Source: a virus (Duplodnaviria > Caudoviricetes). From it: a DNA stretch of 64,000 bases. The stretch lies in IMG/VR virus record IMGVR_UViG_3300032227_000570, positions 1 to 64,000 of that record. The stretch is one strand, 5' to 3'. Within the stretch, counting starts at the first letter, position 1. The number at the start of each line of letters is the position of its first letter. Both the position numbers and the translations under genes were made by a program. The notes under the pieces were generated by a model that saw nothing but the letters and a program-made list of their open reading frames with translations, was not told the origin of the DNA and did not search any database. Positions 1-64,000 of the stretch are shown here, piece by piece.

Positions 1-326
1 ATACCCTTTTCATGACGACGAGCAAGGTTGTTCTCACTGCTCTGGTATGCGTGTTCATTAGACTGAAGTTCACGTGCATTTGCGTGACCAACATTCATAC
101 GTTCAATTTCGTTGCCATGACCAACATTCATACGCTCAAGTTCTTGACCATGCTTACGGTCTGAACGAACGCTCTCTAATGCGTGTTGTGCTGCCATACG
201 GTGGATGTCTCCACTACGGCTGCTTCCCTTATCTTTGTTACCTGACCCTGTCATAAAAGATGCAAGGCGACCAATAAGGTCTGAGTTACCTGCGGGTGTT
301 CCCATTGGGATTTGATTCATAGACAT
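1..326 (-). CDS. hypothetical protein (runs off window edge) with 11-aa tandem repeat
   Basis: Manual translation from ATG at 326 (MSMNQIPMGTPAG...ELERMNVGHGNEIERMNVGHANARELQ...) stays open to position 1; not in ORF track. Confidence 0.7.
   Translation of the reverse strand, partial: MSMNQIPMGTPAGNSDLIGRLASFMTGSGNKDKGSSRSGDIHRMAAQHALESVRSDRKHGQELERMNVGHGNEIERMNVGHANARELQSNEHAYQSSENNLARRHEKG
85..150. repeat. 33-bp tandem duplication
   Basis: tgaccaacattcatacgYtcaa unit at 85 and 118. Confidence 0.85.
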
Positions 327-340
327 GGAGATATCTTCCC

Positions 341-709
341 TTAGTTTTTAGTTTTGCGTGGGCTAAGTGCCTTTATTGCTTCAAGAAGAGCAATGTGGTT
401 CTGGTGGCGGGCTATCTCAGCCTCTTCCAACTTCTGCTCTAGTTTGTCCTGACGCTGTTCAAGTCGAACCACTACGTCTTTGACGGACTTTCCACCATTG
501 TGGGTGAGTTCCCCATCCAACTTGTTTAATCGAGCCATAACGCCAGGAACAGCATCTCGCCCATCCATAGCCTCTTCACCTTCCCAGTCACGAATGAATT
601 TGCCCCAGGTGTCAAACAAGCCACTTACTTTCTTTAGTAGGTAGCCAACAACTAGTGAACCACTAATGATGATACCTATTAGGACTGAGATGGTTTCGAT
701 GCGAGTCAT
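341..709 (-). CDS. membrane protein with C-terminal coiled coil (holin-like accessory)
   Basis: N-terminal TM helix, NGGKSVKDVV motif typical of actinophage membrane proteins, heptad C-terminus. Confidence 0.65.
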   Translation of the reverse strand: MTRIETISVLIGIIISGSLVVGYLLKKVSGLFDTWGKFIRDWEGEEAMDGRDAVPGVMARLNKLDGELTHNGGKSVKDVVVRLEQRQDKLEQKLEEAEIARHQNHIALLEAIKALSPRKTKN

Positions 710-718
710 TGGATTAGG

Positions 719-886
719 TTAATCCTCTTCACGATTTCGGATTGGGTAAGTGATTGCCCAAGCAACAATTGTGCCCACAATCGCATATCCAACGATGGTC
801 TTAGCGGACCCATCAAGAACAACCCAGGCAATAAACATGCCTAGAAGGGTCCAGAGTTGGTCAATAAAGTCTTTAATAAGTTTCAT
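719..886 (-). CDS. small 2-TM membrane protein (55 aa)
   Basis: MKLIKDFIDQLWTLLGMFIAWVVLDGSAKTIVGYAIVGTIVAWAITYPIRNREED; TAATG coupling to upstream gene; below ORF-track cutoff. Confidence 0.75.
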   Translation of the reverse strand: MKLIKDFIDQLWTLLGMFIAWVVLDGSAKTIVGYAIVGTIVAWAITYPIRNREED

Positions 887-1110
887 TACTCATCATCCTT
901 TTTAGAGCCTTTTGCTCCGAAGTAGCCTCCAATAATTCCGATGACACCACCAAGAGCGGTTTGCACAAGAGTCATAACATCAGAGGAAACTTCTACAGGC
1001 TCTCCTGTAGAAACTGTTTCAATACCTGCAACTACGTAATCACCGATGATGGCAATTACAATTGCAGTCATTACTCCTGCTGCAAGGATGTACATTATTT
1101 TTTCTTTCAT
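886..1110 (-). CDS. small 2-TM membrane protein
   Basis: Two hydrophobic helices, GxxGxxGGYFG; ATGA overlap with upstream gene. Confidence 0.75.
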   Translation of the reverse strand: MKEKIMYILAAGVMTAIVIAIIGDYVVAGIETVSTGEPVEVSSDVMTLVQTALGGVIGIIGGYFGAKGSKKDDE

Positions 1111-3395
1111 GGCTTGCGTCTCCTAACGCCTTTACTCTCTCCTGATGAGCCTCCGCCACCAGAACTTCCACCGCCTCCAGAACCACCAGTGGATGACCCA
1201 CCTGTAGAACCAGCAGCAGCACCTACGGCGTTCATAGCAGCACCAGCAGCAACGACAGTAGCAACGACCATGTCGGTCGCTTCTTCTCGTTCTTCTGGTG
1301 ACATATCAGCACCGATGCTTCCCAACGCAAGTAAAACTTGACCTGGGTCTTCAAATAATGCACCGATTAGTTCTGCGGGATTTTCAAGCACGACAAGTGC
1401 AGCAGCAACTTCAGCAGTAATTATGACAGCGTTTCCGTTTTCGTCAGTTCTAACATCAACAGGAGTTTCAGCAGGAAGGTCTTTAAACTCAATACCTGCT
1501 GCTGCAATTGTTTCAGAAGTCAACGCTTCACCTGGTGCAACAGATGCGATTAAAGCCTCAGCAACAACTTCTTTTTCAGCCTCAGTTAACTTACCGTCAG
1601 CAAGAGCATCCTTAACAGCCTCTTCTACAGGAGTTGGTTCTGGTTCAGGGGTTTGTTCTGGTTCTGGTGTTGGTTCTGGTGTAGGCTCTTTCTCAACAGG
1701 TTCCTCAACAGGAGGTTCCTCGGTAGGAGGTTCTTGTGGTTCTTCAGACGGATTTTCTGGCTCTGGCTCTGGTGTCACTGGTGTTTCTGGTTCTTCTGGT
1801 TGTGTCGGTTCCTCAGTGGAAGGTTCTTCCACAGGAGTTTCGTCTTCTGATGAAGGCTCTTCTGGTTCTGGTTCCACTTCTGTGGGTGGCAATGGTTCTT
1901 CTGTTTCAGGCTCAGGGGTAGGTGGTTCAGGTGTTACTGGGTCTGGTGTTGGGGGTGTTGGTTGGACTGGCTCTGGCTGCGGGGTTGGGTCTACTGGTTG
2001 CGGTGCTGCTTCTACGGGAGTGGGAGCAGGAATGGGCAGAACGACTTGGGACTGCTGAACTGAAGCAATTACGGCAACGGCAGAAGCGACTGTGGAAGTA
2101 GCAACTTCCGCTTTAACCACTGCTGTCTCCGCTAACGTAACTGCTGTAGCAACTGCTACTTCTTTAGACGCTTGAAGAGTTGTTAGGTTTGCTTGTTCTG
2201 TTGTTAGGTTTGTTTGAGCAGTTGTTAGGTTTGCTACTGCTGTTGTTTTTTCTTCTACAAGAACCGTTAACACTGCTGTTTCTGTTGCAACTACTGCTGT
2301 TTGGCTTTCAATTTGAGCCGTTAAAGACTCATTAGTTACATTAATCATCGGCTTAATTGCTTGACCATTTGCTTCACGCACACCGATACGAGGACCACCA
2401 TAGAGTTGAGTGGTATTGCCAGCAACTGTACCGATTCCAGTCCACTCCCCACTTTCTGGATTAACCGTCATTAACCAATTAACATTAGTAAGAGGTCCGT
2501 TAGAATCACCAAAACGATGCAAGTCCCAATCAACTTCTAAAGTTGTTTCAGTAGTTTTTACAGTAATACCCGCTCCAGTACCTGCACTCATAAAGTCACT
2601 ACCAAACACAGAAATATGTGGCCCTGCGGGGAAATCCCAGTAATTAAAGTCGCCAACATCAAATGTGATGGTTGCTTTAGACGTTACATAAATCTGACTA
2701 CTTGTTCCCTGACCGTTGTAAACGGTGTTTCCCACTTTAATATCAAAAGGTGTTTGGATTTTAGTTGCAGCATCCCACATAGGGGGAAGAGTTGTGGTTG
2801 TCACTGTTGGGGTTTCAGGAGCAACAGGGGCTACATATCCCGCAGTTGTATAAGTCTTACTATCTGACGGAGTATTTTGAAGAGCAGTTAATTCTGAGGT
2901 TTCTGTAGCCACTACAGCAGTCTGTGAATCCATGGCGGTTATAGCAGTCATAACAACTGCCGTTGCAGAATCTACGGTAGTAACGGCTTGCGTTACTATT
3001 GCTGTTTGAGAGTCCACGGCTTGAATGGCTGTAGTAGCGACTGCTGTTGCTGAGTCCGCTGATGCAATAGCGGTCTGTGCTTCTGTAATCGCAGTTTGGG
3101 CTGTCTCTACTGCAGCCACAACTGTTGGCTCAGAAGAAACTGCGGGTGTTAAAGGTGCGGTAGTTGTAGCCAATGTTTCAACGGCTGTGGCTACAGTTGC
3201 TGTAGCACCGTCTACTTGTGTTTGAGCAATCGCTATGGTTGCTGTAGATGTGTCTATCTGTGCTAATACGGAGTCGGAGGCAGGAGTAACCTGCACAGTT
3301 ACCTCTTCGGCATGTGCTTCAGTTGGTGAAACTAGGGCTAATAGGATTCCGATAAATAAAGTGGCGAGAAGGTATTTGACTGCTTTCTGCAGCAA
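1107..3395 (-). CDS. large secreted, C-terminally anchored surface protein
   Basis: Signal peptide (AHA|EE), Ala/Thr/Val helical stalks, central NIDO-like beta domain (TPFDIKVGNTVY..IYVTSKATITF), Pro/Glu linker, hydrophobic C-terminal helix, Gly/Ser tract, RRRKP tail. Confidence 0.75.
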   Translation of the reverse strand: MLQKAVKYLLATLFIGILLALVSPTEAHAEEVTVQVTPASDSVLAQIDTSTATIAIAQTQVDGATATVATAVETLATTTAPLTPAVSSEPTVVAAVETAQTAITEAQTAIASADSATAVATTAIQAVDSQTAIVTQAVTTVDSATAVVMTAITAMDSQTAVVATETSELTALQNTPSDSKTYTTAGYVAPVAPETPTVTTTTLPPMWDAATKIQTPFDIKVGNTVYNGQGTSSQIYVTSKATITFDVGDFNYWDFPAGPHISVFGSDFMSAGTGAGITVKTTETTLEVDWDLHRFGDSNGPLTNVNWLMTVNPESGEWTGIGTVAGNTTQLYGGPRIGVREANGQAIKPMINVTNESLTAQIESQTAVVATETAVLTVLVEEKTTAVANLTTAQTNLTTEQANLTTLQASKEVAVATAVTLAETAVVKAEVATSTVASAVAVIASVQQSQVVLPIPAPTPVEAAPQPVDPTPQPEPVQPTPPTPDPVTPEPPTPEPETEEPLPPTEVEPEPEEPSSEDETPVEEPSTEEPTQPEEPETPVTPEPEPENPSEEPQEPPTEEPPVEEPVEKEPTPEPTPEPEQTPEPEPTPVEEAVKDALADGKLTEAEKEVVAEALIASVAPGEALTSETIAAAGIEFKDLPAETPVDVRTDENGNAVIITAEVAAALVVLENPAELIGALFEDPGQVLLALGSIGADMSPEEREEATDMVVATVVAAGAAMNAVGAAAGSTGGSSTGGSGGGGSSGGGGSSGESKGVRRRKP
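2179..2241. repeat. 21-bp x3 tandem repeat encoding heptads (ANLTTAQ/TNLTTEQ/ANLTTLQ)
   Basis: gttgttaggtttg units at 2179, 2200, 2221. Confidence 0.85.
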
Positions 3396-3410
3396 TTGGT
3401 CTCCTTGGGT

Positions 3411-3578
3411 TTAGTTTTTCTGAGGAACCCAATTCCGATTTATTCTAAACTCTTTAGGGGATGAATCATTAATAGATTCCCCCATAACACCTTTGCCACG
3501 ACTTGCCCACGTAATAATTGACGGGTTTTCTTCCGATTTAAATTGAACACCAGATACGTTGGTGTTCTGTTCTCTCAT
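3411..3578 (-). CDS. hypothetical protein (55 aa)
   Basis: Manual ORF MREQNTNVSGVQFKSEENPS... fills the gap between genes. Confidence 0.5.
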   Translation of the reverse strand: MREQNTNVSGVQFKSEENPSIITWASRGKGVMGESINDSSPKEFRINRNWVPQKN

Positions 3579-3592
3579 TAACTTATTACACC

Positions 3593-3636
3593 AAAAAAAT
3601 AATCCGTAGGCTGGTTAAACCTACGGATTGTTTTTT
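3593..3636. terminator. bidirectional intrinsic terminator
   Basis: A7-aatccgtagg/cctacggatt 10-bp stem-T6. Confidence 0.8.
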
Positions 3637-3907
3637 AACTTATTGGTGTTGGTAATGGGACAGGTTCTGGAGTGTCAACATCTGACTCATCCCAACTATC
3701 TGGGACATCTTGTTCTGCATTTGGGTCTTCACTTGGGAACATTTGGTCCCACTCTTCTTGCGTAGGCATTGTAGGTGTCTGTCCTGTTGGACCATTGTTA
3801 ATTGTGTTGTCGTGAATATCGACTGGGATTTGCATAGGAGCGTTCATAGAACACCCTGTTAGCAATAGCGGAGTTAGTAAAGCGGGTATTAATAGTTTCG
3901 GATTCAT
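3635..3907 (-). CDS. lipoprotein
   Basis: Lipobox LLLTGC after hydrophobic leader; leaderless TACTGT-N6-ATG. Confidence 0.7.
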   Translation of the reverse strand: MNPKLLIPALLTPLLLTGCSMNAPMQIPVDIHDNTINNGPTGQTPTMPTQEEWDQMFPSEDPNAEQDVPDSWDESDVDTPEPVPLPTPIS

Positions 3908-3992
3908 GCCAGCACAGTAACACCAGGATAGAAAAAACGCTAGTGTCTTAAAGAAGGTGATAAGGTATGAGCATACTTCTTTAGAAGTATAC

Positions 3993-4041
3993 GCCTCTGG
4001 TCCCTCGGTACAAATGTACCTTTCGGGGAGGGACCAGGGGC
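3993..4041. terminator. branched stem-loop, terminator-like
   Basis: gcctctggtccctc/gagggaccaggggc stem enclosing ggtaca/tgtacc hairpin, right after the stop of 4045-4305. Confidence 0.5.
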
Positions 4042-4044
4042 ATT

Positions 4045-4305
4045 TTAATTTACAGCCATGCCTCCAACGGCACTTACGCCTGAGCCTTCTGAGGCTGAAG
4101 CGGTCTCACCCATAGGTGATACTGGGTCATTAGGTGGGCCATAAGAAGTCATCTGACCATAACCGCTTCTTTGGTCAGTGTATGCAGGGTAGTAGCCCCA
4201 CCAAAAACCGTTACCAACAAAACCTTTGTCTGGGTTTAGTTGTCCCATCTTGCGTATACGCTCTTCTTGAGAAATCGCATCCGCAAACTGCTCACGGTTT
4301 AACAT
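4045..4305 (-). CDS. hypothetical protein (N-terminal LNREQF motif)
   Basis: ORF track; TAATG coupling. Confidence 0.6.
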   Translation of the reverse strand: MLNREQFADAISQEERIRKMGQLNPDKGFVGNGFWWGYYPAYTDQRSGYGQMTSYGPPNDPVSPMGETASASEGSGVSAVGGMAVN

Positions 4306-4487
4306 TACACAGCAGCCAATGACGGATGAAGAATACGCTCTGGGTCTTCAATAGTTACAGCAACTTCTTTAATCTTTGAGGCAAACTCTTTAGCATGATG
4401 CCCACAGAACAATAACTCACCGTTTAATAGAACTGCTCGTACTTTTGCAGCAGCAGTACAACGGTCACAACGGTCGTTTGCGTTCAT
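4305..4487 (-). CDS. small Zn-finger protein of the actinobacterial DRCDRC...LLFCGHH type
   Basis: CxxC...CxHH ligands. Confidence 0.7.
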   Translation of the reverse strand: MNANDRCDRCTAAAKVRAVLLNGELLFCGHHAKEFASKIKEVAVTIEDPERILHPSLAAV

Positions 4488-4777
4488 TTCTTTTTCCTCG
4501 CTCTGTCTGTATTGCCTTTGGCAATATTCTTCTTGGCTGACATTACTCTTAAATTGGAAGATGAATCGTTTGTTCTGTCATTGTTCTTGTGGTCAACATG
4601 TTCGTCTGCACGAAGTTTCCTACCTAGTTGCTTTTCTTTCTTGTCACGTGCCTGATTACTCGTTGTAGTGGTTTGAGTCTTTGGGTCGTAAGTAGTAACT
4701 ACTTTGCGACCTTTGTTCTTACCGCTCTTAATTGTGTAAGGTCCGTATGTGACTTTCTTTTTACTAGGTAGGGTCAT
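4484..4777 (-). CDS. HNH endonuclease
   Basis: LGRKL..DEHVDHKNNDRTNDSSSNLRVMSAKKN HNH signature. Confidence 0.8.
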   Translation of the reverse strand: MTLPSKKKVTYGPYTIKSGKNKGRKVVTTYDPKTQTTTTSNQARDKKEKQLGRKLRADEHVDHKNNDRTNDSSSNLRVMSAKKNIAKGNTDRARKKK

Positions 4778-4789
4778 TCGTCTACTTCC

Positions 4790-5344
4790 TTATTTGCCGC
4801 AGCAACTGCAAACTGCAGGTGCTACTGGAGCAGCAGGTGCTGCACCTTTGAACTTAGGACGACCAAAGCCTACAATGGAAATCATCTCTCCAGCCTTGTT
4901 CTTCTTAAATCCACGAAGTTTCTTTGAAACCTGTCCGCCATTTCTTTGGCTTCCCTTTTTATCTGGGCTGGTGTTTCCTTCGATACACCAAACAGTTCCA
5001 TCACCGTTGTCCTTGATAACAATTCCTACGTGAGAAATTCTATCGACACCATCTGCGGGGAAATCAAAATAGGCAATATCTCCTGGTTCTGGGTCTGCAA
5101 CATCTCCGTCAATCCAAGCACCAGCCTTTTTAAATGCTGATGCTCCACCAGGTGTGTAAACAGTATTAGGAACCTTTACACCAGCCTCATTTGCACACCA
5201 GTTTACGAAAGAACCGCACCATGGTTGAAAGTTAGCCTTTGTGTAAGCACCGTACTTTGTTTCATTATCTTTAGGACCCTCGATATAACCGAGTTCTCCT
5301 GTTGCAACCTCAATCAGACGGGCTGCTGTACCTTGGTCTGCCAT
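4790..5344 (-). CDS. CHAP-domain endolysin
   Basis: QPWCGSFVNW, PGDIAYFD, SHVGIV, IEGNT motifs; start moved to ATG 5344, coupled to the holin stop. Confidence 0.85.
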   Translation of the reverse strand: MADQGTAARLIEVATGELGYIEGPKDNETKYGAYTKANFQPWCGSFVNWCANEAGVKVPNTVYTPGGASAFKKAGAWIDGDVADPEPGDIAYFDFPADGVDRISHVGIVIKDNGDGTVWCIEGNTSPDKKGSQRNGGQVSKKLRGFKKNKAGEMISIVGFGRPKFKGAAPAAPVAPAVCSCCGK

Positions 5345-5763
5345 TAGTTGTTCTCCTCTTTCGCCCAATCTTCATCTACAGGCTGCTCATCTGGAACTTG
5401 TCCTTCAGGCTTAGTTGCTGTTGCAGGAAGAACCGCTGTTCCACCATCAGCCTTGATAAGGATGTCCTGACCGTTTTGCTTTGCCTCAACCTTAAGGTCG
5501 GCTGCTGTCTTTGAGTTAACATCAACTGCTGCAAACGCTGCATTGATTTCATCAAGGTCAAGTTTTCCATCGTTCATAAATCCACGAGCAAGTTTTTCAA
5601 CAACTGCTGCTACTGCTGTAAGACCAGCAACTGTGACGGCTTTAACTGTAGAAATACCAGCAATAGCACCAGCACCAATTACGCCAAGACCACTAGCAGC
5701 AAATACGGCAACAATTCTAAGTAGGATGTTGCCTAATCCTTTAATTCCGTTTTTCATATCCAA
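5344..5763 (-). CDS. putative holin
   Basis: Two TM helices, DGKLDLDEINAAF, immediately upstream of the endolysin. Confidence 0.65.
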   Translation of the reverse strand: MDMKNGIKGLGNILLRIVAVFAASGLGVIGAGAIAGISTVKAVTVAGLTAVAAVVEKLARGFMNDGKLDLDEINAAFAAVDVNSKTAADLKVEAKQNGQDILIKADGGTAVLPATATKPEGQVPDEQPVDEDWAKEENN

Positions 5764-5914
5764 ATGACTCCTTTATCGCATTGTTTTTTTGACTTCTACG
5801 GTCACGGTTCCTATTAGTGCGACGGTCATTGAAAATAGCGGTTTGTTGATTCAGTTTATAGTTTCCAGGTGCACCAGCAGTTACATCAACTTTGGTTGGT
5901 TTCTTTTTTGGCAC
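5741..5914 (-). CDS. small basic protein (57 aa)
   Basis: Manual ORF from GTG: MPKKKPTKVDV...DRRTNRNRDRRSQKNNAIKES. Confidence 0.45.
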   Translation of the reverse strand: MPKKKPTKVDVTAGAPGNYKLNQQTAIFNDRRTNRNRDRRSQKNNAIKESFGYEKRN

Positions 5915-5932
5915 CTACCGAGTGTAAGGCTT

Positions 5933-6475
5933 TTACTCGTACTTGTACTGCTCTTTTTTCATAAATGGGCCAGAGGTGTAGGCATCTTGAGATGCGGCAA
6001 TCTTGATTGCCTCCAGAGGCGTAGCACCCGCCATAATCGCTCCTATGGCGTATTTAGAGCCAGACCCTACTCCGTATACCCCGTCGTCTCTCATACCCAC
6101 TGAGAGGTCGTCATCAACGCTAAATAGGTGCCCTGCAACAGCGATGATAAAGGCAAATCGAGTTTCACCATCAGACTCTGCATCAAAGTTAAATCCGTTA
6201 TCAATTAGGCACTTGCGAAGAGAAGGAACCACTTTTGAAATCATGAAGTGGTAAACGTCTTTTAAATCTTTTTCGGTGGGTGAAGGTGGTATCCAAATAT
6301 GCTGTGCAACATCACAAGGCATTGCTTCACCAGAACCTGCAATTAAAAAATCCCCACGCTTTGAAATCTTAACCATTTTAGAATGGTTGAACTTCCTACC
6401 GTCACCACCAGTAGTTTGGTTATCGCAATAGATAACGCACTTCTCATCATGTTGAATAGCAACAATCGTGGTCAT
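5933..6475 (-). CDS. HslV/proteasome beta-subunit-like Ntn protease
   Basis: MTTIVAI (Thr nucleophile after Met removal), KI..RG, IAGSG, GVGSGSKYAIGA; start reassigned to 6475. Confidence 0.8.
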   Translation of the reverse strand: MTTIVAIQHDEKCVIYCDNQTTGGDGRKFNHSKMVKISKRGDFLIAGSGEAMPCDVAQHIWIPPSPTEKDLKDVYHFMISKVVPSLRKCLIDNGFNFDAESDGETRFAFIIAVAGHLFSVDDDLSVGMRDDGVYGVGSGSKYAIGAIMAGATPLEAIKIAASQDAYTSGPFMKKEQYKYE

Positions 6476-6494
6476 GGGGGTTCCCTTAAATAGG

Positions 6495-6530
6495 TGGGGG
6501 GTCAAGTATTAGTTTACCCTTGACCCCCCA
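6495..6530. terminator. perfect 12-bp inverted repeat between genes
   Basis: tggggggtcaag/cttgacccccca. Confidence 0.55.
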
Positions 6531-6541
6531 GTTTAAAATGC

Positions 6542-6820
6542 CTACTTATCACCCTTATAGGTGAGTTCGCCAATAAACTCTGCTGGCTTACCTTTTACAT
6601 CAACTACTGTGGTAGCAACCATCTTGATGCTTTTACGAGGGGTTTTCTTAACTACTTCTTCCTTTAGCCAACGCTTTGCAGCAGAGGCGTTCTTCCAAGC
6701 AGATACAACACCTGCTTCGGTGTTTTCACCATTTCCATCAATAACGTAAGAGGCAAGCCATCCGCCAGCCTTTGACTGATTGAGTCGTAGTGTTGCTTTG
6801 AATGAGTAACTTTTCTTCAC
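6542..6820 (-). CDS. hypothetical protein
   Basis: ORF track; aaggag RBS. Confidence 0.7.
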   Translation of the reverse strand: MKKSYSFKATLRLNQSKAGGWLASYVIDGNGENTEAGVVSAWKNASAAKRWLKEEVVKKTPRKSIKMVATTVVDVKGKPAEFIGELTYKGDK

Positions 6821-6873
6821 GGAGTCTCCTTAGTTTGCGAAGTTATTCCCCACCCTACCACTAGGATGGGGGT

Positions 6874-7080
6874 ATGGCGTTAAAAGACATCAATTTTCGG
6901 GGAATACCTACACATGAGTGTCCAGTGTGTCAGTCACGCCTCTTTAAGATATATGCGTCCTTTGAGGACTACGACATAGCCCTATGGGGTGTTGATGGGG
7001 AATGTGCGGAGTGTGGGGCAGAGGTAACGGTTCCTTGCCCAGTAGATGCTCCAGAGTACAAAGCACTCAATGAAGATTAG
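6874..7080 (+). CDS. Zn-ribbon protein
   Basis: RGIPTHECPVC...ECAECG; leaderless TAGGAT-N6-ATG. Confidence 0.7.
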   Translation: MALKDINFRGIPTHECPVCQSRLFKIYASFEDYDIALWGVDGECAECGAEVTVPCPVDAPEYKALNED

Positions 7081-7127
7081 GAGCAGTTTTACGACAATGC
7101 TCAGGTCCCCAGCCACTCGTGGGCTGA
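7081..7127 (-). ncRNA. hairpin plus compact H-type pseudoknot candidate
   Basis: Minus strand CAGCCCACGAGUGGCUG hairpin, then GAC-CU-GAGCA-UU-GUC-GUAAAAC-UGCUC (P1 GAC/GUC, P2 GAGCA/UGCUC). Confidence 0.4.
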
Positions 7128-7146
7128 CGACTTAAGAATAGGTTAT

Positions 7147-7374
7147 TTAAGCGTGGGTGCGTTCGCAAACGCACTTGCAGTTATCCACGAAGCAGACGCT
7201 ACTGTCGTAGAGTTCGTGGTCGCATTTGATGCACTTCGCCATTAAACGTTCCTTTGCTTTGTCGTGGTGCTTGATTTCGCACCCACGTGCCAGGTCTGGA
7301 ACAACATAGTGCTTCTGACACACTTTGCACTTCCACGCCTCATAACGAGAGTCCCGCACTGACCTATTGTGCAC
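7147..7374 (-). CDS. Cys-rich small protein
   Basis: CxxC..CxxxH plus CxxC..C..CxC. Confidence 0.55.
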   Translation of the reverse strand: MHNRSVRDSRYEAWKCKVCQKHYVVPDLARGCEIKHHDKAKERLMAKCIKCDHELYDSSVCFVDNCKCVCERTHA

Positions 7375-7386
7375 CGCCGAGGATGG

Positions 7387-7596
7387 TTATGAGTTCCAAA
7401 GTTCATCTTCTTTAGCCAGGATTGCTTCAAGGTCTTCTGGCTTCTTTATTTTCGATACTTGAGAGAAGTACTCCTCTTTGGACTTAATCTTCTTATTTAT
7501 CTCTGGGTGGTCCCATTGAGACTTCTTTCCTAGATGCTTTGCAGTCATCTGGGACTGATGATGCTTGTACTGGTCTAGTACTGCTGAACCGTTCAT
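7387..7596 (-). CDS. hypothetical protein ending EDELWNS
   Basis: Start at ATG 7596 overlaps the upstream TGA (ATGA). Confidence 0.6.
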   Translation of the reverse strand: MNGSAVLDQYKHHQSQMTAKHLGKKSQWDHPEINKKIKSKEEYFSQVSKIKKPEDLEAILAKEDELWNS

Positions 7597-7739
7597 CGGG
7601 TGATTCTCCTTATCTCCGTTCCACATTGGGAACAACTTCCGATTGCTACATAACGTCCAGAGTCAGTTTGCTTTATCGCTATCAATGGCTCTGTCTTGTT
7701 GTCCTTACATTTCACACAGTATGCACTCATGGTCTCCAT
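7593..7739 (-). CDS. DUF5679-like Zn-ribbon protein (48 aa)
   Basis: METMSAYCVKCK...SGRYVAIGSCSQCGTEIRRI; leaderless TACGCT-N6-ATG; manual call. Confidence 0.7.
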   Translation of the reverse strand: METMSAYCVKCKDNKTEPLIAIKQTDSGRYVAIGSCSQCGTEIRRITR

Positions 7740-7891
7740 ACCTGAAGCGTACACCTCGAAACGCCCGAAGCCTCCAAAGCCAAATAGCCCCCTATGTGCA
7801 CTAGGAGGCTATCTGTGAATAAGTTTGACTTCGTGACCCAAGGAAGGCAGACGGTTCGCTCACCATGTGGCTCCACGCTGCAAGACCTACG

Positions 7892-7990
7892 TTACTCGTT
7901 ATCTGTCTTATTGTCATCTTGCTTGCAGTTGCAACCTTGGCAACCACATGTGGTTGGAGCAGGTGCTCCGAATCCAGGCATAACAGCCAT
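7892..7990 (-). CDS. 32-aa Cys-cluster peptide
   Basis: MAVMPGFGAPAPTTCGCQGCNCKQDDNKTDNE with gaaggga RBS; manual call. Confidence 0.45.
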   Translation of the reverse strand: MAVMPGFGAPAPTTCGCQGCNCKQDDNKTDNE

Positions 7991-8003
7991 GGTGACTCCC
8001 TTC

Positions 8004-8147
8004 TTAACAACTAGAGCAGTAGTTTATAACTCTAACGTTCTTTCTTGCTGTTTGGTAACTTCGACCGCATCGACCGCAGGAGACTATGACCATACGTTCA
8101 GGCTTTACACGTCGGTCTCTTCGTAGTTCTAATCCAAATGCGTACAT
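8004..8147 (-). CDS. Zn-ribbon peptide (47 aa)
   Basis: CGRCG...YCSSC; leaderless TATCCT-N6-ATG; manual call. Confidence 0.55.
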   Translation of the reverse strand: MYAFGLELRRDRRVKPERMVIVSCGRCGRSYQTARKNVRVINYCSSC

Positions 8148-8207
8148 GGCTATAGGATAGACCCATCGGCTACTGCCTAGCAAGCCCTATGTGAAAATTG
8201 TTGCGGA

Positions 8208-8402
8208 CTACTCGTTAGTCACTGTGTCTATGCGACGCACCGTGACTGGTCCTGCTAGTGAAGCCCAGTACTCCTCTTCGCTACGTAGCCTCTTGGCAGC
8301 CCTGGCTTTTGCACCCTTGGTGTACTCCAGGCTACCCCCCATTGATGTGCCCGTTGACTTTCCACGAGTCACTGCTGTCTTGCTTCCCTTTTTTGATGCC
8401 AT
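8208..8402 (-). CDS. small basic protein
   Basis: ORF track; leaderless TAAAGT-N6-ATG. Confidence 0.65.
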   Translation of the reverse strand: MASKKGSKTAVTRGKSTGTSMGGSLEYTKGAKARAAKRLRSEEEYWASLAGPVTVRRIDTVTNE

Positions 8403-8811
8403 GTGGCTACTTTAGCATCCCTGGCTACCCTGGTCACTTCGGCTACTGCCTACTAAAAAATACCTTCAACCATGCCTCTGACCTGGCAGACCATTGGCAA
8501 TTTTCCGTTTAAGGGTGGGGGTACTACGCATAAACACGCATGATTACACTCACTACTTGTTTCTAAAGCAAGTTGTTGTTGTTCTATCCATGTGTAAAAC
8601 AACTGTAAATAAATAGTTTGATAGCAGTAGTGATAGCAAGTGTTTGGCTACTGTATTTCAATTACATTGGCTTGTGTTGATACGACCAGACTACAGACAC
8701 ACTTACTTTGTTGTTATCAGATACTTACTACATAACTACTTACTAATTGTTAGTACATACAACTAACTATTTATCTATTGAAAACAATTACTAAATACCA
8801 AGTGATAACAA

Positions 8812-8858
8812 CTATCTATCTATCTATCTGTATCTATCTCTTATCTATTCTCTCTCTA
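8812..8858. repeat. (CTAT)n/(CT)n low-complexity tract
   Basis: ctatctatctatctatctgtatctatctcttatctattctctctcta. Confidence 0.8.
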
Positions 8859-9264
8859 CATAAGTAGTAACAATCATTGTTATTTACTGAAAGGGGCTTC
8901 GCCCCTTTAGAACCCCACCGCTTTAATTCTTAGTAATGTAGTAAAGATAAATAACTCGTCAATCAAACTTCTTTAGAAGTAATTGTTATCTGCCCACAAC
9001 GCTTACTGTGCGACTCGTTAAGAACTTACTAATAGTTAGTTTGCTGTCGCATCTTCGCACTTCAGTTGTTACAGCAACTCAGTTGTTAAATAACTTTCTA
9101 TAAATAAAAAAATAAATAAATAACTTCTATAAACACTTAACGAAACTTCTTTAACTAATTTATTCGTCATGTAACGGGCACTAGCCATCTTGGTCGGGTG
9201 GCGGTGGTGGCGGTGGTAAATCTGACCCCAATTCACGCTCACAACACGCCTAGATTTCCCCGAT

Positions 9265-9294
9265 TAGACAAACTTACCTCGGGTCAGTCATACT
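9265..9294 (+). promoter_or_regulatory. candidate sigmaA-type early promoter
   Basis: TAGACA-N18-CATACT facing the plus-strand gene block. Confidence 0.45.
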
Positions 9295-9678
9295 TCTCTC
9301 ATCAGCCCCTCGGTCGTTGAGCAGGTCGGTGAGATTAGAGAAAATTATTTTTTCTTGTATCTAGTTACGAATTACTAATCGCAATCGTGTGCGAATAAAA
9401 AAATAAATTACGAACTACTTACTTACAGTAAATAATTTTCGTTGTGTTGTTCTTACAAAACACTTCGACAAAACTCTTTGGAACTCACTCGTTGCGGATA
9501 CGAGATAAACCGACACAAACTTATTTGGAAAATAACTTTGGTGCTGATAAATCACAGTTGTTGAAACACAACTCGTTACATACTCAACAATTACTTGCAA
9601 CGCTAAATGCGTTAATGCAATTAGTTGCTCTGTTTCTCTGTAATGCAATTACTTACCTTGCGTAAATAAATAAATACG

Positions 9679-9721
9679 CACTATCGCAATCTGTAACACC
9701 AATTCACAGATTGCGGTGGTG
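9679..9721 (+). other. 16-bp RNA stem-loop in the leader of the first early gene
   Basis: cactatcgcaatctgt/acagattgcggtggtg; two G.U pairs that form only on the + strand. Confidence 0.6.
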
Positions 9722-9778
9722 TGTAGTTATGAACGAACTGCACAACAACAACAACAACTACTAACGATTGGTAAATAC

Positions 9779-10261
9779 ATGACACGCACACTCACTACTT
9801 CACTAATCCGTAACACAACAACAACAACTACAACTGGTAACAAAATCTCTTACAACTATCCAAACTCTCGTAACGGTTTATCCGATACTTACTCTGTTCT
9901 CGGTTTAATTGTTTCTACAGAAACAACTAAGGAACGAGGTTGGAACTTGTACGAAACTTCAATTCGTGTTGCATACAAGGGTCACTACACACCTGACGGA
10001 TTTAGTGAGTGGCTAAAGGAATACAAAACTTCTTTAGGTATTGGTACTGGTAGTCGTTTCGTTATTCACTCTGAACACATTGAAAATCACTCAGCAAATA
10101 AAATTGCTAAGGCACACGAACTTAGTGTTCTCATTGGTGAGTCTTATGTATTAACAATTATCAACAAGTACATTGAACTTCTATTTAACTCTGTAAATAA
10201 AGAAACAATCGTTCGTCAAATTGACGAACTAACTTCACAACTACAGAAAGTGAGTGCGTAA
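9779..10261 (+). CDS. hypothetical early protein
   Basis: ORF track; ATG 9779 preferred after the (CAA)n tract. Confidence 0.65.
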   Translation: MTRTLTTSLIRNTTTTTTTGNKISYNYPNSRNGLSDTYSVLGLIVSTETTKERGWNLYETSIRVAYKGHYTPDGFSEWLKEYKTSLGIGTGSRFVIHSEHIENHSANKIAKAHELSVLIGESYVLTIINKYIELLFNSVNKETIVRQIDELTSQLQKVSA

Positions 10262-10263
10262 CT

Positions 10264-10467
10264 ATGTACGACAAAGTAACTGTTTCTGATGTACGCAATT
10301 CTTTTACATACTCTCGTCAGTTAATGCGTGACTTCATTGAACTATCTAAAACTGCAACCGAGTTTGATAACGATAGTGAAATCGGTCAGTTGGTTAATGA
10401 ACTAATTGCTAACGCTTCAATCGCACAATCGTTTCTTGATTACAAACTATCAAAGGGGAATAAATAA
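10264..10467 (+). CDS. hypothetical protein
   Basis: Tightly packed operon. Confidence 0.7.
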   Translation: MYDKVTVSDVRNSFTYSRQLMRDFIELSKTATEFDNDSEIGQLVNELIANASIAQSFLDYKLSKGNK

Positions 10468-10752
10468 ATGAGCGTACAAAATTACAACGAGTTATCAGAA
10501 CACTTTGGACACCCGATTGAAATTGCTATGTACGGCGTTGATACAAACTTAGCGATTGAGTGTGTTCCTTGTAGTGAAGTGTTACTCGACTTTGATAACG
10601 AGGACACAACAACACCAACAATTACGATTGACTTTAATGACGCTTCGTTTCTTTCAATCGTTCTTGATAAATGGATAAATGAAAATGAAATAACACCAAC
10701 AGAACACATGAACGAACTGCTAAAGAAACTACAGGGAGAGGAACTCTGCTAA
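10468..10752 (+). CDS. hypothetical protein
   Basis: EHFGHPIEIAMYG...LAIECVPCSEVLLD, conserved-looking phage motif. Confidence 0.7.
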   Translation: MSVQNYNELSEHFGHPIEIAMYGVDTNLAIECVPCSEVLLDFDNEDTTTPTITIDFNDASFLSIVLDKWINENEITPTEHMNELLKKLQGEELC

Positions 10753-10940
10753 TGAAACTAACAAACCGAGGCATTGTTGTTCTCATTGTTATTCCGATAC
10801 TTCTTGTTGTATCGCTATTCACTTATGTAACTAGAGATACTTGTTATGTAGGTACTGATAAACCGTATGCAAACTTTATTGGTTACGGTTCATGCAAATT
10901 ATTTATTGACGAAGCAATTACTAATGGGGGCAACAAGTGA
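10752..10940 (+). CDS. membrane-anchored protein
   Basis: MKLTNRG + TM helix; TAATG coupling. Confidence 0.7.
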   Translation: MKLTNRGIVVLIVIPILLVVSLFTYVTRDTCYVGTDKPYANFIGYGSCKLFIDEAITNGGNK

Positions 10941-11200
10941 GTAAAACTTTCAAGGATAAGAAAACTAAATACCTAACTGCTAAAGAAACAACAACTACAC
11001 ACTTGCGAACAAAGTGTGTTGAAAGAGATTGCGATTACTGTTTCGCAATTCCAAAAGTAAATCGCAAAACAAGAGAGCGACTTGCGATTGAGTTTGAGTT
11101 ATCAAGTTACAACTTGCTTGTTGCAAGTGACGCTCTAAAAGAAATCATGCTCGGGCTAGAAAATCCGCTAACAACAACAACAACGAAAGAGGCAAACTAA
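10937..11200 (+). CDS. hypothetical protein
   Basis: GTGA overlap; H..C..CxxC. Confidence 0.65.
   Translation: MSKTFKDKKTKYLTAKETTTTHLRTKCVERDCDYCFAIPKVNRKTRERLAIEFELSSYNLLVASDALKEIMLGLENPLTTTTTKEAN
11151..11173 (+). promoter_or_regulatory. TCGGGATAGAAAA-family motif (extended copy)
   Basis: tcgggctagaaaatccgctaaca, near-identical to 16159. Confidence 0.6.
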
Positions 11201-11202
11201 CC

Positions 11203-12606
11203 ATGTCAAACACAACAACAACTCCGTACTCTGTTCTAATCACTTCACAATCACCTGTCGTTGGCACACTTCGCCAATACTTAGTTGTTGCTAATACAAC
11301 AACTGATGTTCGTGTATGGACTCGCACAACAAACGGCGGTCGTGGTGAGAGCAACGCTTGGTTCGATAGTAGTTACCAAGAGTTGCTACAACTTACTTAC
11401 GGTGATGAAAGCATTGTTGGCGAAATCCTTTCGTCACCACTATCTATTGTTGATGAGCAAGCAATAGAAAGTAATACACGACCAAACATACTTCTACAGA
11501 AACTAACAAAGCAGTTTGGTTTGCGACAACAGACAATTAGCAATCGCAAACTTGCTGATGTTGTTGTTGAAGTCGAGCAACTTATTTCACAGAACCCATT
11601 GAAGTTATCTAAGTATCGTTCTGACGGTCGTTCTGATAAGTCTGCTATCGCAACACAAACACCTGCACCGCAATCACTACCTGTGCAAGTTGTTCGTGTT
11701 CCTGCACCGCAACCTCTCGGGGTAGAAACTTCTGTAGAAGTTAATGGTGAGTTTGTTGCACTTATCCCTAGTGCTGAAAGCGTTGCAGGTTATGTAACTC
11801 GTACCTTTGATGATGGTGTTGATGAAGTTGCGTTCTATGACTTCGCAATCAAACACAAAATCAACATCATGATTGAAGGTGAAGCAGGTACAGGTAAAAC
11901 AACTTCTGCAAAGCACTATGCGTATCTCCGACAGTTACCGTTCTATTCGTTCTCGTCTAGTGTCGGTGCTGAATACTCACAGTTGTTTGGCAAAGTTATT
12001 ATCGGTGATGACGGCAAACCAACATGGCAAGACGGTGCAATTACACAACTTTGGAAAACAGGTGGTGTATTGCTAATTGACGAAGCAAACTTCTTGCCAC
12101 CAAAACTTGCTTCTGCACTTCACAACGGTCTTGATGATAACCGCAATCTAACTTTGCTTGACCACAAGGGCGAAGTAATCAAGGCTCACCCAAACTTGTT
12201 AGTGCTTGCTTCGTACAACGAAGGTTATCGAGGTACTAACAAAATGAACCAAGCGTTCGCAGACCGTTTTACTAAGTTGCGTTTCGCTTATGACATCAAC
12301 ATTGAAAAGAAGTTTATTCCTTCTAAATCATTGTTGGAGTTGTTCCAATCTATGCGAGCAGACGCATTGAGTGGTTTGTATGAAACACCACTATCAACTC
12401 GTTTGCTAAAGAAGTTTGTGTTACTTGCAAAAGAAGTCGGTTACAACTTTGCAGTTACAGAACTTCTAAATAACTTCGCTGATGATGAGCGTGGTTCTGT
12501 TCGTATGTTGTTTGAGGCAAAGCGACACAACATTATGAGCGAACTCGGTTTCACAGTTGAAAGTATCTCTGTTGATACAGGTGATGAAGCATTAGTTAAT
12601 AACTAA
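11203..12606 (+). CDS. MoxR/CbbQ/NorQ/CobS-like AAA+ ATPase
   Basis: Walker A GEAGTGKT, WQDG, Walker B LLIDEAN, AHPN..ASYN.GY.GT..MNQAFADRF. Confidence 0.9.
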   Translation: MSNTTTTPYSVLITSQSPVVGTLRQYLVVANTTTDVRVWTRTTNGGRGESNAWFDSSYQELLQLTYGDESIVGEILSSPLSIVDEQAIESNTRPNILLQKLTKQFGLRQQTISNRKLADVVVEVEQLISQNPLKLSKYRSDGRSDKSAIATQTPAPQSLPVQVVRVPAPQPLGVETSVEVNGEFVALIPSAESVAGYVTRTFDDGVDEVAFYDFAIKHKINIMIEGEAGTGKTTSAKHYAYLRQLPFYSFSSSVGAEYSQLFGKVIIGDDGKPTWQDGAITQLWKTGGVLLIDEANFLPPKLASALHNGLDDNRNLTLLDHKGEVIKAHPNLLVLASYNEGYRGTNKMNQAFADRFTKLRFAYDINIEKKFIPSKSLLELFQSMRADALSGLYETPLSTRLLKKFVLLAKEVGYNFAVTELLNNFADDERGSVRMLFEAKRHNIMSELGFTVESISVDTGDEALVNN

Positions 12607-12617
12607 TTGCTAAAGAA

Positions 12618-12654
12618 GTTGTGGTGGTGAGTTGTTGTTGCTCACCACCACAAC
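12618..12654 (+). terminator. perfect 14-bp stem-loop without U-tract
   Basis: gttgtggtggtgag/ctcaccaccacaac. Confidence 0.55.
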
Positions 12655-12668
12655 ACCGCAAAATAATT

Positions 12669-12681
12669 TCGGGATAGAAAA
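12669..12681 (+). promoter_or_regulatory. TCGGGATAGAAAA motif
   Basis: Exact copy 40 bp before the vWA start. Confidence 0.6.
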
Positions 12682-12708
12682 AATACACACACTATCGAGA
12701 GGCAAAAA

Positions 12709-14712
12709 ATGATACCTGCAACACCACAACTATCACAAGAAACAATCACTAAAGAACAAGCACTTGCAAATCAGAAGCGTGACAAACTAACACGACTTGC
12801 ACAGGTGTTTAGTCGTGCAAACTCTGTACTCACTTCACGACTTATCAAGGTTCATGTTGTTGATGATAAGCAAAAGAACGCACCTGCTTGGTCAGGTGCT
12901 AGTGATGTTTATTTCAACTCTGCACAAGTGCGTGATGAGTTTGACGCACAATCTTTGTTATCACTACAAGGATTAAACTTTCACGAACTTGCTCATGTTC
13001 GTTACACACCACGCAACGGTACTGAAATCTGTCGCTGGGTCATTGAGGAAAACAAGTGGCAAGCGTTCAACGCACTAGAGGACATGAGAATTGAAGGCTT
13101 GTTAGTTTCTCGTTTCCCTAGCGTTGCTAACTGGCTTACTGCAACTGTTCTCGATTACTTAGTGCGTGAGGAAAAAGCAATCACAACTTTGTATGCACTT
13201 GTTCGTGGTCGCAGATACCTACCAATCGAAATCCGCACTATGGCTAGAGAGAACTACGCAATTCAATCTGACTTAGATGAGTTGTGTGATGTTGTTGATA
13301 GTTACCGCAAGTTGTTGTTCCCCGAGGATACAGAAGTTGCTAAAGAACTTATCACTCGCTATCACAACTTGTTAGAAAACTTGCCAATCATTGACCAACC
13401 ACAAAACGGTAGTGGTAACGGTGAAGGTGGAGAAGGCGAAGGTACAACAACAGTTACCGTTCGTATCTATGACCCTAACGGTCATGCAGACCGACCAACA
13501 CAAGGTGTCGAGTCAAGCAACTCACGACCTGCACCAAAGTCAGAGCAAGTACAAGACCGAGATAACTTGCCTGATGTTGCTGATAGTGATGAAAGCAAAA
13601 CCGCTAAATCAAAATCAGATGTTGTTGTTGATGTTTCTTTAGAAGCAGAACCAACAACAGAACAATCAACACCAACAACACCACAACCAACTTCTGATGA
13701 TGTTGATGATGTTGATGATGTTGATACTGACTTTGATGATGAGTTTGACTTTGATGATGAGGACTTCAACTCTGACTCTGACTCTGATAAGTCTGACTCT
13801 GTTTCTAATACAAACGGTGGCAACGGAATTGGTACTGGTACTGATGATGTTGCTAAAGACAATCAAGTTATCAACGACTTGTTAGATGAAATCGTTGATG
13901 AACTTTCTAAAGAACTTGACCGTCTATCCGTACAAGTAAATGGCTCACCACTACTCACAGGCAACGGTGCTAAAGAACCTAGCAAGGCTGATTACAACGA
14001 AGTACCTGTACCACAGGACTTGTATCTAGTTGCTAAGTCTTTCGCAAAAGAACTAGAGCGACTTCGTGCTAACTATGACCCTGCTTGGAATAAGCAAGTT
14101 GATAGTGGTCGCTTAAATGTTGCTCGTTATCTTAACGGTGATGATTTCGATACCGTCTTTGATGAGTGGCAAGAAGGTCGTGATGATGTAACTGCTATAG
14201 AAGCAGTTATCTGTCTTGACTATTCAGGAAGCATGAGTGGTTCTAATGCTGATAATGCTTACAAGTCTATGTGGGCAATTAAGAAGGCGTTAGAAAATGT
14301 AAATGCTCGTACAACAGTTGTGTTGTTTGACCACAACACAAGACTTCTTTACGGTGCTGATGAAAAGGCAGGTAAAACTATTCGTGACGGTGGTGCGAAC
14401 GGTGGTACTGACCCCGAGGAAGCGTTGTTGTATGCACAAAATGTTCTCGCTAATTCAGAACAACCAATCAAGATGTTGTTCATGATTACTGACGGACATT
14501 GGGATAGTCCTAAAGGTGAGGAAGCAGTACGCACCATGAAGCAAGCAGGTGTCCTTACTTGCCAATCACTAATCGGTTTCGGTTCAAGAGATTTAGAACC
14601 TTACCGTCACTCGTTCGAGTTGCTCGCTGGTGTTGAGAACGCAAGAAGCCTTCTCTCATTGGGTCGTGACCTAGTGCGACTTGCTATCGCACGACAGTTA
14701 GTAACTCGCTAA
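12709..14712 (+). CDS. CobT-like vWA protein with N-terminal HExxH domain and acidic linker
   Basis: HELAH, FNALEDMRIE, MIDAS DYSGS...GGT...ITDG; adjacent to the AAA+ gene. Confidence 0.9.
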   Translation: MIPATPQLSQETITKEQALANQKRDKLTRLAQVFSRANSVLTSRLIKVHVVDDKQKNAPAWSGASDVYFNSAQVRDEFDAQSLLSLQGLNFHELAHVRYTPRNGTEICRWVIEENKWQAFNALEDMRIEGLLVSRFPSVANWLTATVLDYLVREEKAITTLYALVRGRRYLPIEIRTMARENYAIQSDLDELCDVVDSYRKLLFPEDTEVAKELITRYHNLLENLPIIDQPQNGSGNGEGGEGEGTTTVTVRIYDPNGHADRPTQGVESSNSRPAPKSEQVQDRDNLPDVADSDESKTAKSKSDVVVDVSLEAEPTTEQSTPTTPQPTSDDVDDVDDVDTDFDDEFDFDDEDFNSDSDSDKSDSVSNTNGGNGIGTGTDDVAKDNQVINDLLDEIVDELSKELDRLSVQVNGSPLLTGNGAKEPSKADYNEVPVPQDLYLVAKSFAKELERLRANYDPAWNKQVDSGRLNVARYLNGDDFDTVFDEWQEGRDDVTAIEAVICLDYSGSMSGSNADNAYKSMWAIKKALENVNARTTVVLFDHNTRLLYGADEKAGKTIRDGGANGGTDPEEALLYAQNVLANSEQPIKMLFMITDGHWDSPKGEEAVRTMKQAGVLTCQSLIGFGSRDLEPYRHSFELLAGVENARSLLSLGRDLVRLAIARQLVTR

Positions 14713-14714
14713 TA

Positions 14715-14776
14715 AATAAACAAGTTGCCTCACTTGTTTATTAGTGGCAGGGGTATCCGTTCAATACCCCTGCCAC
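14715..14776 (+). terminator. tandem stem-loops
   Basis: aataaacaagt/acttgtttatt then gtggcaggggtat/atacccctgccac. Confidence 0.55.
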
Positions 14777-14780
14777 CCTC

Positions 14781-14793
14781 TCGGGATAGAAAA
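14781..14793 (+). promoter_or_regulatory. TCGGGATAGAAAA motif
   Basis: Exact copy directly after the hairpin. Confidence 0.6.
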
Positions 14794-14833
14794 AATAAAT
14801 CGCACACAACTTCTATAGAAAGCAGGTATCAAA

Positions 14834-15421
14834 ATGAAACTATCACTACTCGCAGTTGGTAAGACATACGCAGTTGTTCCTTCATGGGGATACAACTCTC
14901 AAAGTGCAAGAGATGTAAATACTGTTCGTGAAAATGATGTTGTAAAAGCAGAACTTATTTCACTTGATAAGTATGACTACAGACCTTCTACAAGAAAACC
15001 TGATACAACACACTTTAGTTTGGCAAAACAAGGTGAGCGTTCTGTCGGTGTAATCATGAAAGGTAATGACGGTACAAACGACTTCTATTGGACGGCACGA
15101 CTCGCAGACATTGTTGAGGAGTGGTCAAAACTAGAACCTGTTTGGAACGCAAAGAACGCAGAGCAAGCAGAGCGTGAGCGACTAGAACAAGAACAACGAG
15201 CAGTTGGCGAACGCATACACGCACAGGCAACGGCTCATGCTGAACGACTAAAGGACTCTGTACCGCAATCTATTAGCGACTTGATTGGTAAGCGTTGCGG
15301 TCGTGTAACAGTAGAAGTAAATGGTTACAGAGAACAGGCAGTTGCAGTTGCAACAATCAACCTATCCGACTTGGAAACCTTGTTGGAACTAGCGTACGAA
15401 GGAAAGGTACAGGTGGCATAA
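14834..15421 (+). CDS. hypothetical protein
   Basis: ORF track; RBS-like gaaagcagg. Confidence 0.75.
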   Translation: MKLSLLAVGKTYAVVPSWGYNSQSARDVNTVRENDVVKAELISLDKYDYRPSTRKPDTTHFSLAKQGERSVGVIMKGNDGTNDFYWTARLADIVEEWSKLEPVWNAKNAEQAERERLEQEQRAVGERIHAQATAHAERLKDSVPQSISDLIGKRCGRVTVEVNGYREQAVAVATINLSDLETLLELAYEGKVQVA

Positions 15422-15589
15422 ATGGAATACACAATCACACTAACTAGCGAGCAGTTATCACTTGTAATGAAGTCACTCGGTCGTGAGAAGTCACGACTTA
15501 ATCAAGGTGGGTTCTATCACTCTGCTCACTATGTATCCGACTTACTTGCACACTTCACTAACAACGCAAAAGAAAAGGTGACCTCATGA
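15422..15589 (+). CDS. hypothetical protein (55 aa)
   Basis: Manual ORF MEYTITLTSEQLSLVMKSLGRE...; ATGA overlap with next gene. Confidence 0.65.
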   Translation: MEYTITLTSEQLSLVMKSLGREKSRLNQGGFYHSAHYVSDLLAHFTNNAKEKVTS

Positions 15590-15840
15590 AGTTGCTAAAG
15601 AAGGACAAACTAGAAAACTATCTATTGAAACAAGACATAGCAGAAACAACTCTGTCTGCTATTGAGTTTCTAAATCCTGAATTAGATAATGATGATGTTG
15701 TATCTATCTATGTTCAGATGTTGTTGTCTGTTGTATCTAAAAAAGAACTTACAAAAATGCGTGACAGTTTAGTTTCTTTAGCAGATACAAAAGTAAAAGA
15801 AGTAAAACAGTTATACAAAATCTATGAGAGGAGTAACTGA
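15586..15840 (+). CDS. hypothetical protein
   Basis: Coupled ORF. Confidence 0.7.
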   Translation: MKLLKKDKLENYLLKQDIAETTLSAIEFLNPELDNDDVVSIYVQMLLSVVSKKELTKMRDSLVSLADTKVKEVKQLYKIYERSN

Positions 15841-16157
15841 TGTACGACTTATCAAGACCCGACAAACCAATCAAGCGTTACTTTGTAGCAGTATCAAGTA
15901 ACGGTCAATACTATGCGTTCCGTTCAAGTGAGAGCCGTATCTATACCTATGCGTGTATCGCTACACAAGGTAATCAGTACGACTCGTATGCTTACTGGCA
16001 CTCACGAAAAGATTTAGGTGAGAAGCAACTTCGTCAATGCCAAAAGTACAACTCTATCTATGAACTCGTTGAGGTTAAAGAAGTTACCTCTAAAGAGTTT
16101 GTACAAATCAAAAGAACTCTAATGAGAGAGTTAATCTCACAAACAGTAAGCAAGTAA
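15840..16157 (+). CDS. hypothetical protein
   Basis: Coupled ORF. Confidence 0.7.
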   Translation: MYDLSRPDKPIKRYFVAVSSNGQYYAFRSSESRIYTYACIATQGNQYDSYAYWHSRKDLGEKQLRQCQKYNSIYELVEVKEVTSKEFVQIKRTLMRELISQTVSK

Positions 16158-16158
16158 T

Positions 16159-16181
16159 TCGGAATAGAAAATCCGCTAACA
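16159..16181 (+). promoter_or_regulatory. TCGGGATAGAAAA-family motif (extended copy)
   Basis: tcggaatagaaaatccgctaaca. Confidence 0.6.
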
Positions 16182-16197
16182 GAAAGTAGGTAACACC

Positions 16198-16887
16198 ATG
16201 ACAACACCAACTAAAACACACAAGCGAGCAGGTTCTAAAGCAGGTAATCAGTACGGAACTTTCAAGGTTCGTACTATCACAAACGCACAGGTCAATTTCC
16301 TAAAGAAGTTGCTAGAACAAAAGAAGCATGATGTAGATGTTTCTGCTATCAACTTTGATGAGATAAATGTTCAGTTTGGTACAGAACTAATTGACCGACT
16401 TATCAAGGCAGAGGATAAGTACGAACGCATGGCAAGTGAGCGACAGGTTTCGTTCGTCAAGTCACTTGCTCAAAATAAGATTGGCGGTGAAATCTTGTTA
16501 GGTCTATTAGAACAACGAGAACTAACTGCTAAAGAAGCAAGCACTTGGATTGAGCAACTAAAGAACTCTGCAAATGCTCGGTCAATTACTATCACCGATA
16601 CAGGTGCATACCGATACAACGGTGTTGTTTATTCTGTTCGCAAAGGTCGGCAGAGTGGCAACTGGCAAGTGTTCTCACTTAGTGCAGAAACTAATAAGTG
16701 GGAGTACGACAAGAGTGCGTACAAGTATCTGTATTACATACAGGATAGCGACCGACTAACTCTTGATGAGGCTATCGAAGCAAGCGGTCAGACAGGCTCA
16801 TGCGTTCATTGTGGGCTAACACTTACCGCAGTTAAGTCTGTTGCTGGTGGCATGGGTTCTACTTGCTCTAAGAAGTATCGGAACTAA
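16198..16887 (+). CDS. protein with helical repeats and C-terminal Zn finger (DUF6011-like)
   Basis: TNAQVNFLKKL/SERQVSFVKSL repeats; CVHCGLTLT..SV.GGMGSTC. Confidence 0.7.
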   Translation: MTTPTKTHKRAGSKAGNQYGTFKVRTITNAQVNFLKKLLEQKKHDVDVSAINFDEINVQFGTELIDRLIKAEDKYERMASERQVSFVKSLAQNKIGGEILLGLLEQRELTAKEASTWIEQLKNSANARSITITDTGAYRYNGVVYSVRKGRQSGNWQVFSLSAETNKWEYDKSAYKYLYYIQDSDRLTLDEAIEASGQTGSCVHCGLTLTAVKSVAGGMGSTCSKKYRN

Positions 16888-16889
16888 TC

Positions 16890-17192
16890 ATGGCTACAAC
16901 TGCTAAAGAACTTATCGAAAACATAAAGAAATGGTTTCCTGATGAGAACGAGTTGGTTCATTGTTTGGGGATTGTTTCTAAAGCAGAGTTTCTTGAAAGT
17001 GCGTATGAACAACACGACTTACCTGAAAATTGGGTAATGCCTGATGATGTGTTTATCGCAATTTCTAACTCTATTGACGGTTGTGAAAACTCTCTCGAAC
17101 ACTTGTGGGAGGACATAACAGATGTCGGTAATGAAGCAATACAAGATTACATAAATGAAACTTCTAAAGAACAAGAACTATGGGAGGCGTAA
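16890..17192 (+). CDS. acidic hypothetical protein ending EQELWEA
   Basis: ORF track. Confidence 0.7.
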   Translation: MATTAKELIENIKKWFPDENELVHCLGIVSKAEFLESAYEQHDLPENWVMPDDVFIAISNSIDGCENSLEHLWEDITDVGNEAIQDYINETSKEQELWEA

Positions 17193-17296
17193 TGCGTTGC
17201 AAAGAGTGTGGTGCAAAGATTACTTACGAGAGCATGACCGAGAGAGGAACTTGGTCATGCTCTGATTGTGGGTTCGATACAGGAGTGGAGGACTAA
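17192..17296 (+). CDS. 34-aa Zn-ribbon peptide
   Basis: MRCKECGAKITY...WSCSDCGFD; TAATG at both ends; manual call. Confidence 0.65.
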   Translation: MRCKECGAKITYESMTERGTWSCSDCGFDTGVED

Positions 17297-17808
17297 TGCC
17301 GTTTGATAGTAATGCTGATTGGTTATCTGATTGGTCGCATGGGTTTCGTATTCCGTCACAACATGGTTTCGGGATAGAAGTTTTTGCTGGTGGTCTAACA
17401 CCTGCTAGACAAGACAGTAATTGGTATAGCGGTGCGGTAGCCAAGATTACTAATACTAGAGAAAACCCAACCAACACAATTTCTATAGAAGCAGTAGGCG
17501 AAATTAAACTCACCTATTACCCTGATACAAACAACAAAACAAACTACGAGACTCACTTCTCGTTTGATGAATTAAACCCAAACAGATTTACTGATGATAA
17601 GTCTGTACATGAAGCAATAGAACAAGGTCGTATCGAGTTTGCTCATAACAACTGGTATGAGTGTTATGACGATTTAGATGATAACTATTGCGGACAATCA
17701 CACGACACTTTAGATGAGGCACTTCTTTGTGCTACAGAAACCCTATCTGCTAAAGCATACATACAGTTACAAGAGGAAAACCTAGACAAACAACTATGGG
17801 AGGCATGA
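17296..17808 (+). CDS. hypothetical protein ending KQLWEA
   Basis: Start reassigned to ATG 17296 (coupled, ggagg RBS). Confidence 0.7.
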   Translation: MPFDSNADWLSDWSHGFRIPSQHGFGIEVFAGGLTPARQDSNWYSGAVAKITNTRENPTNTISIEAVGEIKLTYYPDTNNKTNYETHFSFDELNPNRFTDDKSVHEAIEQGRIEFAHNNWYECYDDLDDNYCGQSHDTLDEALLCATETLSAKAYIQLQEENLDKQLWEA

Positions 17809-17815
17809 ACACCTT

Positions 17816-18682
17816 ATGGATAACAAACCAAAAGAGATAGTTAGAACAACAAGCAAGAACATAACACTTCGTTGGAAACTTGTTGAAGGTCAAAAGAAGG
17901 TACAGAACCAACACCAAGAGTTGCCTAAAGAAACTGGAGACCTTCTTAGAGGACTCTCAACACTTGCTGAACGCAGAGCCTATTGCCGATTGCTAGTTGA
18001 TAAAGGTTGGACACTACAAAGTATTGCCAACGAACTGTTTGTCACTAGAGAAATGGTAAGACTCTACACAAAGCATGAGGATAGCGACTTGTTTGAGATT
18101 GTTTCTCACCTTCCTGTACCTGATGTACCTGTTATTACAGAACAGGTTTATGTTCGTACATGGGTGGAGATTGACCCACAGGTTCTAAAGAGGTTAAAAG
18201 AACTTCAACCATTAGCACAACAGGTTCGTAGCCATAGTCCTCGCTATCGTGCAGAGGGTGAGGAATACACACGACTAATTGCTGGTGAGATAGAGCGTGG
18301 TGTTCTTAGTTGGAAAATTGCGGAAGCACTTGGTGTAACTCATGGTGCGATTAACTTCCGTATGACTCGCTATGGATACAAGCCGATTGGTACAGGTAAG
18401 ACAAAGGCTTATCAACCAATTATCGCTAGTAACAGAGCAAAGCGTTTCGTAGAGCCTAACCCAACTTCTTTAGCAAGATTGTTAGAGTTAAAAGAGTTAG
18501 GTCTAAAGAAAAACTTTACGACAAATCCTGATGTTGTACAAAGAGATGATGAGTTTAACGAACTTCTTGCTAAAGAAGTTGAGGCTGGTGTATTCAGTTA
18601 CGACTTGGCTAAAGCAGTTGGCTTATCTCAACAAACAATACAAAACCGATTAGAACGAGCAAAGAAAACAAAGGGGGCATAG
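17816..18682 (+). CDS. multi-HTH DNA-binding protein
   Basis: Three HTH-like segments: WTLQSIANELFVTREMVR, SWKIAEALGVTHGAIN, SYDLAKAVGLSQQTIQ. Confidence 0.75.
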   Translation: MDNKPKEIVRTTSKNITLRWKLVEGQKKVQNQHQELPKETGDLLRGLSTLAERRAYCRLLVDKGWTLQSIANELFVTREMVRLYTKHEDSDLFEIVSHLPVPDVPVITEQVYVRTWVEIDPQVLKRLKELQPLAQQVRSHSPRYRAEGEEYTRLIAGEIERGVLSWKIAEALGVTHGAINFRMTRYGYKPIGTGKTKAYQPIIASNRAKRFVEPNPTSLARLLELKELGLKKNFTTNPDVVQRDDEFNELLAKEVEAGVFSYDLAKAVGLSQQTIQNRLERAKKTKGA

Positions 18683-18685
18683 CAC

Positions 18686-19138
18686 ATGACAACAACACTA
18701 CAAACAACAACACAAGCAGAGATAACACACTCGGGTATTGGGTTATCTATCACCACTTACCTATCGGACTTCGACAAGATTGTTATAGATGTTCCTATTC
18801 TTAAATACTCATACCAAAACGGTGTGTGGGGCAGACATAACATGGGAACAGAGAAGTGGCGTGTAGAAGCAATCCGCTATAACTTGAGTAATTACGATAC
18901 TCAATGTTCTATAGACGGTATTGAAGGCAGAGGATTTACAAAAGCAAAGACTTTGCGAGTAAGAGATGAAGCGATTTGGGGAAAGACTTTAATTGAGTAC
19001 CCTGAAATCCTTGCTCAAATCCCTGACCACTTTCACGAACAAGCAAAAGCACAATTTTTAATTGGTGCTAATGAACTACTTGCTAAAGCAACTTCCGTTC
19101 TTAACAACGGACTATCAACTATCCCATTGAAAGGTTAG
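18686..19138 (+). CDS. hypothetical protein
   Basis: ORF track; RBS. Confidence 0.7.
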   Translation: MTTTLQTTTQAEITHSGIGLSITTYLSDFDKIVIDVPILKYSYQNGVWGRHNMGTEKWRVEAIRYNLSNYDTQCSIDGIEGRGFTKAKTLRVRDEAIWGKTLIEYPEILAQIPDHFHEQAKAQFLIGANELLAKATSVLNNGLSTIPLKG

Positions 19139-19142
19139 GTAA

Positions 19143-19775
19143 ATGCCAAATCATTGTATAAGCCAACTTACCATCACAGGTGAGCCAAAGAAGTTACACA
19201 AACTTCTAAAGCAAGTTGAGATTACAAAGAGTGAAGCAACTGATGTGCATAGTGCAACACCGTTCTCATGTCAGAAAGTTATTCCTCGACCTGCTCAACT
19301 TGATTACGATTGGTACAACTGGAACACAACTAACTGGGGAAGCAAATGGGATTTATGCGACTTCGAGTGGGTAACTAATGATTGGGAGGAAGGGTTTGTT
19401 CATGCACAGTTTTGGACGGCATGGAGTCCTATTCCTGATGTTCTACAGAAGTTATCTAAACAACATAAGTCTTTAGAAATGACTTATCGCTTCCATGATG
19501 AAGGTGCTGGGTTCTATGGAACTTACTCTTTCAAGGGTGGAGAACTCTCCGTTGATGAGGAAGGAGATGATTTCACTTGTGATGTAAGGACTCGATACTG
19601 GGGGGATACGGAACACCATTGTTGTAACGAGTGTTCTAACTACTTCGAGTGTCCTGATACAAACTACACAGGTTTCTTTGAAGAAGTTTGTGATGATTGC
19701 AAGACTTCTTTAGACGAACAAGAACAAGAACTATGGGAGGAGAAAGAACTTGAAACCACTATCACCGCAAGTTAG
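19143..19775 (+). CDS. YubB/DUF1281 ferredoxin-like protein with C-terminal Cys cluster
   Basis: MPNHC..L.ITG, WYNWNTTNWGSKWD, FWTAWSP. Confidence 0.8.
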   Translation: MPNHCISQLTITGEPKKLHKLLKQVEITKSEATDVHSATPFSCQKVIPRPAQLDYDWYNWNTTNWGSKWDLCDFEWVTNDWEEGFVHAQFWTAWSPIPDVLQKLSKQHKSLEMTYRFHDEGAGFYGTYSFKGGELSVDEEGDDFTCDVRTRYWGDTEHHCCNECSNYFECPDTNYTGFFEEVCDDCKTSLDEQEQELWEEKELETTITAS

Positions 19776-20055
19776 AGGAGAACTGTATGTGCCAAAGCAA
19801 TTTATCCAACTTCGTAAAGCAAACAAAGACAAAGGTGGGGGCAACTACCACTCAACGGACGGTCGTTTCTACATTATCAGGAACGAGGACAAGTTATGGG
19901 TATGGGGTTACAACGGTTACAACGACAGTAACGGTAACTTCGTATCCGCAACCAATGGAGACGACCAGCAATACGCAACAAAGTCATACTGTGTTGAAGT
20001 AATAGAGCGATTGCTTCGTGAGGAAAAGTACGAAGCCTTGCTATGGGAAAACTAA
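19750..20055 (+). CDS. hypothetical protein ending ALLWEN
   Basis: TTG start after gggagg. Confidence 0.65.
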   Translation: MKPLSPQVRGELYVPKQFIQLRKANKDKGGGNYHSTDGRFYIIRNEDKLWVWGYNGYNDSNGNFVSATNGDDQQYATKSYCVEVIERLLREEKYEALLWEN

Positions 20056-20068
20056 TCGGGATAGAAAA
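20056..20068 (+). promoter_or_regulatory. TCGGGATAGAAAA motif
   Basis: Exact copy between genes. Confidence 0.6.
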
Positions 20069-20087
20069 TCTAACAAAGGAGATAAAA

Positions 20088-20252
20088 ATGGCTAAGTGCT
20101 TAAAATGCGGTAACACCGACTCTGTAATCTATTCAGGCGTTGATGCTTTTTGCTTGGGAGTTACTCTACAAGTAGAAAAAATCTGCTACACCTGTGCAAG
20201 TCGAAACGAAAATAAAGATGTTGTTGAAGTTGGCGGCGACAATGGACTATGA
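20088..20252 (+). CDS. Zn-ribbon protein
   Basis: MAKCLKCG...ICYTC; aaggag RBS before ATG 20088. Confidence 0.65.
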   Translation: MAKCLKCGNTDSVIYSGVDAFCLGVTLQVEKICYTCASRNENKDVVEVGGDNGL

Positions 20253-20369
20253 AACCGTCATACCAATCGTAAGCACACCTTCTAAAGAAGGTACGGCTAA
20301 GGATTTGCATAAAGGAATAAAAGAGACTAACTTGGAGTTAGAACTAACCGAAGGTGAGGGAAAGTAATT

Positions 20370-20570
20370 ATGGCAATTAAACATTACCTAGTGGAGTTGG
20401 TTACGGAAGTACCAATCACTATCAACGATAGCGACCTAATTGACAATTCTGTCTATAGAACTGTCTTTCAGGCTACGCAGAAGTACATAGACGAATACAT
20501 AGATACTGATGAGCAGTTTTCTATGAAAATCGTTGCTGACGCTAGTGATAGCGAATTAGAAAATGCCTAA
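20370..20570 (+). CDS. hypothetical protein
   Basis: ORF track. Confidence 0.65.
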   Translation: MAIKHYLVELVTEVPITINDSDLIDNSVYRTVFQATQKYIDEYIDTDEQFSMKIVADASDSELENA

Positions 20571-21078
20571 GTTAAAAGACATAGCGGTCATAGTCCGCAA
20601 ACAAGAGAAAGAACAGGTTATGTCAAACCAAATCACCACACCACAGGTTCAAGTTAAAGAACCTGTCACACCGTCACAACCAAATCACACAGACTTCAAC
20701 AAGAAGGGCTACACCCTTGTTGCTAAAGAAAGAGTGATGAACCCTTCGGGCAGTTACTTCAAGAGCCTGAGTCGTGTTCTGTTAGAGCATGAAACAGACA
20801 AGACTTCACTCGAACTGTATGGGTGCGACTATTGCCTAAGCCTGTCCTCAACATTGACAGGAATACGCATACACATTGGTCATGTCCATAACCGACAGAA
20901 AATGGGTAGCAAGACAGTTTCTAAAGAACTAAAGAAGCAAGCCCATGAGCAAGTCGTTACCAACAACCCTGTTGAGGCAATTCAAGGACTCATAGCAGAG
21001 TTGGAATACTGGAAAGACCTAGCCCAATCTCACGAAAAGCGATTGGCACAAATCCGTACGGCACTAACAACAAAGTAA
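20563..21078 (+). CDS. C2H2-type Zn-finger protein with coiled coil
   Basis: YGCDYC...IRIHIGHVH. Confidence 0.65.
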   Translation: MPKLKDIAVIVRKQEKEQVMSNQITTPQVQVKEPVTPSQPNHTDFNKKGYTLVAKERVMNPSGSYFKSLSRVLLEHETDKTSLELYGCDYCLSLSSTLTGIRIHIGHVHNRQKMGSKTVSKELKKQAHEQVVTNNPVEAIQGLIAELEYWKDLAQSHEKRLAQIRTALTTK

Positions 21079-21085
21079 TCAAGTG

Positions 21086-21116
21086 AGGTGGGGGCAGATT
21101 GGTGTTGCCCCCACCT
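21086..21116 (+). terminator. 11-bp GC-rich stem-loop
   Basis: aggtgggggca/tgcccccacct. Confidence 0.5.
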
Positions 21117-21138
21117 ACTTCTACCAAAGGAGAACTAA

Positions 21139-21390
21139 ATGAACCCATACAAGGAAACAGAAATCGCAAAAGACCTCATTGACATAGCCGAGACACTAAG
21201 ACAAACGGCACAGACCTTTAGTGACTTGATTGACCACAAGGGCTATCAACCTGAAAGCACAGAGAACGCAGTTGTGTTCATGGCTGGTATCAAGTTGTCG
21301 GCGGACGCATTGACCAACCTTCTAAAAGCACAGAGCAATACCCTCCAATTCATGAACACCGTTCTACCTCACTACAAGGAGTTGATGTAA
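21139..21390 (+). CDS. hypothetical protein
   Basis: aaggag RBS. Confidence 0.7.
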   Translation: MNPYKETEIAKDLIDIAETLRQTAQTFSDLIDHKGYQPESTENAVVFMAGIKLSADALTNLLKAQSNTLQFMNTVLPHYKELM

Positions 21391-21591
21391 GTGGAAGGCT
21401 GGCTAACTACTAAAGAAGTTTCTGAAAGGTCAGGTCTAAAGAAGGACACGCTAAAGACTTATCTACATGAGAAGCAAATGCCTCAACCCGACCATTATTT
21501 TTCTCGAACACCTGTTTGGAAAGAGGAGACTATCGAGAACTGGATTAACACACGCAGAAAGATAAAGCCCATACCTTCTAAAGAAGAATAA
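21391..21591 (+). CDS. excisionase/AlpA-like HTH protein
   Basis: WLTTKEVSERSGLKKDTLKTY...MPQPD..FSRTPVWKEETIENW. Confidence 0.8.
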   Translation: MEGWLTTKEVSERSGLKKDTLKTYLHEKQMPQPDHYFSRTPVWKEETIENWINTRRKIKPIPSKEE

Positions 21592-21597
21592 CAAGAG

Positions 21598-21631
21598 AGC
21601 CACCCAACGATTTCCGTTGGGTGGTTTTTTT
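21598..21631 (+). terminator. intrinsic terminator
   Basis: agccacccaacg/cgttgggtggtt + T-run. Confidence 0.8.
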
Positions 21632-21692
21632 GTGTCATTTTGCTACTGGTGAGTAACTTGATAAAGTAGGGAACGAGAGAAGGAGGAAGCCA

Positions 21693-22985
21693 ATGGCGTA
21701 TGTCGTAACCCGAAACAAACGGCACACAGGCTATTACCGCAGAGGCGGTAAGGTCGTGAGTGCTGGAACTTACCCCACAAGGTCTAAAGCCTTGAACTCT
21801 GCTCTCATGGCAGAGGAAGGGGTTGTATCCGATAACCCTGAACTAATGACCACACTTGAAGCCTATGTAAAAGAGTGGCTGACCACCCGAACAGATGTTC
21901 GGGTCATAACAAGGAAAACTTACGCAACCGCCTTAAAGAAGTATGTCTTACCTTCTTTGGGAACTAAGCGGGTCACAAGCATTACTCGGAGAGATGTAAG
22001 ACAACTCTTTGAGAAGTTGCTTAATGAAGGCGTAAGCCCTGCCACCGTATCCCATGTCAAAGTTGCTTTGGGTTCTGCCTTCCGCCAACTGGTTGAAGAA
22101 GATGTCATAGCAGTCAATCCCACGCATGGGGTAAAGGTCAAGACTTCTAAAGCAGACCCAAAGCCTTCTTTAGAGCCTAATGACTTCAAGAAAATCGTGT
22201 CCCATCTGGAAACAGAAGGGGCAAGACTATTCGCTCAATTCCTAGTGACGAGTGGCTGCCGATTTGGAGAAGCCACAGAACTAAGGGTTAAAGACTTTAA
22301 CTTTCGTTCTAAAGAAGTTTATGTCAGACGAACCGTTAGTGATGTGGGTAAAGCCTTGAACAATGGTGAGCGTTTCTTAGTTGTATCTGCAACAAAGAAC
22401 GGACACAAGCGAACAGTTGTTATTAACGAAAGCCTTAATAACACCATAAAAGCGTATGTTCGGGATAGAAAATTGCTCGCTGATGACCTCTTGTTTGCCA
22501 AACAAAGGGTTGAGGCGTGTAAAATAAAGCCAGCAGGGAGTCTCAAAGAAAGGACTACAAAGCCCTACACCGTTGGAAGTAGAACATTCCAACACGCAAC
22601 TCCGTACTCGTACAATGTCGGTGGGTGTAGGTGTGACCTGTGTAAGCAAGCGGTCAGTAAGTACCGAAAACAATACAGAAAGGACAAACCGAAAGGCAGA
22701 GAAAGCCTTAGTCAAAGCCAAAGCCTTGACCAAAGCCATCTCAGTCGTGACAAGTGGAGAGCCATTTGGAACGAAGCCATAGAAAAGTCAGGTATTGGTT
22801 GGTATCCAAGAACGCATGACCTAAGACATGCCAACGCTACTCAACTCCTAAAGAGTGGGGTAGATGTGCATGAGGTCAAAGAGCGTTTGGGTCATCAGTC
22901 AATCACAACGACAGAGCGGTATCTACACCGTATCCGTCACCAGCAGTCAAAGGCAGCCGAGGTTGTCGGAGACTATTTGGAGTAG
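21693..22985 (+). CDS. tyrosine recombinase/integrase with inserted Cys/His module
   Basis: Catalytic R (GCRFGE), K (ATKNG), HDLRH, LGH, Y (TERY); SAM-like N-domain. Confidence 0.9.
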   Translation: MAYVVTRNKRHTGYYRRGGKVVSAGTYPTRSKALNSALMAEEGVVSDNPELMTTLEAYVKEWLTTRTDVRVITRKTYATALKKYVLPSLGTKRVTSITRRDVRQLFEKLLNEGVSPATVSHVKVALGSAFRQLVEEDVIAVNPTHGVKVKTSKADPKPSLEPNDFKKIVSHLETEGARLFAQFLVTSGCRFGEATELRVKDFNFRSKEVYVRRTVSDVGKALNNGERFLVVSATKNGHKRTVVINESLNNTIKAYVRDRKLLADDLLFAKQRVEACKIKPAGSLKERTTKPYTVGSRTFQHATPYSYNVGGCRCDLCKQAVSKYRKQYRKDKPKGRESLSQSQSLDQSHLSRDKWRAIWNEAIEKSGIGWYPRTHDLRHANATQLLKSGVDVHEVKERLGHQSITTTERYLHRIRHQQSKAAEVVGDYLE

Positions 22986-23265
22986 TGATAACTATGAAAC
23001 TAACAAAACGTGGAAAAAAGGTAGTGGTGATAGCCACTATCGCAGTAGCAAGTTCTTTGTTCGGTAGCGGTTTTGCGATTGCCCGAGCATTAGAGCAAAA
23101 TCAGGCGATGGTTGTACAGCCAGTCCAACTATCCCAATCAACAGTCGAGAAAGCCTTAAGAATAAGTCCTACAAAGAAGTTAGAGTTGTTGAGACAAAAG
23201 CCTCAACTAACAAGACTTGAATTGAAAGCCTTACTTAAGGAAGTTGGGTTTGAGGGTAAAGCCTT
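21786..23265 (+). repeat. cluster of nine co-oriented AAAGCCTT octamers
   Basis: Copies at 21786, 22160, 22350, 22429, 22702, 22720, 23150, 23225, 23258. Confidence 0.75.
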
Positions 23266-23557
23266 AAGCCAAGCGTGGGCTATTGCTATGCGTGAGAGTC
23301 GTGGTCGTTCTATTGCCTTCAACGGCAATGAAAAGACAGGCGATAACTCTTATGGACTCTTTCAGATAAACATGATTGGGAAAATGGGAGATGTACGCAG
23401 AGATAAGTTCAGCATGGTGTCTAATGCAATGCTTCTAGACCCTGTGACAAATGCCCAAATCGCTTATTACATGAGCGATGGTGGTAAAGATTGGTCTGCA
23501 TGGAAGGGTATGACCCCTCGTGCTAAAGAATGGCTAAAATCTTTTCCTAAAAACTAA
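22985..23557 (+). CDS. secreted lytic transglycosylase (lysozyme-like fold)
   Basis: Signal anchor; AIAMRESRG, SYGLFQIN, LLDPVTNA..AY..S.GGKDWSAW. Confidence 0.85.
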   Translation: MITMKLTKRGKKVVVIATIAVASSLFGSGFAIARALEQNQAMVVQPVQLSQSTVEKALRISPTKKLELLRQKPQLTRLELKALLKEVGFEGKALSQAWAIAMRESRGRSIAFNGNEKTGDNSYGLFQINMIGKMGDVRRDKFSMVSNAMLLDPVTNAQIAYYMSDGGKDWSAWKGMTPRAKEWLKSFPKN

Positions 23558-23562
23558 ATAGA

Positions 23563-23600
23563 CAGAAGCCCTCCTACATTGGTGGTAGGAGGGCTTTCTG
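23563..23600 (+). terminator. stem-loop terminator
   Basis: aagccctcctac/gtaggagggctt. Confidence 0.65.
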
Positions 23601-23631
23601 CTAGACTAAAAGCCTCACCGAAAGGAAACAA

Positions 23632-23775
23632 ATGGGAAAGCACCACGACAAGATTGCCAAGTCATTAGAAATCCGTATTGCCAACATGCCAAAAGGCGAA
23701 GGTTATAAAAAGCCTGGAAGCATGAATAAGAAAAAGACTGGATACAACGGCGTTAAGGCAAATAACGCTAAATAA
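23632..23775 (+). CDS. small basic protein (47 aa)
   Basis: MGKHHDKIAKSLEIRIANMPKGEGYKKPGSMNKKK...; gaaagga RBS; manual call. Confidence 0.65.
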   Translation: MGKHHDKIAKSLEIRIANMPKGEGYKKPGSMNKKKTGYNGVKANNAK

Positions 23776-23787
23776 GTTTCTAAAGAA

Positions 23788-23825
23788 GAAGCCCCGATAG
23801 CCTGTGCTATTGGGGCTTTTTCTTT
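23788..23825 (+). terminator. intrinsic terminator
   Basis: aagccccgatagc/gctattggggctt + T-run. Confidence 0.75.
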
Positions 23826-23836
23826 ATCATTTTCAC

Positions 23837-24241
23837 ATGTCAAAGATTGCTCACATGTTCAACCACCCAACACCTCACACTATTAGTGCTCATGCTTCAG
23901 GTCGTTCTTGGGATAGAAGCGTTGATTGGGATACTGCAAAACATGCGGCAAATCATGGAACAAGCGTTCCTCATAAGTCTGACGAAGGTAAGTTGGTTAC
24001 AGAAGGTCGTGACCCAAAGCAAAAAGACCACACAATTAGAATCGTTACTGACAATCCACCAAAGACTGTAATCACAGTAATTAGAGATACATCAAGACCG
24101 TTCAATCCAAATCTTTCTGCTGAACAGGCTGCTGCAGCACATAAAGAAGTTGCTAGAGCACAAACCTCAGCACAGCGTCAAAAGATGCAAAAGCAAAAGA
24201 AGCAACTTCGTTCTGCTCAAGCAAATAACAAGAACGCTTAA
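23837..24241 (+). CDS. DUF4258/RelE-like fold protein with basic helical tail
   Basis: ISAHASGRSWDRSV...IRIVTD...VITVI; leaderless TATCAT-N6-ATG at 23837. Confidence 0.6.
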   Translation: MSKIAHMFNHPTPHTISAHASGRSWDRSVDWDTAKHAANHGTSVPHKSDEGKLVTEGRDPKQKDHTIRIVTDNPPKTVITVIRDTSRPFNPNLSAEQAAAAHKEVARAQTSAQRQKMQKQKKQLRSAQANNKNA

Positions 24242-24405
24242 CTGCCTCCCCAGCCTCCACCCTTAAACTGGATTGCTGGTGGAGTGAAAGACTTGTTCAT
24301 AAAGTTCCCGCACTTTGAGCAGACTGGTCGTTCTGTTGAATCAAAAGTTAAATGGATTTCAACAGTACTGTCACAAGCCATACAAACAAAATCGTATTTA
24401 GGCAT
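24238..24405 (-). CDS. FmdB-family Zn-ribbon protein (55 aa)
   Basis: MPKYDFVCMAC...CSKCG..M.KSF.PPAIQFKGGGW; coupled to nrdJ; manual call. Confidence 0.85.
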   Translation of the reverse strand: MPKYDFVCMACDSTVEIHLTFDSTERPVCSKCGNFMNKSFTPPAIQFKGGGWGGS

Positions 24406-26447
24406 TATTGGTTGTCCTTTATCAGTTTAACTTCGCAAGCGTCTGTAGTGCAGTAAGCCTCTCCGATAGCGTCAGAAGCCATACCTGCATACACACCTGA
24501 AAAGTCTATAGGCATAAGTGTCATGCGACCTTCTTCGTACTCTTCCTCGGTAATCTGTGTGTAAGGCATTTGAGGATAGACGGTGTTACCCATAGGCAAG
24601 AACGAGATTGTCTTTAGTTGTCCATCGTGCATGTGAAGGATTGAAGCAATAGCGTCTGCTTCCTTCTCAGGGTCAAAGGTCACAGTTACAGATACAGAGT
24701 TATCTGACCAGTAGCGTTGAGTTACAACTGCTAAAGAAACCTTCTCATAAACGGAGACTTCCTTTTCCGCTCTCTTTGCGTTTGTCTCGATAGGAAAGAA
24801 CACCACAGAGGTTGTGTCAGGAGACTCTGAAGCAGGTTCAACTCTGTAGTTGCCCATCTTGAAAAGAGGAAGCATTGGGTCAGAGTTAGCAAAGCGAATT
24901 GCTCGGTTAAAGAACTTTCCACCTGAAGCCCAATGAACTCCAGGACTCTCACCAGCAAGGATTGAGACTGTGCCTGAAGGCTTAACAGTTGTCATCTTGA
25001 TTGACTGACGAATACCAAGCCACTCGGAGTAAGACTCATCGTAAGCCTTGACGGTTGTGTAACCAGCATCAAGCCAATCACGAAGCACAGTCCAGCCATT
25101 GTTGTCAGCAAAGTTAGCAATACCAGAGATTGAAGTTCCAATACGGCGATTGCGTTGCATGATTGCGTTGGTCTCTTCCCAGTGAGTTGGAAGAAGAGTT
25201 ACAGTCTTGGCATAGAGGTAAGCAAACTTCAAAGTTCTTTTGAAGTCTTCTAAAGAATCATGGCGATTGAGATAGGTCTCAACCAAAGTACAGCACTCAA
25301 AAGACTCAAGGCTTTGTTCTGCACAAGGGTTGTACCCTGATACACGCCAGTCTTTGTTGTTAGGTGGGTCAATGAGACGACCATACTTGCGTGATACATC
25401 CATCCACACAACCCCAGGCTCACCGTTACGGACAATGCCGTCAATAATCTTTGAGAAGTCTGAACCGACCTTAGCCTCTACAGAGTTGTTAGACATCCAT
25501 GCCCAGCCTGGGTTGTTAGGGTCATAAGAGTTACGTTCAGGATAAACCTCGGCGTTCTTTAGATTGAGGAAGTCCTCATCGTCAATGCGACCGATAAGAA
25601 GTTCTGCTGAACGGCGAACATTGCCTGATACAACGCAGACACCAATCATGTTGCCAATGTCAGCAAGGTCTTTGCGTGTAACTTTCTGTCCCGAACGACC
25701 AGCAAACAACTTCTCAATGTGGTCGTGTAACTTCTTTAGAGGCTCATGCCCTGCTGCCGTACCACCAAAGATTTTGATAGGAGAGCCAGCAGGTCGAACC
25801 AAAGAGTAGTCAAAGGTGTAAAGAGGTTGGTCAGGCTTTAAGAAGGAGTTAATCTGTAGAACCACAGACTCGACCCAGCCTTCACGAGTATCAGGCACTT
25901 GATAGACCTCGGTTAGTTCTACTCGTGGCTCATAGATAGCGAACTCTTTGTCCGCACCCTTATCGTCAAACCCAACTCCAACGCCTAGCATTGAGGCTTC
26001 CATGAGGAAGGCAAATGGCTTGGCAGGGTTGTTCTTGGTCATCTCCATTGTGGAGACAAATGCACAGTTCTGTAGTGCTGCGGAGTTACGCTGTTCATTG
26101 ACTAGGGGAGTTCCCATAACCCAGAGACCTCTCCCTGGCGGAGTCCATTTCAATTCAAAAAGACGGTCGAAGGCTTCTTTAGCAGAAGCCTGAGCCTTAG
26201 CATCATTCCATGGAAGACGCTGAGATTTAGCATGGTCTTTCTGAAGGGAGTACATGCCGTTGATGACACGCTCACACACATCTACCCAAGTCTCTTTAGT
26301 CCCATCTTCCTTTAAGCGGGAGTAGGTTCTTAAGAAGGTAATCTCTCCAACCGAGTTACCTGCAGCATCCCGATAGCCAAATGGGGCTTTCTTAGAGCGG
26401 TATCCTGCTACGAAATCTTCGGTCAAACGGAAAGAGAAAAGAGACAT
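24405..26447 (-). CDS. nrdJ: class II adenosylcobalamin-dependent ribonucleotide reductase (monomeric type)
   Basis: RTYSR, PPGRGLW, LQNCAF, GNVRRSA, NPCAEQ, TTVKPSGT, C-terminal CTTDAC. Confidence 0.92.
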   Translation of the reverse strand: MSLFSFRLTEDFVAGYRSKKAPFGYRDAAGNSVGEITFLRTYSRLKEDGTKETWVDVCERVINGMYSLQKDHAKSQRLPWNDAKAQASAKEAFDRLFELKWTPPGRGLWVMGTPLVNEQRNSAALQNCAFVSTMEMTKNNPAKPFAFLMEASMLGVGVGFDDKGADKEFAIYEPRVELTEVYQVPDTREGWVESVVLQINSFLKPDQPLYTFDYSLVRPAGSPIKIFGGTAAGHEPLKKLHDHIEKLFAGRSGQKVTRKDLADIGNMIGVCVVSGNVRRSAELLIGRIDDEDFLNLKNAEVYPERNSYDPNNPGWAWMSNNSVEAKVGSDFSKIIDGIVRNGEPGVVWMDVSRKYGRLIDPPNNKDWRVSGYNPCAEQSLESFECCTLVETYLNRHDSLEDFKRTLKFAYLYAKTVTLLPTHWEETNAIMQRNRRIGTSISGIANFADNNGWTVLRDWLDAGYTTVKAYDESYSEWLGIRQSIKMTTVKPSGTVSILAGESPGVHWASGGKFFNRAIRFANSDPMLPLFKMGNYRVEPASESPDTTSVVFFPIETNAKRAEKEVSVYEKVSLAVVTQRYWSDNSVSVTVTFDPEKEADAIASILHMHDGQLKTISFLPMGNTVYPQMPYTQITEEEYEEGRMTLMPIDFSGVYAGMASDAIGEAYCTTDACEVKLIKDNQ

Positions 26448-26509
26448 TTATAAAGCCTTTCGGGTTATGGGGGAAGTGCTAAGTAAAGCGTAAAAGGTGT
26501 TGCAATGCT

Positions 26510-26561
26510 TCTGACAATAGTGCCTACCTTGTTCCAAGCACAAGGTGGCACTGTTATCAGA
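26510..26561. promoter_or_regulatory. 22-bp imperfect hairpin upstream of nrdJ
   Basis: tctgacaatagtgcctaccttgt/acaaggtggcactgttatcaga. Confidence 0.5.
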
Positions 26562-26563
26562 TA

Positions 26564-28081
26564 CTACTCAAGACTTTGTTGAATGATTTTGGTGGTCTCT
26601 GCTTCGCTCAAACCACCGTTAGGGAGGTCTTTTAGAGCCTGTGCTCTGTCACCAAAAATGGCTGAAAGTACCCCTCCTGACGACTGCCTTTCGGCAGTGA
26701 TTCTAATGAACTCTCGGTTCTCTTCCAACTCTTTCATGCCCTTAACGAGTTTGAAAAGACGGTCAATTTCCTGCGATGTGTTGGGGTCAGGGTAACCGCC
26801 ATTGAGTTCTTCTGCAAAGCGAGAAAACGCAACTCTTGCTCCCTGCATCTCAATAACAGTGTTTAACAGGGCTTTTAGTTGGTCTTTGGTCTTAACCTCA
26901 ACTGGAAGGTTGAAGGCACAAGTGTTCTGTGGTTTGAAGGCTGGACAGTTGGCGGCGACAAAGCAAGTGTCACATTGTCTTAAAGAAGCCCCTGTGCTTT
27001 GCACCATTGGAACGTCTTTGAGGACCTCGTTACCCTCATCATCTACATCCACAATGGTCTTCATCTTGTAGCCAAAAACAGGGAGGCTTGTAACCTCTTC
27101 AGGGTCTCTTTCAACCAACTTTTTAGGCTCTTCTACTGCAGATTGTTTCCGCATCTCAAGGTCACTGTTATCAGAAGGGTCACCCCATGTTTCCGCAAAA
27201 GTACTCATAAGGGGTGTATCGCTGTTATCAGATAATAGGGAGTCTTTCCCACCATCTACAACGTGCAAATCAGGGCGTTTCTTGTCCATTGACTTCTCCA
27301 ACTGTTGGTATGACCAGACTGCTACTTTAGAGGATTCGACCCCATCGTTCTGTAGGAACTTCTCGAAGTCTAGTCCTGCTTTACTAATTACGGCTTTGTA
27401 TCTAGGTCTTGCTTGAGCCATCATCTTCTTTGGATAACGGACAACCTGCTTGCCATCCCAAATGATGGTTTCCCCATTACGCATAGGACTGAGCCAAGAC
27501 AGGGTGGTAGAGGTGGTGAAAGGTATCTGACGGAGGTTGTCAGGCTTGGCAGAGCCTAGGGCATGGAAGCGTGTTCCCTGCTGGGAAACAAGTGCTCTAG
27601 TGACCCCTGCAAGGCTCGTAGAAGCCTCAATAGAGGCGTGGGGTATAGCCACGTTTCGGTAGGTCTTAGACCACTCTCTGAGGCTCTGAAGCCCGTAGGA
27701 GTCGTGCCAGACTACCCAGAGTTTGGGGTCGTGCTCAAAGAAGGCTCTTTGCTGAAGTACCCAGTCCAACCCCATGATTTGGGAGTCAATCTCCACAAAG
27801 CCAGAGATGCGTTCCAGGTTGTTAGCCACGAACTCTTGGTACTCGGCAGCAAAAGAAGTTATCTCTTCTTTAGAAGCCCCTGAACCTTCTAATTGGTGAA
27901 TACCTGAGTCAAGTACTACCTGGACCCCGTCCTGGAAGTGTTCAGAAACGAGCCATAACTTGTTCTTTGGAAGGTACCGTTTCTTAAGAGCATAGAAGGA
28001 GAACCCCATAACTTCTACAGACATTGCCTCTAGAAGTGTGCGGTTACTGCCAACCTCGGCCCCACCATAAATGATTCTCAT
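26564..28081 (-). CDS. tRNA-guanine transglycosylase (TGT/DpdA)-like barrel fused to a Cys4 domain
   Basis: VLDSG, VEID, VVWH, FHALG, degenerate xxxSW; C-terminal CDTC...CP...C. Confidence 0.55.
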   Translation of the reverse strand: MRIIYGGAEVGSNRTLLEAMSVEVMGFSFYALKKRYLPKNKLWLVSEHFQDGVQVVLDSGIHQLEGSGASKEEITSFAAEYQEFVANNLERISGFVEIDSQIMGLDWVLQQRAFFEHDPKLWVVWHDSYGLQSLREWSKTYRNVAIPHASIEASTSLAGVTRALVSQQGTRFHALGSAKPDNLRQIPFTTSTTLSWLSPMRNGETIIWDGKQVVRYPKKMMAQARPRYKAVISKAGLDFEKFLQNDGVESSKVAVWSYQQLEKSMDKKRPDLHVVDGGKDSLLSDNSDTPLMSTFAETWGDPSDNSDLEMRKQSAVEEPKKLVERDPEEVTSLPVFGYKMKTIVDVDDEGNEVLKDVPMVQSTGASLRQCDTCFVAANCPAFKPQNTCAFNLPVEVKTKDQLKALLNTVIEMQGARVAFSRFAEELNGGYPDPNTSQEIDRLFKLVKGMKELEENREFIRITAERQSSGGVLSAIFGDRAQALKDLPNGGLSEAETTKIIQQSLE

Positions 28082-28083
28082 GA

Positions 28084-28575
28084 CTAGTCATCGAATCTAA
28101 ATAAGCCAGCATCGTCTTTAGACTGGTCTAAAGAACGTTTGATGTTTCTTTTGGTGATTACTTCTTCAATGTCTGTCCAGGCCCGCATCTTCTTAGGAGC
28201 ATCTGGGCGATTTTGTACAAGCATGGTGTCTGGGTGGGCTAACACTAAAGAAGGTAGCCCCTGCTCAAATGCCCATGCTGCTAACTTTGGGTCACCAGTA
28301 ACCAGCAGTTCTACCTGTTGTCTTGACCGTGCAACGGTAATTTGGCGTTGAGATAACTCATCACCAATAAGGTCGTAGGTGTTGTCTATAAGTTCATCGT
28401 AGGCAATAAACCCATTTACGTTTAACCAATGCTCTGCGTCTGTTCGTTTTTGAGAGGTAAAGATAGCCACTCTATGGTTTGGCTTAAATCCGTAATAAAC
28501 CATAGCCCCCACTCTGCTAGGAGTGTCGTTGTGAGCAGAACTAAGTACGCCTTCTAATGCTACGAGTATGTTCAA
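28084..28575 (-). CDS. degenerate HAD-fold protein
   Basis: ILVALEGVL in place of hhhDxDGVL; WL..NGF..YD. Confidence 0.5.
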   Translation of the reverse strand: MNILVALEGVLSSAHNDTPSRVGAMVYYGFKPNHRVAIFTSQKRTDAEHWLNVNGFIAYDELIDNTYDLIGDELSQRQITVARSRQQVELLVTGDPKLAAWAFEQGLPSLVLAHPDTMLVQNRPDAPKKMRAWTDIEEVITKRNIKRSLDQSKDDAGLFRFDD

Positions 28576-28576
28576 G

Positions 28577-29518
28577 TTATCTGCCTGTTCTGTACATCGC
28601 TGCTCTACGAATAAGGGTTTGGGTATCTGGAAGTGTCACGCCGTAAGTTTCTGACTCAACATCTTCTTTAAATGAGTCGTAATACTCTTTCAATCTTCTT
28701 AATGCGGCAACAGTTCCAAGACGCTTTCCTGCTTGCCAACGATAGTTATAGAAGTCTCCGTAACCTTCACCAGATTCAGAGAACGCTCTCTTGCGGCTGC
28801 TGTGGATGTCATCCCATAAAGCAGTTGCTTGTTCTAAAGAAGTTAGCAACATGTGTTCAGCATTGCGTCTTGCTGCTGGATTCTGTGCTCCTTCTAAAGC
28901 AGCACTTGCTTGTGAGTAACGAGCAGCAATCTCAACGGCTTTCTGATGGTCTCTATGTGCTGCTTCTTCCCATGCAGGAACAGGGCGACCTTGAGCATTT
29001 GGGTCAGGATGAACTGTCCATTCGTTGTGTGTTAAGTCGTATGCTGCGTAAGGCTTAATGATTCTAATGTCTGTAGCACCTGGATTTACATAGAAGGTAA
29101 CTTCAAACCCTTCCCAGTTTTTGGTGTCAGGCATTAAACCTCTACGGAAATCTTCGTTGAGCATCTTGCTGATTTCGTTATCAGTTAATCCACTGTAATC
29201 TAAATTGGCTTTTCTGAAGGTAACGTAATCAACGCCAACTAAAACATCTAAGTCACCAGGCTCACGTTGTACATGCCATTGGTAAGAAACCGCAGAACCT
29301 GCAAGCCAAGTTGTTGCCCATGCTTCTGGGTTGCTGTATGTCTTTTCTAAGAAACCATGCAACATGCGTAACAATGCGTTGCGTACCCATGACTTTATTT
29401 TTGCACCATCAAACAAAGTTGGGTCAAGTGTTGATTCAGGCTTGCTGAAATACGAAGTGGTTGACTCTGCCAAAGTGACTGAGCCAACCACCCGATTCAA
29501 AGCATCGTTACGGTTCAT
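28577..29518 (-). CDS. Pol-beta superfamily nucleotidyltransferase
   Basis: LAGSAVSYQW...GDLDVLV...EVTFYV...AYDL..NEW; leaderless TAAACT-N6-ATG. Confidence 0.8.
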   Translation of the reverse strand: MNRNDALNRVVGSVTLAESTTSYFSKPESTLDPTLFDGAKIKSWVRNALLRMLHGFLEKTYSNPEAWATTWLAGSAVSYQWHVQREPGDLDVLVGVDYVTFRKANLDYSGLTDNEISKMLNEDFRRGLMPDTKNWEGFEVTFYVNPGATDIRIIKPYAAYDLTHNEWTVHPDPNAQGRPVPAWEEAAHRDHQKAVEIAARYSQASAALEGAQNPAARRNAEHMLLTSLEQATALWDDIHSSRKRAFSESGEGYGDFYNYRWQAGKRLGTVAALRRLKEYYDSFKEDVESETYGVTLPDTQTLIRRAAMYRTGR

Positions 29519-29527
29519 GCTTTAAGT

Positions 29528-29743
29528 TTACTCGTCATCTTCCTCGTTGAAAGGCTTGATGACTCGTCTTTTAAACTTACGGTGTGCTTCTTGCTCTACA
29601 GCAGGTGGCTTTACGAAACCACACTCTGTATGAGCAGCAGTAAACCGATGTGTGAGATGCCAAACCTGTTCGCTTTCTTTGTCATCTCCTGAAATAGAAA
29701 GGGAACTTTCACAGCCCCCACAGGACATCTCAATAGCAATCAT
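29528..29743 (-). CDS. small Zn-binding protein
   Basis: CGGC...HTEC. Confidence 0.65.
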   Translation of the reverse strand: MIAIEMSCGGCESSLSISGDDKESEQVWHLTHRFTAAHTECGFVKPPAVEQEAHRKFKRRVIKPFNEEDDE

Positions 29744-30069
29744 TAGTCTTCAACAACCTCAGCATCGGCTGCAAAGTCGACTGTCTTAGAGCCAGCATCA
29801 AATTCAACTCCACGAGCCTTCAAAGCCTCAGCAACCTTGTCACTAACAGTTTGTTCACGTTGGTTTAGAACGCTAAGAACTCCGCCAATTACACGGTCTG
29901 CTAGTAGTTGTGATTCGATATCTTGTGAAATTTCACGGCACACCTTGTAGATGTCAAAAGTGTTTGGAAGACGAAGTGCTTCCAAGCCATCTTCTGGCAT
30001 GTCCTTGTGTGTCTGAATTGTTCCGTCTTCTTGTACCTCAATGATGAAGTAGAAATCAGTTTTTGCCAT
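29743..30069 (-). CDS. hypothetical protein
   Basis: Coupled ORF. Confidence 0.7.
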   Translation of the reverse strand: MAKTDFYFIIEVQEDGTIQTHKDMPEDGLEALRLPNTFDIYKVCREISQDIESQLLADRVIGGVLSVLNQREQTVSDKVAEALKARGVEFDAGSKTVDFAADAEVVED

Positions 30070-30623
30070 TAGTCGTACATTCCCATCAGTTGTCGTTTAC
30101 GTTGGACTACCTTAGCGTGAATTGGACAGAAGTGACAGAGGTAGTTTTTTGGACCGCCTATTTCTGTTGACATACCCAATTCTTTTCTTTCTTTGAGTGT
30201 GTCTGGAAGAAGTCGCTTGCCTTCTGACTGGTAATCAGTACAAGAGTCTTGTGGTCTATTACGGCTCTTCCAACAATTTAATGCGTCTTCGCCAAACTGA
30301 CTCTTGGTGTCATAAAACGAGTCATCAATTTCGGCAAGACCTTTGGAGCCTCCACCTTTTATCTGCCTAATTGTGTCTTTTCTAGTCTCAGTATCTTTCC
30401 ACACTTTAACTGGCACAATAAATAGCAAACCCTTGTGCTCATCACCTGAAGGAAAACGATGATTTTCACAAGCAATTTGTAAAAGGTGGTCTTGTTCTGG
30501 AGGTCCACTATAAGGAGGCAGTTCTTCTATAGAAGAACACACCATGCAATAAAGAACTCTAAGTACTGGCCCTGTGTTCTTATCATCTGGTTGACGAGAC
30601 CCCAATAGAGGGATATTAGACAT
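30069..30623 (-). CDS. Zn-binding hypothetical protein
   Basis: CMVC..H..H and C..C..CHFC; aaggag RBS. Confidence 0.7.
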   Translation of the reverse strand: MSNIPLLGSRQPDDKNTGPVLRVLYCMVCSSIEELPPYSGPPEQDHLLQIACENHRFPSGDEHKGLLFIVPVKVWKDTETRKDTIRQIKGGGSKGLAEIDDSFYDTKSQFGEDALNCWKSRNRPQDSCTDYQSEGKRLLPDTLKERKELGMSTEIGGPKNYLCHFCPIHAKVVQRKRQLMGMYD

Positions 30624-30665
30624 GTTGTGCTCCTTGTTGTGTTACCTACAGCCTAGCAGATTAAA

Positions 30666-31001
30666 TTAAGAGTTCCAGAGTTCCTGGTCTCTTGCTGAAT
30701 CATGGGCTGTTGTGAACTCTCCTTTGAGAGCACGGCGAACTACGCCTTGCTGACGTGAGGTTGTCTGGCTGTACTTAACGTCTGGAACATGCCATCCGTG
30801 AGTTTCTGAGTGCCATGCAATAGGTGTTGAGTAAGAAGACACAACATAATTAGGGTTGTGCTCTACATAAGCGTCTTGGTGTTCCTTTGGAAGTTGTCCA
30901 AAAGTACCTGGTCGGTCTCCACCTTGAATATTTGAGCCTTGAAACTTTTCTTTATTGGCGATTGCCTCGCCCATGTTCTTTAGGTTGGTCTTTTTAGGCA
31001 T
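30666..31001 (-). CDS. conserved phage protein ending DQELWNS
   Basis: YVVSSYSTPIAW...KYSQTTSRQQ motif. Confidence 0.7.
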   Translation of the reverse strand: MPKKTNLKNMGEAIANKEKFQGSNIQGGDRPGTFGQLPKEHQDAYVEHNPNYVVSSYSTPIAWHSETHGWHVPDVKYSQTTSRQQGVVRRALKGEFTTAHDSARDQELWNS

Positions 31002-31208
31002 TTACTTACCTGGGTTGACCATGTTTGGATGCTCAGTTGTGACGAATCCATAGTTAAAGAATGGGTGAAGTGACTGACGGTTTTCCATAGTGATTTCGTC
31101 ACCAGAACCAGGCATAACCTCAGTATCTGGACGAGCCTTACGGTACTTACCGTCTGTAGCCCCATCATTGAGGGACTTGTTCATTGAACGTGATGAATTA
31201 ACAGCCAT
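31002..31208 (-). CDS. hypothetical protein
   Basis: Coupled ORF. Confidence 0.65.
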   Translation of the reverse strand: MAVNSSRSMNKSLNDGATDGKYRKARPDTEVMPGSGDEITMENRQSLHPFFNYGFVTTEHPNMVNPGK

Positions 31209-32119
31209 TACATTGCCACCTGTGCGTTCTTCTTAACCTGGTTAGAAAGTGGAACAATGTTTCCACCAGTTGATGGAGTTGCTGGAAGAGTTTGAATTTT
31301 TGCTGGGGTGTTTGACTTGTATGGCAAGGTCTGAACGTTTGGCTTTGATGCAATCTTACCTGCACCCTTTGCCATACCTGTTGCAGCACCACCAGCAGCG
31401 GGCTTTGAAGCCTTTGCTACGGTACCAAGTCCCTTAGCAGCCTTAGCACCACCGATTGCAGCACCTGCTCCTGCACCTAATGGTCCAGCCTTCATAACAC
31501 CTTTTGCAGCACCACCGATTGCACCACCAGCAATTTTACCAGCAGCAGCACCTGCGTTAGTTTTTGCAAGTCCCTTAGCAAGACCAGCAGCACCACCAAT
31601 AGCAGCACCCATAGGGCTTCCACCACTTCGTGCAGCACCAAGTGCAGCACCACCAATAGCACCAGCAGCAATACCACCAGCAATACCAGCAGCACCGCCA
31701 AATTGCTTCTTGCTAATGTTTGGGCTTACGTCATTTCCTATTTTGTTTAATGCTTTGCTTCCGTACTTTGCTCCACCAGCAACTGATACGCCAGGAAGAA
31801 CTGCTCCGCCAATACCTCCGCCAATTGCACCAACAACGCTTCCAATCTTTCCAAGGAGCGTGTTACCTGCTTTAGCACCACCACGTGGCTTGTTTCCTGC
31901 AGGAGACATACCTGCACCACGTCCACCACCAGGTCCTAGGTTAACTGTTGTACCTGACCAAATCTTATTTCCATTGTCGTACTTTGAATCACTAGCAAAC
32001 TTTGGATTGTTCTTGCGAATCTCAGCAAGGGATGTGTTGTTTGCTTTAGCAATACCTGACAGAGTGTCACCTTTTTTAACAGTGTACTGACCAGGGGTCT
32101 TCTTATTGGTTGCTGCCAT
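31208..32119 (-). CDS. LysM-domain protein with Gly/Ala-rich glycine-zipper tail
   Basis: YTVKKGDTLSGIAKANNTSLAEIRKNNP...I.SG. Confidence 0.85.
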   Translation of the reverse strand: MAATNKKTPGQYTVKKGDTLSGIAKANNTSLAEIRKNNPKFASDSKYDNGNKIWSGTTVNLGPGGGRGAGMSPAGNKPRGGAKAGNTLLGKIGSVVGAIGGGIGGAVLPGVSVAGGAKYGSKALNKIGNDVSPNISKKQFGGAAGIAGGIAAGAIGGAALGAARSGGSPMGAAIGGAAGLAKGLAKTNAGAAAGKIAGGAIGGAAKGVMKAGPLGAGAGAAIGGAKAAKGLGTVAKASKPAAGGAATGMAKGAGKIASKPNVQTLPYKSNTPAKIQTLPATPSTGGNIVPLSNQVKKNAQVAM

Positions 32120-32151
32120 GGTTTTTCCTTTTCCTATAGGTAGTGAGATTA

Positions 32152-33030
32152 TTACTCACCACGGCCTACTTTGTATGCCTGAATTCGGGCTTTTCTTTTC
32201 TCTGAATTTGCTGCATCTGCATCTGAGCGGATTTGGGCTATTTCCCCTGCCCCAGCAAGCCTGTCTTTGGCTGCACTCTTGGCAGCGGCTATTGTCTGTG
32301 GGTCTCCTTGGGTGTGGACCAGATGATGGTGGATACCCAGGATGCTTCCCAATTGATGGTCTCCAGCAGCGATAGTTGCGTGTACCTCATGGAAACTTGT
32401 TTGATGAACCAAGTACTCAGGGTTTCCACGAGTAGCGTCCATGCGGTCTAAATGTGTGTGTGCTTGCTTTACTAACCCTCTTAGCAAATCAACTCGTACA
32501 GCAGCACCAGTTCGTTTAGCAGTAGCATCTCTAACAATTCTTGTCTTTGGTGCTGCTTCTGGTCTTACTACAGGAGCATCAGGAAGTGCGGTTGTTCGTG
32601 CTGCTTTTACATCTTCTTGAGTTACTTTACGAACAGTGCCTTCGCCTGTACCAACTAAACGTCCTGCTTTAGGAGTAACTACTTTTCCTGTTTTTCTATC
32701 AATCTTTTTACCACTACGAGTTCTGCTTCTCTTCTTTTGTGGTTGAGATGGCAGCATTTTTGGGTCAGTAGTGTTACCAACAAAATTAGGCTTATCCAAT
32801 GGTCCTGGTGCTACAGGTGCTTTAGGAAACGGTCTTCCACGAACCTTTTTAGGTTCAACAGGTGCAGCAGGTGCAGGTGCTGGTCGTTCAGCAGCAGTCT
32901 TTGCTGCAATTCTTTTTTCTTCAGATGCACGTGCAGATTCTAATGCTGCTGCTGTTTCTCTATCAATCTCGGCTGAACGTTCAGGAGTCATTCCTACTCT
33001 TTGAACAGGGTCTTTTTTCTTACGTGCCAT
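32152..33030 (-). CDS. basic low-complexity protein
   Basis: ORF track; coupled. Confidence 0.7.
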   Translation of the reverse strand: MARKKKDPVQRVGMTPERSAEIDRETAAALESARASEEKRIAAKTAAERPAPAPAAPVEPKKVRGRPFPKAPVAPGPLDKPNFVGNTTDPKMLPSQPQKKRSRTRSGKKIDRKTGKVVTPKAGRLVGTGEGTVRKVTQEDVKAARTTALPDAPVVRPEAAPKTRIVRDATAKRTGAAVRVDLLRGLVKQAHTHLDRMDATRGNPEYLVHQTSFHEVHATIAAGDHQLGSILGIHHHLVHTQGDPQTIAAAKSAAKDRLAGAGEIAQIRSDADAANSEKRKARIQAYKVGRGE

Positions 33031-33230
33031 TATGCCATCCGATTCTTTAGACGACGAGCACTATGCTGTGAGAAACACTCTGCACACATACCCTTGCTGT
33101 ACATTGCTTCTGTTGGGTTCATGATTAACCCACATGTTGGGCATGGGTGTGAGCCGTTGTAATTCATAATGTTATTTACAACAGTCTTTGCTTGCATTTC
33201 AAGAGGAAATGCTCCGCCTTCCATATCCAT
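33030..33230 (-). CDS. Zn-ribbon protein
   Basis: CPTCG...MCAEC. Confidence 0.7.
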   Translation of the reverse strand: MDMEGGAFPLEMQAKTVVNNIMNYNGSHPCPTCGLIMNPTEAMYSKGMCAECFSQHSARRLKNRMA

Positions 33231-33592
33231 TAGTTGGCTCCTAAATCATTACGTGATGAACCTGAGAACTCACCGACACCACCTGAGAACCAAGAAATAC
33301 GAGGCTCTACGTAGTTACGGTCAATAGAAACGATATCGTCAATGCCAAAAGCACGACGGTCATACCCGTACTTTTCTGGAAATAATCTGATTTGTGGCAG
33401 CGGTGGACGTACCATTTTAGAGATTTCAGCACCTGGAATGTTCATAACCATTAGGGCTTGAGAGGTTAACTTCTCCATGTTGCTTGTCCATGGTCCGTTG
33501 TACTGCCAACGCTTTGCTACCTGGTCAGGTTGAAATGGTGGACGTTGATTCCATGGCTTGCGTCCGTAAACGCCATCTGGTTTTTGTGTCAT
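33230..33592 (-). CDS. hypothetical protein
   Basis: Coupled ORF. Confidence 0.7.
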   Translation of the reverse strand: MTQKPDGVYGRKPWNQRPPFQPDQVAKRWQYNGPWTSNMEKLTSQALMVMNIPGAEISKMVRPPLPQIRLFPEKYGYDRRAFGIDDIVSIDRNYVEPRISWFSGGVGEFSGSSRNDLGAN

Positions 33593-33593
33593 G

Positions 33594-34127
33594 CTATCTC
33601 CAAGATGGTCTCATGTTTAGGAGTCGAGAGTTATTTGCTTTTGCATACAAAACTCCTGGCTCATCTGCACGTTTGTTGGTTTTACCGTCGTTAACTAGAT
33701 GTGGTGCAGGAGTTAATTCAACTTCTGGTTTATTTCTTTCTGAATAATATACAACCACACCACGGCTGGCATCCAATTGAGATTTCATCTGACGTGAGAT
33801 TCCACGGGTGGGTTGTAATTCTGAGGGCCAGTAATACTGGGCTGCGTCAACTCGTTCACCTTTGTGAACTCCACGTTGGTACGCCTTTTTATTTAAATTG
33901 TTTTTTAATGAGTCTAATAGTCTGTCATCACGACGACGTGTTGTTAAAGAACCTAGGTATCCATCTGGATACTCTGCAGAAGGTACACGACCTACACCAA
34001 GGCGTTGGAAATCTAGGTTAGAACGTACGGATGGACCGCCGTAATCACCTTGATTGTTGTAGCCATTAAGACCACCAGCACCTAGTGACTGCCAGTCTTG
34101 GTTAGGCGACATGTTGCCTAGTGCCAT
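33594..34127 (-). CDS. hypothetical (possible virion) protein
   Basis: PSAEYPDGYLG...YQRGVHKGER. Confidence 0.7.
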   Translation of the reverse strand: MALGNMSPNQDWQSLGAGGLNGYNNQGDYGGPSVRSNLDFQRLGVGRVPSAEYPDGYLGSLTTRRRDDRLLDSLKNNLNKKAYQRGVHKGERVDAAQYYWPSELQPTRGISRQMKSQLDASRGVVVYYSERNKPEVELTPAPHLVNDGKTNKRADEPGVLYAKANNSRLLNMRPSWR

Positions 34128-34747
34128 TAGTTACCTGTACCTCTTAGACGTTCGACACGGTTCTTGTTAATAGTTCTTAGTACTTCGCCATAAGTAACTG
34201 GCTGACCGTTTAGGTGTCCACCGACTTTGTCCCAGTCTTTGTTTGCGTACTGGTTCTTTGTAAATGAACCACGTCCACCCTTCATATCCATAGCACCTGG
34301 CTGATAATTAGGGTCAACATCGTTCTTACCTAAGTCTGCTGTGTGGAATAAGACATCTCCACCATGTGGACCAACAGTTGCACCTTTGCGGTTAACTGGT
34401 GTGTGAGGCAATGCGTATGCAGCCTCTTGCTTCTCTGATTCACCCATTGCTTGTGATTCTTTAGGTGTCTTTACTTGTACAGACAAATCCTGTGTGTAGT
34501 GCTCTGGCTCGTTCTTCCATGCACCATGGAATGCACCTTGATTGCCCTTTACCTTTGCAGCGTGTTCTGCCTGATATGACGACAACTGCTCTGAGGTTGC
34601 TGGAAGTGGTGTGCGTTTTTCTGCACCATCAAATGCAGTCATAAATCCACGACCTTGAGGGGCTTCACCTGTGGTGAGGTTCATGGAACCGCCACCCTCT
34701 TTAGGGTTGTTGATGTGTGCAGCAAACTGCTCGTTGTTTAATTCCAT
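34127..34747 (-). CDS. hypothetical protein (N-terminal LNNEQF motif)
   Basis: ORF track; aggag RBS. Confidence 0.7.
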   Translation of the reverse strand: MELNNEQFAAHINNPKEGGGSMNLTTGEAPQGRGFMTAFDGAEKRTPLPATSEQLSSYQAEHAAKVKGNQGAFHGAWKNEPEHYTQDLSVQVKTPKESQAMGESEKQEAAYALPHTPVNRKGATVGPHGGDVLFHTADLGKNDVDPNYQPGAMDMKGGRGSFTKNQYANKDWDKVGGHLNGQPVTYGEVLRTINKNRVERLRGTGN

Positions 34748-34799
34748 GCTCCTATGGTCTACTCTAGACCTGTGTTTGTCTTAGTAAAAGGAGCGGTAA

Positions 34800-34982
34800 A
34801 TGGCTGAACCAACCCACCACGTGGCTATTGCAGTTGTTACTGACCTGACATTTCAAGCCGTTTGCAATCCCACAAAATGTGGATGGGTTGGTTCAGTTAC
34901 CGATAAATCTATGGCTGAGTTTGAGCGGGAGATGCACTACTTACAAATTCTTGACCTTGGTACAGAGCAGCCCCGTCAATAA
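34800..34982 (+). CDS. small Zn-finger-like protein, antisense island
   Basis: aaaggag RBS; C...CGW...H; converges on and overlaps the phosphoesterase end. Confidence 0.5.
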   Translation: MAEPTHHVAIAVVTDLTFQAVCNPTKCGWVGSVTDKSMAEFEREMHYLQILDLGTEQPRQ

Positions 34983-36117
34983 TATGTACAAGTTCAACTG
35001 AGAAACGACCTGTCTCTTCGTTGTACCAAACAACAGCAATACCTTGCTGCCAGTTCTCCCAATGTTTTCCTGGCTTACCGTCAGCACTGACACCTGAGTT
35101 AACAGATGGAACAGCACCATCTACACGACATAAACAACCTGGAGATACAGCAACGCTACGGATTGGACCATCTTGGTCGTAGGTAGTCTTGTACTGCAAC
35201 TCTTGACGGTGAATGTGACCGAAGATAGTTGATAGGTGCGGTGTGTCGTTTGTATAGGCTGCAGCAGTTGAGCCATTGCTTCGTACCTTTGTTCCGTGCA
35301 TTGCACGTAGGTATTTGCCTAACCAAATCTGTGAATCAAGTGACGGGTACTTGTCGTAAAACTCTACGTTTAGTTCCTTTAAACACAATAGGTTTTGAAC
35401 GCTAAGTACAGGGTCTCCATCTAACGCATCAGCCTTCTTTAATCCGTATGACGCTTTGCCATTACGAAATGCGTACAGGCTTAGACGGTCATCGTGGTTA
35501 CCCTCCAGTAGAGCAATACGAGCATCTGGAGCAATAGCACGTTGCTTTGCTAAGAACTCGTATCCATAGTTAATTGCCAACTGTGTGGTGTTAGCAAACG
35601 ATGGCTCTTGTGCAAATCGTGAGTGTTCTGGAAGGTCTAGGTAATCACCAAGGTTGATGATGTCATCGACTCCGTATGTTTCCTGAACGTAAGCAGTAAT
35701 CTGCAATGCAACATCGATGGCTGCTAAATCGTGGAATGGGTCTAGTGTTCCGTCTTCGTAACGACGGTAACCAATCTGTGGGTCAGGCAAAATAACTGCA
35801 CACTTCAACTTTGTCTTTGTCTTATCGTGACGAGTTGGTGTCCAATCCAGTTTGACCTCTACTGGGTCTGCCTGTCGTAGTGGTTCGTAACCTTCCCATG
35901 CAGGATGAATTACATACTTGTAACCCTCAAGGTCGTGAACAGTTGCGTTTCCTTCTTCATCCTTTGTAACAGTCTGATAGGTAGAAACGCTAACCTTTGA
36001 GATACGTCCCATATCTTCTGGGTCTAATCCCTGCTTTTCTAGAAGTTCTTGAACTTTTTTGCGTTGCTGTATATCTGCAACCTCATTTTTAAACTCATCA
36101 CTTAGCGACATGCACAT
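34909..36117 (-). CDS. calcineurin-like metallophosphoesterase
   Basis: PDPQ, LGDYLD, EGNHD, MHG, FGHIH. Confidence 0.85.
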   Translation of the reverse strand: MCMSLSDEFKNEVADIQQRKKVQELLEKQGLDPEDMGRISKVSVSTYQTVTKDEEGNATVHDLEGYKYVIHPAWEGYEPLRQADPVEVKLDWTPTRHDKTKTKLKCAVILPDPQIGYRRYEDGTLDPFHDLAAIDVALQITAYVQETYGVDDIINLGDYLDLPEHSRFAQEPSFANTTQLAINYGYEFLAKQRAIAPDARIALLEGNHDDRLSLYAFRNGKASYGLKKADALDGDPVLSVQNLLCLKELNVEFYDKYPSLDSQIWLGKYLRAMHGTKVRSNGSTAAAYTNDTPHLSTIFGHIHRQELQYKTTYDQDGPIRSVAVSPGCLCRVDGAVPSVNSGVSADGKPGKHWENWQQGIAVVWYNEETGRFSVELVHIIDGAALYQGQEFVSSASPAQTQP

Positions 36118-36377
36118 TTACCCTTCAGGTGGTGGCGGATAGTGTCCCTACTTATGTCAGTCATTGTTTGAAACTTCTCATGGATTTTTACATAGTTGGG
36201 TTTCACAACATCATCGTGATTGGCTTTAATCCAAATATCAACCATTTCACGGTGTTCTGGTGAAAGGAAATCCAACCAGTCTCCAAAACGGCAACGCTTT
36301 GTCTCTGGTAAATGAAGTGGGGTATTAAAAAAAGATTCGAACTGTTCTTCGCTTGGATACTGAAATGCTTTTGGCAT
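36102..36377 (-). CDS. hypothetical protein with C-terminal H..G.CxC
   Basis: IRHHLKGKCAC; upstream TACTAT box and RBS. Confidence 0.7.
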   Translation of the reverse strand: MPKAFQYPSEEQFESFFNTPLHLPETKRCRFGDWLDFLSPEHREMVDIWIKANHDDVVKPNYVKIHEKFQTMTDISRDTIRHHLKGKCACR

Positions 36378-36447
36378 GTGTTCCTCTCCTAGAGATTTCC
36401 TCTAAGAAATAGTACACGAAAAAAGCAAAGAACTTCTGGACGAGGAC

Positions 36448-36684
36448 TTACTTTTCCTCACGTGTCGTACTTGAAGATTCGTCAAAGTTGTAGTACGAGC
36501 CACGGGTCTGCTTTGAATAAGGAGCAGGGGTTCCATAAGGGTTGTTCTCATTCTTCCATGCAGTGCGTTGTTGAGCACTTGAAAGATTTTGGGAACCTAA
36601 AGCAGACGGAGATGTCACGCCCTCATACTTATATGCTGAGAAGCGTGAATCACCTTCGTCTTGAGAAGATTGTCTCTTACTCAT
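36448..36684 (-). CDS. hypothetical protein
   Basis: ORF track. Confidence 0.6.
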   Translation of the reverse strand: MSKRQSSQDEGDSRFSAYKYEGVTSPSALGSQNLSSAQQRTAWKNENNPYGTPAPYSKQTRGSYYNFDESSSTTREEK

Positions 36685-36693
36685 AAAAGCAAA

Positions 36694-37098
36694 TTACATC
36701 ATTGAGTTGTCAGAGCCGCTTGAGAAGTTCTGACGAGAACCCATTGTAGAAGGAACAATACGACCAGCAGACATTGTTGCTGCAGCCTCTGGAGAAGAGA
36801 CTGAGAACTTTGACTTGACACGGTATGCCGCACCTAGACGTTCTCCACCTGCGTTAAGAATAGCAGGACGACCGCCACTCTTTCCACCTGCGGTTGGGTC
36901 TGCTGCTTGTGTGTTTTTCTTAGGAACTAGTGTTCCCTTTACAGCACCAACAGCAAGTTTTGCACTTCCTGCAGTGATGTGTTGTTCAATAACGCTTGGA
37001 ACGTCTACTGACGTATTCTTTCCTGCAGCGTCCATGTGGTTTGATGCTGCTCCTGCACGACGACGCATAGCGTGTCCCATCTTTCTGTAGTCTGACAT
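36694..37098 (-). CDS. hypothetical protein
   Basis: aaggag RBS. Confidence 0.7.
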   Translation of the reverse strand: MSDYRKMGHAMRRRAGAASNHMDAAGKNTSVDVPSVIEQHITAGSAKLAVGAVKGTLVPKKNTQAADPTAGGKSGGRPAILNAGGERLGAAYRVKSKFSVSSPEAAATMSAGRIVPSTMGSRQNFSSGSDNSMM

Positions 37099-37136
37099 TG
37101 GAACTCCTTTGTGCCCTAAAAGAAGGATACCTTCTT

Positions 37137-37430
37137 TTAACTTGCTTGGATGCTAAACACGATGGCGGAGATTTCCCCGTCACGGCTTTCAATGGTTGTG
37201 AAACCTGGCTTGCAGGTTAGGTCTAGCCCTCTTGGGGCTACATATCCACGGGCAATGGCTAGGGCTTTAACTGCTTGGTTAACAGCACCTGCTCCTACGG
37301 CACGTAGTTTGACCTGACGGTCTGCGTACAAGGCATGAGCGATAGCGGAAGCAACGCTTTGTGGGTTGCTGCCAGCACTTACACGGAGAAACGGCTCTTC
37401 TGGAGAGACGATTGGTTCAACATTAGTCAC
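37137..37430 (-). CDS. spoVS: SpoVS-family (Alba-like) protein
   Basis: LRVSAGSNPQSVASAIA...AVGAGAVNQAVKALAIARGY...CKPGF. Confidence 0.9.
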   Translation of the reverse strand: MTNVEPIVSPEEPFLRVSAGSNPQSVASAIAHALYADRQVKLRAVGAGAVNQAVKALAIARGYVAPRGLDLTCKPGFTTIESRDGEISAIVFSIQAS

Positions 37431-37497
37431 GATTTATTATCCCTTTAGTTTGTGGTGCCCACCTAACCCCTAAAGGTAAAGAAAAACACCACCTACG

Positions 37498-38073
37498 TCA
37501 GTCTAAACGCTTCTCATCTCTATATTTTGGGTCAGACATTTGTTTAATTATTGCTTTTTCTACATCATTTATCCCAGTACCTGAGACTAACCTGGCTAAG
37601 GCGTAAGAGTCAGCAGCATTGTCGTCGCTAAACTCCACACCCCAACGCTTGTACATCTGCATCAGCATCTCTTGTTTTTTAGAGTTTCCTTTACCTGACG
37701 CAAACTTCTTTAGGGTCATAGGGGCTACCTGCAACGGGAATATCTTGTCTCGTTCGTACAGTTCTAATTTAACGATGGCTGCTAACTCACCTAGTTTTAG
37801 AGCAGCAGGGGATTGTAAAACGCTACCTTCTATAGCAACATCAAGTATCTCGGCATTTAGTTCTTGGATGTAGTCAAGTGTGTCGCCTATCCACTCTTTA
37901 ATATCTACAAGTCTTTCAATACCAAAGTACGGTGACTTATAAACCCATGTGTTGTATTGCTTTGGGTCTTTGGATGACAGGGCTGTTAAACCAAACCCAG
38001 TTAAGGATTGGTCAATGCCTATGTAAACGTCGTCTTTTCGGGTAAGACCGTTATCAAAGAATCTTGTAGGCAA
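37498..38073 (-). CDS. RuvC-like Holliday junction resolvase
   Basis: IGIDQSLTGFG, VAIEG, LKKFASGKGN.KK, DDNAADSYALA. Confidence 0.85.
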   Translation of the reverse strand: MPTRFFDNGLTRKDDVYIGIDQSLTGFGLTALSSKDPKQYNTWVYKSPYFGIERLVDIKEWIGDTLDYIQELNAEILDVAIEGSVLQSPAALKLGELAAIVKLELYERDKIFPLQVAPMTLKKFASGKGNSKKQEMLMQMYKRWGVEFSDDNAADSYALARLVSGTGINDVEKAIIKQMSDPKYRDEKRLD

Positions 38074-38578
38074 GGGTTTTCACTAGAAACTCTAACTGTT
38101 CTAGTGTCCCATCATTCTGTAGAACCTCGTCAAATGTGTAACCACTCATCTCCACTTCAGAGATGTGACTGTTAACAGCAGTTACGTCTGGACGTTCTAC
38201 ACGCCAAATCTCTCCACCTAACATACGGATAGTGTCTGCTTCATTCTGGAATCTAACATCCGCAATTACGTAGTTCTTTTCTGGGTCTAAGTTGTTTAAC
38301 GCTGCTTCAATCCAAACACCTTCTCCAATTACTTTACGTGCAGCATACCCAAGAGACTGCAGTAACCCACGTACTTCTTCTTTTGCTTTAGCAACATCCC
38401 AACCGTACTCATCAACTAAAGGTACTAAGTTGTCAGAACCTATTTGTGGATTCATTGCATACAGAATCTCACGAATGGCATCTGCAAAAGCAACACGTTC
38501 GTAACCGCACTCTTTAACTAACGTTTCTGCAACGGTGTCTTTACCTGAACGAGCAAATCCTGATAAACCAATAATCAT
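38054..38578 (-). CDS. deoxynucleoside monophosphate kinase
   Basis: IIGLSGFARSGKDTVA, AFAD, R.LLQ.LG, DVRFQNE, HISE. Confidence 0.9.
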   Translation of the reverse strand: MIIGLSGFARSGKDTVAETLVKECGYERVAFADAIREILYAMNPQIGSDNLVPLVDEYGWDVAKAKEEVRGLLQSLGYAARKVIGEGVWIEAALNNLDPEKNYVIADVRFQNEADTIRMLGGEIWRVERPDVTAVNSHISEVEMSGYTFDEVLQNDGTLEQLEFLVKTLAYKIL

Positions 38579-39075
38579 GCTGAGAACTTGTCCTTTCGCA
38601 TTGAACGGAAGTCAGAAGAACGACGAGTGATTTCACGTGAGACCAAAGCGGTATCTCGTTCTAGGTTGTAAAACATAACCTCAATCATTTTGCGATAGGC
38701 ATACGCATCTTCCAACTTATCAGCCAAACCTAAAACCTTTGGGTCAATTGCAACCTCTGCCTTGATTGCAGTAACTCGTTCTCCAGTGGTCTTTTGACCC
38801 ATACGAGTAACCATGATTCTTGCAGAAGCAGAGTCAACAGCCTTCTCTGCGTATCGTTCATCAACCTGTGCTGCAGACAACTGAGTAGCAATGTAGTTAG
38901 ACCACGCAGTTAAACTGCTAAACAAATGGCTTAACTCTTCTCCGTCAAGGTCTGTGAGTTCCTTCGGCATAGTAGGAAACTCTGACTGCTTTGCAGCGTG
39001 GAAAAATCCTTGTTCTGTCAAAGCATCTACCGCTTTCTGTGAGGCTGGTCCAAACTTAAGCATTGTTATCTCCAA
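38575..39075 (-). CDS. helical protein, possibly UvsY-like recombination mediator
   Basis: Coiled-coil with LVSREITRR end; inside the recombination cluster. Confidence 0.45.
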   Translation of the reverse strand: MEITMLKFGPASQKAVDALTEQGFFHAAKQSEFPTMPKELTDLDGEELSHLFSSLTAWSNYIATQLSAAQVDERYAEKAVDSASARIMVTRMGQKTTGERVTAIKAEVAIDPKVLGLADKLEDAYAYRKMIEVMFYNLERDTALVSREITRRSSDFRSMRKDKFSA

Positions 39076-39895
39076 ACTGGTTGCACTGTTTACATCCTAG
39101 TGCACCGTTGTTGCTGCACTCAATAGGTGTTCCTGCTTTAAAAGCGTCAACTACAAGTTGGGCCTTTTCAAAGATAGGTGCAACAAACTCGTAGTCTGCT
39201 TTAATTGTGAACTCACGGTAATCCTGGTCTGCCTTGAGTTCGTAGATAAACACAATCTCTTTAGGAGCAGCATCACCGTGAACACGTTTTGCTAACTCTA
39301 GATACATTTGACCCTGCAAAATGTGAGTTCTAAATGGGCGACGAATACTCCTCCACGCTTTAGTTAAATCACCGTCTGCTTTTGCAAGTAACTCAGGGGC
39401 TTCAAAACGTAGAGTTCCTGCACCAATCGATTTAATCTCAATTAAGCAGTCATCTCCAATCCCTTTAATCCAACCATCGGCGTGACCTGCAATCATTAGT
39501 TCAGGAAGAACTAAAGGCACTTCTTTATAAACCTTGCTAAGTTGTCCTGCAAGGTCCTTAGAGGTTGCCCATGTCATGTTGTCGTCACGTCCAAACTGCC
39601 AAAGTCCGTACAACACACCCATCTCACTAAACCAGTTCTGCCACTTAGCATGGATGCTGTGGCCTTCATCAAAGATAGATTGCAAACGCAGGTTTGCTTT
39701 GTCTTTCTTTACTGGTGCACCTGTAAGTGCAAAGTAAGAGGCTCTTAGACACCAGTCTGATTTAACCATCTCAGAAGGATGCAACACGGTCGTTGAACGT
39801 ACCTCTGGTGGTCGTGACATCAAGTGTCGTTCAATGTCGCCAATGAGACGAGGGTTTGTCTTCTTAGCGTCTAAGAACTTCTTTAGGTCTGTCAT
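39056..39895 (-). CDS. Cas4-like PD-(D/E)xK exonuclease
   Basis: HPSE...C.R, G..IH, GHADG, IEIKS, QGQMY, C-terminal C..CxxC. Confidence 0.85.
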   Translation of the reverse strand: MTDLKKFLDAKKTNPRLIGDIERHLMSRPPEVRSTTVLHPSEMVKSDWCLRASYFALTGAPVKKDKANLRLQSIFDEGHSIHAKWQNWFSEMGVLYGLWQFGRDDNMTWATSKDLAGQLSKVYKEVPLVLPELMIAGHADGWIKGIGDDCLIEIKSIGAGTLRFEAPELLAKADGDLTKAWRSIRRPFRTHILQGQMYLELAKRVHGDAAPKEIVFIYELKADQDYREFTIKADYEFVAPIFEKAQLVVDAFKAGTPIECSNNGALGCKQCNQFGDNNA

Positions 39896-40212
39896 TCAGT
39901 TTCCAATCTCAAGATGTACTCTTTTAAAGTCATCTGCTTTTTGTAGGACTTCTTCCACTTTCTTACTTGAGCGTTTCTTTCACGATGTGAAAGTCCTCCC
40001 CAAATGCCGTGTGGCTCATCCCTTTCTACAGCATCCCACAGACATTCATTTCGTACTGGACACGGCGTTTTGCCGTTTTCCCCAAAACAAAATGTTTTAG
40101 CCCTGTCTGCAATAACTGTGTATAACTCTTTGTCACGAGGTGGGTAAAAGGTGTCAGTGTCCTCTCCCTTGCACTTTGCCTTATACCGCCATGCGTAAGA
40201 CGGTTCATCCAT
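39892..40212 (-). CDS. whiB: WhiB-family transcription factor
   Basis: W...AKC...FYP...AK.FC..(insert)..CPVRNECL..A....EPHGIWGGLS.RER. Confidence 0.9.
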   Translation of the reverse strand: MDEPSYAWRYKAKCKGEDTDTFYPPRDKELYTVIADRAKTFCFGENGKTPCPVRNECLWDAVERDEPHGIWGGLSHRERNAQVRKWKKSYKKQMTLKEYILRLETE

Positions 40213-40215
40213 TTG

Positions 40216-40536
40216 TTACGATTCCTTTTCAATGGTCTCTCTCATTTCTAGGTAATCGTCTTCAAGGAGAACCACGTAGTTCTCCCCATCTAAATGCAAA
40301 CCGAGTACGGGTGTTCGGCTATCTAGTATTGCCTCTCTCGTTATCTTCTTTAGAACCTCTGACTTAATGGTGACTTGCTTTTTGCCTGTCCACTTGTGTT
40401 CAATCAAAAGGTCTTTAGAACGGACATCGCCCTTCCTTGACCAGAAAGCACCAGAAGCAGCAGTCCGAGAACCGTCAACTTTTTTTGCTAAACGGTTTTC
40501 GTGTTTGCGTGATTGCTTCTGGCCTTCTGACTTCAT
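40216..40536 (-). CDS. Hjc-like PD-(D/E)xK nuclease
   Basis: HE.RLA, SGA.W..KGDV, LIEHK. Confidence 0.75.
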   Translation of the reverse strand: MKSEGQKQSRKHENRLAKKVDGSRTAASGAFWSRKGDVRSKDLLIEHKWTGKKQVTIKSEVLKKITREAILDSRTPVLGLHLDGENYVVLLEDDYLEMRETIEKES

Positions 40537-40751
40537 TAGTCCTCAAGCATGTGTGACTTGTGGTGACCAATGGCGGCAATTGTCAGTGCAACTGTTTCTG
40601 CAGTGGACTGTACTGTTACCGATAAATCTTCTGGGTGCATCTTATCGTGCAGATGCTTACCCGTTACATAGGTATCAGAGTTCTTTACGACCTCTGTAAG
40701 AATGGTTAGGTACTGGTCCATAGACAAGTACCACTTAGGTTCTTTAGCCAA
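40536..40751 (-). CDS. hypothetical protein
   Basis: Coupled ORF. Confidence 0.65.
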   Translation of the reverse strand: MAKEPKWYLSMDQYLTILTEVVKNSDTYVTGKHLHDKMHPEDLSVTVQSTAETVALTIAAIGHHKSHMLED

Positions 40752-41763
40752 GTTCCAACACCTTCTTTGCTAGTTCTTCTTTGAGTTCAATCTCTTCTCG
40801 GATACTTGCAATGAGTGCATCTGTGCCTTGCCACTTACGTTCACCGTAGTAGTACCAAGCACCCTTACGCTCTACTATCTCATTGAGCACTGACATCGCT
40901 GCAATTTCCTTGGCAAAATCATACTCTCCTGGAGCACAATCTCCTCCTGGGGCAAAGTAGAAATCAAAGTAAGCCACACGCTGTGGTGGTGCTGTCTTGT
41001 TCTTTAAACTGCGAACCTTGATGACTTGACCAATACGGGTCTTGTTACCGCTAGGACCAATCTCAATCCACTCATCTCTACGAACCTCACAACGAGTAAA
41101 GAAGGCATAGTTCTTTCCTTCTCCTCCAGGAGTTGTACGAGGGTCGCCGTGCATTACGCCAATCTTCATACGGTATTGGTTAATTACGATACCCAGTACG
41201 GCACGTTCATCCTCTACCAAACTTCTTTTAATGGCTGAACCAACAACTCTAAAGAACTTATTGGTGAGCAAGGCTCCACGACCTACGGTCATCTCATCCA
41301 TGTTCTTCTCCATTTCAGGAGCAGGTGAGAGGGCTGGTAGGGAGTCAATAACAATTGCATCTACAGCCTTAGACTCAGCAAAAGCAATCACTGCGTCATA
41401 GGCTTCTTCCATAATGTTGGTTTCAATAACAATTACTTTGCTGGTGTCAACACCACACATCTCTGCGTACTCTGGAACCCATTGCTCTGCAGCAACCCAC
41501 ACAGTTGTGTGTTCTGGGTTTAGTTTTTGATTAGCAGCAATCGTCTTTAATGCTACGGCTGTTTTTCCGTGTGAGGATTCTCCGATGAGTTCATTCCACT
41601 GGTTTCCAGGAAATCCTCCTCCAAGGACGTAATCCAATGTAGTAGAACCACTGGTAATGCGAGGAATAAGGTCAGCCCTAATATCAGACCCGACCACAAC
41701 GACGTTCTCACCAAACCGTTTATTAAGTTGTGCTGCGACTTTTCTTGCTTCATCATTTATCAT
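40744..41763 (-). CDS. recA: RecA recombinase
   Basis: GS..LD..LGGG.P, GESSHGKT, IVIDSL.AL, INQYRMKIGVMHGDPRTTPGG, KNKTAPP. Confidence 0.92.
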   Translation of the reverse strand: MINDEARKVAAQLNKRFGENVVVVGSDIRADLIPRITSGSTTLDYVLGGGFPGNQWNELIGESSHGKTAVALKTIAANQKLNPEHTTVWVAAEQWVPEYAEMCGVDTSKVIVIETNIMEEAYDAVIAFAESKAVDAIVIDSLPALSPAPEMEKNMDEMTVGRGALLTNKFFRVVGSAIKRSLVEDERAVLGIVINQYRMKIGVMHGDPRTTPGGEGKNYAFFTRCEVRRDEWIEIGPSGNKTRIGQVIKVRSLKNKTAPPQRVAYFDFYFAPGGDCAPGEYDFAKEIAAMSVLNEIVERKGAWYYYGERKWQGTDALIASIREEIELKEELAKKVLELG

Positions 41764-42134
41764 CCGTCAATTCTTCCTATGATGCCTTGTGGATTCCAGT
41801 TGCTTGTAACGTCGTTTCCAATAGAGGACTTTGTAGTTCCTTCAACCTTTGCACCTGTAAGTGCTCCGTACCTAGAACCCGATTGACTAATTGGGTATCC
41901 GCAGTCGTAGCAACGAGGTGCTGAGTTCTGTACTGCCATGTAATTATTGGAATTACATTCAGGACAAGTCTGTGTTTGTTGAGCACTTCCTATTCTCAAC
42001 TGAGGTGTTTGAGGTTGTGGTGCTTCGTACCGTGTCATGGGCTGTTGAGATGGTGGCATAGGTGGTGACACGTCCTGACGTTGTGCAGGAGCGTTTCCCT
42101 GCAATTGTCTTGCCCACCAGTCTGCACTGCTCAT
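41760..42134 (-). CDS. Zn-ribbon protein
   Basis: CPEC...RCYDCGYP. Confidence 0.7.
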   Translation of the reverse strand: MSSADWWARQLQGNAPAQRQDVSPPMPPSQQPMTRYEAPQPQTPQLRIGSAQQTQTCPECNSNNYMAVQNSAPRCYDCGYPISQSGSRYGALTGAKVEGTTKSSIGNDVTSNWNPQGIIGRIDG

Positions 42135-42574
42135 CTTGGTCTCCTTGGTCCTACGCTTAATAACCTTAAATCTACCATCTGGGAAATAGACCCTAGCACA
42201 GCCCCCAACATCATCTGATGATTGTGTGTAACCATGCGTGTCCAGACTTCATCAGGGACTTGGCTTAGGTCTCCTGAGATGCTTGTCTTTTCTAACTCCA
42301 TACTGGACTTAGCAATAGCAAAAGTCTGAGCAATAATGAGGGGTGTCAGATGCTCTACTCGTTTAATTCGTTTATCACTTGCTGCTTGCTCCATTTCAGC
42401 AACTTCATCGCTAACCATGGATGTGCCTGATAAAACACTTAAAGCAAAGGCTTCTTTAAACTGTGCGTCTAAATACAAACCACGAATACGGGACATCACT
42501 TCTGTAGTTAACTCATCTAAAGTTAACTCTGGGTCTTTCTTTTTCTTAAACCAACTCACTTTGCTTCTCCCCAT
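42131..42574 (-). CDS. hypothetical protein
   Basis: ORF track. Confidence 0.65.
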   Translation of the reverse strand: MGRSKVSWFKKKKDPELTLDELTTEVMSRIRGLYLDAQFKEAFALSVLSGTSMVSDEVAEMEQAASDKRIKRVEHLTPLIIAQTFAIAKSSMELEKTSISGDLSQVPDEVWTRMVTHNHQMMLGAVLGSISQMVDLRLLSVGPRRPR

Positions 42575-44568
42575 TTCTGGACAACATAGGTTTCTGCAAT
42601 CAAGGGAACAATCATGTCTGGAAGTTTAACACCTTCCATAGATGACTTAATTGCTGCAGCAGTCTCCTCAACCAAGTGGTCTGGAGTAATAGTCACAAGT
42701 TCATCGTGAACTGTAAGAAGAACATTAACTTCTGGCTCATCAACAAAACATGAGTGTGCTCTAACCATAGCCAACTTAATTAGGTCAGCAGCAGAACCCT
42801 GAATAACTGTGTTAAATGCTTGTCGTTCTGCTCGTGACTTTTGCCCCAAGTCTTTGTTCAACAATTCTGGAATATATCGTCTACGCCCTAGAACTGTTGA
42901 GACATACGGGAGTGGTCGTTGTTGACGAGCAAGACGGATGACTCTTTCTCTGTAGTTGTTTACAGAAGAGAACGAGTCATTAAAGCGGTCCATCAACTGA
43001 TGAGACTCTTTAACCGTACAGCCAATCTGGTCTGCAATCTTTTCTGGACCAATACCGTAAGCAATAGCAAGTACAAGTACCTTTCCTGCTTTACGGTCTA
43101 CGCCCATGCTCTCACCAATAGTTGTGTAGATGTCTCCACCCTCTAAATAGTTCTTAACCATTCGTGGGTCACGAGAAAACGATGCAATGATTCGTGGCTC
43201 AATCTGAGAGTAGTCAGCAACTACTAACTTGTACCCAGGGGGTGCGATAAACAAGTTACGGATTAACTTGCCGTACTCACCACCGTTAGGAATGTTCTGC
43301 AGGTTTGGTTCACTACTGGAGAAACGCCCAGTCTCAGCACCGTGGGATTTAAAGTTCGTGTGAACCTTTCCGTTTACCAACAAACTCTGTCGCTCTGTGG
43401 TTTTTGATTTACCCGCTGTAGTTCTTGTTACTGAACCACCAGTGTAAGGAGTTACATAGGTTGTCATGATTTTGTTTAAGTCTTGGTACTTCATGATTGC
43501 TCCCACCAGTGGGTCTTTCTCACGGTAGTACTCAAGTGCTTCTGCACTTACAGAATAGTGTTGGGGACCAACCTCAACCCCACTCTTCACTGCTTCTAAT
43601 CCTTTAGGTGTAAGAGCAATCTTGATTGTCTTGTTAGGACGAATACCACGACCGCCTTCTGACTTTGGAGTAAAGAGGATGTTTTGCTTTTCAGGAATCG
43701 AGTTCATGTGGAACTCTTTACCTGCAAGTTTGTAGGCTTCCCCAGTTACTTTAACAAGGTCCTTTTCAATCTGCTTACGAAGGCTTTCAAGTTCTTCCTC
43801 GTCAATAGTCGCACCTGCTAACTCCATGTCAGCCAGTACAAGCATGAGGTCCATCTCTAAACGCCAAACAGTAAGCATGTCACGCTCTTTAAGTCGTTGG
43901 TCATACACCTTGTACAACTTCCAAGTGGACTCAGCATCTATTGCTGCATACTTAGCAACTTCACTAAAAGCGTGTCTTTCAACGGCTTTACCTACACCCT
44001 TAACAACAACAAGCCCCAACTCTCTCTCAGAACAGGCTGCAAGTCCTAGGTTGTTCTTAGTGCGGTTATCTAAAATAAACGAAGCCATCATTGTGTCAAA
44101 GTACGGCTTTGGACAAACTACTCCTCGGTAGTACTTAGCAATTGCTTTGAGGTCGAACTTAATGTTGTGTCCGACTTTTGTTTTGTCACTAAACAGTAAA
44201 GGCTTGAGTGCTTTAAACACATCCCCTGGAAGGAGTTGTGTTGGTGCTGCGTCAAAAACTGGTGTCCAGTTATCTTCTCGCTTTGAGTAATCCTGTTCAC
44301 GAATTTCCTTTCCTTCTGCTAAACGCTTTTCTCCAGAAGCAAGTAAAGGCTTATCCCAATGAAGGAACTCTCCGTTTGGATGTCCCATAGGTATGACATC
44401 CACACGACCTTCTGTAGCAAAAGCAATCCAAGTTACTTCGTTAAGAAGCGGATGCAGTCGTGAGAAGTCATCAGGTCCAACGGTTTCTACGTCAAAAGCA
44501 AAAGCGGGTTCTTTTAAGTAAGCGTTGACCATCTCAGTCAATGCTTCTGTGGTTGTAATAATGTTCAT
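42556..44568 (-). CDS. polA: DNA polymerase family A with 3'-5' exonuclease
   Basis: FDVET, GHNIKFD, YAAIDA; TGRFSSSEPNLQNIP, ADYSQIEPR, K..VLAIAYG, QGSAAD, TVHDEL; start at 44568 after aaggag. Confidence 0.92.
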   Translation of the reverse strand: MNIITTTEALTEMVNAYLKEPAFAFDVETVGPDDFSRLHPLLNEVTWIAFATEGRVDVIPMGHPNGEFLHWDKPLLASGEKRLAEGKEIREQDYSKREDNWTPVFDAAPTQLLPGDVFKALKPLLFSDKTKVGHNIKFDLKAIAKYYRGVVCPKPYFDTMMASFILDNRTKNNLGLAACSERELGLVVVKGVGKAVERHAFSEVAKYAAIDAESTWKLYKVYDQRLKERDMLTVWRLEMDLMLVLADMELAGATIDEEELESLRKQIEKDLVKVTGEAYKLAGKEFHMNSIPEKQNILFTPKSEGGRGIRPNKTIKIALTPKGLEAVKSGVEVGPQHYSVSAEALEYYREKDPLVGAIMKYQDLNKIMTTYVTPYTGGSVTRTTAGKSKTTERQSLLVNGKVHTNFKSHGAETGRFSSSEPNLQNIPNGGEYGKLIRNLFIAPPGYKLVVADYSQIEPRIIASFSRDPRMVKNYLEGGDIYTTIGESMGVDRKAGKVLVLAIAYGIGPEKIADQIGCTVKESHQLMDRFNDSFSSVNNYRERVIRLARQQRPLPYVSTVLGRRRYIPELLNKDLGQKSRAERQAFNTVIQGSAADLIKLAMVRAHSCFVDEPEVNVLLTVHDELVTITPDHLVEETAAAIKSSMEGVKLPDMIVPLIAETYVVQKWGEAK

Positions 44569-44586
44569 AATGCTCCTTTTGATAAT

Positions 44587-44626
44587 GTGGTGGGTTAGCG
44601 GAATCCGCACACTGCTAACCCACCAC
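44587..44626. terminator. 15-bp stem-loop between ssb and polA
   Basis: gtggtgggttagcgg/ctgctaacccaccac. Confidence 0.55.
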
Positions 44627-44649
44627 GTGGGACTAATCGCTAATGGGGG

Positions 44650-45315
44650 TTAAGCGATTGAACGAGCAATCTCAAGTAGTTCGGAACGAGGTGTATCCCA
44701 AATTACTTCAGGGCTGAATGGTTCAGCCGATGCTACGAGTTCCTCAACCTGAGCAGGGTCAAGGTCCCAATCTTCCATCAAGTCTGTTCCACGAACACGC
44801 TCTAGAGAGTATGTGGTCTGTGGTCCAGTACCAGCACGTGAAATTGAATAGTAGAACTTATTCAACGGTCCACGCTTTGGGTCTTCGTGTGCTGCTTTAA
44901 TCTGACGGAACAAAGTTGGTGGAGCAGTCATAATCATTGTCTTCTTCTCTTCTGATGAAAGAACAAGAACAGTGAAAGCAAACTTGCCACGTGGCTTATC
45001 TCCTAGAAGGTCGCATAGTGGGCAACCCTCTGGGTCAGAATCTGCAAGGCAAACAAATGAACGCTTACCTGACGAACGGTCAATCCAATGTTGTTCGTAA
45101 CTACGGAAAGGTCCATCACCAATGAATTTGATGAGTTGTGATTCTTCTGTGAACTTAAAGTCGTTTGGATATTCTCCGTCTTTAACGGTTGACTTTAGGA
45201 TTTTACTTGCTGCATCCCATCCAGCCTGAACTGTTGTTCCGACCTTTGGTGTTGCGTTTTCGTCATCTGCATCCAAATAAGCATCTGCATTGACTGATGG
45301 TTGTGTGATAGGCAT
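44650..45315 (-). CDS. gp32-like single-stranded DNA-binding protein
   Basis: QHW...FVC...CPLC Zn site, ISR.GTG..TTY; start MPITQ at 45315. Confidence 0.7.
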   Translation of the reverse strand: MPITQPSVNADAYLDADDENATPKVGTTVQAGWDAASKILKSTVKDGEYPNDFKFTEESQLIKFIGDGPFRSYEQHWIDRSSGKRSFVCLADSDPEGCPLCDLLGDKPRGKFAFTVLVLSSEEKKTMIMTAPPTLFRQIKAAHEDPKRGPLNKFYYSISRAGTGPQTTYSLERVRGTDLMEDWDLDPAQVEELVASAEPFSPEVIWDTPRSELLEIARSIA

Positions 45316-45364
45316 TTTTCTTCTTTCGGTAATGAGGCTTTCGCACTCGGTTGGTTGTGAGGTA

Positions 45365-45838
45365 TTAACTCTCGTTAGCAGTCTGCTCTTTCCATCTTGA
45401 AAGAATCGCAATGGTTAGGTCTTCGTGCTGGGACCATTCTACACGAGCAGTCCCTAAAAGCCCTCTTTTGGAGAACTCTTCAACGGCTATTTCTATAAGA
45501 ACCCGTGTATAGACACGGTTTCCCCCGACCTTTTGTCCGTTTAAAGACTTAGACCGAAGCCTGTATGGTGCTCTTGGGATATAGCCTTTCTTCTCCCATG
45601 AGCGGATACTGATGATGCTTTTCTCTAACGCTTTGGCTAAAGCACCGATTGTAAAAACTTCTACTTCTTTTCCACCCAAATGCTTAAGTACTGGGTTAGA
45701 GTCCCAAGCATCTTCTTCATAAGACTTCTTGCGTGGAGCCTTTGGGTTTACATCACGGCGTTTTTGTTTTGACCCAGGCTTGTACTGCAAACCAGCAAAC
45801 GCTTTTGCAATCTCATCTTCTCCACGCAATCCAGCCAT
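45365..45838 (-). CDS. MerR-like HTH DNA-binding protein
   Basis: FTIGALAKALEKSIISIRSWEKKGYIP...NRVYT. Confidence 0.8.
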   Translation of the reverse strand: MAGLRGEDEIAKAFAGLQYKPGSKQKRRDVNPKAPRKKSYEEDAWDSNPVLKHLGGKEVEVFTIGALAKALEKSIISIRSWEKKGYIPRAPYRLRSKSLNGQKVGGNRVYTRVLIEIAVEEFSKRGLLGTARVEWSQHEDLTIAILSRWKEQTANES

Positions 45839-45840
45839 GA

Positions 45841-46278
45841 TTACTTCTTACTCAACATAAGTGCCCACACAATTTTTGGTGGGAACATTTCATCTACTTC
45901 TTCCTCGGTTAGTAAACCCTCATACAAAGCAGCCATAAGTTCATCTTCATCAACTACACGAATGGTCTTGTAAAGACGGTCAGTTAGACCCTTCTTCTCA
46001 ATAAGGTCTTCAGCAATCATCTCGTCAATCTTGCGACTAACACGCTTTTGCTTTTGCAAACTTACGTACTCATCAACAGGTTCTGGAAGTTCTAACCACC
46101 AGTTACCTTTATCGTCAGTAAACCCATCCTCTTCAATTTTTTCAAAAAGGGATGTCTTTAGTTCTTTCTGACGTGCTTCAAACTGGTCAATGTTTTTCTT
46201 TAGTGATGCGTACTCTTTTGTTTGACTTAGTAGGTCATCGCCAGAAAACTCACGTGGTTCATCGGCTGCTCTTGCCAT
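45841..46278 (-). CDS. hypothetical coiled-coil protein
   Basis: ORF track; aggag RBS. Confidence 0.7.
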   Translation of the reverse strand: MARAADEPREFSGDDLLSQTKEYASLKKNIDQFEARQKELKTSLFEKIEEDGFTDDKGNWWLELPEPVDEYVSLQKQKRVSRKIDEMIAEDLIEKKGLTDRLYKTIRVVDEDELMAALYEGLLTEEEVDEMFPPKIVWALMLSKK

Positions 46279-46287
46279 GTTATCTCC

Positions 46288-47901
46288 TTATATTTGTTTA
46301 TTAGTTAGGAAGTTTAGAAGGCTACCAACGGTTAGGTCAACCCCTCCACGGGAGTTGATACCTGTACCGTCAATAACTGCGTCAGCAACAGAGTTCTTCT
46401 GGTGCAGCATCTCGTGCTGACGTTCTTCAATAGAATTTAAAGCAAGAAAATCCTGAATGATGACAGTCTTCCACGTGCTAGAAGTACGTCGTATTCGAGA
46501 GTTTCTTTGGACTGCTGCACCAGAAGACCACGGCAGGTCGTAATTTACTAGGAGGTTTGCCTGTGGCAAGTCGACTCCGTAACCACCTGCATCACTGGAT
46601 ATCAAGACCCTAACTTCTTTAGAAGTCTGAAAATCTACCTTTGCTTCTTCTTTGGCCTTGGCATTCATTTCCCCTGAATATAGACGGCTTTTAATCTTCT
46701 TTAGAAGAAGCCGTTCCTGGATGAGGGGAAGCACACCCAGGTAACTGGCAAAGACTACGACCTTTGAGTTCTCATCCGTTTCCAGATGCTCCGCAATATA
46801 ACTGACCACTGCTTCCAGTTTCGGACAACTTGTACCAATATCACTGAGATAACCACCATCAGACAAGCCAGCAATGTATGCACTTCCACCTTTTGCTCCT
46901 TCTATAGCAAGACGTTCTCCGTCTATTTCGGTCCAGCCAGATTTATATTTAGTTGAACTTTCAACTAACAACATAGGGCTGTCGCACAACATTCGTAGTG
47001 CAGTTATTTTAGACATGATGGAGCCTCGCAGAGCATCTGCAGGACTTCCAGCAGCCCACCCTTGTCCGTAGTGAGCCTCAATAGAGAACCCTCCACCAAA
47101 CAAGTCTTGTGCTTCTTTTAGTTCGTTAGTTAAATCCATAGAAATCTTTTCGTACAACTCTCTGGACTTCTTATCTAACTTAACCCGTACTGGGTCTAAA
47201 TGAATAGTGGCGGGCAAGTACGGAGCAACGTCTTCGTCAGACTGTGCTTTGCGTACTGATGCGGCTTTAATCTTCTCATGTAGTAATGGAAGATTGCGGT
47301 ATCTCTGTACCCCGCCAAAGTTGTTTCTTACAATGAAGGTCTTATCAAAGAGGTCAAAGCGACCAAGCAGACCTGGCTCTACAAACTGCATAATGCTGTA
47401 CAACTCTTCAGGCTTACCGTTTTCAATTGGTGTGCCTGTCAATGCAAAACGCACTGGAATGTTTGCAGCAAGTTCTTTAACCTTCTTAGTTCTCTTGGAC
47501 CTAAAGCCCTTGATAGCGGTTGCTTCGTCACAAACAACCACACCAAAATCAATGTGCTTTAACATGTCCCAGTCATTCACAATCGATTCATAATTTGTAA
47601 TTACATAGTTGTGCTTTCCAGCATCTGCGTACTGAGTAGTGCGGGTTGTCTTGTTGCCATCAATAACTAAAGATGTTGCATCAGAGAACTTCTTTATCTC
47701 ACTTGCCCATTGATACTTAAGACTGGCTAAAGCAATTACAAGTACAGGCTTTTTTAGACCTTCTTCACGCATCTGCTCAATTGCAGCAATTGTCATGCAA
47801 GTTTTACCAAGACCCATTTCATAGGCAACAAGAACCCTGCCTCGTTCCACCATTTTGTTAACGGCTTCAGGCTGGTAGGGCTTCAATGTTCCTTTAAACA
47901 T
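46288..47901 (-). CDS. SNF2-family helicase
   Basis: LKPYQ, EMGLGKT, CDEA, LTGTPIEN, GYGVDL, YDLPW, QRNSRIRR. Confidence 0.9.
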   Translation of the reverse strand: MFKGTLKPYQPEAVNKMVERGRVLVAYEMGLGKTCMTIAAIEQMREEGLKKPVLVIALASLKYQWASEIKKFSDATSLVIDGNKTTRTTQYADAGKHNYVITNYESIVNDWDMLKHIDFGVVVCDEATAIKGFRSKRTKKVKELAANIPVRFALTGTPIENGKPEELYSIMQFVEPGLLGRFDLFDKTFIVRNNFGGVQRYRNLPLLHEKIKAASVRKAQSDEDVAPYLPATIHLDPVRVKLDKKSRELYEKISMDLTNELKEAQDLFGGGFSIEAHYGQGWAAGSPADALRGSIMSKITALRMLCDSPMLLVESSTKYKSGWTEIDGERLAIEGAKGGSAYIAGLSDGGYLSDIGTSCPKLEAVVSYIAEHLETDENSKVVVFASYLGVLPLIQERLLLKKIKSRLYSGEMNAKAKEEAKVDFQTSKEVRVLISSDAGGYGVDLPQANLLVNYDLPWSSGAAVQRNSRIRRTSSTWKTVIIQDFLALNSIEERQHEMLHQKNSVADAVIDGTGINSRGGVDLTVGSLLNFLTNKQI

Positions 47902-48101
47902 TAACTACGACCGTTCAAAGACCCAGGCAAAGAAGTAATCACATTGTGGTTTTCTAAGTCAGACAAAATCATGTCTTCTAAATCTAAAGCGTTGTTTGCT
48001 TTGAGTACACGGCGTACCTTCTCAATGCTTTCCTGAAACGCATCTTTCTCTGCTTGAACACGTTCTTCTAGCAAAGTCTGGCTAGTATCTTTTGCTTTCA
48101 C
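47901..48101 (-). CDS. hypothetical protein
   Basis: Coupled ORF. Confidence 0.6.
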   Translation of the reverse strand: MKAKDTSQTLLEERVQAEKDAFQESIEKVRRVLKANNALDLEDMILSDLENHNVITSLPGSLNGRS

Positions 48102-49060
48102 TATAGGTACGCTGCCTCTCCATAAATCATGTCCTTAGCGTTATCCAATCCAAACCTTATCTGTTCATCGGTCATGTCACCGACATCCTTGATGCCCGTG
48201 TCACCGTAGTTAAAGAACTTCACGGTCATACCGTACTTCCTACCACTGACAATCATCTCTTCACAGGCTTTCTTACCTGCCGCATCAATCTTTGGGTTAT
48301 CAAAGGCTGCTATGACGGTGTCGCTGTATCGCAGTAACTTGGCTTGGGTTTCGCTAACCATTGCACCAAAGGCAGCAACGGCTCCAGCAATTCCTGCAGA
48401 AGAAATACGAACAGCATCTAGGGGTGACTCAACAACAATCACCATGTCTGGGTTGTGTTCGTGAGCACCAAATAGCGTCTTCGATTTTGTCACACCTGCA
48501 GGGTAGTTTTTAAAACTACGTGTGCCTTCTCCCTTTTCTTGCCAACCCCACAATGTGTAATCGCTAGGACTTCTAATTGGCAAAATCCATGTGTCGTCTT
48601 CACGCCACAATACTTCGTACTTCTTTGCTGCCTCTAAAGTTATACGGCGTTTATCTAAAGCCCACTGCGGTGGGTCTGTAAACAATGCCAGCCTTGCTTC
48701 ATTCATCGGTAGTTCTTGTTTTACAGATACGTAGGTAGGCATTTGCTTTAGTCGTTCTCCTAGTTCTTCTATAGATATTTCACCGAGGTTTGCTAACCAC
48801 TGTTTAACTTGTTCGTAGTCAATGGCTTCACCTAAGTAAAACTCATTAACTTCACCGACTAAAGAGAATACGTTGCCTTTCCAACCACATGAAAAACAAA
48901 TGTGTGCACCTGTCTCTTGGTTTATCCACCAAGAAGGGTTGTGGTCTTCTTTTCCAGTTCGAGCCTTGTGCATTGGGCAGAACGAGAGAATCTCATCTCC
49001 TCGTTCACGGATAACTTCAATGCTTAACTTTTCTAGTACTTGTGGAATATCGACAGTCAT
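48101..49060 (-). CDS. DNA primase (Zn finger + TOPRIM)
   Basis: CPMH..D.NPS..CFSCG; VVESPLDA; AFDN..D.AG; KDVGD. Confidence 0.88.
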   Translation of the reverse strand: MTVDIPQVLEKLSIEVIRERGDEILSFCPMHKARTGKEDHNPSWWINQETGAHICFSCGWKGNVFSLVGEVNEFYLGEAIDYEQVKQWLANLGEISIEELGERLKQMPTYVSVKQELPMNEARLALFTDPPQWALDKRRITLEAAKKYEVLWREDDTWILPIRSPSDYTLWGWQEKGEGTRSFKNYPAGVTKSKTLFGAHEHNPDMVIVVESPLDAVRISSAGIAGAVAAFGAMVSETQAKLLRYSDTVIAAFDNPKIDAAGKKACEEMIVSGRKYGMTVKFFNYGDTGIKDVGDMTDEQIRFGLDNAKDMIYGEAAYL

Positions 49061-50310
49061 TACATCAACCCTCGCTTACACAAAGCACATGTGTGCATCT
49101 TGCTTTCTTCGTGGAAGCAGCCTGTCTCCCAGTTCCAAACCATAGATACTTCTTGAGGACCACAGTTACGGCTTGCAACAATCTTGAAGTTACGCATGTC
49201 CTCTACATCTGGAACAGGTTCCAAACCAAAAATAACATCTGAGTCTTGGAAGAAAGAAGAGGAGTAACCGATTGAGTCTGCGGTTACCTTTCCTCCACGC
49301 ATCTTCCACAACAAAGTCTGTGTGGTGATAACGACTGGAATGTCATGACGTTGTGCTAGACGCTTCAGAGCACGAGTCACGTTTGTAATGGACTGAGGTG
49401 TGTTCATCTCACCTGTCTGCTCATCCATCATCAAATACACACCATCTACAAATACAACCTCTGGCTTTAACTTGGTGATGGTTGCAGAAAGGGAAGCAAC
49501 CGTTAATCCGTTAACAGCATCTACTAGATGAAACGGAGTCTGCATTTGTCCCATGTCTTTTAGCATGTCTACATATCGTGCTTCTTCATCTTGGAATAAC
49601 TTTCCACGACGAAGTCGTCCGTGAGATACCTGTGCTCGCATAGCATCGTGACGTTGTTGTTGTTCACGGTTTGTCATCTCAAACGATTGGAACATAGGTG
49701 TCTTGCCTTGCTTATGGACGTTGATTGCAACAGCCATAGCAATCTGAGACTTACCTGTCTTAGGTGGAGCAATGATTGTAATTAACTGACCACCTTGAAG
49801 ACCTGCAGTTGCTTCATCCATTGTGTCAAAGCCTGTACCAATACCAAGCATTGTGTGATTAGCAAGTGCTTGATACTCAGCAAAACGGTCTTCTGCATCT
49901 TTAACCAAGTCAACTTCATTAGTGCCTTTAGTTCCTTGAAGGTTGACACGATTGATTGCTGCTTCCATTGCAACCAATGCACCTTCATGGTCGTTGTGAG
50001 TTAACTTATCTACAGACTCTTCAAGACCTTGACGAACCAATAACTTGCGACGGAATGTGACTGCTTGGTCAACAAGAAAATCTAATGAGTCTTGTACATC
50101 TAAAACTTTGTAAGTTGGGTAATGGTCTTTAACTGTTACTGCAGTTGGTACTTCTGAATACTCTGTGTAGTGCTTAACAACAAACTTCCAAACACGTGAG
50201 TTGTCTTCATCAAGAAACCAATCACTTGTAACGCCTTGTTGAATTGCTGGAAGGATGTCTCTGTCACGGATTACTTTACTAACTAACCGATGCTCGTTAT
50301 CTGCTGCCAT
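49060..50310 (-). CDS. dnaB: DnaB-like replicative helicase
   Basis: TGF..MD..T.G, APPKTGKS, SFEM, VFVDG, LKRLA, QDSD. Confidence 0.88.
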   Translation of the reverse strand: MAADNEHRLVSKVIRDRDILPAIQQGVTSDWFLDEDNSRVWKFVVKHYTEYSEVPTAVTVKDHYPTYKVLDVQDSLDFLVDQAVTFRRKLLVRQGLEESVDKLTHNDHEGALVAMEAAINRVNLQGTKGTNEVDLVKDAEDRFAEYQALANHTMLGIGTGFDTMDEATAGLQGGQLITIIAPPKTGKSQIAMAVAINVHKQGKTPMFQSFEMTNREQQQRHDAMRAQVSHGRLRRGKLFQDEEARYVDMLKDMGQMQTPFHLVDAVNGLTVASLSATITKLKPEVVFVDGVYLMMDEQTGEMNTPQSITNVTRALKRLAQRHDIPVVITTQTLLWKMRGGKVTADSIGYSSSFFQDSDVIFGLEPVPDVEDMRNFKIVASRNCGPQEVSMVWNWETGCFHEESKMHTCALCKRGLM

Positions 50311-50325
50311 TGCCCCATCTTTTCT

Positions 50326-50742
50326 CTAAAGTCTGCTTAAGTCAATACCCCATGAGCCGTACATTGCGTTGCGAGTTGGTAAGTCAACCACACCTTTAAG
50401 ATTTATGCGATAAGGCAAGTCATCTACTAACTCTTGTGTTGTTATATAAGTTTGGGCAAGGTTAAATGGATTGCCACCACGTCTATCTAAAATGTCCATG
50501 ACTTTGTCTAGGGACTCCTGGTCCCATCCGTTTTCTTCAGTGCCAGCAAGTTCTACAGACAAGCCGTACTTGTTTGTAAGAATCCACAACTGGTAGACCT
50601 CTGCCTTTTTAACGTTCTTTAACTTTAAAGAAGTTTCTTTAGAAAGGAACTTTCTTTCTGTAACTTCTACACGCTCTGCTACTACATCAGCAAGAACAAT
50701 TAAACGGGGAGGGGTTTCATTGGAGATATCTCCACCCCTCAT
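50326..50742 (-). CDS. hypothetical protein, possibly degenerate HAD-like
   Basis: MRGGDISNE...; position in the replication operon. Confidence 0.55.
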   Translation of the reverse strand: MRGGDISNETPPRLIVLADVVAERVEVTERKFLSKETSLKLKNVKKAEVYQLWILTNKYGLSVELAGTEENGWDQESLDKVMDILDRRGGNPFNLAQTYITTQELVDDLPYRINLKGVVDLPTRNAMYGSWGIDLSRL

Positions 50743-51038
50743 AGGACCTCAACTCTTGCGTACTTTAAAACAAACTCACGGAATGACTCTGCACTCTCGT
50801 TTGCTTTATCCGCAACATCTTCAGGTACATCATCAGGAACAAGGATTGCGTAGTGCCCATCGTTCTCTGCCATACGAGCAGTTACAAACTGAGTGTGCTT
50901 GCACTTGTTTCTAATCTTGTAAGAAGGGCAAGAGCATTGTGCATTGGTGTCGTTGGGGCGTAGTTGTACCTCGTACACACCTGTCGGTGAGAGGAACACT
51001 TGCACTGTACGCCACGTATCCAAGTTTGAGCCTTTCAT
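50739..51038 (-). CDS. SWIM zinc-finger protein
   Basis: CSCPSYKIRNKCKH. Confidence 0.8.
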   Translation of the reverse strand: MKGSNLDTWRTVQVFLSPTGVYEVQLRPNDTNAQCSCPSYKIRNKCKHTQFVTARMAENDGHYAILVPDDVPEDVADKANESAESFREFVLKYARVEVL

Positions 51039-51751
51039 CCTTTAGCCCTCCGTAAGTCTTTACCAGTAAGTCGAACTCTATGGAACGCCTCATTAGCAAA
51101 ACTCGCCATCGCATTGCTGTATTTGGCGGACCAATTTTCCAGCATCTCGTTGGTAGTTACTATTGTAGGGAGTGCACGGTCATAACGGCTTCTTAATATC
51201 TCATCAAATGATGCGTCGTCGTATTTAGAACCGTACTCCTTACCAAGGTCGTCGAGTATGAGAAGTCTAACGTTTAACCAATCTTCTTTAGCACGTCCGT
51301 GAAAACCCTCAATCTGACGATTCATTTCACGCTTTTCTTCAGCGTCTGCATCAAAGGTGGCTTTCTTTCGTGACAAGAACTCTGGATATGTCAGGTAATA
51401 CACAGGTCGTGACATAAGGCCATAGTCGGATTGGTTGGAATACTGAAGTACTTCTTTAGCCTTTTCCATATCCAAACGACGGATGAACTCCATCGCTGCA
51501 ACAACTGCGTGGGTTGTCTTACCAAGACCAGGACCGCCGTCAAACAAGAGTCCAACACCAGTCTGCCCTAGACCACCGACAGTTTTAATGCAGTGACCTG
51601 TGAGCATGTCCTCTAGCCAGTCCTCAATAATGGGTGGGAACTCAGAGAGCATGTCGCTAGGTTCCAAGCCCATGAAGCGACGGGGGATGTTTGAGTTGTT
51701 AAGTATCCATCGCTTCTTTGCAGGTTCTAACTCATCGATTTGGTAGGTCAT
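51035..51751 (-). CDS. DnaC/IstB-like helicase-loader ATPase
   Basis: IPRRF, GGPGLGKT, LILDDLGKE, RY...LPTIVTTN, G.DLR. Confidence 0.85.
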   Translation of the reverse strand: MTYQIDELEPAKKRWILNNSNIPRRFMGLEPSDMLSEFPPIIEDWLEDMLTGHCIKTVGGLGQTGVGLLFDGGPGLGKTTHAVVAAMEFIRRLDMEKAKEVLQYSNQSDYGLMSRPVYYLTYPEFLSRKKATFDADAEEKREMNRQIEGFHGRAKEDWLNVRLLILDDLGKEYGSKYDDASFDEILRSRYDRALPTIVTTNEMLENWSAKYSNAMASFANEAFHRVRLTGKDLRRAKG

Positions 51752-51929
51752 CAGATGTCATCCCAGTTTCTTGAATCGTTAATACAAAGTACTTCTGACC
51801 TGGGAATAAGATGCTTGTCACGATGTCAATGATTCGTTCTTTCCACTTTGGCATCTCAACAATTGCAAAAACAGGTAGTGCGTCCTTTTTTTTAGTCTTG
51901 GACATTTTTATCCTTGTAAGGCTCTGCAC
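51732..51929 (-). CDS. hypothetical protein
   Basis: ORF track. Confidence 0.55.
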   Translation of the reverse strand: MQSLTRIKMSKTKKKDALPVFAIVEMPKWKERIIDIVTSILFPGQKYFVLTIQETGMTSDDLPNR

Positions 51930-52095
51930 GAACTACTACTCCTTGGAAAGGAATCTGTGCGTCGTCGCCTTGCATGTAGTCCTGAACAGCAAAAGACAAG
52001 AAGTCTCTAATGTGGTCAACTGTTGCTGATGTAAACTCCATGTACTTTGGATAAACCTCAACAGTAAATACATGTGGGTTAAGTGGGTTTGTCAT
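51892..52095 (-). CDS. hypothetical protein
   Basis: ATGA coupling. Confidence 0.6.
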   Translation of the reverse strand: MTNPLNPHVFTVEVYPKYMEFTSATVDHIRDFLSFAVQDYMQGDDAQIPFQGVVVRAEPYKDKNVQD

Positions 52096-53039
52096 TTGTT
52101 TAGTTTCCCTTCATATCGCTCTAAGTATTTTCGTCCGACAATGGTGTTATCGAATGCCCGACCATCCGAAGCATAGACGAATTGCTCGCCGTCGTCATCT
52201 ACTGGGTTGGTGAGTCCGATGTTCTCTCGTGCCTTGTTCATGTGAGTACGGAACATCGCAAGGTATCGCTTGTAGAGGTGTGGTGCCTCATCGCCAACAT
52301 CTTTGAAGTTCTTCTCATCGACCATAAACATTTTAAGGATTTCCATTTCGACCAGGGCTGTCGTTTGGTATTGCTTCCGCATCTTTGCGAGTGCTCCCGC
52401 CAGATGGTTTACATTCACGGTGCCTGGCAGCCACGGGAACTTACGACCTACAAGGAAGGAGAACTCGGCTGCAACATCACGGGTTGTCCACTCTGTTACG
52501 GGTCGCTTGCCTCGGGTCTTGGTGTCCTTCTTGGAGGGCGTGGACCTCGGTGACTCGTCGGCAAACTTTCCGATTCCGCCCACTTGCTCATCCTGCTGCT
52601 GCTCTTGTTTCCACGACTTGTTCATGGTCTCCTCATCCACTTTTTGGATTTTTATATTTTCATTACTTATTAACTTATTAACTATATGGCTATTAGGTAG
52701 GAGCACTAGACCATCTGGTTCATGTGTTGTTAGCCTCTGTGGAGGCTCACTAGAGCCTATGGACGTGAGCCTCTGTAGAGGCCCACACAAGGTGTATTGC
52801 GAAGTCGTATAGAGGCCCCTATTGCGTTTCCGTCTCGTGGCGACGAGATAACCCGCATCCTCTAAAGCCTTCAGAGAGGCTTTGACGTGGCTCTGTGCTG
52901 AGACCTTAGTCAGGGCGGCGAGATGACCCACGGAGGTCTCTATGACCCCTTTGCGGTCTGCTAGATGGCAGAGTACGACTAAGAGACGGAACTGGTAATG
53001 GGTCAGTTCCGCCTCTAGTAGTTCGTCAGGGATGTTCAT
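52092..53039 (-). CDS. replication initiator-like protein (N-terminal winged HTH)
   Basis: FRLLVVLC..AD..G....S...LA..T..S...V..SLK.LE..GY; upstream of the DnaC-like loader. Confidence 0.7.
   Translation of the reverse strand: MNIPDELLEAELTHYQFRLLVVLCHLADRKGVIETSVGHLAALTKVSAQSHVKASLKALEDAGYLVATRRKRNRGLYTTSQYTLCGPLQRLTSIGSSEPPQRLTTHEPDGLVLLPNSHIVNKLISNENIKIQKVDEETMNKSWKQEQQQDEQVGGIGKFADESPRSTPSKKDTKTRGKRPVTEWTTRDVAAEFSFLVGRKFPWLPGTVNVNHLAGALAKMRKQYQTTALVEMEILKMFMVDEKNFKDVGDEAPHLYKRYLAMFRTHMNKARENIGLTNPVDDDGEQFVYASDGRAFDNTIVGRKYLERYEGKLNK
52641..52783. other. candidate replication origin inside the initiator gene
   Basis: Two palindromic AGCCTCTGTRGAGGC repeats (52732, 52768) beside an AT-rich tract 52641-52695. 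Confidence 0.55.
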
Positions 53040-53503
53040 TCTGGGCGACGGTACTTGCGCTTTCCGTCTTCGTCAATCTGGTCCATAACCATCTTGTAGA
53101 CAACAGCGATAAGGGTGTCAGTGAAGTCTGATAGGACTTCCTCTAGACGCTCCTCAAGAACGGCTGTCTCCATGTCAATAAGGTTGAGACCGTCTGAGAT
53201 ATCCCAAACCTCATTCTTCTTATCTGCAGACCACTCAATAACATCAAAGCACTCATCTGAGTCATCCCATGCCACGGCGACGAGGTCTGTTTCGTCTAAT
53301 GAAGCAAGGACAACCATGAGGTCATCACCTGTTCTTACAGGTATTCCCTTTTCAGAGGCTGTGATTAGTACTTGGTCGTGTGTTTCGTTTGGTTCTGCCG
53401 ATGGCAAAATAACCTCACTGATTACCTTCTTCGCTAATAGCAAGCGAAAGCCGTGGGTTACATCTACATCATCGGAAGTGCCAACTACTAATAGTCTTGG
53501 CAT
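53036..53503 (-). CDS. hypothetical acidic protein
   Basis: aggag RBS; ATGA coupling. Confidence 0.7.
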   Translation of the reverse strand: MPRLLVVGTSDDVDVTHGFRLLLAKKVISEVILPSAEPNETHDQVLITASEKGIPVRTGDDLMVVLASLDETDLVAVAWDDSDECFDVIEWSADKKNEVWDISDGLNLIDMETAVLEERLEEVLSDFTDTLIAVVYKMVMDQIDEDGKRKYRRPE

Positions 53504-53512
53504 TTTATTCTC

Positions 53513-53761
53513 CTAGAGGCGACGGGTTGTTACTGCGACTGGTTTTTCTAAAAGCATCATAACAGCAAGAGACAAAAACGCTCCTGCAGGAGCCATGATG
53601 ATGAGGTCGTAAGGAAGGTACCCGATTAGGTAAAAGACACCTGCGGATAGTGCAAGGGCTAGAAAACCCTTGAATTTCTTAAGGTCATAGAACGCATCTA
53701 CTGCCCCAAGAAAAAAAGAGATAAACGATGTTGCGATAATTAAGTCGATTATGGTTTCCAT
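53513..53761 (-). CDS. 3-TM membrane protein
   Basis: Hydrophobic helices; leaderless TAGTAT-N6-ATG. Confidence 0.7.
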   Translation of the reverse strand: METIIDLIIATSFISFFLGAVDAFYDLKKFKGFLALALSAGVFYLIGYLPYDLIIMAPAGAFLSLAVMMLLEKPVAVTTRRL

Positions 53762-53779
53762 AACCGCATACTACTACGA

Positions 53780-55990
53780 CTAGGAAGTTCCCTCTTCACC
53801 CTTGAAAGAGCGGACACGCCATTGAGTTCCCATAGGGACCCACTGGCTAAGGCTGTCTAGAAGACGAGCAATCTTGATAGTACGGCTCTGGTAAAAGTAG
53901 GAGTAGGAAGCGTGGGCAGTGCCTGACCAATAGACACCGCTTGCAGCAGGAAGAGAGCCGTCAAAGTAATCGGTGGCATTAAAACCAGCCTCAACCTGTG
54001 CAGCATCAACGTATACGCTCACTGATGAAGAAGACAGTGTTCCAGCAATATTGAGTGAAAGAGTGATGTTCCCTGTTGCTGACAAGTCTTCAGGTATGTA
54101 GAGACTTACTGTGTACCGTTGCCATGTTGAGGTTAGAGCCAGGGTTGATGAAGCATTGACCACGTTTGTAGAGTCATCATCGTCTGCAACTAAGGTCATA
54201 GTCAAGGTGGAGTTGGCAGATGCCTTCATGTAGATAGACGCTGTGTAGAAAGACCCTTGAGTCAACTTATAAGTATTGGGGTTTTTATTAGCGTTTGTAG
54301 ACAGTGAAAAGGCGGTTTGTCCAGATAGTCGTAAAGAATAGGTTCCAGGAAGTCCTGGTGGAATTGTTGTGTTGTCTCTTGTTGCTGAAGAGTTGGTAGT
54401 CCAATAAGTTGAGTTTGTTTCAAATGATGGGTTAGCAAGGATGTTTACTTTTCTTGGTTCCAAGAATACGTCTAATGCTCTTGCTTCATCGTAATTGGTA
54501 GCAGTTGCACTAGGTGCCATCTGTACACAGTCGATGTTATATGAGTTTTGTGTTCTGAACTTTAACCGAAACGCCGCATAAACCGCACCAGCAGGAGCGG
54601 TAGCAGTTTGCTCAATGCGTTGGTACACACCTGTAGTTCCGTATTCAGTTCCGATTACTGGAGACCCAATCTGTGCTCCAACTTCGTCATACCAATAAAT
54701 ACGTCCTTCAACGTTTCCATTTGAATCTGAAGCAGCGTAATAACTGAACTTGTATGCGGTACCTGCTGTAACTGGAATTCCTTTTGTTCGAGGAGAGTCT
54801 TTGCCAATAAACATGTTTGAGGTGTTTGTAACGCTTCCAGTTGCTGCAGTTGAGCCTAGGTTTGCACCACTGTTGGCGTATGTAAAGACTGTAGGGCTTA
54901 TAACAGTTGCAACGGTTGCACCACTTGCATTAAATGCAGCATCAACACCAGTAATGTTTATAACGTCCCCTTGGTCAAGACCGTGGGCAGCACTAAGGGT
55001 TAGTTTAGCAATGTTGTCGGTTCGTTCTTTAAAAGTTACTGTAGATGTAGTTGTAACAAAACGACCTGAGTAAGCCTTATCAATAGCGTTATTTCCTGTA
55101 GGTGCTGTCTTGTTACTTACAGAAGTTAGAGTTCCATGAGTTTTAGTCCAACGACCAATGCCGTTAGTAAAAGAAGAATCTTGAACATCTAAAAAGAGAT
55201 TTGGAGAAACAGTAACTGTCGGTGCATATCCTGTAAGTGCTTCGATATACCCAGAGATACCTAAGTAGGTTCCCTTGTTCTTGTATAGGTAAACGCTTTC
55301 TCTAATTAACTTCTTTTGATTCTTGTTAGGCAACCCTCTCTCTGGATAAAGACCTAGATTAAGTTGGTTAATACCTAAAAGTTGAGGAGGAGTAGTTCTT
55401 TTTCCATAAGAGGGTTTTAATAAAGAAGCATAGGTAAGGACCTCATCATAAGAAAATGAGAAGGGCTTTAAAAACTTATAAACAAAAGACTCCGTGTTTG
55501 GGATACCTGTAGGTGTCTGGTCATCTGTTGTATACACTTTTGGAAGCATCTCAAACAAGCGTGTTTGTGTTCCAAAGTCTTTTGGAACAACGGTTGTTGC
55601 AAAACCCGCTTGTTTCCAAAGGTTAGCACTTGTAAAAATCCACATGGTGTAATAGACGAACTGACCAGTTGGTGGGTAGTAATCATTATCAGTGTTTGAA
55701 TCTAAGAAGTTGTCTATACCATCATAAAAACGGTCACGTTCAACTGTTCCAGAAAGATTTGTTGTTGATGCTTGTTCCCAAAGAACAATTCCATCTTCTG
55801 CGGTCTCTGGGTAATTATCGTTGTTTCTTACCAAACGAATTTTTGTAAAATCACCTGCAGGTGGATTCCACAAAATCCAAACTTGGTTGTAATCCATGGC
55901 ATAAGCAGACATAGGTTCTGAAGACAGGACAAGTCGTGGAGCCTGACCATAGTAGGCTCCATGAAATATCGCACCCGTGTACTTTGCCAC
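53780..55990 (-). CDS. baseplate wedge/tail protein with carbohydrate-binding modules
   Basis: P2 I-like segment (YLYKNKGT..GI..YIEALTG), NPSFET CBM-like domains, HGL..GD.I.ITG beta module. Confidence 0.75.
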   Translation of the reverse strand: MAKYTGAIFHGAYYGQAPRLVLSSEPMSAYAMDYNQVWILWNPPAGDFTKIRLVRNNDNYPETAEDGIVLWEQASTTNLSGTVERDRFYDGIDNFLDSNTDNDYYPPTGQFVYYTMWIFTSANLWKQAGFATTVVPKDFGTQTRLFEMLPKVYTTDDQTPTGIPNTESFVYKFLKPFSFSYDEVLTYASLLKPSYGKRTTPPQLLGINQLNLGLYPERGLPNKNQKKLIRESVYLYKNKGTYLGISGYIEALTGYAPTVTVSPNLFLDVQDSSFTNGIGRWTKTHGTLTSVSNKTAPTGNNAIDKAYSGRFVTTTSTVTFKERTDNIAKLTLSAAHGLDQGDVINITGVDAAFNASGATVATVISPTVFTYANSGANLGSTAATGSVTNTSNMFIGKDSPRTKGIPVTAGTAYKFSYYAASDSNGNVEGRIYWYDEVGAQIGSPVIGTEYGTTGVYQRIEQTATAPAGAVYAAFRLKFRTQNSYNIDCVQMAPSATATNYDEARALDVFLEPRKVNILANPSFETNSTYWTTNSSATRDNTTIPPGLPGTYSLRLSGQTAFSLSTNANKNPNTYKLTQGSFYTASIYMKASANSTLTMTLVADDDDSTNVVNASSTLALTSTWQRYTVSLYIPEDLSATGNITLSLNIAGTLSSSSVSVYVDAAQVEAGFNATDYFDGSLPAASGVYWSGTAHASYSYFYQSRTIKIARLLDSLSQWVPMGTQWRVRSFKGEEGTS

Positions 55991-56000
55991 TTAAAAGTAC

Positions 56001-56447
56001 CTACGCAGTCATTTGAACGGCGATGTAGTTTAACTTTAGTGGGTAACTGTTTCCTGCTTGTCCGTCTGTAATAGGTGTGTCCATCTCAACTTCGTATGTA
56101 AATTGAGCGTTTGATACCGTCTTTACTGTTCCATAACCGTTCTTAACGGTAGTTGGGTAAGTAACTGATACAAAAACAATAGGGGTCTGACTGAAACGAC
56201 CTAAATCAAAAGCCTTAGTTCCAATAATTAGTTGGTCTCCGCCAGTACTTGTTGTTAGATTAACAGTTCCAACCTCAATTGCATAAGGCACTTGAGAAGG
56301 ACGAATAATCTGTCCATTAAATGTAGCACCGCTTGTAAAAGTATTAGCCGCATTTAAACGGGCATAGTTACTTAAATCAGGATAGGCAATAGAAAGTGGC
56401 TCCCATTCGGTTCCACTCCAAACTCGGACTTCTCTGTAATTAGGCAT
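56001..56447 (-). CDS. minor tail protein, H-type lectin-like
   Basis: FSQTPIVFVSV...F...LNYIAV. Confidence 0.6.
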   Translation of the reverse strand: MPNYREVRVWSGTEWEPLSIAYPDLSNYARLNAANTFTSGATFNGQIIRPSQVPYAIEVGTVNLTTSTGGDQLIIGTKAFDLGRFSQTPIVFVSVTYPTTVKNGYGTVKTVSNAQFTYEVEMDTPITDGQAGNSYPLKLNYIAVQMTA

Positions 56448-56449
56448 AG

Positions 56450-56680
56450 TTACTCACTAACTGGTGGTGTGAAGTTTGTGCCGTCCCATTTCCAACCAAC
56501 TTGTGGGTTGTTTTCTGCACCACGTGTAAACTCAAGGACTGTTGGGTTGCTTAAGAAAACAGAGGCACTACGCTCATCTGTTCCCATAACAAGGACAACT
56601 TCTCCATCAAGTACAAAGGCTAGGCTTTTTGTTATAGCAGGTTGTTCACGTTTAAATTGGCTATTTACTGGCTCACTCAT
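56450..56680 (-). CDS. small tail-fibre-associated protein
   Basis: FVLDGEVV...SNPTV...VGWKWDGTNF, tail assembly chaperone-like ending. Confidence 0.55.
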   Translation of the reverse strand: MSEPVNSQFKREQPAITKSLAFVLDGEVVLVMGTDERSASVFLSNPTVLEFTRGAENNPQVGWKWDGTNFTPPVSE

Positions 56681-56681
56681 T

Positions 56682-56957
56682 TTATTCTCCTTCGTTAGTG
56701 CTTACTGTAACAGGTCCCCACTTACCTACGGGGCATGAAGCGTGTGGCAATTCAGCCTTTTTAGTCATAAAGCAACCACATTTTTTACAAGTCTTTGTTG
56801 CTTGAATAAGGAACGGGCAGTTAAGGCAGTGGTTTGTGTATCTGTACTCGTAAGTCTCGTCGTCTACTCTCCCAATTTTTGGGTTGAGTAAATCCCAAGG
56901 ACGAACTGAATCGCCACCATTCTTTTCTTTCCAAATGTCCCAAGGTCTTTTTTCCAT
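56682..56957 (-). CDS. Cys-rich protein (DUF6171-like)
   Basis: CLNCP...CKKCGCFM..K..L..ASCPVGKW. Confidence 0.7.
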   Translation of the reverse strand: MEKRPWDIWKEKNGGDSVRPWDLLNPKIGRVDDETYEYRYTNHCLNCPFLIQATKTCKKCGCFMTKKAELPHASCPVGKWGPVTVSTNEGE

Positions 56958-56958
56958 T

Positions 56959-58191
56959 TTATTGTCCTAACGGTTTAACTATTAATGAGCCAATTGTACG
57001 ACCATCTTCAAAGTTACTTGGACGTGCTACAACCCCATACCCAGTTCCCGTTGCAAGAAATTCGGAGGTTGTGTATGTCCCTATTTGATTAGTATAAAGG
57101 CTGTCTGTGTAGGCATTGACAGTCATGTTTGTGCCATTAGCGGATATTTTTACCGCTGACCAACGGTCAGGAACTTGAACAGATTCAACAACCGAGAAGA
57201 CCCCATTAACCATTTTTACTATCTGTAAATAGAAGTAGTTTGTGTACGAAGTTCCTGTGGCTGATTGGATACACTCATTGTACGAACCCGCTTGGCAACA
57301 AGCGTACAACGGCACATTTGTATAGCCGTCAGGTGCACACTCGTACTCTGTTCCTATCTGCCCAAAAACTTCTCCACTAGGACAGTACTCAATATACGTC
57401 TCTTGTAAATCATAAACTGGTTCACAGGGATAGTCTTCCCATGTATTTGTGCAAACCTGTCTTGTTCCAGTTCCTGGAGTACAGACTCTAACCACACCTC
57501 GACCAATTTGGTATACCCACTCACAGTTTACTGTGTCATAAGGTTCGGTAACACAGTTTTGTACAATTCTACCTGATGGAGTTGGTGGTACACAGTCGAT
57601 TTCTACCCACTCGTCGTAATAAAGAAGTTCGTACCCACCAGGACAGGTAAAATCATATATTGGTGTAGTTGTTTCAGTATTTGGCGGGTCACAACGTAAG
57701 GTGTAATCATACGGCTCAGTACAAGCAGTAATGCAGTAACTTACTGGACGAGATTGAACGCAATAAGTATACGTTTGAGAAGTTTGGTTGTAATAGGGAA
57801 GAACACCCCACCAGTTATTTGCGTCAGTTACACGAATAGCAACTCCAGTTCCTGGAGTTAACTCGTTGGCTTGAAGGTCAAACTCTAAAAATCCAGCATC
57901 AATTGATGCCAATGGGTAATCTGATTTAGAACCAGTTGTTTTAGCAGCGTTAGAGTTAATTTGCCATTGGCTTCTTAGAATAGTCCAGCCTTGTCCTGAA
58001 TCTGCAGCACCTAAACCAGAGGTGGTATCGGCTCTATTAAAGAGGTCTTCAAGTTTGTCTGCCCAAAACTGTTTCCACTCCCCAGCAACTTTTACATAGC
58101 CAAACTTAGCCTTCTTCCAACCGCCATCTACTTTTGCAAATAGACCAGAAGCAGACTTAAAGTTGCCAGATACCTTAGAACCAATAGCCAT
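56959..58191 (-). CDS. tail fibre/receptor-binding protein with 16-Cys insertion
   Basis: KV.G.WK N-terminal anchor, DLFNRAD..LG beta-sandwich split by a Cys-rich segment. Confidence 0.7.
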   Translation of the reverse strand: MAIGSKVSGNFKSASGLFAKVDGGWKKAKFGYVKVAGEWKQFWADKLEDLFNRADTTSGLGAADSGQGWTILRSQWQINSNAAKTTGSKSDYPLASIDAGFLEFDLQANELTPGTGVAIRVTDANNWWGVLPYYNQTSQTYTYCVQSRPVSYCITACTEPYDYTLRCDPPNTETTTPIYDFTCPGGYELLYYDEWVEIDCVPPTPSGRIVQNCVTEPYDTVNCEWVYQIGRGVVRVCTPGTGTRQVCTNTWEDYPCEPVYDLQETYIEYCPSGEVFGQIGTEYECAPDGYTNVPLYACCQAGSYNECIQSATGTSYTNYFYLQIVKMVNGVFSVVESVQVPDRWSAVKISANGTNMTVNAYTDSLYTNQIGTYTTSEFLATGTGYGVVARPSNFEDGRTIGSLIVKPLGQ

Positions 58192-58199
58192 CTTATGTC

Positions 58200-58868
58200 C
58201 TAAGCAGTGTACTTAATCCAGATGTCTCCGTTATTACCACCAGTTGGGTCTGCTGTTGAGACCGTGATGTTACGAAGACGTGAGGTTAGTGCTTGGTCTC
58301 CCGTAAGAGTTCCACCAGTGATTTGGATGGTTGTATCAGCAGCAAGGACAGCAGGTGTTGAATCAGAGTCAACCCAAAGTGTTCCTGTTGGAAGTCCCAA
58401 AGCAGAAGCATCAGGTTGAGTTGACTGCATAAGGATAGGTTTAATAACTTGATTTTTATAAATAATCTGACCGTCTTTATCAACCTTAGTTAAAATGGCT
58501 CCTGTTGAATCTTTAAAGCGAATTAGGTCAGCAGTTTGGCTTGTAAAGCCCTGAATAGTTAGACCAACAACTGTTGAGTTAGAAGACTGAATTGTTTCCC
58601 CACCAGTAAAGTGCACATACTGATTGTGAACATCTCCTTTAATTCCTTTTTCAATGTTTGCTACACGAGCAGCCAAAGACGAAAAAGTGGTTGTTGTATC
58701 ATCAAAAGAGCCAACATATCCAGAAGATACGTGTGGCATTGAACCAACGTAGTTTTCAATAGCCATAACTTCGTCTTGAAGGCTGTTGATATGTTCTGCA
58801 ACAATGATTTGCGTATAATCGGTTTTATTTTGAAAGGGCTTGGTACCCGATGGGTAATCTGCTGCCAT
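58200..58868 (-). CDS. tail fibre protein
   Basis: AEHINSLQDEV.AIE, HNQY, GTLWVD, P.GG.NGDIWIKY. Confidence 0.7.
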   Translation of the reverse strand: MAADYPSGTKPFQNKTDYTQIIVAEHINSLQDEVMAIENYVGSMPHVSSGYVGSFDDTTTTFSSLAARVANIEKGIKGDVHNQYVHFTGGETIQSSNSTVVGLTIQGFTSQTADLIRFKDSTGAILTKVDKDGQIIYKNQVIKPILMQSTQPDASALGLPTGTLWVDSDSTPAVLAADTTIQITGGTLTGDQALTSRLRNITVSTADPTGGNNGDIWIKYTA

Positions 58869-58928
58869 GTTCGTCTCCTAACAGTTCTGGTCAATTCTGA
58901 CGGTATTTGTACTAAAAAACTTCCTCAA

Positions 58929-59405
58929 CTACGGGTGAGTATGGCTGACATTCGCTTTTGTCAGCATCTGTGCCTCTAAAGTTTTAACTTTATTGGCTAA
59001 AGCAACTATGGTGGCTACTAGGTCTACTTCTGTAGTTCCATTGTCAATTCGTTCGGTAATGATGTGAGAGGACAGCCCCGTTAAAGAAACGGAATCTGAA
59101 AGAACCTTTACATTGACTCTTTTGCCTTTTGTCTTTTTTCCGTATGTGCCAACCCAAAGAGGATAGGAGGGGTCTCCTCCTTCGTACATAACCCAAACTC
59201 CATCACCAATTTCAGGCACTTCAGTTTTAAGAGCCGAAGTTTCTTTAGGCCAAGCCCAAGGGAGTTCTTTAGTAAGAGCACTTCCGCTTAGTTGAGGAAC
59301 CGTTACTTTTAGACGACGGTGGTTTTCTGGGTCTTTATTTGAAACAACCGTCCCACGGTACATGCCATAAAAAAGTTCTTCTGCCATGTTACACCGCTGA
59401 AACAA
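58929..59405 (-). CDS. baseplate spike gp5/Vgr OB-fold protein
   Basis: YRGTVV.NKDP...RLKVTVPQL, WAWP, VPEIGDGVWVMYEGGDP.YPLW, terminal HTH metal motif. Confidence 0.85.
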   Translation of the reverse strand: MFQRCNMAEELFYGMYRGTVVSNKDPENHRRLKVTVPQLSGSALTKELPWAWPKETSALKTEVPEIGDGVWVMYEGGDPSYPLWVGTYGKKTKGKRVNVKVLSDSVSLTGLSSHIITERIDNGTTEVDLVATIVALANKVKTLEAQMLTKANVSHTHP

Positions 59406-60945
59406 TTATGTCGTTTTCTGCAAATGTAAGGATTTCGTAATCTGCAGCAGTAATGTCAACAATGCTTGGGGTACCACCAACTATGTACAAGAAAGTTACC
59501 TTTGGCTTTTTGCAACCAGCAACACCTTGTAGAACAAAGGTAATGTCTTCAGCCTGTACTGTGTCACCAAAAGCAACATAGTTGTAACTAAAGTTGTCTA
59601 GAAGTGCTGACTTAATGTTTTTAATAGCGTCTTCTTCTGTATAGGTTGGGTCAAGAGTAAAGTCAATACCAATGTAGATTGGTTTATACGTTGGTTTAAC
59701 ATAAGTAACTGTTGTTCCCACTAGCACCTTTGGTTCTAGGTAAGCCTTAACAGCATCTCGTAAAGAAGTCCATTCAACAGTTGCTTCATAAACTCCTGGC
59801 GTTGCAGTTTCTACTAAACCAGGTGTTGGGTCCGAATCGTTGATATCACGACTAGGAGCAATGTAAAGAGTTACCGCTGTCCACGAGGAAGCAATAGCCC
59901 TAGCCTTACCACAGTTAGTTACAGACAGTGCAAGGTTTTCCATATCAGCAAGCGTTACTGCACGGCTTTGAGAGTTTAAGTATGCAGGTGCGTTATTTCG
60001 AATAGATGTGTCTGATTCTGGTTCAGAACCACCCAAACCGTTTGTTGTGTTGGTTACGTCAATTGTGCCGTTTAAAGCAATTGTTAGTGACTCAGACAAT
60101 CCAGGAACATAAGTGATTGTGTCTAAAGTAGATGTTGCAATGTTTCCTAAAGTTCCACCGCCAACAACATACACGGCACGAATACTCGATAAGCGTGTAG
60201 GAATTGCACCAGACACACCATCACCAAATAAAACGTAAACGTTGTTGTCTTTATCAAGGCGAGTGCTATACACAGTGTCGTTTGGACCGTAGTCAAGAAG
60301 ATGCTTTACTTCAGTCCATTTCTTGTAAGTAACTCCGCTTTGTACGTATACGTCAATGGTGTCGCTTACAACTGGGAAATCTTCAATAATAAAACTTTGG
60401 TCTGGTTGTCCAGTAGAACTTCCTAAAAGCGTTCCATAGGTATTTCCAGCCTCAACTGTGTTAAGTATTCCTTCATAAGCAAAAGCAGTAATTTGACCAC
60501 GTGTACCTGATGCAAACGCAGGAACAGTGACCGTTTGTTTTGTAGTAAAGATAACTGTGTACACAGCGTCTTCTACAGTAACATTTCCAGAAACACGTGT
60601 ACCAGCAGGAATAGTCACTGCGGAGTTAGAGTTGTTATAAAAAGTAATATCAATAAGAGCATTTTGATATCCAGATGGAACATACCCATACGTTTCTGCA
60701 ATAGCCAAAATAGACTCACGTTGCGTGGCTGTTGTAATAAAAGACTCGTTTGCAATGCGGTCAATATAGTAGTTCGCTATATCACCCATGTATGAAAAGG
60801 CTTCAATAAGAGCCATACCAAAATCTGCTTGGTCTGCTCCAGTCCATTCAGGAATTCGGTTCTGAACTCTAGCGATTAGTTCTTCACGAATAGCGTAATA
60901 ATCACGGCTTGTGTAATCAACGGTTACTGGTACTTCATCAGCCAT
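59389..60945 (-). CDS. baseplate wedge subunit (gp6/J-like)
   Basis: DYTSRDY, ESFITTATQR, FGDGVSGAIP, GG.EPE, RAVT. Confidence 0.88.
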   Translation of the reverse strand: MADEVPVTVDYTSRDYYAIREELIARVQNRIPEWTGADQADFGMALIEAFSYMGDIANYYIDRIANESFITTATQRESILAIAETYGYVPSGYQNALIDITFYNNSNSAVTIPAGTRVSGNVTVEDAVYTVIFTTKQTVTVPAFASGTRGQITAFAYEGILNTVEAGNTYGTLLGSSTGQPDQSFIIEDFPVVSDTIDVYVQSGVTYKKWTEVKHLLDYGPNDTVYSTRLDKDNNVYVLFGDGVSGAIPTRLSSIRAVYVVGGGTLGNIATSTLDTITYVPGLSESLTIALNGTIDVTNTTNGLGGSEPESDTSIRNNAPAYLNSQSRAVTLADMENLALSVTNCGKARAIASSWTAVTLYIAPSRDINDSDPTPGLVETATPGVYEATVEWTSLRDAVKAYLEPKVLVGTTVTYVKPTYKPIYIGIDFTLDPTYTEEDAIKNIKSALLDNFSYNYVAFGDTVQAEDITFVLQGVAGCKKPKVTFLYIVGGTPSIVDITAADYEILTFAENDIIVSAV

Positions 60946-61358
60946 TATAAGTTCTCCTGATACGCTGGTTGGTTTCTAGAGATAGCGGTGATAGCAACCA
61001 CTGCTAAATCAGTCTTGTTATTAGGGAGCGTGTACTCCACCTCGATGTTTATTAACCCAGAAGCATCTATGGCTTTTTCATCAAAGGTAACGTCAACTCT
61101 GTCTAATTCTAGGGTAGGCAAATACTTAATAAAGGCTTGTTCTACCTCAGTTTTAATTGCTGGGATTGCTACGCTGACCCCATCAAACATGTAATCAGCA
61201 ATCTTGGTGCCAAACCCAACCTCCATCACACGTTCATCAACCATGGTGCAAATAACGGACCTAACTCTATCTGCCCAGATTTTAGAAAAATCGCTTGCTG
61301 TAGATATACGTCCATACGTATCTAAACGAAAAGGCAACGAGATTGTTTTTTCAGACAT
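60945..61358 (-). CDS. gp25/GPW-like baseplate protein
   Basis: SLPF...T..DERVM...FGT. Confidence 0.85.
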   Translation of the reverse strand: MSEKTISLPFRLDTYGRISTASDFSKIWADRVRSVICTMVDERVMEVGFGTKIADYMFDGVSVAIPAIKTEVEQAFIKYLPTLELDRVDVTFDEKAIDASGLINIEVEYTLPNNKTDLAVVAITAISRNQPAYQENL

Positions 61359-61361
61359 TTA

Positions 61362-62630
61362 CTACACCCACTTTCTAGAGTTAAGGGTACTGTACCCAGT
61401 GTCGTTTTGATTAAACATGGATGACTTAATTGATAAAACAGGTGGCTGTGGTAAAGACAAGGTATCTCCATCATCAAAATCAGAAAGATTTAAAACAGGT
61501 ACAGCACCTTTTCTGTTATACCGCTTACTGCTTTCTCTATTTTCATTTCGACCATCAGTAACCACAACCCCATTACATGAGTAGTGCCCTGTTTTGTTAA
61601 AAACGTGTGTTACAGACTTAACAATCCAATAGCCATCATTAGTGTCGTCTACTCCAGAAACTTCAACAACATGGTACGGAGCAATACGTGGGTCTCCCTG
61701 AGATTGAAAATGTGCTGGCATTGTAAAACGTGCTTGTTCGGCTTTAGCCTTAGCAACAGTTTTTGCAAACTCCAAACTATTTACAACTTGCTTACTTCCT
61801 TGTTCAGAAAACAAAACCTTATTTTGCTGACTTCTAAGCCCTTTTTTACTAGTTGGCTTTTCCTGAGATGAAAAAGACTTGCCAGTAATTGGGTCAACAC
61901 CAGTAATGTTTTTTACGGTCTTTTTTGCTGAGTCTGGGTCATCTGACCAATCTCCAGTAGTTGGACGAAACTTATCTAGGGTTCTTTCCAAAAAAGAATG
62001 AAATGGTGCAGCAAGTGTATTGTCATAATGAAGCAGGGGTATAGTTCCCATGGATTTGTCAATAAGTGTGTCCCACTTTAAAAAGTAAACAGTAGTTCCT
62101 TTAACGTAAAACACATATCCAGCACGATGTGCAAGTTCCATTAAAAATTGCCAATAGGTTTTTCCATGCTGAGACAAAACAGAGTATCTAGCAGCACTAG
62201 GAGTAACCACGGCTTTTAACTTGTTCTTCTTTGCAATATCAGAAACAACCTCACTAATAGTTTTGTTTACATACACCTTTGTGTCTGTCTCTTTTAAAAA
62301 GAACGAAGGACCAATAGCGGTAACTTCAAACTCTCTGTTGTTTTGACCAGCAGTAGTTTCTTTAACGTCTGTTACATATCCAAAAAACTCACCCTTTATA
62401 TTTAAACCAGTTGTCCAAGTTACTTTTACGGGAGAATGACTTCTTAATCCCTTTTTAAGGGTTTTACTAGTGGTCATATACTTTAAGACTATTTCATCAT
62501 GATACTTAGAGTTTTGATGAAGTTCGATTGTATGAGGCACCAGACGAACAGACGGGAAATCTGGGTAATCAACTTTATACTTTGTGCCTAAACGAGGTTG
62601 ATAACCAGCAGGAATATGTTTAGTTGACAC
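61362..62630 (-). CDS. baseplate hub protein (gp27/GPD-like)
   Basis: FFGYV, QHGKTYWQFL..LA...GY, GDPRI.P, DGYWIVKSVTH. Confidence 0.8.
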   Translation of the reverse strand: MSTKHIPAGYQPRLGTKYKVDYPDFPSVRLVPHTIELHQNSKYHDEIVLKYMTTSKTLKKGLRSHSPVKVTWTTGLNIKGEFFGYVTDVKETTAGQNNREFEVTAIGPSFFLKETDTKVYVNKTISEVVSDIAKKNKLKAVVTPSAARYSVLSQHGKTYWQFLMELAHRAGYVFYVKGTTVYFLKWDTLIDKSMGTIPLLHYDNTLAAPFHSFLERTLDKFRPTTGDWSDDPDSAKKTVKNITGVDPITGKSFSSQEKPTSKKGLRSQQNKVLFSEQGSKQVVNSLEFAKTVAKAKAEQARFTMPAHFQSQGDPRIAPYHVVEVSGVDDTNDGYWIVKSVTHVFNKTGHYSCNGVVVTDGRNENRESSKRYNRKGAVPVLNLSDFDDGDTLSLPQPPVLSIKSSMFNQNDTGYSTLNSRKWV

Positions 62631-62898
62631 GTGGAATCCTCAGCAATGTTCCAGGTGTAATGTCAAATGGAGATGTGTACTCTGGGTTAAAGTCCATAAT
62701 TTGATGCCAGACATCTGGGTCACCAAATAAACGAGACGCAACAACATCGATTCGGTCGCCTTCCACCCATTCGTAGAAGTAAACATTTGAAACTTTTACG
62801 GGAAACTTACGAAGAACAGTTAGTTCCCAAGTTTGTTTTGTTGGGTTGTAAGCACGAAAGATAGTGCCATCCGCATATCGGCTATCTAAAAAAATCAT
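62620..62898 (-). CDS. LysM-like tail X/gp53 baseplate protein
   Basis: EGDRIDVVA...FGDP..W..IMD.NP......PGT.LRIP. Confidence 0.82.
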   Translation of the reverse strand: MIFLDSRYADGTIFRAYNPTKQTWELTVLRKFPVKVSNVYFYEWVEGDRIDVVASRLFGDPDVWHQIMDFNPEYTSPFDITPGTLLRIPRVN

Positions 62899-64000
62899 TA
62901 CAACACCGCATTTCTAGGAGTTCCCCCACCACCGCCACCGCCACTTGAAGAAGTGTTTGGCACAGTGCGTGGGTCTTTAGTGGTTGATAGGTCGTAGAAT
63001 CGTGCAGCCTTAATACTTACGTAACTAACCAACGGAACCATTCTTGAATTAAACATTCCGTGAGTAATGTCTATAGAAGTTATGCGACCAAGATAGCGTA
63101 AGTTTGAGCCTAGGTGGAACTCTACAGCAGCACCGTTTAACCATCCTTGGTCTGAAGTTTGACCACGCAATGAACTCATGTAGTCTCCCTGACCTCCGTG
63201 TAAGGCTCTAAATAAGAAGTCTAAATCGTACATAGTGCCCTTGTTCCAAATTTCCTTTAGCGTTGCTGCAGTAACGGACCGACCCCAAAGTTCTTTAGAA
63301 CGTGCTTCTTGATTTGCAACACCGCCATCTGGATTTTTTAAAGTACCGTCTGGGTTAATGTAAGACATGTCTTCTAAACGATTTAGCATTAACTCAAATC
63401 CAAAGCCACCAGTTCCAGGAGGCATGATTGGATTAATCTTGTCTCTACCGCTCATAAGAAGTTCGGGGGACATGTCAACCATTGTTCCGTAAGACATACC
63501 AATTGAGTTTGGGTTGTAGTGGAACTTAAATCCGTAAGGAACACTCTTCTTTCCTTTGTAGCCCTTTTTACCTTGCTCTTTGCCTAAGTAATATGCAGTC
63601 TCAGCACTCATCTGAATAACGCCTTTGCTGTTACCCAAGTTGTTAAAGGCCGCTAAACCGTCTTTAATTGCACTTGGCATCATCCTTTGACCAGCAGTGT
63701 CTTGAATTGCTAATGAAATGCCTTTTTCTCCACCACCTGCAAAATGTGCGTTTTTAATTAACGGAATGTTGTAGGTGTAGTCTTTTCTAGCAAAGTTAGC
63801 AGCGTTAGTTACTGCAGTGCTTGCAGTTTGAGAACCACCATTTGCAGACGTTTGCACCGCATACTTGGTATTAGTTTGGTCTAGCCAAATTTTTGCTGAA
63901 GATATTTTGCTTTGTAAATTAGTAACATCCGTACTTGCATTAGTAAAACGAGTAGATGCTGATAAATAAGCAATATTTGCAGCGTTATAGTTTGCTTTTA
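62898..64000 (-). CDS. tail-tube initiator-like protein (N-terminus beyond window)
   Basis: FKFHYNP, FNSRMVP motifs; frame stays open from 63857 to the window edge. Confidence 0.65.
   Translation of the reverse strand, partial: KANYNAANIAYLSASTRFTNASTDVTNLQSKISSAKIWLDQTNTKYAVQTSANGGSQTASTAVTNAANFARKDYTYNIPLIKNAHFAGGGEKGISLAIQDTAGQRMMPSAIKDGLAAFNNLGNSKGVIQMSAETAYYLGKEQGKKGYKGKKSVPYGFKFHYNPNSIGMSYGTMVDMSPELLMSGRDKINPIMPPGTGGFGFELMLNRLEDMSYINPDGTLKNPDGGVANQEARSKELWGRSVTAATLKEIWNKGTMYDLDFLFRALHGGQGDYMSSLRGQTSDQGWLNGAAVEFHLGSNLRYLGRITSIDITHGMFNSRMVPLVSYVSIKAARFYDLSTTKDPRTVPNTSSSGGGGGGGTPRNAVL

Follow-up and report, generated by a model that had tools for sequence, protein, structure and literature searches.

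The int-SLT unit and its surroundings

The window analyzed here, by which we mean the whole stretch of 64,000 nt, covers positions 1-64,000 of IMGVR_UViG_3300032227_000570 (Duplodnaviria; Caudoviricetes). Its source is an uncultured freshwater phage with a circular genome of 99.8 kb, the ends of the contig overlapping by 123 bp. The octamers treated below fill one terminator-bounded transcription unit (the int-SLT unit), which comprises genes for an integrase (Int) and an SLT-type lysozyme, and a 47-aa ORF. For comparison we used 67 related IMG/VR loci, divided into a "dense" clade (Int identity of 76-90%), a "sparse" clade and an outgroup. The unit and the genes upstream of it are the following:

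20370..21078, + strand: C2H2-type zinc-finger/coiled-coil protein, as two overlapping ORFs here and a single 250-aa ORF in relatives
21391..21591, + strand: Xis-like HTH_17 DNA-binding protein, 66 aa (Pfam HTH_17; PHROG 597 and PHROG 66, excisionase/regulator)
21591..21633, + strand: strong terminator, predicted from the sequence, which insulates the unit upstream
21693..22985, + strand: tyrosine recombinase (Int), 430 aa (Pfam Phage_integrase, 1.9e-29; Phage_int_SAM_3)
22985..23557, + strand: membrane-anchored SLT_3 lysozyme-like protein (SLT), 190 aa (Pfam SLT_3, 3.9e-18)
23632..23775, + strand: 47-aa Lys-rich ORF, last gene of the unit, with homologues in L002 and the outgroup
23782..23825, + strand: strong terminator, likewise predicted, which closes the unit

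Int is made up of an N-terminal domain of three strands plus a helix, a SAM-like core-binding domain and a catalytic domain with a Cys/His insert. The upstream terminator is present in the dense clade and in the outgroup and absent from the sparse clade. A class II RNR gene follows the cluster downstream, and the large terminase gene lies at 94.6-96.2 kb, about 25 kb from the cluster around the circle. RecA is encoded by the phage, and RecA and the replication genes are common to the dense and sparse clades. An initiator (HTH_36), an IstB-like loader, palindromes and an AT-rich tract were found at 51.0-53.0 kb, with a candidate origin at approximately 52.1-53.0 kb.

DNA searches with the phage sequence gave no match among isolated phages, and a search of 185,579 species genomes yielded neither a prophage nor a close relative, its sole match being an unrelated 46% fragment. 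The best 120 Int homologues were all located on contigs of at most 107 kb. There is no tRNA gene or tRNA fragment within the 64-kb window, and contigs with matching phage DNA contained no phage-host joint within the int-SLT unit. Contig joints seen at 22161 and 22300 had short sides and low depth and were not counted.

Clustering of the octamer

The original prediction had reported nine exact copies of AAAGCCTT on the + strand between 21786 and 23265, accompanied by near copies, and all of them were recovered. These copies and an outlying one are listed below:

21786..21793, + strand: octamer 1, Int K-A-L (residues 32-34); same word kept in the dense and sparse clades
22160..22167, + strand: octamer 2, P-K-P-S phase; only in the window, L001 and L002
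22350..22357, + strand: octamer 3, K-A-L; in every member of the dense clade
22429..22436, + strand: octamer 4, E-S-L phase; the L003 group has the one-mismatch word AAAGCCTC
22702..22738, + strand: tandem array with octamers 5 (22702) and 6 (22720) and two AAAGCC half-copies (TRF period 18, 2.1 copies)
23150..23157, + strand: octamer 7, SLT, K-A-L; the sparse clade reads VEKELKI
23225..23232, + strand: octamer 8, SLT, K-A-L; the sparse clade reads ECKGLLK
23258..23265, + strand: octamer 9, SLT, K-A-L; same word kept in the dense and sparse clades
23197..23716, + strand: one-mismatch copies AAAGCCTC (23197 and 23609) and AAAGCCTG (23709), still within the transcription unit
25308..25315, - strand: octamer in the class II RNR gene, on its sense strand, in the invariant peptide NPCAEQSLE

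Further near copies were found at 22559 (AAAGCCCT) and 22732 (AAAGCCAT). The octamers are irregularly spaced (18 to 430 bp) and, as previously proposed, fall in all three codon phases, K-A-L five times, E/Q-S-L three times and P-K-P-S once. The 18-bp tandem described in the recombinase gene was also detected by TRF; it encodes an (S-x-S-x)n linker after the Cys/His insert of Int.

The two strands of the 64-kb window together contain 15 copies of AAAGCCTT. Dinucleotide-preserving shuffles gave 3.4 +/- 2.0, and 0 of 100 reached 15. The whole 99.8-kb genome has 14 copies on the + strand and three on the - strand, nine of these 17 being within the int and SLT genes; the eight copies outside the unit are divided into three sense and five antisense or intergenic ones. 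The density of the word along the genome is thus far from uniform, and AAAGCCTT is the most locally clustered 8-mer of the genome outside collagen-like or other tandem repeats.

With the proteins kept fixed, permutation of synonymous codons within the int and SLT genes gave a mean of 0.61 copies, and resampling from the codon usage of the genome a mean of 0.33, against the nine observed, with a maximum of four in 3000 trials of each null. The word makes use of rare codons, GCC accounting for 10% of Ala and AGC for 11% of Ser. Its conservation at synonymous positions also holds among relatives, as L002 shares 27 of the 28 codons that overlap octamers with the window, the background of codon identity being 0.72.

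The octamer of the RNR gene is possibly an outlying member of the word set, judging from its codons: EQSL is written CAA AGC CTT in all six dense-clade sequences, CAA AGC CTA in the sparse clade and CAR TCN CTN in the outgroup, where none of 15 has the octamer. We considered sense-strand octamers of this gene as proof that orientation flips with transcription and discarded them, since a single synonymous change separates the EQSL site from the state of the sparse clade and a second site, VKPS, uses common codons, both being weak evidence. The reverse complement of AAAGCCTT also occurs at 26452. Its pairing with the RNR ribosome-binding site was rejected, as the match is not kept across the dense clade. 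Likewise, TAAAGAAGT was dismissed as a second clustered word of the sparse clade, being a common purine-rich coding word along the whole + block.

Gain and turnover of sites among related phages

The three sister clades compared differ in copy number, which is about 0-5 in one, about 3 in another and about 10 in the third. Dense-clade phages have 8-12 octamers in the unit, on the sense strand without exception, whereas the 0-5 octamers of sister clades are mostly within the variable tandem array of int. Among six dense-clade genomes, all 46 distinct site contexts lie on one strand, and their information content drops sharply beyond eight letters. Sites 467, 736, 756, 807 and 866 turn over within the dense clade, the total remaining steady at 8-12.

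The sites of the dense clade arose through amino-acid-changing substitutions and 12-nt tandem gains. In int, the changes that made sites include TDPFITLE to ADPKPSLE and IGKEANN to VGKALNN, and in SLT, VEKELKI to VEKALRI and ECKGLLK to ELKALLK. The place of octamer 2 reads DPTSSLE or DPFITLE in relatives, that of octamer 3 reads IGK(E/D/K)(A/S)NN in the sparse clade, and that of octamer 1 in the outgroup encodes the same RAKAL peptide without the octamer. The tandem array has 2-4 copies in the dense clade and up to approximately nine units in the outgroup; near-identical strains from two other freshwater studies have two extra 12-nt units.

A shorter word, AAAGCC, has a wider distribution. Its density on the + strand is 6.5-8.8 per kb within the unit, compared with 0.1-1.4 per kb in the flanking DNA, and it is also enriched within the unit in both sister clades. 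In the outgroup, an identical 21-nt string of such words is found in the int array (S-K-S-H...) and after the SLT stop codon, where it is untranslated or read K-A-K-A. The presence of these words in untranslated DNA or in another frame shows the AAAGCC family to be an old one whose action is on DNA or RNA. AAAGCCTT belongs to this older (AGC)AAAGCC... family, which marks the int-SLT unit throughout a family of freshwater actinophages with genomes of about 100 kb. A lineage of the L048 type has no octamer and few AAAGCC words, with a similar N-domain in Int.

The synonymous-shuffle test, the conservation of synonymous sites, the non-synonymous gains and the words found untranslated or in other frames together demonstrate selection at the nucleotide level. 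AAAGCCTT is a selected, strand-specific, cis-acting word. The array of protein-binding sites originally proposed is therefore upheld in part, as a selected nucleotide-level signal that is no peptide repeat; protein binding itself we infer, and we slightly favor the general view that the octamers are docking sites for a protein on DNA.

Int as a candidate reader

If a sequence-specific protein docks on the octamer array in double-stranded DNA, the first candidate would be the AP2-like N-domain of Int. The octamers would then be arm-type (accessory) sites of an unusual kind, embedded in coding DNA along a stretch of 1.5 kb. Int protomers, being bivalent, might hold them by their N-domains, their catalytic domains acting on a nearby core site; alternatively, the protomers might coat and down-regulate their own unit. 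Arm-type sites are also the best fitting of the options put forward initially, given the model of the N-terminal domain, and the parS-, iteron- and packaging-type options are disfavored by the lack of ParB, ParA and FtsK genes and by the distance of the candidate origin and the terminase.

In the predicted structure, residues 1-41 are modeled with confidence (pLDDT of about 80) in a beta-beta-beta-alpha pattern, and the remainder of Int is modeled poorly (mean pLDDT of 43). Residues 2-45 align with AP2/GCC-box domains (Z of 4.0-4.4, rmsd of 2.2-2.8), a weak similarity over 45 residues, and residues 46-140 with integrase core-binding domains (Z of 10-12). Pfam gave no arm-domain match in Int. 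The arm-binding domains of lambda Int and Tn916 Int have a fold of three strands and a helix. Known attP regions are 250-500 bp of non-coding DNA with 4-7 arm sites. In actinophages, arm-type sites of integrases are short, asymmetric and multiple, often in direct orientation, and change fast between relatives (PMC3203893).

The enrichment of AAAGCC in the unit of all clades implies that the reader should be shared by all of them, as Int is. Several observations weigh against Int nonetheless. The 9-12 sites extend across 1.5 kb of coding DNA, whereas an attP needs word copies flanking a core within a few hundred bp, and our sequence searches of the octamer region identified no core site or attB. 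The jump from about three to about ten copies coincides with the gain of the zinc-finger gene and with no obvious change in Int, and the L048-type lineage is devoid of the octamer despite its similar N-domain. On balance, the reading that we prefer, though only tentatively, is that the putative arm-binding domain of Int uses the octamers as docking sites written into coding DNA.

Alternative explanations

The zinc-finger gene distinguishes the dense clade. Every dense-clade locus inspected has its C-x2-C-x12-H-x4-H pattern, which about 22 other loci all lack, and the gene is absent from four sister genomes that are 93-100% complete. The neighbors of its product in language-model space are C2H2 clusters, and no PDB fold matched it. 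Alignment searches in IMG/VR added a single, more distantly related homologue (L091) that has no cluster of octamers in its vicinity, and those in JGI metagenomes returned only two dense-clade loci already known.

A monomeric DNA-binder, for which this C2H2 protein is the candidate, might act on the octamers by their orientation and block RNA polymerase in the int-SLT unit, in the manner of stoperators. Repressors of cluster A phages bind more than 20 asymmetric 13-mers oriented with transcription, and reversed sites fail (PMC9283540). Every octamer here is similarly oriented inside one terminator-bounded unit, in each dense-clade locus inspected the zinc-finger gene is located 0.6-1.1 kb upstream, and phages of the L003 group carry two more octamers within that gene. 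The co-occurrence, however, concerns one clade and hence a single event in evolution, five or more other genes are likewise confined to the dense clade, and the word family was enriched before the gene was acquired. Moreover, the predicted helix contact positions differ between subtypes (T/T/G/I versus N/Q/A/H, at 33% identity) that have the same octamer, and the protein model found no structural match. A general scan of the ORFs recognized no repressor of the L5 gp71 type. Stoperators are spread genome-wide in short intergenic gaps, not within two genes as here. We therefore consider polar silencing of this kind unlikely. Equally doubtful to us is the broader scenario in which, after gaining the zinc-finger gene, the lineage rewrote two neighbor genes, amino acids included, to carry about ten oriented words that its product reads on DNA or mRNA; nor do we put much trust in its corollary, an orientation-dependent, gene-specific silencing or tagging independent of cluster A stoperators. 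A reading at the RNA level, which the original prediction had not raised, is conceivable because the octamers all have the sense orientation within a single transcription unit. The word, as AAAGCCUU in int-SLT mRNA, would be recognized by an RNA-binding protein, a small RNA or a nuclease that steers translation or decay. Among the zinc-finger proteins of phages, Com of Mu binds mRNA. The near copies and the second array of the outgroup lie in the 3' untranslated part before the terminator, and pieces 99-100% identical to Xis, int and SLT occur in a freshwater RNA library, a weak indication since it may contain DNA. Against this, in three genomes the octamers are predicted to be unpaired with the same probability as the background, by which we rejected RNA accessibility as the explanation; there is no complementary word in any candidate small RNA; and Rfam offered nothing relevant apart from sub-threshold terminator look-alikes. 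We know of no established precedent for multi-site reading along a bacterial coding region, and find the RNA reading improbable.

A non-adaptive origin, in which a slippage-prone 6/12-nt linker repeat of int seeds copies elsewhere in the unit, through gene conversion over short patches or through template switching, that repeated conversion keeps alike, would account for the octamer being one variant of the tandem unit AGC-AAA-AGC-CWT and for the polymorphic array copy number between near-identical strains. It would also agree with two arrays, separated by about 800 bp, that contain an identical 21-mer read in different frames, with the 12-14 nt that dispersed sites 807 (in L002) and 93 (in L003) share with array units, and with a RecA of the phage's own. 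Nevertheless, the outgroup, with the longest arrays and the most donors, has only 0-3 dispersed copies, the shared sequence stops sharply at eight letters at most sites, and the copies, all on one strand, alter amino acids in two otherwise conserved enzymes and then stay fixed, so that we judge such a by-product to be rather unlikely. Less likely still is a Chi-like hotspot, in which AAAGCCTT or its complement AAGGCTTT would be read by a helicase-nuclease of the host and protect phage DNA that is replicating or packaged. An octamer of near-uniform orientation that is independent of frame and comes and goes between relatives does recall Chi; in phage LLS, 20 Chi sites have the active orientation and three the other, clustered near one end, and MD8 has 32 versus none (PMC12315714). 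Here, in contrast, the cluster occupies 1.5 kb of one transcription unit instead of 10 kb or more beside a genome end, and lies about 25 kb from the terminase gene on the circular contig; the word is without the G-richness of known Chi sites; and no difference in the recombination module was found between dense and sparse clades. Finally, short direct repeats are typical of parS sites, iteron origins, pac sites and ejection signals alike, and the 12-nt linker array recalls the iterons of lambda. In the complete genome, however, searches for PF02195, PF13614, PF01656 and PF01580 gave no match with working positive controls, so that ParB, ParA and FtsK-like genes are missing and the parS reading was discarded; the origin module is elsewhere, the terminase is distant and the spacing of the octamers is irregular. 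An iteron origin at the cluster was dismissed in view of the replication module at 51.0-53.0 kb. The palindromes there share just AGCCT with the octamer, by which a link between word and origin at 52.7 kb was also rejected, and the exact copy at 52864 arises by chance from a K-A-S-L-K-A-L stretch of the initiator, in its wHTH region. Guide words of the FtsK/KOPS or TraB/clt type were set aside too, there being no FtsK-family gene and, outside the cluster, four copies that fit and four that misfit a polarity toward 24.2 kb. None of our analyses gave a result in favor of parS, an iteron origin, a pac site or Chi, and the group made up of parS, iteron origin, pac site and ejection signal is the most improbable of all.

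Significance and comparison with known systems

To our knowledge, coding sequences have rarely been seen bent by non-synonymous change to carry a regulatory word. Comparison of the three sister clades captures this process and makes the turnover of sites visible. If Int is the reader, attP-like architecture may extend over kilobases of coding DNA in phages in which lysogeny has not been seen. If the zinc-finger protein is the reader, or the word acts on RNA, it may represent a new layer of gene-specific control in a very abundant group of uncultured freshwater actinophages. Either reading lends itself to a concrete binding assay with short synthetic parts.

The origin iterons in gene O of lambda, four repeats of 19 bp beside an AT-rich tract in the initiator gene, resemble the present array in that binding words are placed inside the coding part of a flexible linker. 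The gene concerned here is, on the other hand, that of a recombinase, with the origin candidate 30 kb away. The Chi-rich lambdoid phages LLS and MD8 likewise have an oriented octamer far above codon expectation, independent of frame and subject to turnover, but theirs is the known Chi word of the host, spread over many kb near the packaging end (PMC12315714), whereas ours forms a tight block far from the terminase and is not known as Chi. The stoperators of cluster A phages also belong to actinophages and consist of many asymmetric words that follow transcription in transcribed regions; they differ in being 13-mers in short intergenic gaps read by an immunity repressor (PMC9283540), and not an 8-mer inside two genes.

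Compared with the arm sites of attP, such as lambda P/P' and those of mycobacteriophages L5, Giles and cluster K, the octamers differ in being 9-12 words over 1.5 kb in the coding sequence of two genes, with amino acids altered to fit, and no core, attB or integrated form has been found here. What they have in common with these arm sites is that short asymmetric words are present in multiple copies by the int gene, often in direct orientation and fast-changing in sequence and number, next to an integrase with an extra N-terminal domain for DNA binding, which in our phage is a predicted one (PMC3203893).

Results

Nine exact copies of the octamer AAAGCCTT lie on the + strand between 21786 and 23265, at all the positions named in the original prediction, which was also borne out in its near copies, in the use of all three codon phases and in the 18-bp tandem, recovered by TRF at 22702-22738. 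The whole 99,799-bp virus record holds 14 copies on the + strand and three on the - strand. When all 8-mers were ranked by the most copies within 1.5 kb, the octamer came out top among those outside collagen-like and other tandem repeats. We then ran 3000 trials for each of two codon-randomisation schemes that left the two proteins unchanged. Permuting synonymous codons within both genes gave a mean of 0.61 octamers and drawing them from genome usage a mean of 0.33, with a maximum of four in either scheme, against nine observed. Each octamer needs a rare codon, either GCC (10% of Ala) or AGC (11% of Ser). The encoded proteins do not account for the cluster.

The features of the region, with the large terminase, are as follows.
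21591-21633, strong terminator ahead of int
21693-22985, + strand, tyrosine recombinase gene (int, protein Int), carrying octamers
22985-23557, + strand, SLT_3 lysozyme-like gene (SLT), carrying octamers
23782-23825, strong terminator downstream of the 47-aa ORF that follows SLT
94.6-96.2 kb, large terminase gene

Since strong terminators stand on both sides, int and SLT make up a single insulated unit with the small ORF; the cluster of exact copies, together with the near copies, fills that unit and only that unit. The first 123 bp of the record recur at its end, and therefore the assembly is circular. The + strand gene block stops at 24241; the - strand block starts with a class II RNR and contains RecA, PolA, an SNF2 helicase, primase, DnaB, a loader and an initiator. 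The closest integrases of isolated phages are from actinophages (28-29% identity).

Two IMG/VR scans yielded 67 loci bearing this Int, which were split into three groups. The dense clade (the window, L001, L002, L003-5, L023 and L026-28; 76-90% Int identity) carries 8-12 octamers per unit, every one of them on the sense strand; the opposite strand has none. In the sparse clade (67-71%) there are 2-5, typically the three at int nt 96, int nt 756 and SLT nt 1575. Outgroup loci (55-64%) hold 0-5, almost all of them in a long tandem array spanning int nt 1006-1140. Codon alignments revealed amino-acid changes as the source of the additional dense-clade sites, both in Int (TDPFITLE to ADPKPSLE, IGK(E/D/K)ANN to VGKALNN, FGNNTI to FAKALV) and in SLT (VEKELKI to VEKALRI, ECKGLLK to ELKALLK). 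Within this clade sites were gained and lost individually (467, 736, 756, 807, 866), with the total steady at 8-12. Where the window and L002 share amino acids, 27 of the 28 codons that overlap the word are identical, versus 0.72 for other codons. The peptide RAKAL (Int residues 30-34) is kept in all clades, its octamer spelling only in the dense and sparse ones. Over 46 distinct site contexts, information content falls sharply beyond eight letters; the sites are followed by a purine in 43 cases, partly because TTR encodes Leu.

The 18-bp repeat codes for an (S-x-S-x)n stretch after the Cys/His insert of Int. In the outgroup the array reaches about nine units of AGC-AAA-AGC-CWT (S-K-S-L/H and variants), of which AAAGCCTT is one variant. 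Array copy number is polymorphic today: two 12-nt units more than in the window, at 22701 and 22717, are found in contigs of two further freshwater studies that match it at about 95% identity over 3.6 kb. Most outgroup loci have the same words, untranslated, in the 40-50 nt between the SLT stop codon and the terminator, among them a 21-mer that recurs, letter for letter, within the int array; L069 and L046 translate these words in a different frame, as a Lys/Ala tail. The density of AAAGCC on the unit's + strand is 6.5-8.8 per kb for the dense clade; most outgroup loci show 3.7-5.6, and sparse-clade loci 1.4-3.7. Densities are 0.1-1.4 per kb in the flanks and about 0-1 on the opposite strand of the unit. 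The word family thus predates the dense clade and is not a property of the protein.

In most outgroup relatives the SLT stop codon is followed by a conserved A-K-A-K-A-I-A-K-A-G-A frame with its own TAA; in L069 and L046 the Lys/Ala tail continues the SLT frame. Either the tail was cut off recently, or this is a candidate case of read-through or frameshifting.
L060, 5890-5950, post-SLT frame
L053, 5880-5940, post-SLT frame
L048, 5850-5910, post-SLT frame
L069, 5303-5930, for comparison

Other elements were noted around the unit. Between the first terminator and int (21634-21692) lies an operator-like element, TACTGGTGAGTA, part of GCTACTGGTGAGTAACTTG, which is likely the promoter/operator of the int unit; dense-clade and outgroup relatives have AGTTACT-N4-AGTAACT and repeated TTACTCGYTGGTAR at the corresponding place. 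The ribosome-binding region of the RNR gene (26445-26460, - strand) reads GAAAGGCTTTATAAATG and includes the exact reverse complement of the octamer, present in L003 and L023 and absent from L026 and L028. The phage's own RecA gene (40744-41763, - strand; Pfam RecA, 4e-47) is among the most conserved of the genome, with 83-99% identity across all clades. A MoxR-like AAA_5 ATPase and VWA-domain protein pair (11203-14712, + strand block) is kept in all clades, and such a pair also adjoins a zinc-finger homologue in the unrelated locus L091.

Discussion

The strand-specific word array in these two genes is real and selected. Most likely it is a set of protein docking sites, although we infer both its reader and its purpose. 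The N-terminal domain of Int is the first candidate, a tentative one, because its modelled fold weakly resembles arm-binding domains and because, in every clade, Int is the only protein tied to the unit. As a whole the Int model is of poor quality, but its first 41 residues are confidently modelled as three strands and a helix, the fold with which the lambda and Tn916 integrases contact arm-type sites. Structural alignment of this N-terminal part gave weak matches to AP2/GCC-box domains (Z 4.0-4.4), and that of residues 46-140 gave matches to integrase core-binding domains (Z 10-12).

In all dense-clade loci examined, int is preceded, 0.6-1.1 kb upstream, by a gene for a C2H2-pattern zinc-finger/coiled-coil protein; 0 of about 22 other loci have it. 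Four sister genomes (93-100% complete) lack it as well. Its language-model neighbours are C2H2 clusters, and its fold found no match in PDB. The link to the octamer is weakened because the gene marks one clade only, along with several other clade-specific genes, and because its two subtypes share one octamer although their residues at the presumed base-contacting helix positions differ. In the window this protein is split into two overlapping ORFs (20370-21078; 66 and 171 aa); L001 has a short 174-aa form only, and L002, L003, L023 and L026 a single ORF of 249-258 aa. Another possible reader of short repeated words is a 288-aa protein (17816-18682) common to all clades (38-58% identity), with three separate helix-turn-helix motifs at about residues 62-82, 167-187 and 263-284.

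No integrated form was found, nor any relative among the species genomes searched, nor phage-host joints in matching metagenome contigs across the unit. Among the 120 best listed Int homologues none lies on a contig longer than 107 kb, and the longest contigs cluster at 94-107 kb; within this set the family occurs as free genome-sized molecules, none within a bacterial contig.

Some roles for the array are unlikely: a partition site, as ParA, ParB and FtsK genes are all missing from the genome; an origin, as the candidate at 52.7 kb has only AGCCT in common with the octamer; and a packaging signal, as the terminase gene is about 25 kb off round the circle.

A word acting at the RNA level would fit the sense-only, unit-limited pattern, but predicted accessibility of the octamers is no higher than background. 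The shared 21-mer and a few 12-14-nt matches hint at neutral spread by conversion from the tandem array; against it, the outgroup combines the longest arrays with few dispersed copies, and the sites have sharp 8-nt edges. As for a Chi-like word, no difference in recombination genes was found between the clades, which argues against it, whereas the formal pattern is that of Chi-rich lambdoid phages, an oriented, frame-independent octamer with turnover (PMC12315714). In those phages, unlike here, the Chi sites cover many kb next to the packaging end (PMC12315714).

Follow-up and report, generated by a model that had tools for sequence, protein, structure and literature searches.

A Probable Freshwater Phage Receptor-Binding Protein with a Predicted Cystine-Ladder Hairpin and a Conserved Downstream Module

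Introduction

What is built by sixteen cysteines gathered in one segment of a phage tail protein, and do the two small genes directly downstream take part in building it? The question is raised by a locus in the genome of a complete 99.8-kb contractile-tailed freshwater phage, which is uncultured; the window analysed here is the whole stretch of 64,000 nucleotides taken from its record. The closest isolates are Streptomyces myophages, and although distant, this kinship makes a freshwater actinobacterium the probable host. When GTDB genomes were scanned for DUF6171, the family to which one of the small genes is related, most of the hits were short MAG-binned lake contigs, which do not identify the host.

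Gene Position and Cysteine Map

The receptor-binding protein gene (56959..58191, minus strand) encodes 410 amino acids. It was delimited from the open reading frame and its translation, and interpreted using the Pfam and PHROG matches of the neighbouring genes and 71 homologues with conserved synteny. The gene lies downstream of the baseplate genes, which comprise the hub GPD, a gp25-like protein, baseplate J, an OB-fold spike and a 222-aa fibre-like protein. The latter, located directly upstream of the adhesin gene (58200..58868, minus strand), is free of cysteines, shows a weak match to a tail-fibre C-terminus and keeps its synteny in every close relative. On the downstream side, the module also contains a 736-aa open reading frame (53780..55990, minus strand), which carries a Pfam CBM_4_9 carbohydrate-binding domain and is likely to encode a second host-binding protein. 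We infer that the 410-aa product, hereafter the adhesin, is a receptor-binding protein in a distal position on the tail or baseplate.

All 16 cysteines of the adhesin were confined to residues 144–307 (57271..57762, minus strand), at positions 144, 153, 157, 167, 183, 200, 213, 223, 237, 247, 256, 270, 285, 298, 299 and 307, with successive gaps of 8, 3, 9, 15, 16, 12, 9, 13, 9, 8, 13, 14, 12, 0 and 7 residues. The insert starts with the motif CVQS, and CIQS begins at the last cysteine. Translation of 56959–58191 reproduced in full the segment, gap series and end motifs that a first-pass annotation had reported. Besides the cysteines, the 164 residues of the insert contain 19 Thr, 17 Tyr, 16 Pro, 15 Val and 15 Glu. 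Cysteine accounts for 9.8% of the insert as compared to 0.84% genome-wide. The adhesin has no signal peptide.

Predicted Fold of the Hairpin and of the Scaffold

The AlphaFold2 model of the adhesin had a mean pLDDT of 86.9 (80–92 in the insert) and a pTM of 0.56. Secondary structure assignment by DSSP showed two antiparallel strand runs, 126–228 and 232–328, with mirrored breaks and one turn at residues 229–231 (57499..57507, minus strand). Around this predicted tip, strand 207–228 is followed by the turn and by strand 232–253. The residue numbers of the pairs C223 + C237 and C213 + C247 both sum to 460. The insert was modelled as a single extended hairpin, located between two adjacent strands of a ConA-like sandwich. 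This topology agrees with the long beta-hairpin on a beta-sandwich proposed in the first-pass annotation, and the turn falls inside the QIGRGV motif which had been taken as its centre. Eight matched pairs of cysteines most likely hold the hairpin together. AlphaFold2 may be biased towards pairing cysteines. At the base of the hairpin, the pairs C153/C299 and C157/C298 need a three-residue bulge, so that the exact pairing of the predicted ladder is uncertain there.

The sandwich is formed by residues 47–143 (57763..58053, minus strand), recognised by VIA-align and BFVD, and by residues 308–410 (56962..57270, minus strand), recognised in the AlphaFold2 model, by VIA-align and by a block of conserved motifs. 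The VIA-align search matched the adhesin to the CBM66 domain 4b1m (Z 16.6, 153 residues aligned, rmsd 2.6), the TM4 gp23 receptor-binding domain 9n6a (Z 15.2), the Douge baseplate 8zdo (Z 14.7) and many legume-lectin and GH16 entries. The BFVD matches were minor tail proteins of actinophages of Gordonia, Arthrobacter and Rhodococcus; at rank 40, with a weak E value, a protein of Stenotrophomonas phage IME-SM1 with a similar sandwich was also listed. As modelled, the scaffold has a ConA-like lectin/glucanase fold, of the type found in receptor-binding domains, and this supports the earlier suggestion of a receptor probe. The adhesin has no Pfam family and its best PDB profile match reached only E 0.59. 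One distant relative carries PF06439, which we take to be a ConA-like family. Sequence searches for a relative of the scaffold in IME-SM1, Synechococcus phage QB2, S-CRES3 and loci L082 and L087 found none.

Residues 1–46 (58054..58191, minus strand) form a repeat of short predicted beta-hairpins of the xVKVxGxWK type, modelled as strands between residues 18 and 44 with low-to-medium pLDDT. PHROG 25859 and 36019 match this part only. It may dock the adhesin to the baseplate or to a fibre.

The identity of the adhesin as a beta-pore-forming toxin was considered and rejected: the top Foldseek PDB matches, aerolysin and lysenin pores, had a TM of about 0.08 and an rmsd above 44 Å, and the hairpin arms showed no consistent hydrophobic alternation between two faces.

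Cysteine Pattern across the Family

The 71 homologues and the 473 cluster representatives define a large phage family without prior description. A literature search found no publication describing it, a tblastn comparison of the adhesin with 50,697 phage records gave zero matches, and no adhesin relative turned up in a prophage scan of GTDB genomes. The family also includes insert-free relatives and variants in which Tyr-rich arms replace the cysteines.

The number of cysteines was even in 43/43 aligned relatives (range 14–32), and also in 111 of the 121 more distant cluster representatives with at least eight cysteines (binomial p = 1e-22). Among them are counts of 14, 18, 22 and 26, none divisible by four. 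When the mirror score of the gaps was compared with that of shuffled gaps, p was 0.006 for the 410-aa protein and at most 0.04 in all 43 relatives, mostly below 0.005. Mirror spacing was significant in 45 of 127 cluster representatives as compared to approximately six expected. Among these representatives, superfamily members with more than 30 cysteines lacked a global mirror, and a single hairpin is therefore not a rule for the whole superfamily.

The alignment of the hypervariable insert is unreliable for a column test of nested against sequential pairing, and for this reason the pairing was tested by column co-variation. The reciprocal-best pairs of columns for cysteine presence or absence had a constant column sum of 617–624, corresponding to an antiparallel register. 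The 14-Cys relative lacked exactly C7 and C10 of the 16-Cys set, which would be nested partners. The cysteine pattern is a property of the family and not a product of chance. Even parity, mirror spacing from 14 to 32 cysteines and antiparallel co-variation, together with the model, give indirect support to the nested order from C1-C16 to C8-C9 that had been proposed from a single sequence.

Variability of the Insert

In the alignment of relatives, mean identity was 0.25 in the insert as compared to 0.47–0.63 in the scaffold, residues 1–46 being the most conserved (0.63). The base of the hairpin was conserved, and the distal two-thirds were hypervariable, with identities of 0.15–0.26. A search of the phage genome for a diversity-generating retroelement (DGR) revealed no RVT_1 reverse transcriptase and only a single occurrence of the insert DNA, leaving no template repeat; the adhesin as a DGR target was ruled out on both counts.

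The Two Small Downstream Genes

The genes for two small proteins that had been pointed out next to the adhesin were both found. The first (56682..56957, minus strand) encodes 91 amino acids with six cysteines in the arrangement CxxC, CxxCxC and C. It matched DUF6171 (PF19668) with 27.2 bits, for a gathering cut-off of 27, and with 26.4 bits, just under it, in a six-frame search; the match to phrog_13558 was stronger (E 3e-12). Precomputed Pfam annotation listed PF19668 for 37 of 82 homologues. The six cysteines (C44, C47, C57, C60, C62 and C75), shared with both families, were invariant across 46 aligned sequences, in the motif RPWDLLNP...CxxC...CKKCGCFM...CPxGKW (cysteine pattern CxxC-x9-CxxCxC-x12-CP). 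The AlphaFold2 model (pLDDT 81.5) consisted of one helix and cysteine knuckles. Foldseek and VIA-align searches with this model found no fold relative in the PDB, NCBIfam gave no match, and matches to L32 and Nse1 zinc modules were below threshold. The protein is probably a zinc-ribbon-like module. DUF6171 has no assigned function, and we found no literature on the family. The DUF6171-like protein does not resemble thiol-disulfide oxidoreductases, the model having neither a thioredoxin-like nor a flavin-binding fold.

The second gene (56450..56680, minus strand) encodes a 76-aa protein of a small unnamed family that we call s76, with the motif LAFvIDGeV...LS.P.v.E...kwDG. It has no Pfam or PHROG family. 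With a custom HMM, s76 genes were located in 75 of 90 loci as neighbours of the DUF6171-like gene, and they also adjoin Cys-free adhesin relatives. A position behind the adhesin gene is typical of tail fibre assembly chaperones; the comparison with Caudo_TAP (PF02413/PF28596) gave no profile match, and an Atlas feature score of 0.77 was within the chance range.

A Cys-rich gene was present within 4 kb upstream of the DUF6171-like gene in 37 of 43 lineages, as compared to 1 of 46 downstream, and 14 of the 37 Cys-rich upstream proteins lacked the ConA-like scaffold of the adhesin. The 80 sampled loci are the closest relatives, so that this association is inflated by synteny. In S-CRES3, the DUF6171-like gene precedes the gene for a 24-Cys protein. 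DUF6171-like genes without a Cys-rich neighbour exist in IME-SM1, QB2, loci L082/83 and L087 and several MAG-binned contigs, and a degenerate copy lies behind P0135, a Cys-free, Tyr-rich relative of the adhesin.

A second association was with glycosyltransferases. In at least 12 loci, the DUF6171-like domain was fused or adjacent to a PF11397 GlcNAc-transferase: it formed the C-terminus of the enzyme in L051–53 and L069, and its gene directly adjoined PF11397 genes in L059, L063, L064, L065, L068, L082/83, L084 and L117. In L076 and L087, the PF11397 gene was approximately 1 kb away. Genes resembling prolyl or Asp/Arg hydroxylases were present in L009 and L110. The genome studied here has neither a PF11397 enzyme nor a 2OG oxygenase. 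Its sole glycosyltransferase, located approximately 17 kb from the adhesin locus at genome positions 74842–75888, is a GT2-TPR enzyme with 59% identity to GT2-TPR genes found beside adhesin family members in L010 and L111. That DUF6171 is linked with adhesin genes, with the 76-aa family and with PF11397 glycosyltransferases is new information.

Discussion

Three other readings of the insert have to be weighed against the nested ladder. The most serious is that hairpins contributed by several subunits assemble into a beta fibre or barrel of many strands, in which the disulfides only pre-organise each pair of arms. Phage receptor-binding proteins are typically trimers, so that three ribbons could pack together, and a lone two-stranded ribbon with about 85 residues per arm would be unusual. 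The nearest Foldseek shapes are also pore-form protomers with barrel-building hairpins, a resemblance which the TM of about 0.08 limits to shape only. This packing is nevertheless unlikely, since the arms have no alternating hydrophobic face and the hypervariable distal part is hard to fit with tight contacts between subunits. Local pairing of the cysteines, sequential or knotted as in EGF-like modules, would give a compact domain of a kind common among Cys-rich extracellular proteins, and it would suit the superfamily members with more than 30 cysteines and no global mirror. We consider it highly improbable for the adhesin in view of the mirror spacing in all 43 close relatives, the antiparallel co-variation and the extended hairpin of the model; under sequential pairing, the loss of C7 and C10 would moreover orphan two cysteines. 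The least credible reading is that the cysteines, rather than pairing as disulfides, coordinate zinc or Fe-S clusters between the arms. The assembly of virions in a reducing cytoplasm and the metal-binding look of the neighbouring protein speak for it, as does the use of metal ions by the T4 gp37 fibre tip. Against it, Cys4 sites need multiples of four, whereas 14, 18, 22 and 26 cysteines are common and single pairs are gained or lost; the rungs, 8–16 residues apart, are too distant to share one metal, and no His or Asp ligands accompany them. Cross-linking of the insert by a radical-SAM enzyme was rejected, as no such gene was found in the phage genome.

The role of the neighbours is a separate matter. 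The first-pass annotation had suggested that they could form a redox or metal chaperone module for the adhesin. The three-gene arrangement it described is conserved and co-occurrence with Cys-rich genes was found in most lineages, but the redox or chaperone role did not fare as well. A dedicated chaperone, in which the DUF6171-like and 76-aa proteins join to make or protect the eight disulfides, would explain the position of the DUF6171-like gene behind Cys-rich genes, its place in S-CRES3, the six invariant cysteines including a CxxC, and the lack of any other oxidoreductase candidate in the phage. It appears quite unlikely given the partner genes occurring independently of Cys-rich fibres (IME-SM1, QB2, L082, L087), a finding which that annotation had named as counter-evidence, the degenerate copy behind P0135, the PF11397 loci, and a core of about 50 residues with weak zinc-ribbon matches and neither a thioredoxin fold nor a flavin site; the inflation of the association by synteny weakens it further. 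It is somewhat easier to imagine, although still doubtful, that glycosyltransferases which modify the adhesin use the DUF6171-like protein as an accessory or docking module, the Thr/Pro-rich hairpin being O-glycosylated. The fused and adjacent PF11397 genes, the hydroxylase-like genes, the GT2-TPR similarity and the 19 Thr and 16 Pro of the insert agree with this. However, the PF11397 enzyme and the 2OG oxygenase are absent from the present genome, its only glycosyltransferase is distant from the locus, and a fusion signals a functional link without giving the nature of the role. The DUF6171-like protein probably assists maturation in a general way and does not count as a proven redox chaperone.

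We propose, with a probability of about 0.62 for the whole, that the adhesin is a lectin-like receptor-binding protein bearing a stapled ribbon and followed by a conserved maturation or assembly module. In this model, a short N-terminal docking region and a ConA-like sandwich carry a folded-back antiparallel ribbon of about 165 residues, with eight cross-strand disulfides nested from C144-C307 to C223-C237. Each disulfide would be located beside a proline or glycine break, so that the ribbon would be stapled segment by segment, and if straight it would make a stalk of up to roughly 20–28 nm. The conserved base would anchor the stalk, and the hypervariable distal two-thirds would touch the host surface. 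In the absence of a DGR, the distal part would diversify by ordinary mutation and recombination under host-phage conflict. The search of the genome for thioredoxin, glutaredoxin, Erv and DsbA (PF00085, PF00462, PF04777 and PF01323) was negative, as was that for a radical-SAM enzyme, which makes it most likely that the hairpin is already formed in the reducing cytoplasm; the juxtaposed thiols would then oxidise upon release into oxic water. The DUF6171-like and 76-aa genes would be the conserved maturation or assembly module of this class of adhesins. The association with protein O-GlcNAc-transferases seen in relatives points to a role in docking substrates that are to be modified or assembled, and away from one in oxidising thiols.

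The beta-sandwich fold is shared, over residues 45–143 and 308–410, with the TM4 gp23 C-terminal domain, the Douge baseplate and CBM66, and the position in a tail/baseplate module with actinophage receptor-binding domains. There is no detectable sequence similarity between the adhesin and TM4 gp23, Douge or CBM66, none of which has a 165-residue Cys-laddered hairpin insert. An antiparallel ribbon with nested cross-strand disulfide rungs, as predicted here, exists in theta-defensins, tachyplesin, protegrin and arenicin. These are secreted host-defence peptides of 17–21 residues with two to three rungs, oxidised in the secretory pathway, whereas in the adhesin the insert spans 160 residues or more and belongs to a virion protein made in the cytoplasm; no homology is implied. 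Eight rungs are predicted in the adhesin, 7–16 in close relatives and up to 23 cysteine pairs in the wider family. If real, this ladder would exceed in length any other cross-strand disulfide ladder known to us. There are precedents for disulfides in virions whose assembly takes place in the cytoplasm, experimentally shown in the tails of cyanophage Pam3 (PMC9942802), Agrobacterium phage Milano (PMC10811340) and Mycobacterium abscessus phage Jabs (PMC13419713), including host-adhesion parts in Pam3 and Jabs; in the adhesin they are predicted. The bonds of these three phages join subunits or steady ordinary domains, and none is an intrachain ladder along a long hairpin. Tentaclins and other DGR-diversified receptor-binding proteins similarly expose a variable beta-hairpin on a lectin-type receptor-binding domain, but theirs is a short hairpin without a ladder, on a C-type lectin fold, diversified by a retroelement (PMC10743442), whereas the genome of the adhesin has neither a reverse transcriptase nor a template repeat.

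A real ladder would show that a simple ribbon of two strands is able to act as a length-adjustable and hypervariable adhesin probe, which bears on the way in which abundant uncultured freshwater phages get to their receptors across cell envelopes and on the manufacture of disulfide-rich virion parts in the cytoplasm. For protein engineering, it would offer a modular rigid spacer tolerating almost any sequence between the rungs. The ties to adhesin maturation and protein glycosylation are a first functional context for DUF6171 and the 76-aa family. A broader reading, which we hold only tentatively, is that freshwater, probably actinobacterial, phages display on a lectin-like adhesin a tunable two-stranded ribbon stalk, laddered by as many as 23 disulfide rungs, and mature it through a dedicated cytoplasmic module in which the 76-aa protein and the zinc-ribbon-like DUF6171 protein are joined, in many lineages, by hydroxylases and a protein O-GlcNAc-transferase. 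If true, this would represent both a new build for long, thin and fast-evolving host probes and a new pathway of virion modification.

The Adhesin Gene and Its Genomic Setting

The 410-residue adhesin is encoded at positions 56959–58191 on the minus strand, as is every gene of this region. Its 16 cysteines are confined to residues 144–307 (57271–57762), and this insert is enriched in Thr, Tyr, Pro, Val and Glu, with a Cys content of 9.8% compared to 0.84% genome-wide. Re-translation gave the same Cys count, position and series of inter-Cys gaps (8,3,9,15,16,12,9,13,9,8,13,14,12,0,7) as the first-pass annotation. The source virus record is complete (99,799 bp with direct terminal repeats). On the 5′ side of the adhesin gene lie genes for the GPD hub, a gp25-like protein and baseplate J, and also for an OB-fold spike domain and a fibre-like protein of 222 aa. 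On the 3′ side, beyond a 148-aa protein, the end of the adhesin module is occupied by a 736-aa protein (53780–55990, minus strand) with one Cys and a CBM_4_9 carbohydrate-binding domain, probably a second tail protein that binds the host or degrades glycans. These baseplate, fibre and CBM neighbours place the adhesin gene at the site of host-recognition proteins in a contractile-tailed phage. The DNA polymerase and baseplate J were nearest to those of the Streptomyces myophages BRock, Alone3, LuckySocke and GiJojo (30–37% identity), a kinship which hints at an actinobacterial host. Relatives came from lake metagenomes, and when 185,579 species genomes were scanned, no prophage relative of the adhesin was found. 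With its direct terminal repeats, this 100-kb myovirus genome also carries a tyrosine integrase gene at 21693–22985 (plus strand).

Predicted Cysteine Pairing and Hairpin

A word-indexed search recovered 71 adhesin homologues and an exhaustive search at E ≤ 0.001 gave 473 cluster representatives. In the 43 aligned relatives all cysteines fell within the insert, and their number was always even (14, 16, 18, 20, 22, 24, 26, 28 or 32). The count was also even in 111 of the 121 full-length-looking representatives with at least 8 Cys, at most 50% identical to one another (binomial p 1e-22). Since the counts are even and often not multiples of four, they favour pairwise disulfides over metal sites of the Cys4 type. 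The mirror symmetry of the gaps exceeded that of shuffled gaps in 43/43 relatives and in 45 of 127 representatives, against an expectation of about 6. In P0020, a relative with 14 Cys, the two residues missing from the 16-Cys pattern are exactly C7 and C10, which are partners in the predicted nested arrangement; sequential pairing would leave two orphans. The reciprocal-best pairs of alignment columns for Cys presence or absence were 277/340, 281/341, 285/336, 292/332 and 299/320, and their constant sum is the signature expected of an antiparallel register.

An AlphaFold2 model built on the 43-sequence alignment (mean pLDDT 86.9, 80–92 over the insert) agreed with the long hairpin proposed initially. 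In the DSSP assignment the first predicted arm comprises strands 126–166, 172–182, 188–201 and 207–228, the single turn spans 229–231, and the second arm comprises strands 232–253, 257–269, 275–286 and 291–328. The breaks face each other in the two arms (167–171/287–290, 183–187/270–274 and 202–206/254–256) and lie beside Cys and Pro/Gly. The residue numbers of nested Cys partners sum to 451–460; in the unbroken distal segment two pairs, ten residues apart, each sum to exactly 460, and this even spacing would put them at compatible cross-strand positions. With about 70–86 residues per arm, the predicted stalk would measure roughly 20–28 nm.

No global mirror was seen in family members with more than 30 Cys, and these inserts may therefore contain several hairpins or other topologies. 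The Cys-free members P0135, P0149 and P0158 (loci L110:4061-5239 and L111:5001-6134) carry, at the same insertion point, Tyr-rich low-complexity repeats of the SYY or PPSYYAG type, which suggests alternative, aromatic staples for building the stalk.

VIA-align identified residues 45–143 and 308–410 of the predicted model as a ConA-like lectin sandwich, resembling CBM66 (Z 16.6), the TM4 gp23 receptor-binding domain (15.2), the Douge baseplate (14.7) and the phage J-1 Dit CBM2 (12.9). In BFVD the leading matches were uncharacterised uncultured-phage proteins, ahead of minor tail proteins from phages of Gordonia, Arthrobacter and Rhodococcus. The PDB entries matched by Foldseek were all pore-form toxins with long hairpins (TM about 0.08), a likeness of shape rather than a sign of kinship.

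Mean pairwise identity was 0.63 for residues 1–46, 0.59 for 47–143 and 0.47 for 308–410, compared to 0.25 for the insert; inside the latter it was 0.47–0.58 at the base versus 0.15–0.26 in the distal two-thirds. The adhesin is not the target of a DGR, because neither a reverse transcriptase nor a template repeat was found in the phage genome.

A Conserved Three-Gene Module

The adhesin gene is followed by a 91-aa ORF (56682–56957, minus strand) with six Cys, matching DUF6171 just above the cut-off (27.2 against 27 bits) and phrog_13558 at E 3e-12, and by a 76-aa ORF (56450–56680, minus strand) that matched no family. This order is retained in close relatives. In L009 and L010, two loci of different synteny, the DUF6171-like gene again lies behind a family adhesin, and in L009 the 76-aa family flanks it on both sides. 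Scanning IMG/VR with the DUF6171-like alignment gave more than 543 relatives, the best 80 loci of which formed 48 lineages at about 80% identity. Among the lineages from these best 80 loci, a same-strand Cys-rich ORF lay within 4 kb upstream of the DUF6171-like gene in 37/43, with a match to the adhesin scaffold HMM in 23 of the 37, and within 4 kb downstream in 1/46; 34 of the upstream ORFs had an even Cys count and 5 an odd one. The 76-aa family adjoins the DUF6171-like gene in 75/90 loci. Given this upstream bias and this adjacency, the module is real.

Other arrangements were observed. In the cultured Synechococcus cyanosiphophage S-CRES3 (L003:4722-6237, gp97–gp98), just past two ConA-like lectin genes, a 158-aa protein ends in the DUF6171-like domain and is followed by a 361-aa ORF with 24 Cys and no match to the scaffold HMM. 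The most Cys-rich neighbour seen is encoded at L115:737-2998, on a contig binned to Saccharimonadales: an ORF of 754 aa with 51 Cys that matches the scaffold marginally and has a DUF6171-like gene about 1 kb downstream.

The first-pass annotation had proposed that the two small genes form a redox/metal chaperone module for the needle. Conservation of the three genes and their association with upstream Cys-rich ORFs held; a redox role is unlikely, as DUF6171-like genes also occur independently of Cys-rich neighbours. This is the case in Stenotrophomonas phage IME-SM1, where the gene lies in a group of small genes close to tRNAs and nrdA, in Synechococcus phage QB2, at loci L082/83 and L087, and in several lake contigs. 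The Cys-free adhesin P0135 is followed by a degenerate DUF6171-like copy with five Cys and by two members of the 76-aa family. In the genome of the present phage, no gene for Trx, Grx, Erv, DsbA or a radical-SAM enzyme was found. The AlphaFold2 model of the DUF6171-like protein (pLDDT 81.5) consists of one helix plus Cys knuckles, and no fold relative was found in the PDB; the sole hints from its sequence were matches, below threshold, to the zinc ribbon of L32 and the RING-like domain of Nse1. On a Helicobacter sp. 15-1451 contig (L130:3245-4111), a cellular 289-aa protein combines a VTT/DedA-type membrane domain with a C-terminal DUF6171-like domain, a context unrelated to phage adhesins.

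Proposed Model and Link to Glycosylation

Our results comprise the gene and its Cys pattern, the statistics across the family, the fold predicted for the protein and that of its scaffold, and the neighbourhoods of the genes; from them we infer the following working model. The sandwich would be held on the baseplate via the conserved N-terminus, and the ribbon would pre-form in the cytoplasm. Upon lysis into oxic water its juxtaposed thiols would oxidise, and the stapled stalk would display its hypervariable distal surface to the host envelope. Phage tails with disulfide bonds have been demonstrated experimentally in Pam3 (PMC9942802), Milano (PMC10811340) and Jabs (PMC13419713), yet these lack a Cys ladder such as that predicted here; the tentaclins differ in both fold and mechanism. 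Our literature searches turned up nothing published on DUF6171, nor any account of cystine ladders or of tail fibres rich in disulfides in phages.

The DUF6171-like and 76-aa genes may serve adhesin maturation or assembly, possibly through substrate docking for glycosylation. At L051-53 and L069 (L051:4768-6207; L069:2190-3479) a PF11397 GlcNAc-type protein glycosyltransferase carries the DUF6171-like domain as a fusion at its C-terminus. PF11397 genes lie directly beside the domain at L059, L063, L064, L065, L068, L082/83, L084 and L117; at L076 and L087 the distance is about 1 kb. Prolyl or Asp/Arg hydroxylase-like genes occur within the same modules at L009 and L110. In L009, a distant phage, the module is trailed (L009:7789-9889) by a pair of 250-aa paralogues, one of which matches DUF6065 weakly, and by a 2OG-Fe(II) oxygenase (PF13640), for which a hydroxylation step on the adhesin is possible. 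Both PF11397 and 2OG oxygenases are absent from the present phage genome. It encodes, outside the window at genome positions 74842–75888 (minus strand; L136:745-1788), a GT2-TPR enzyme, a glycosyltransferase whose C-terminal TPR region weakly matches the peptide-binding TPR of prolyl-4-hydroxylase. This enzyme is 59% identical to those encoded directly beside family adhesins in two otherwise different phages (L010 and L111), a kinship that hints at virion or adhesin glycosylation. The fusion to, and adjacency with, PF11397 across many uncultured phages provide the first functional context for the DUF6171-like domain of unknown function.
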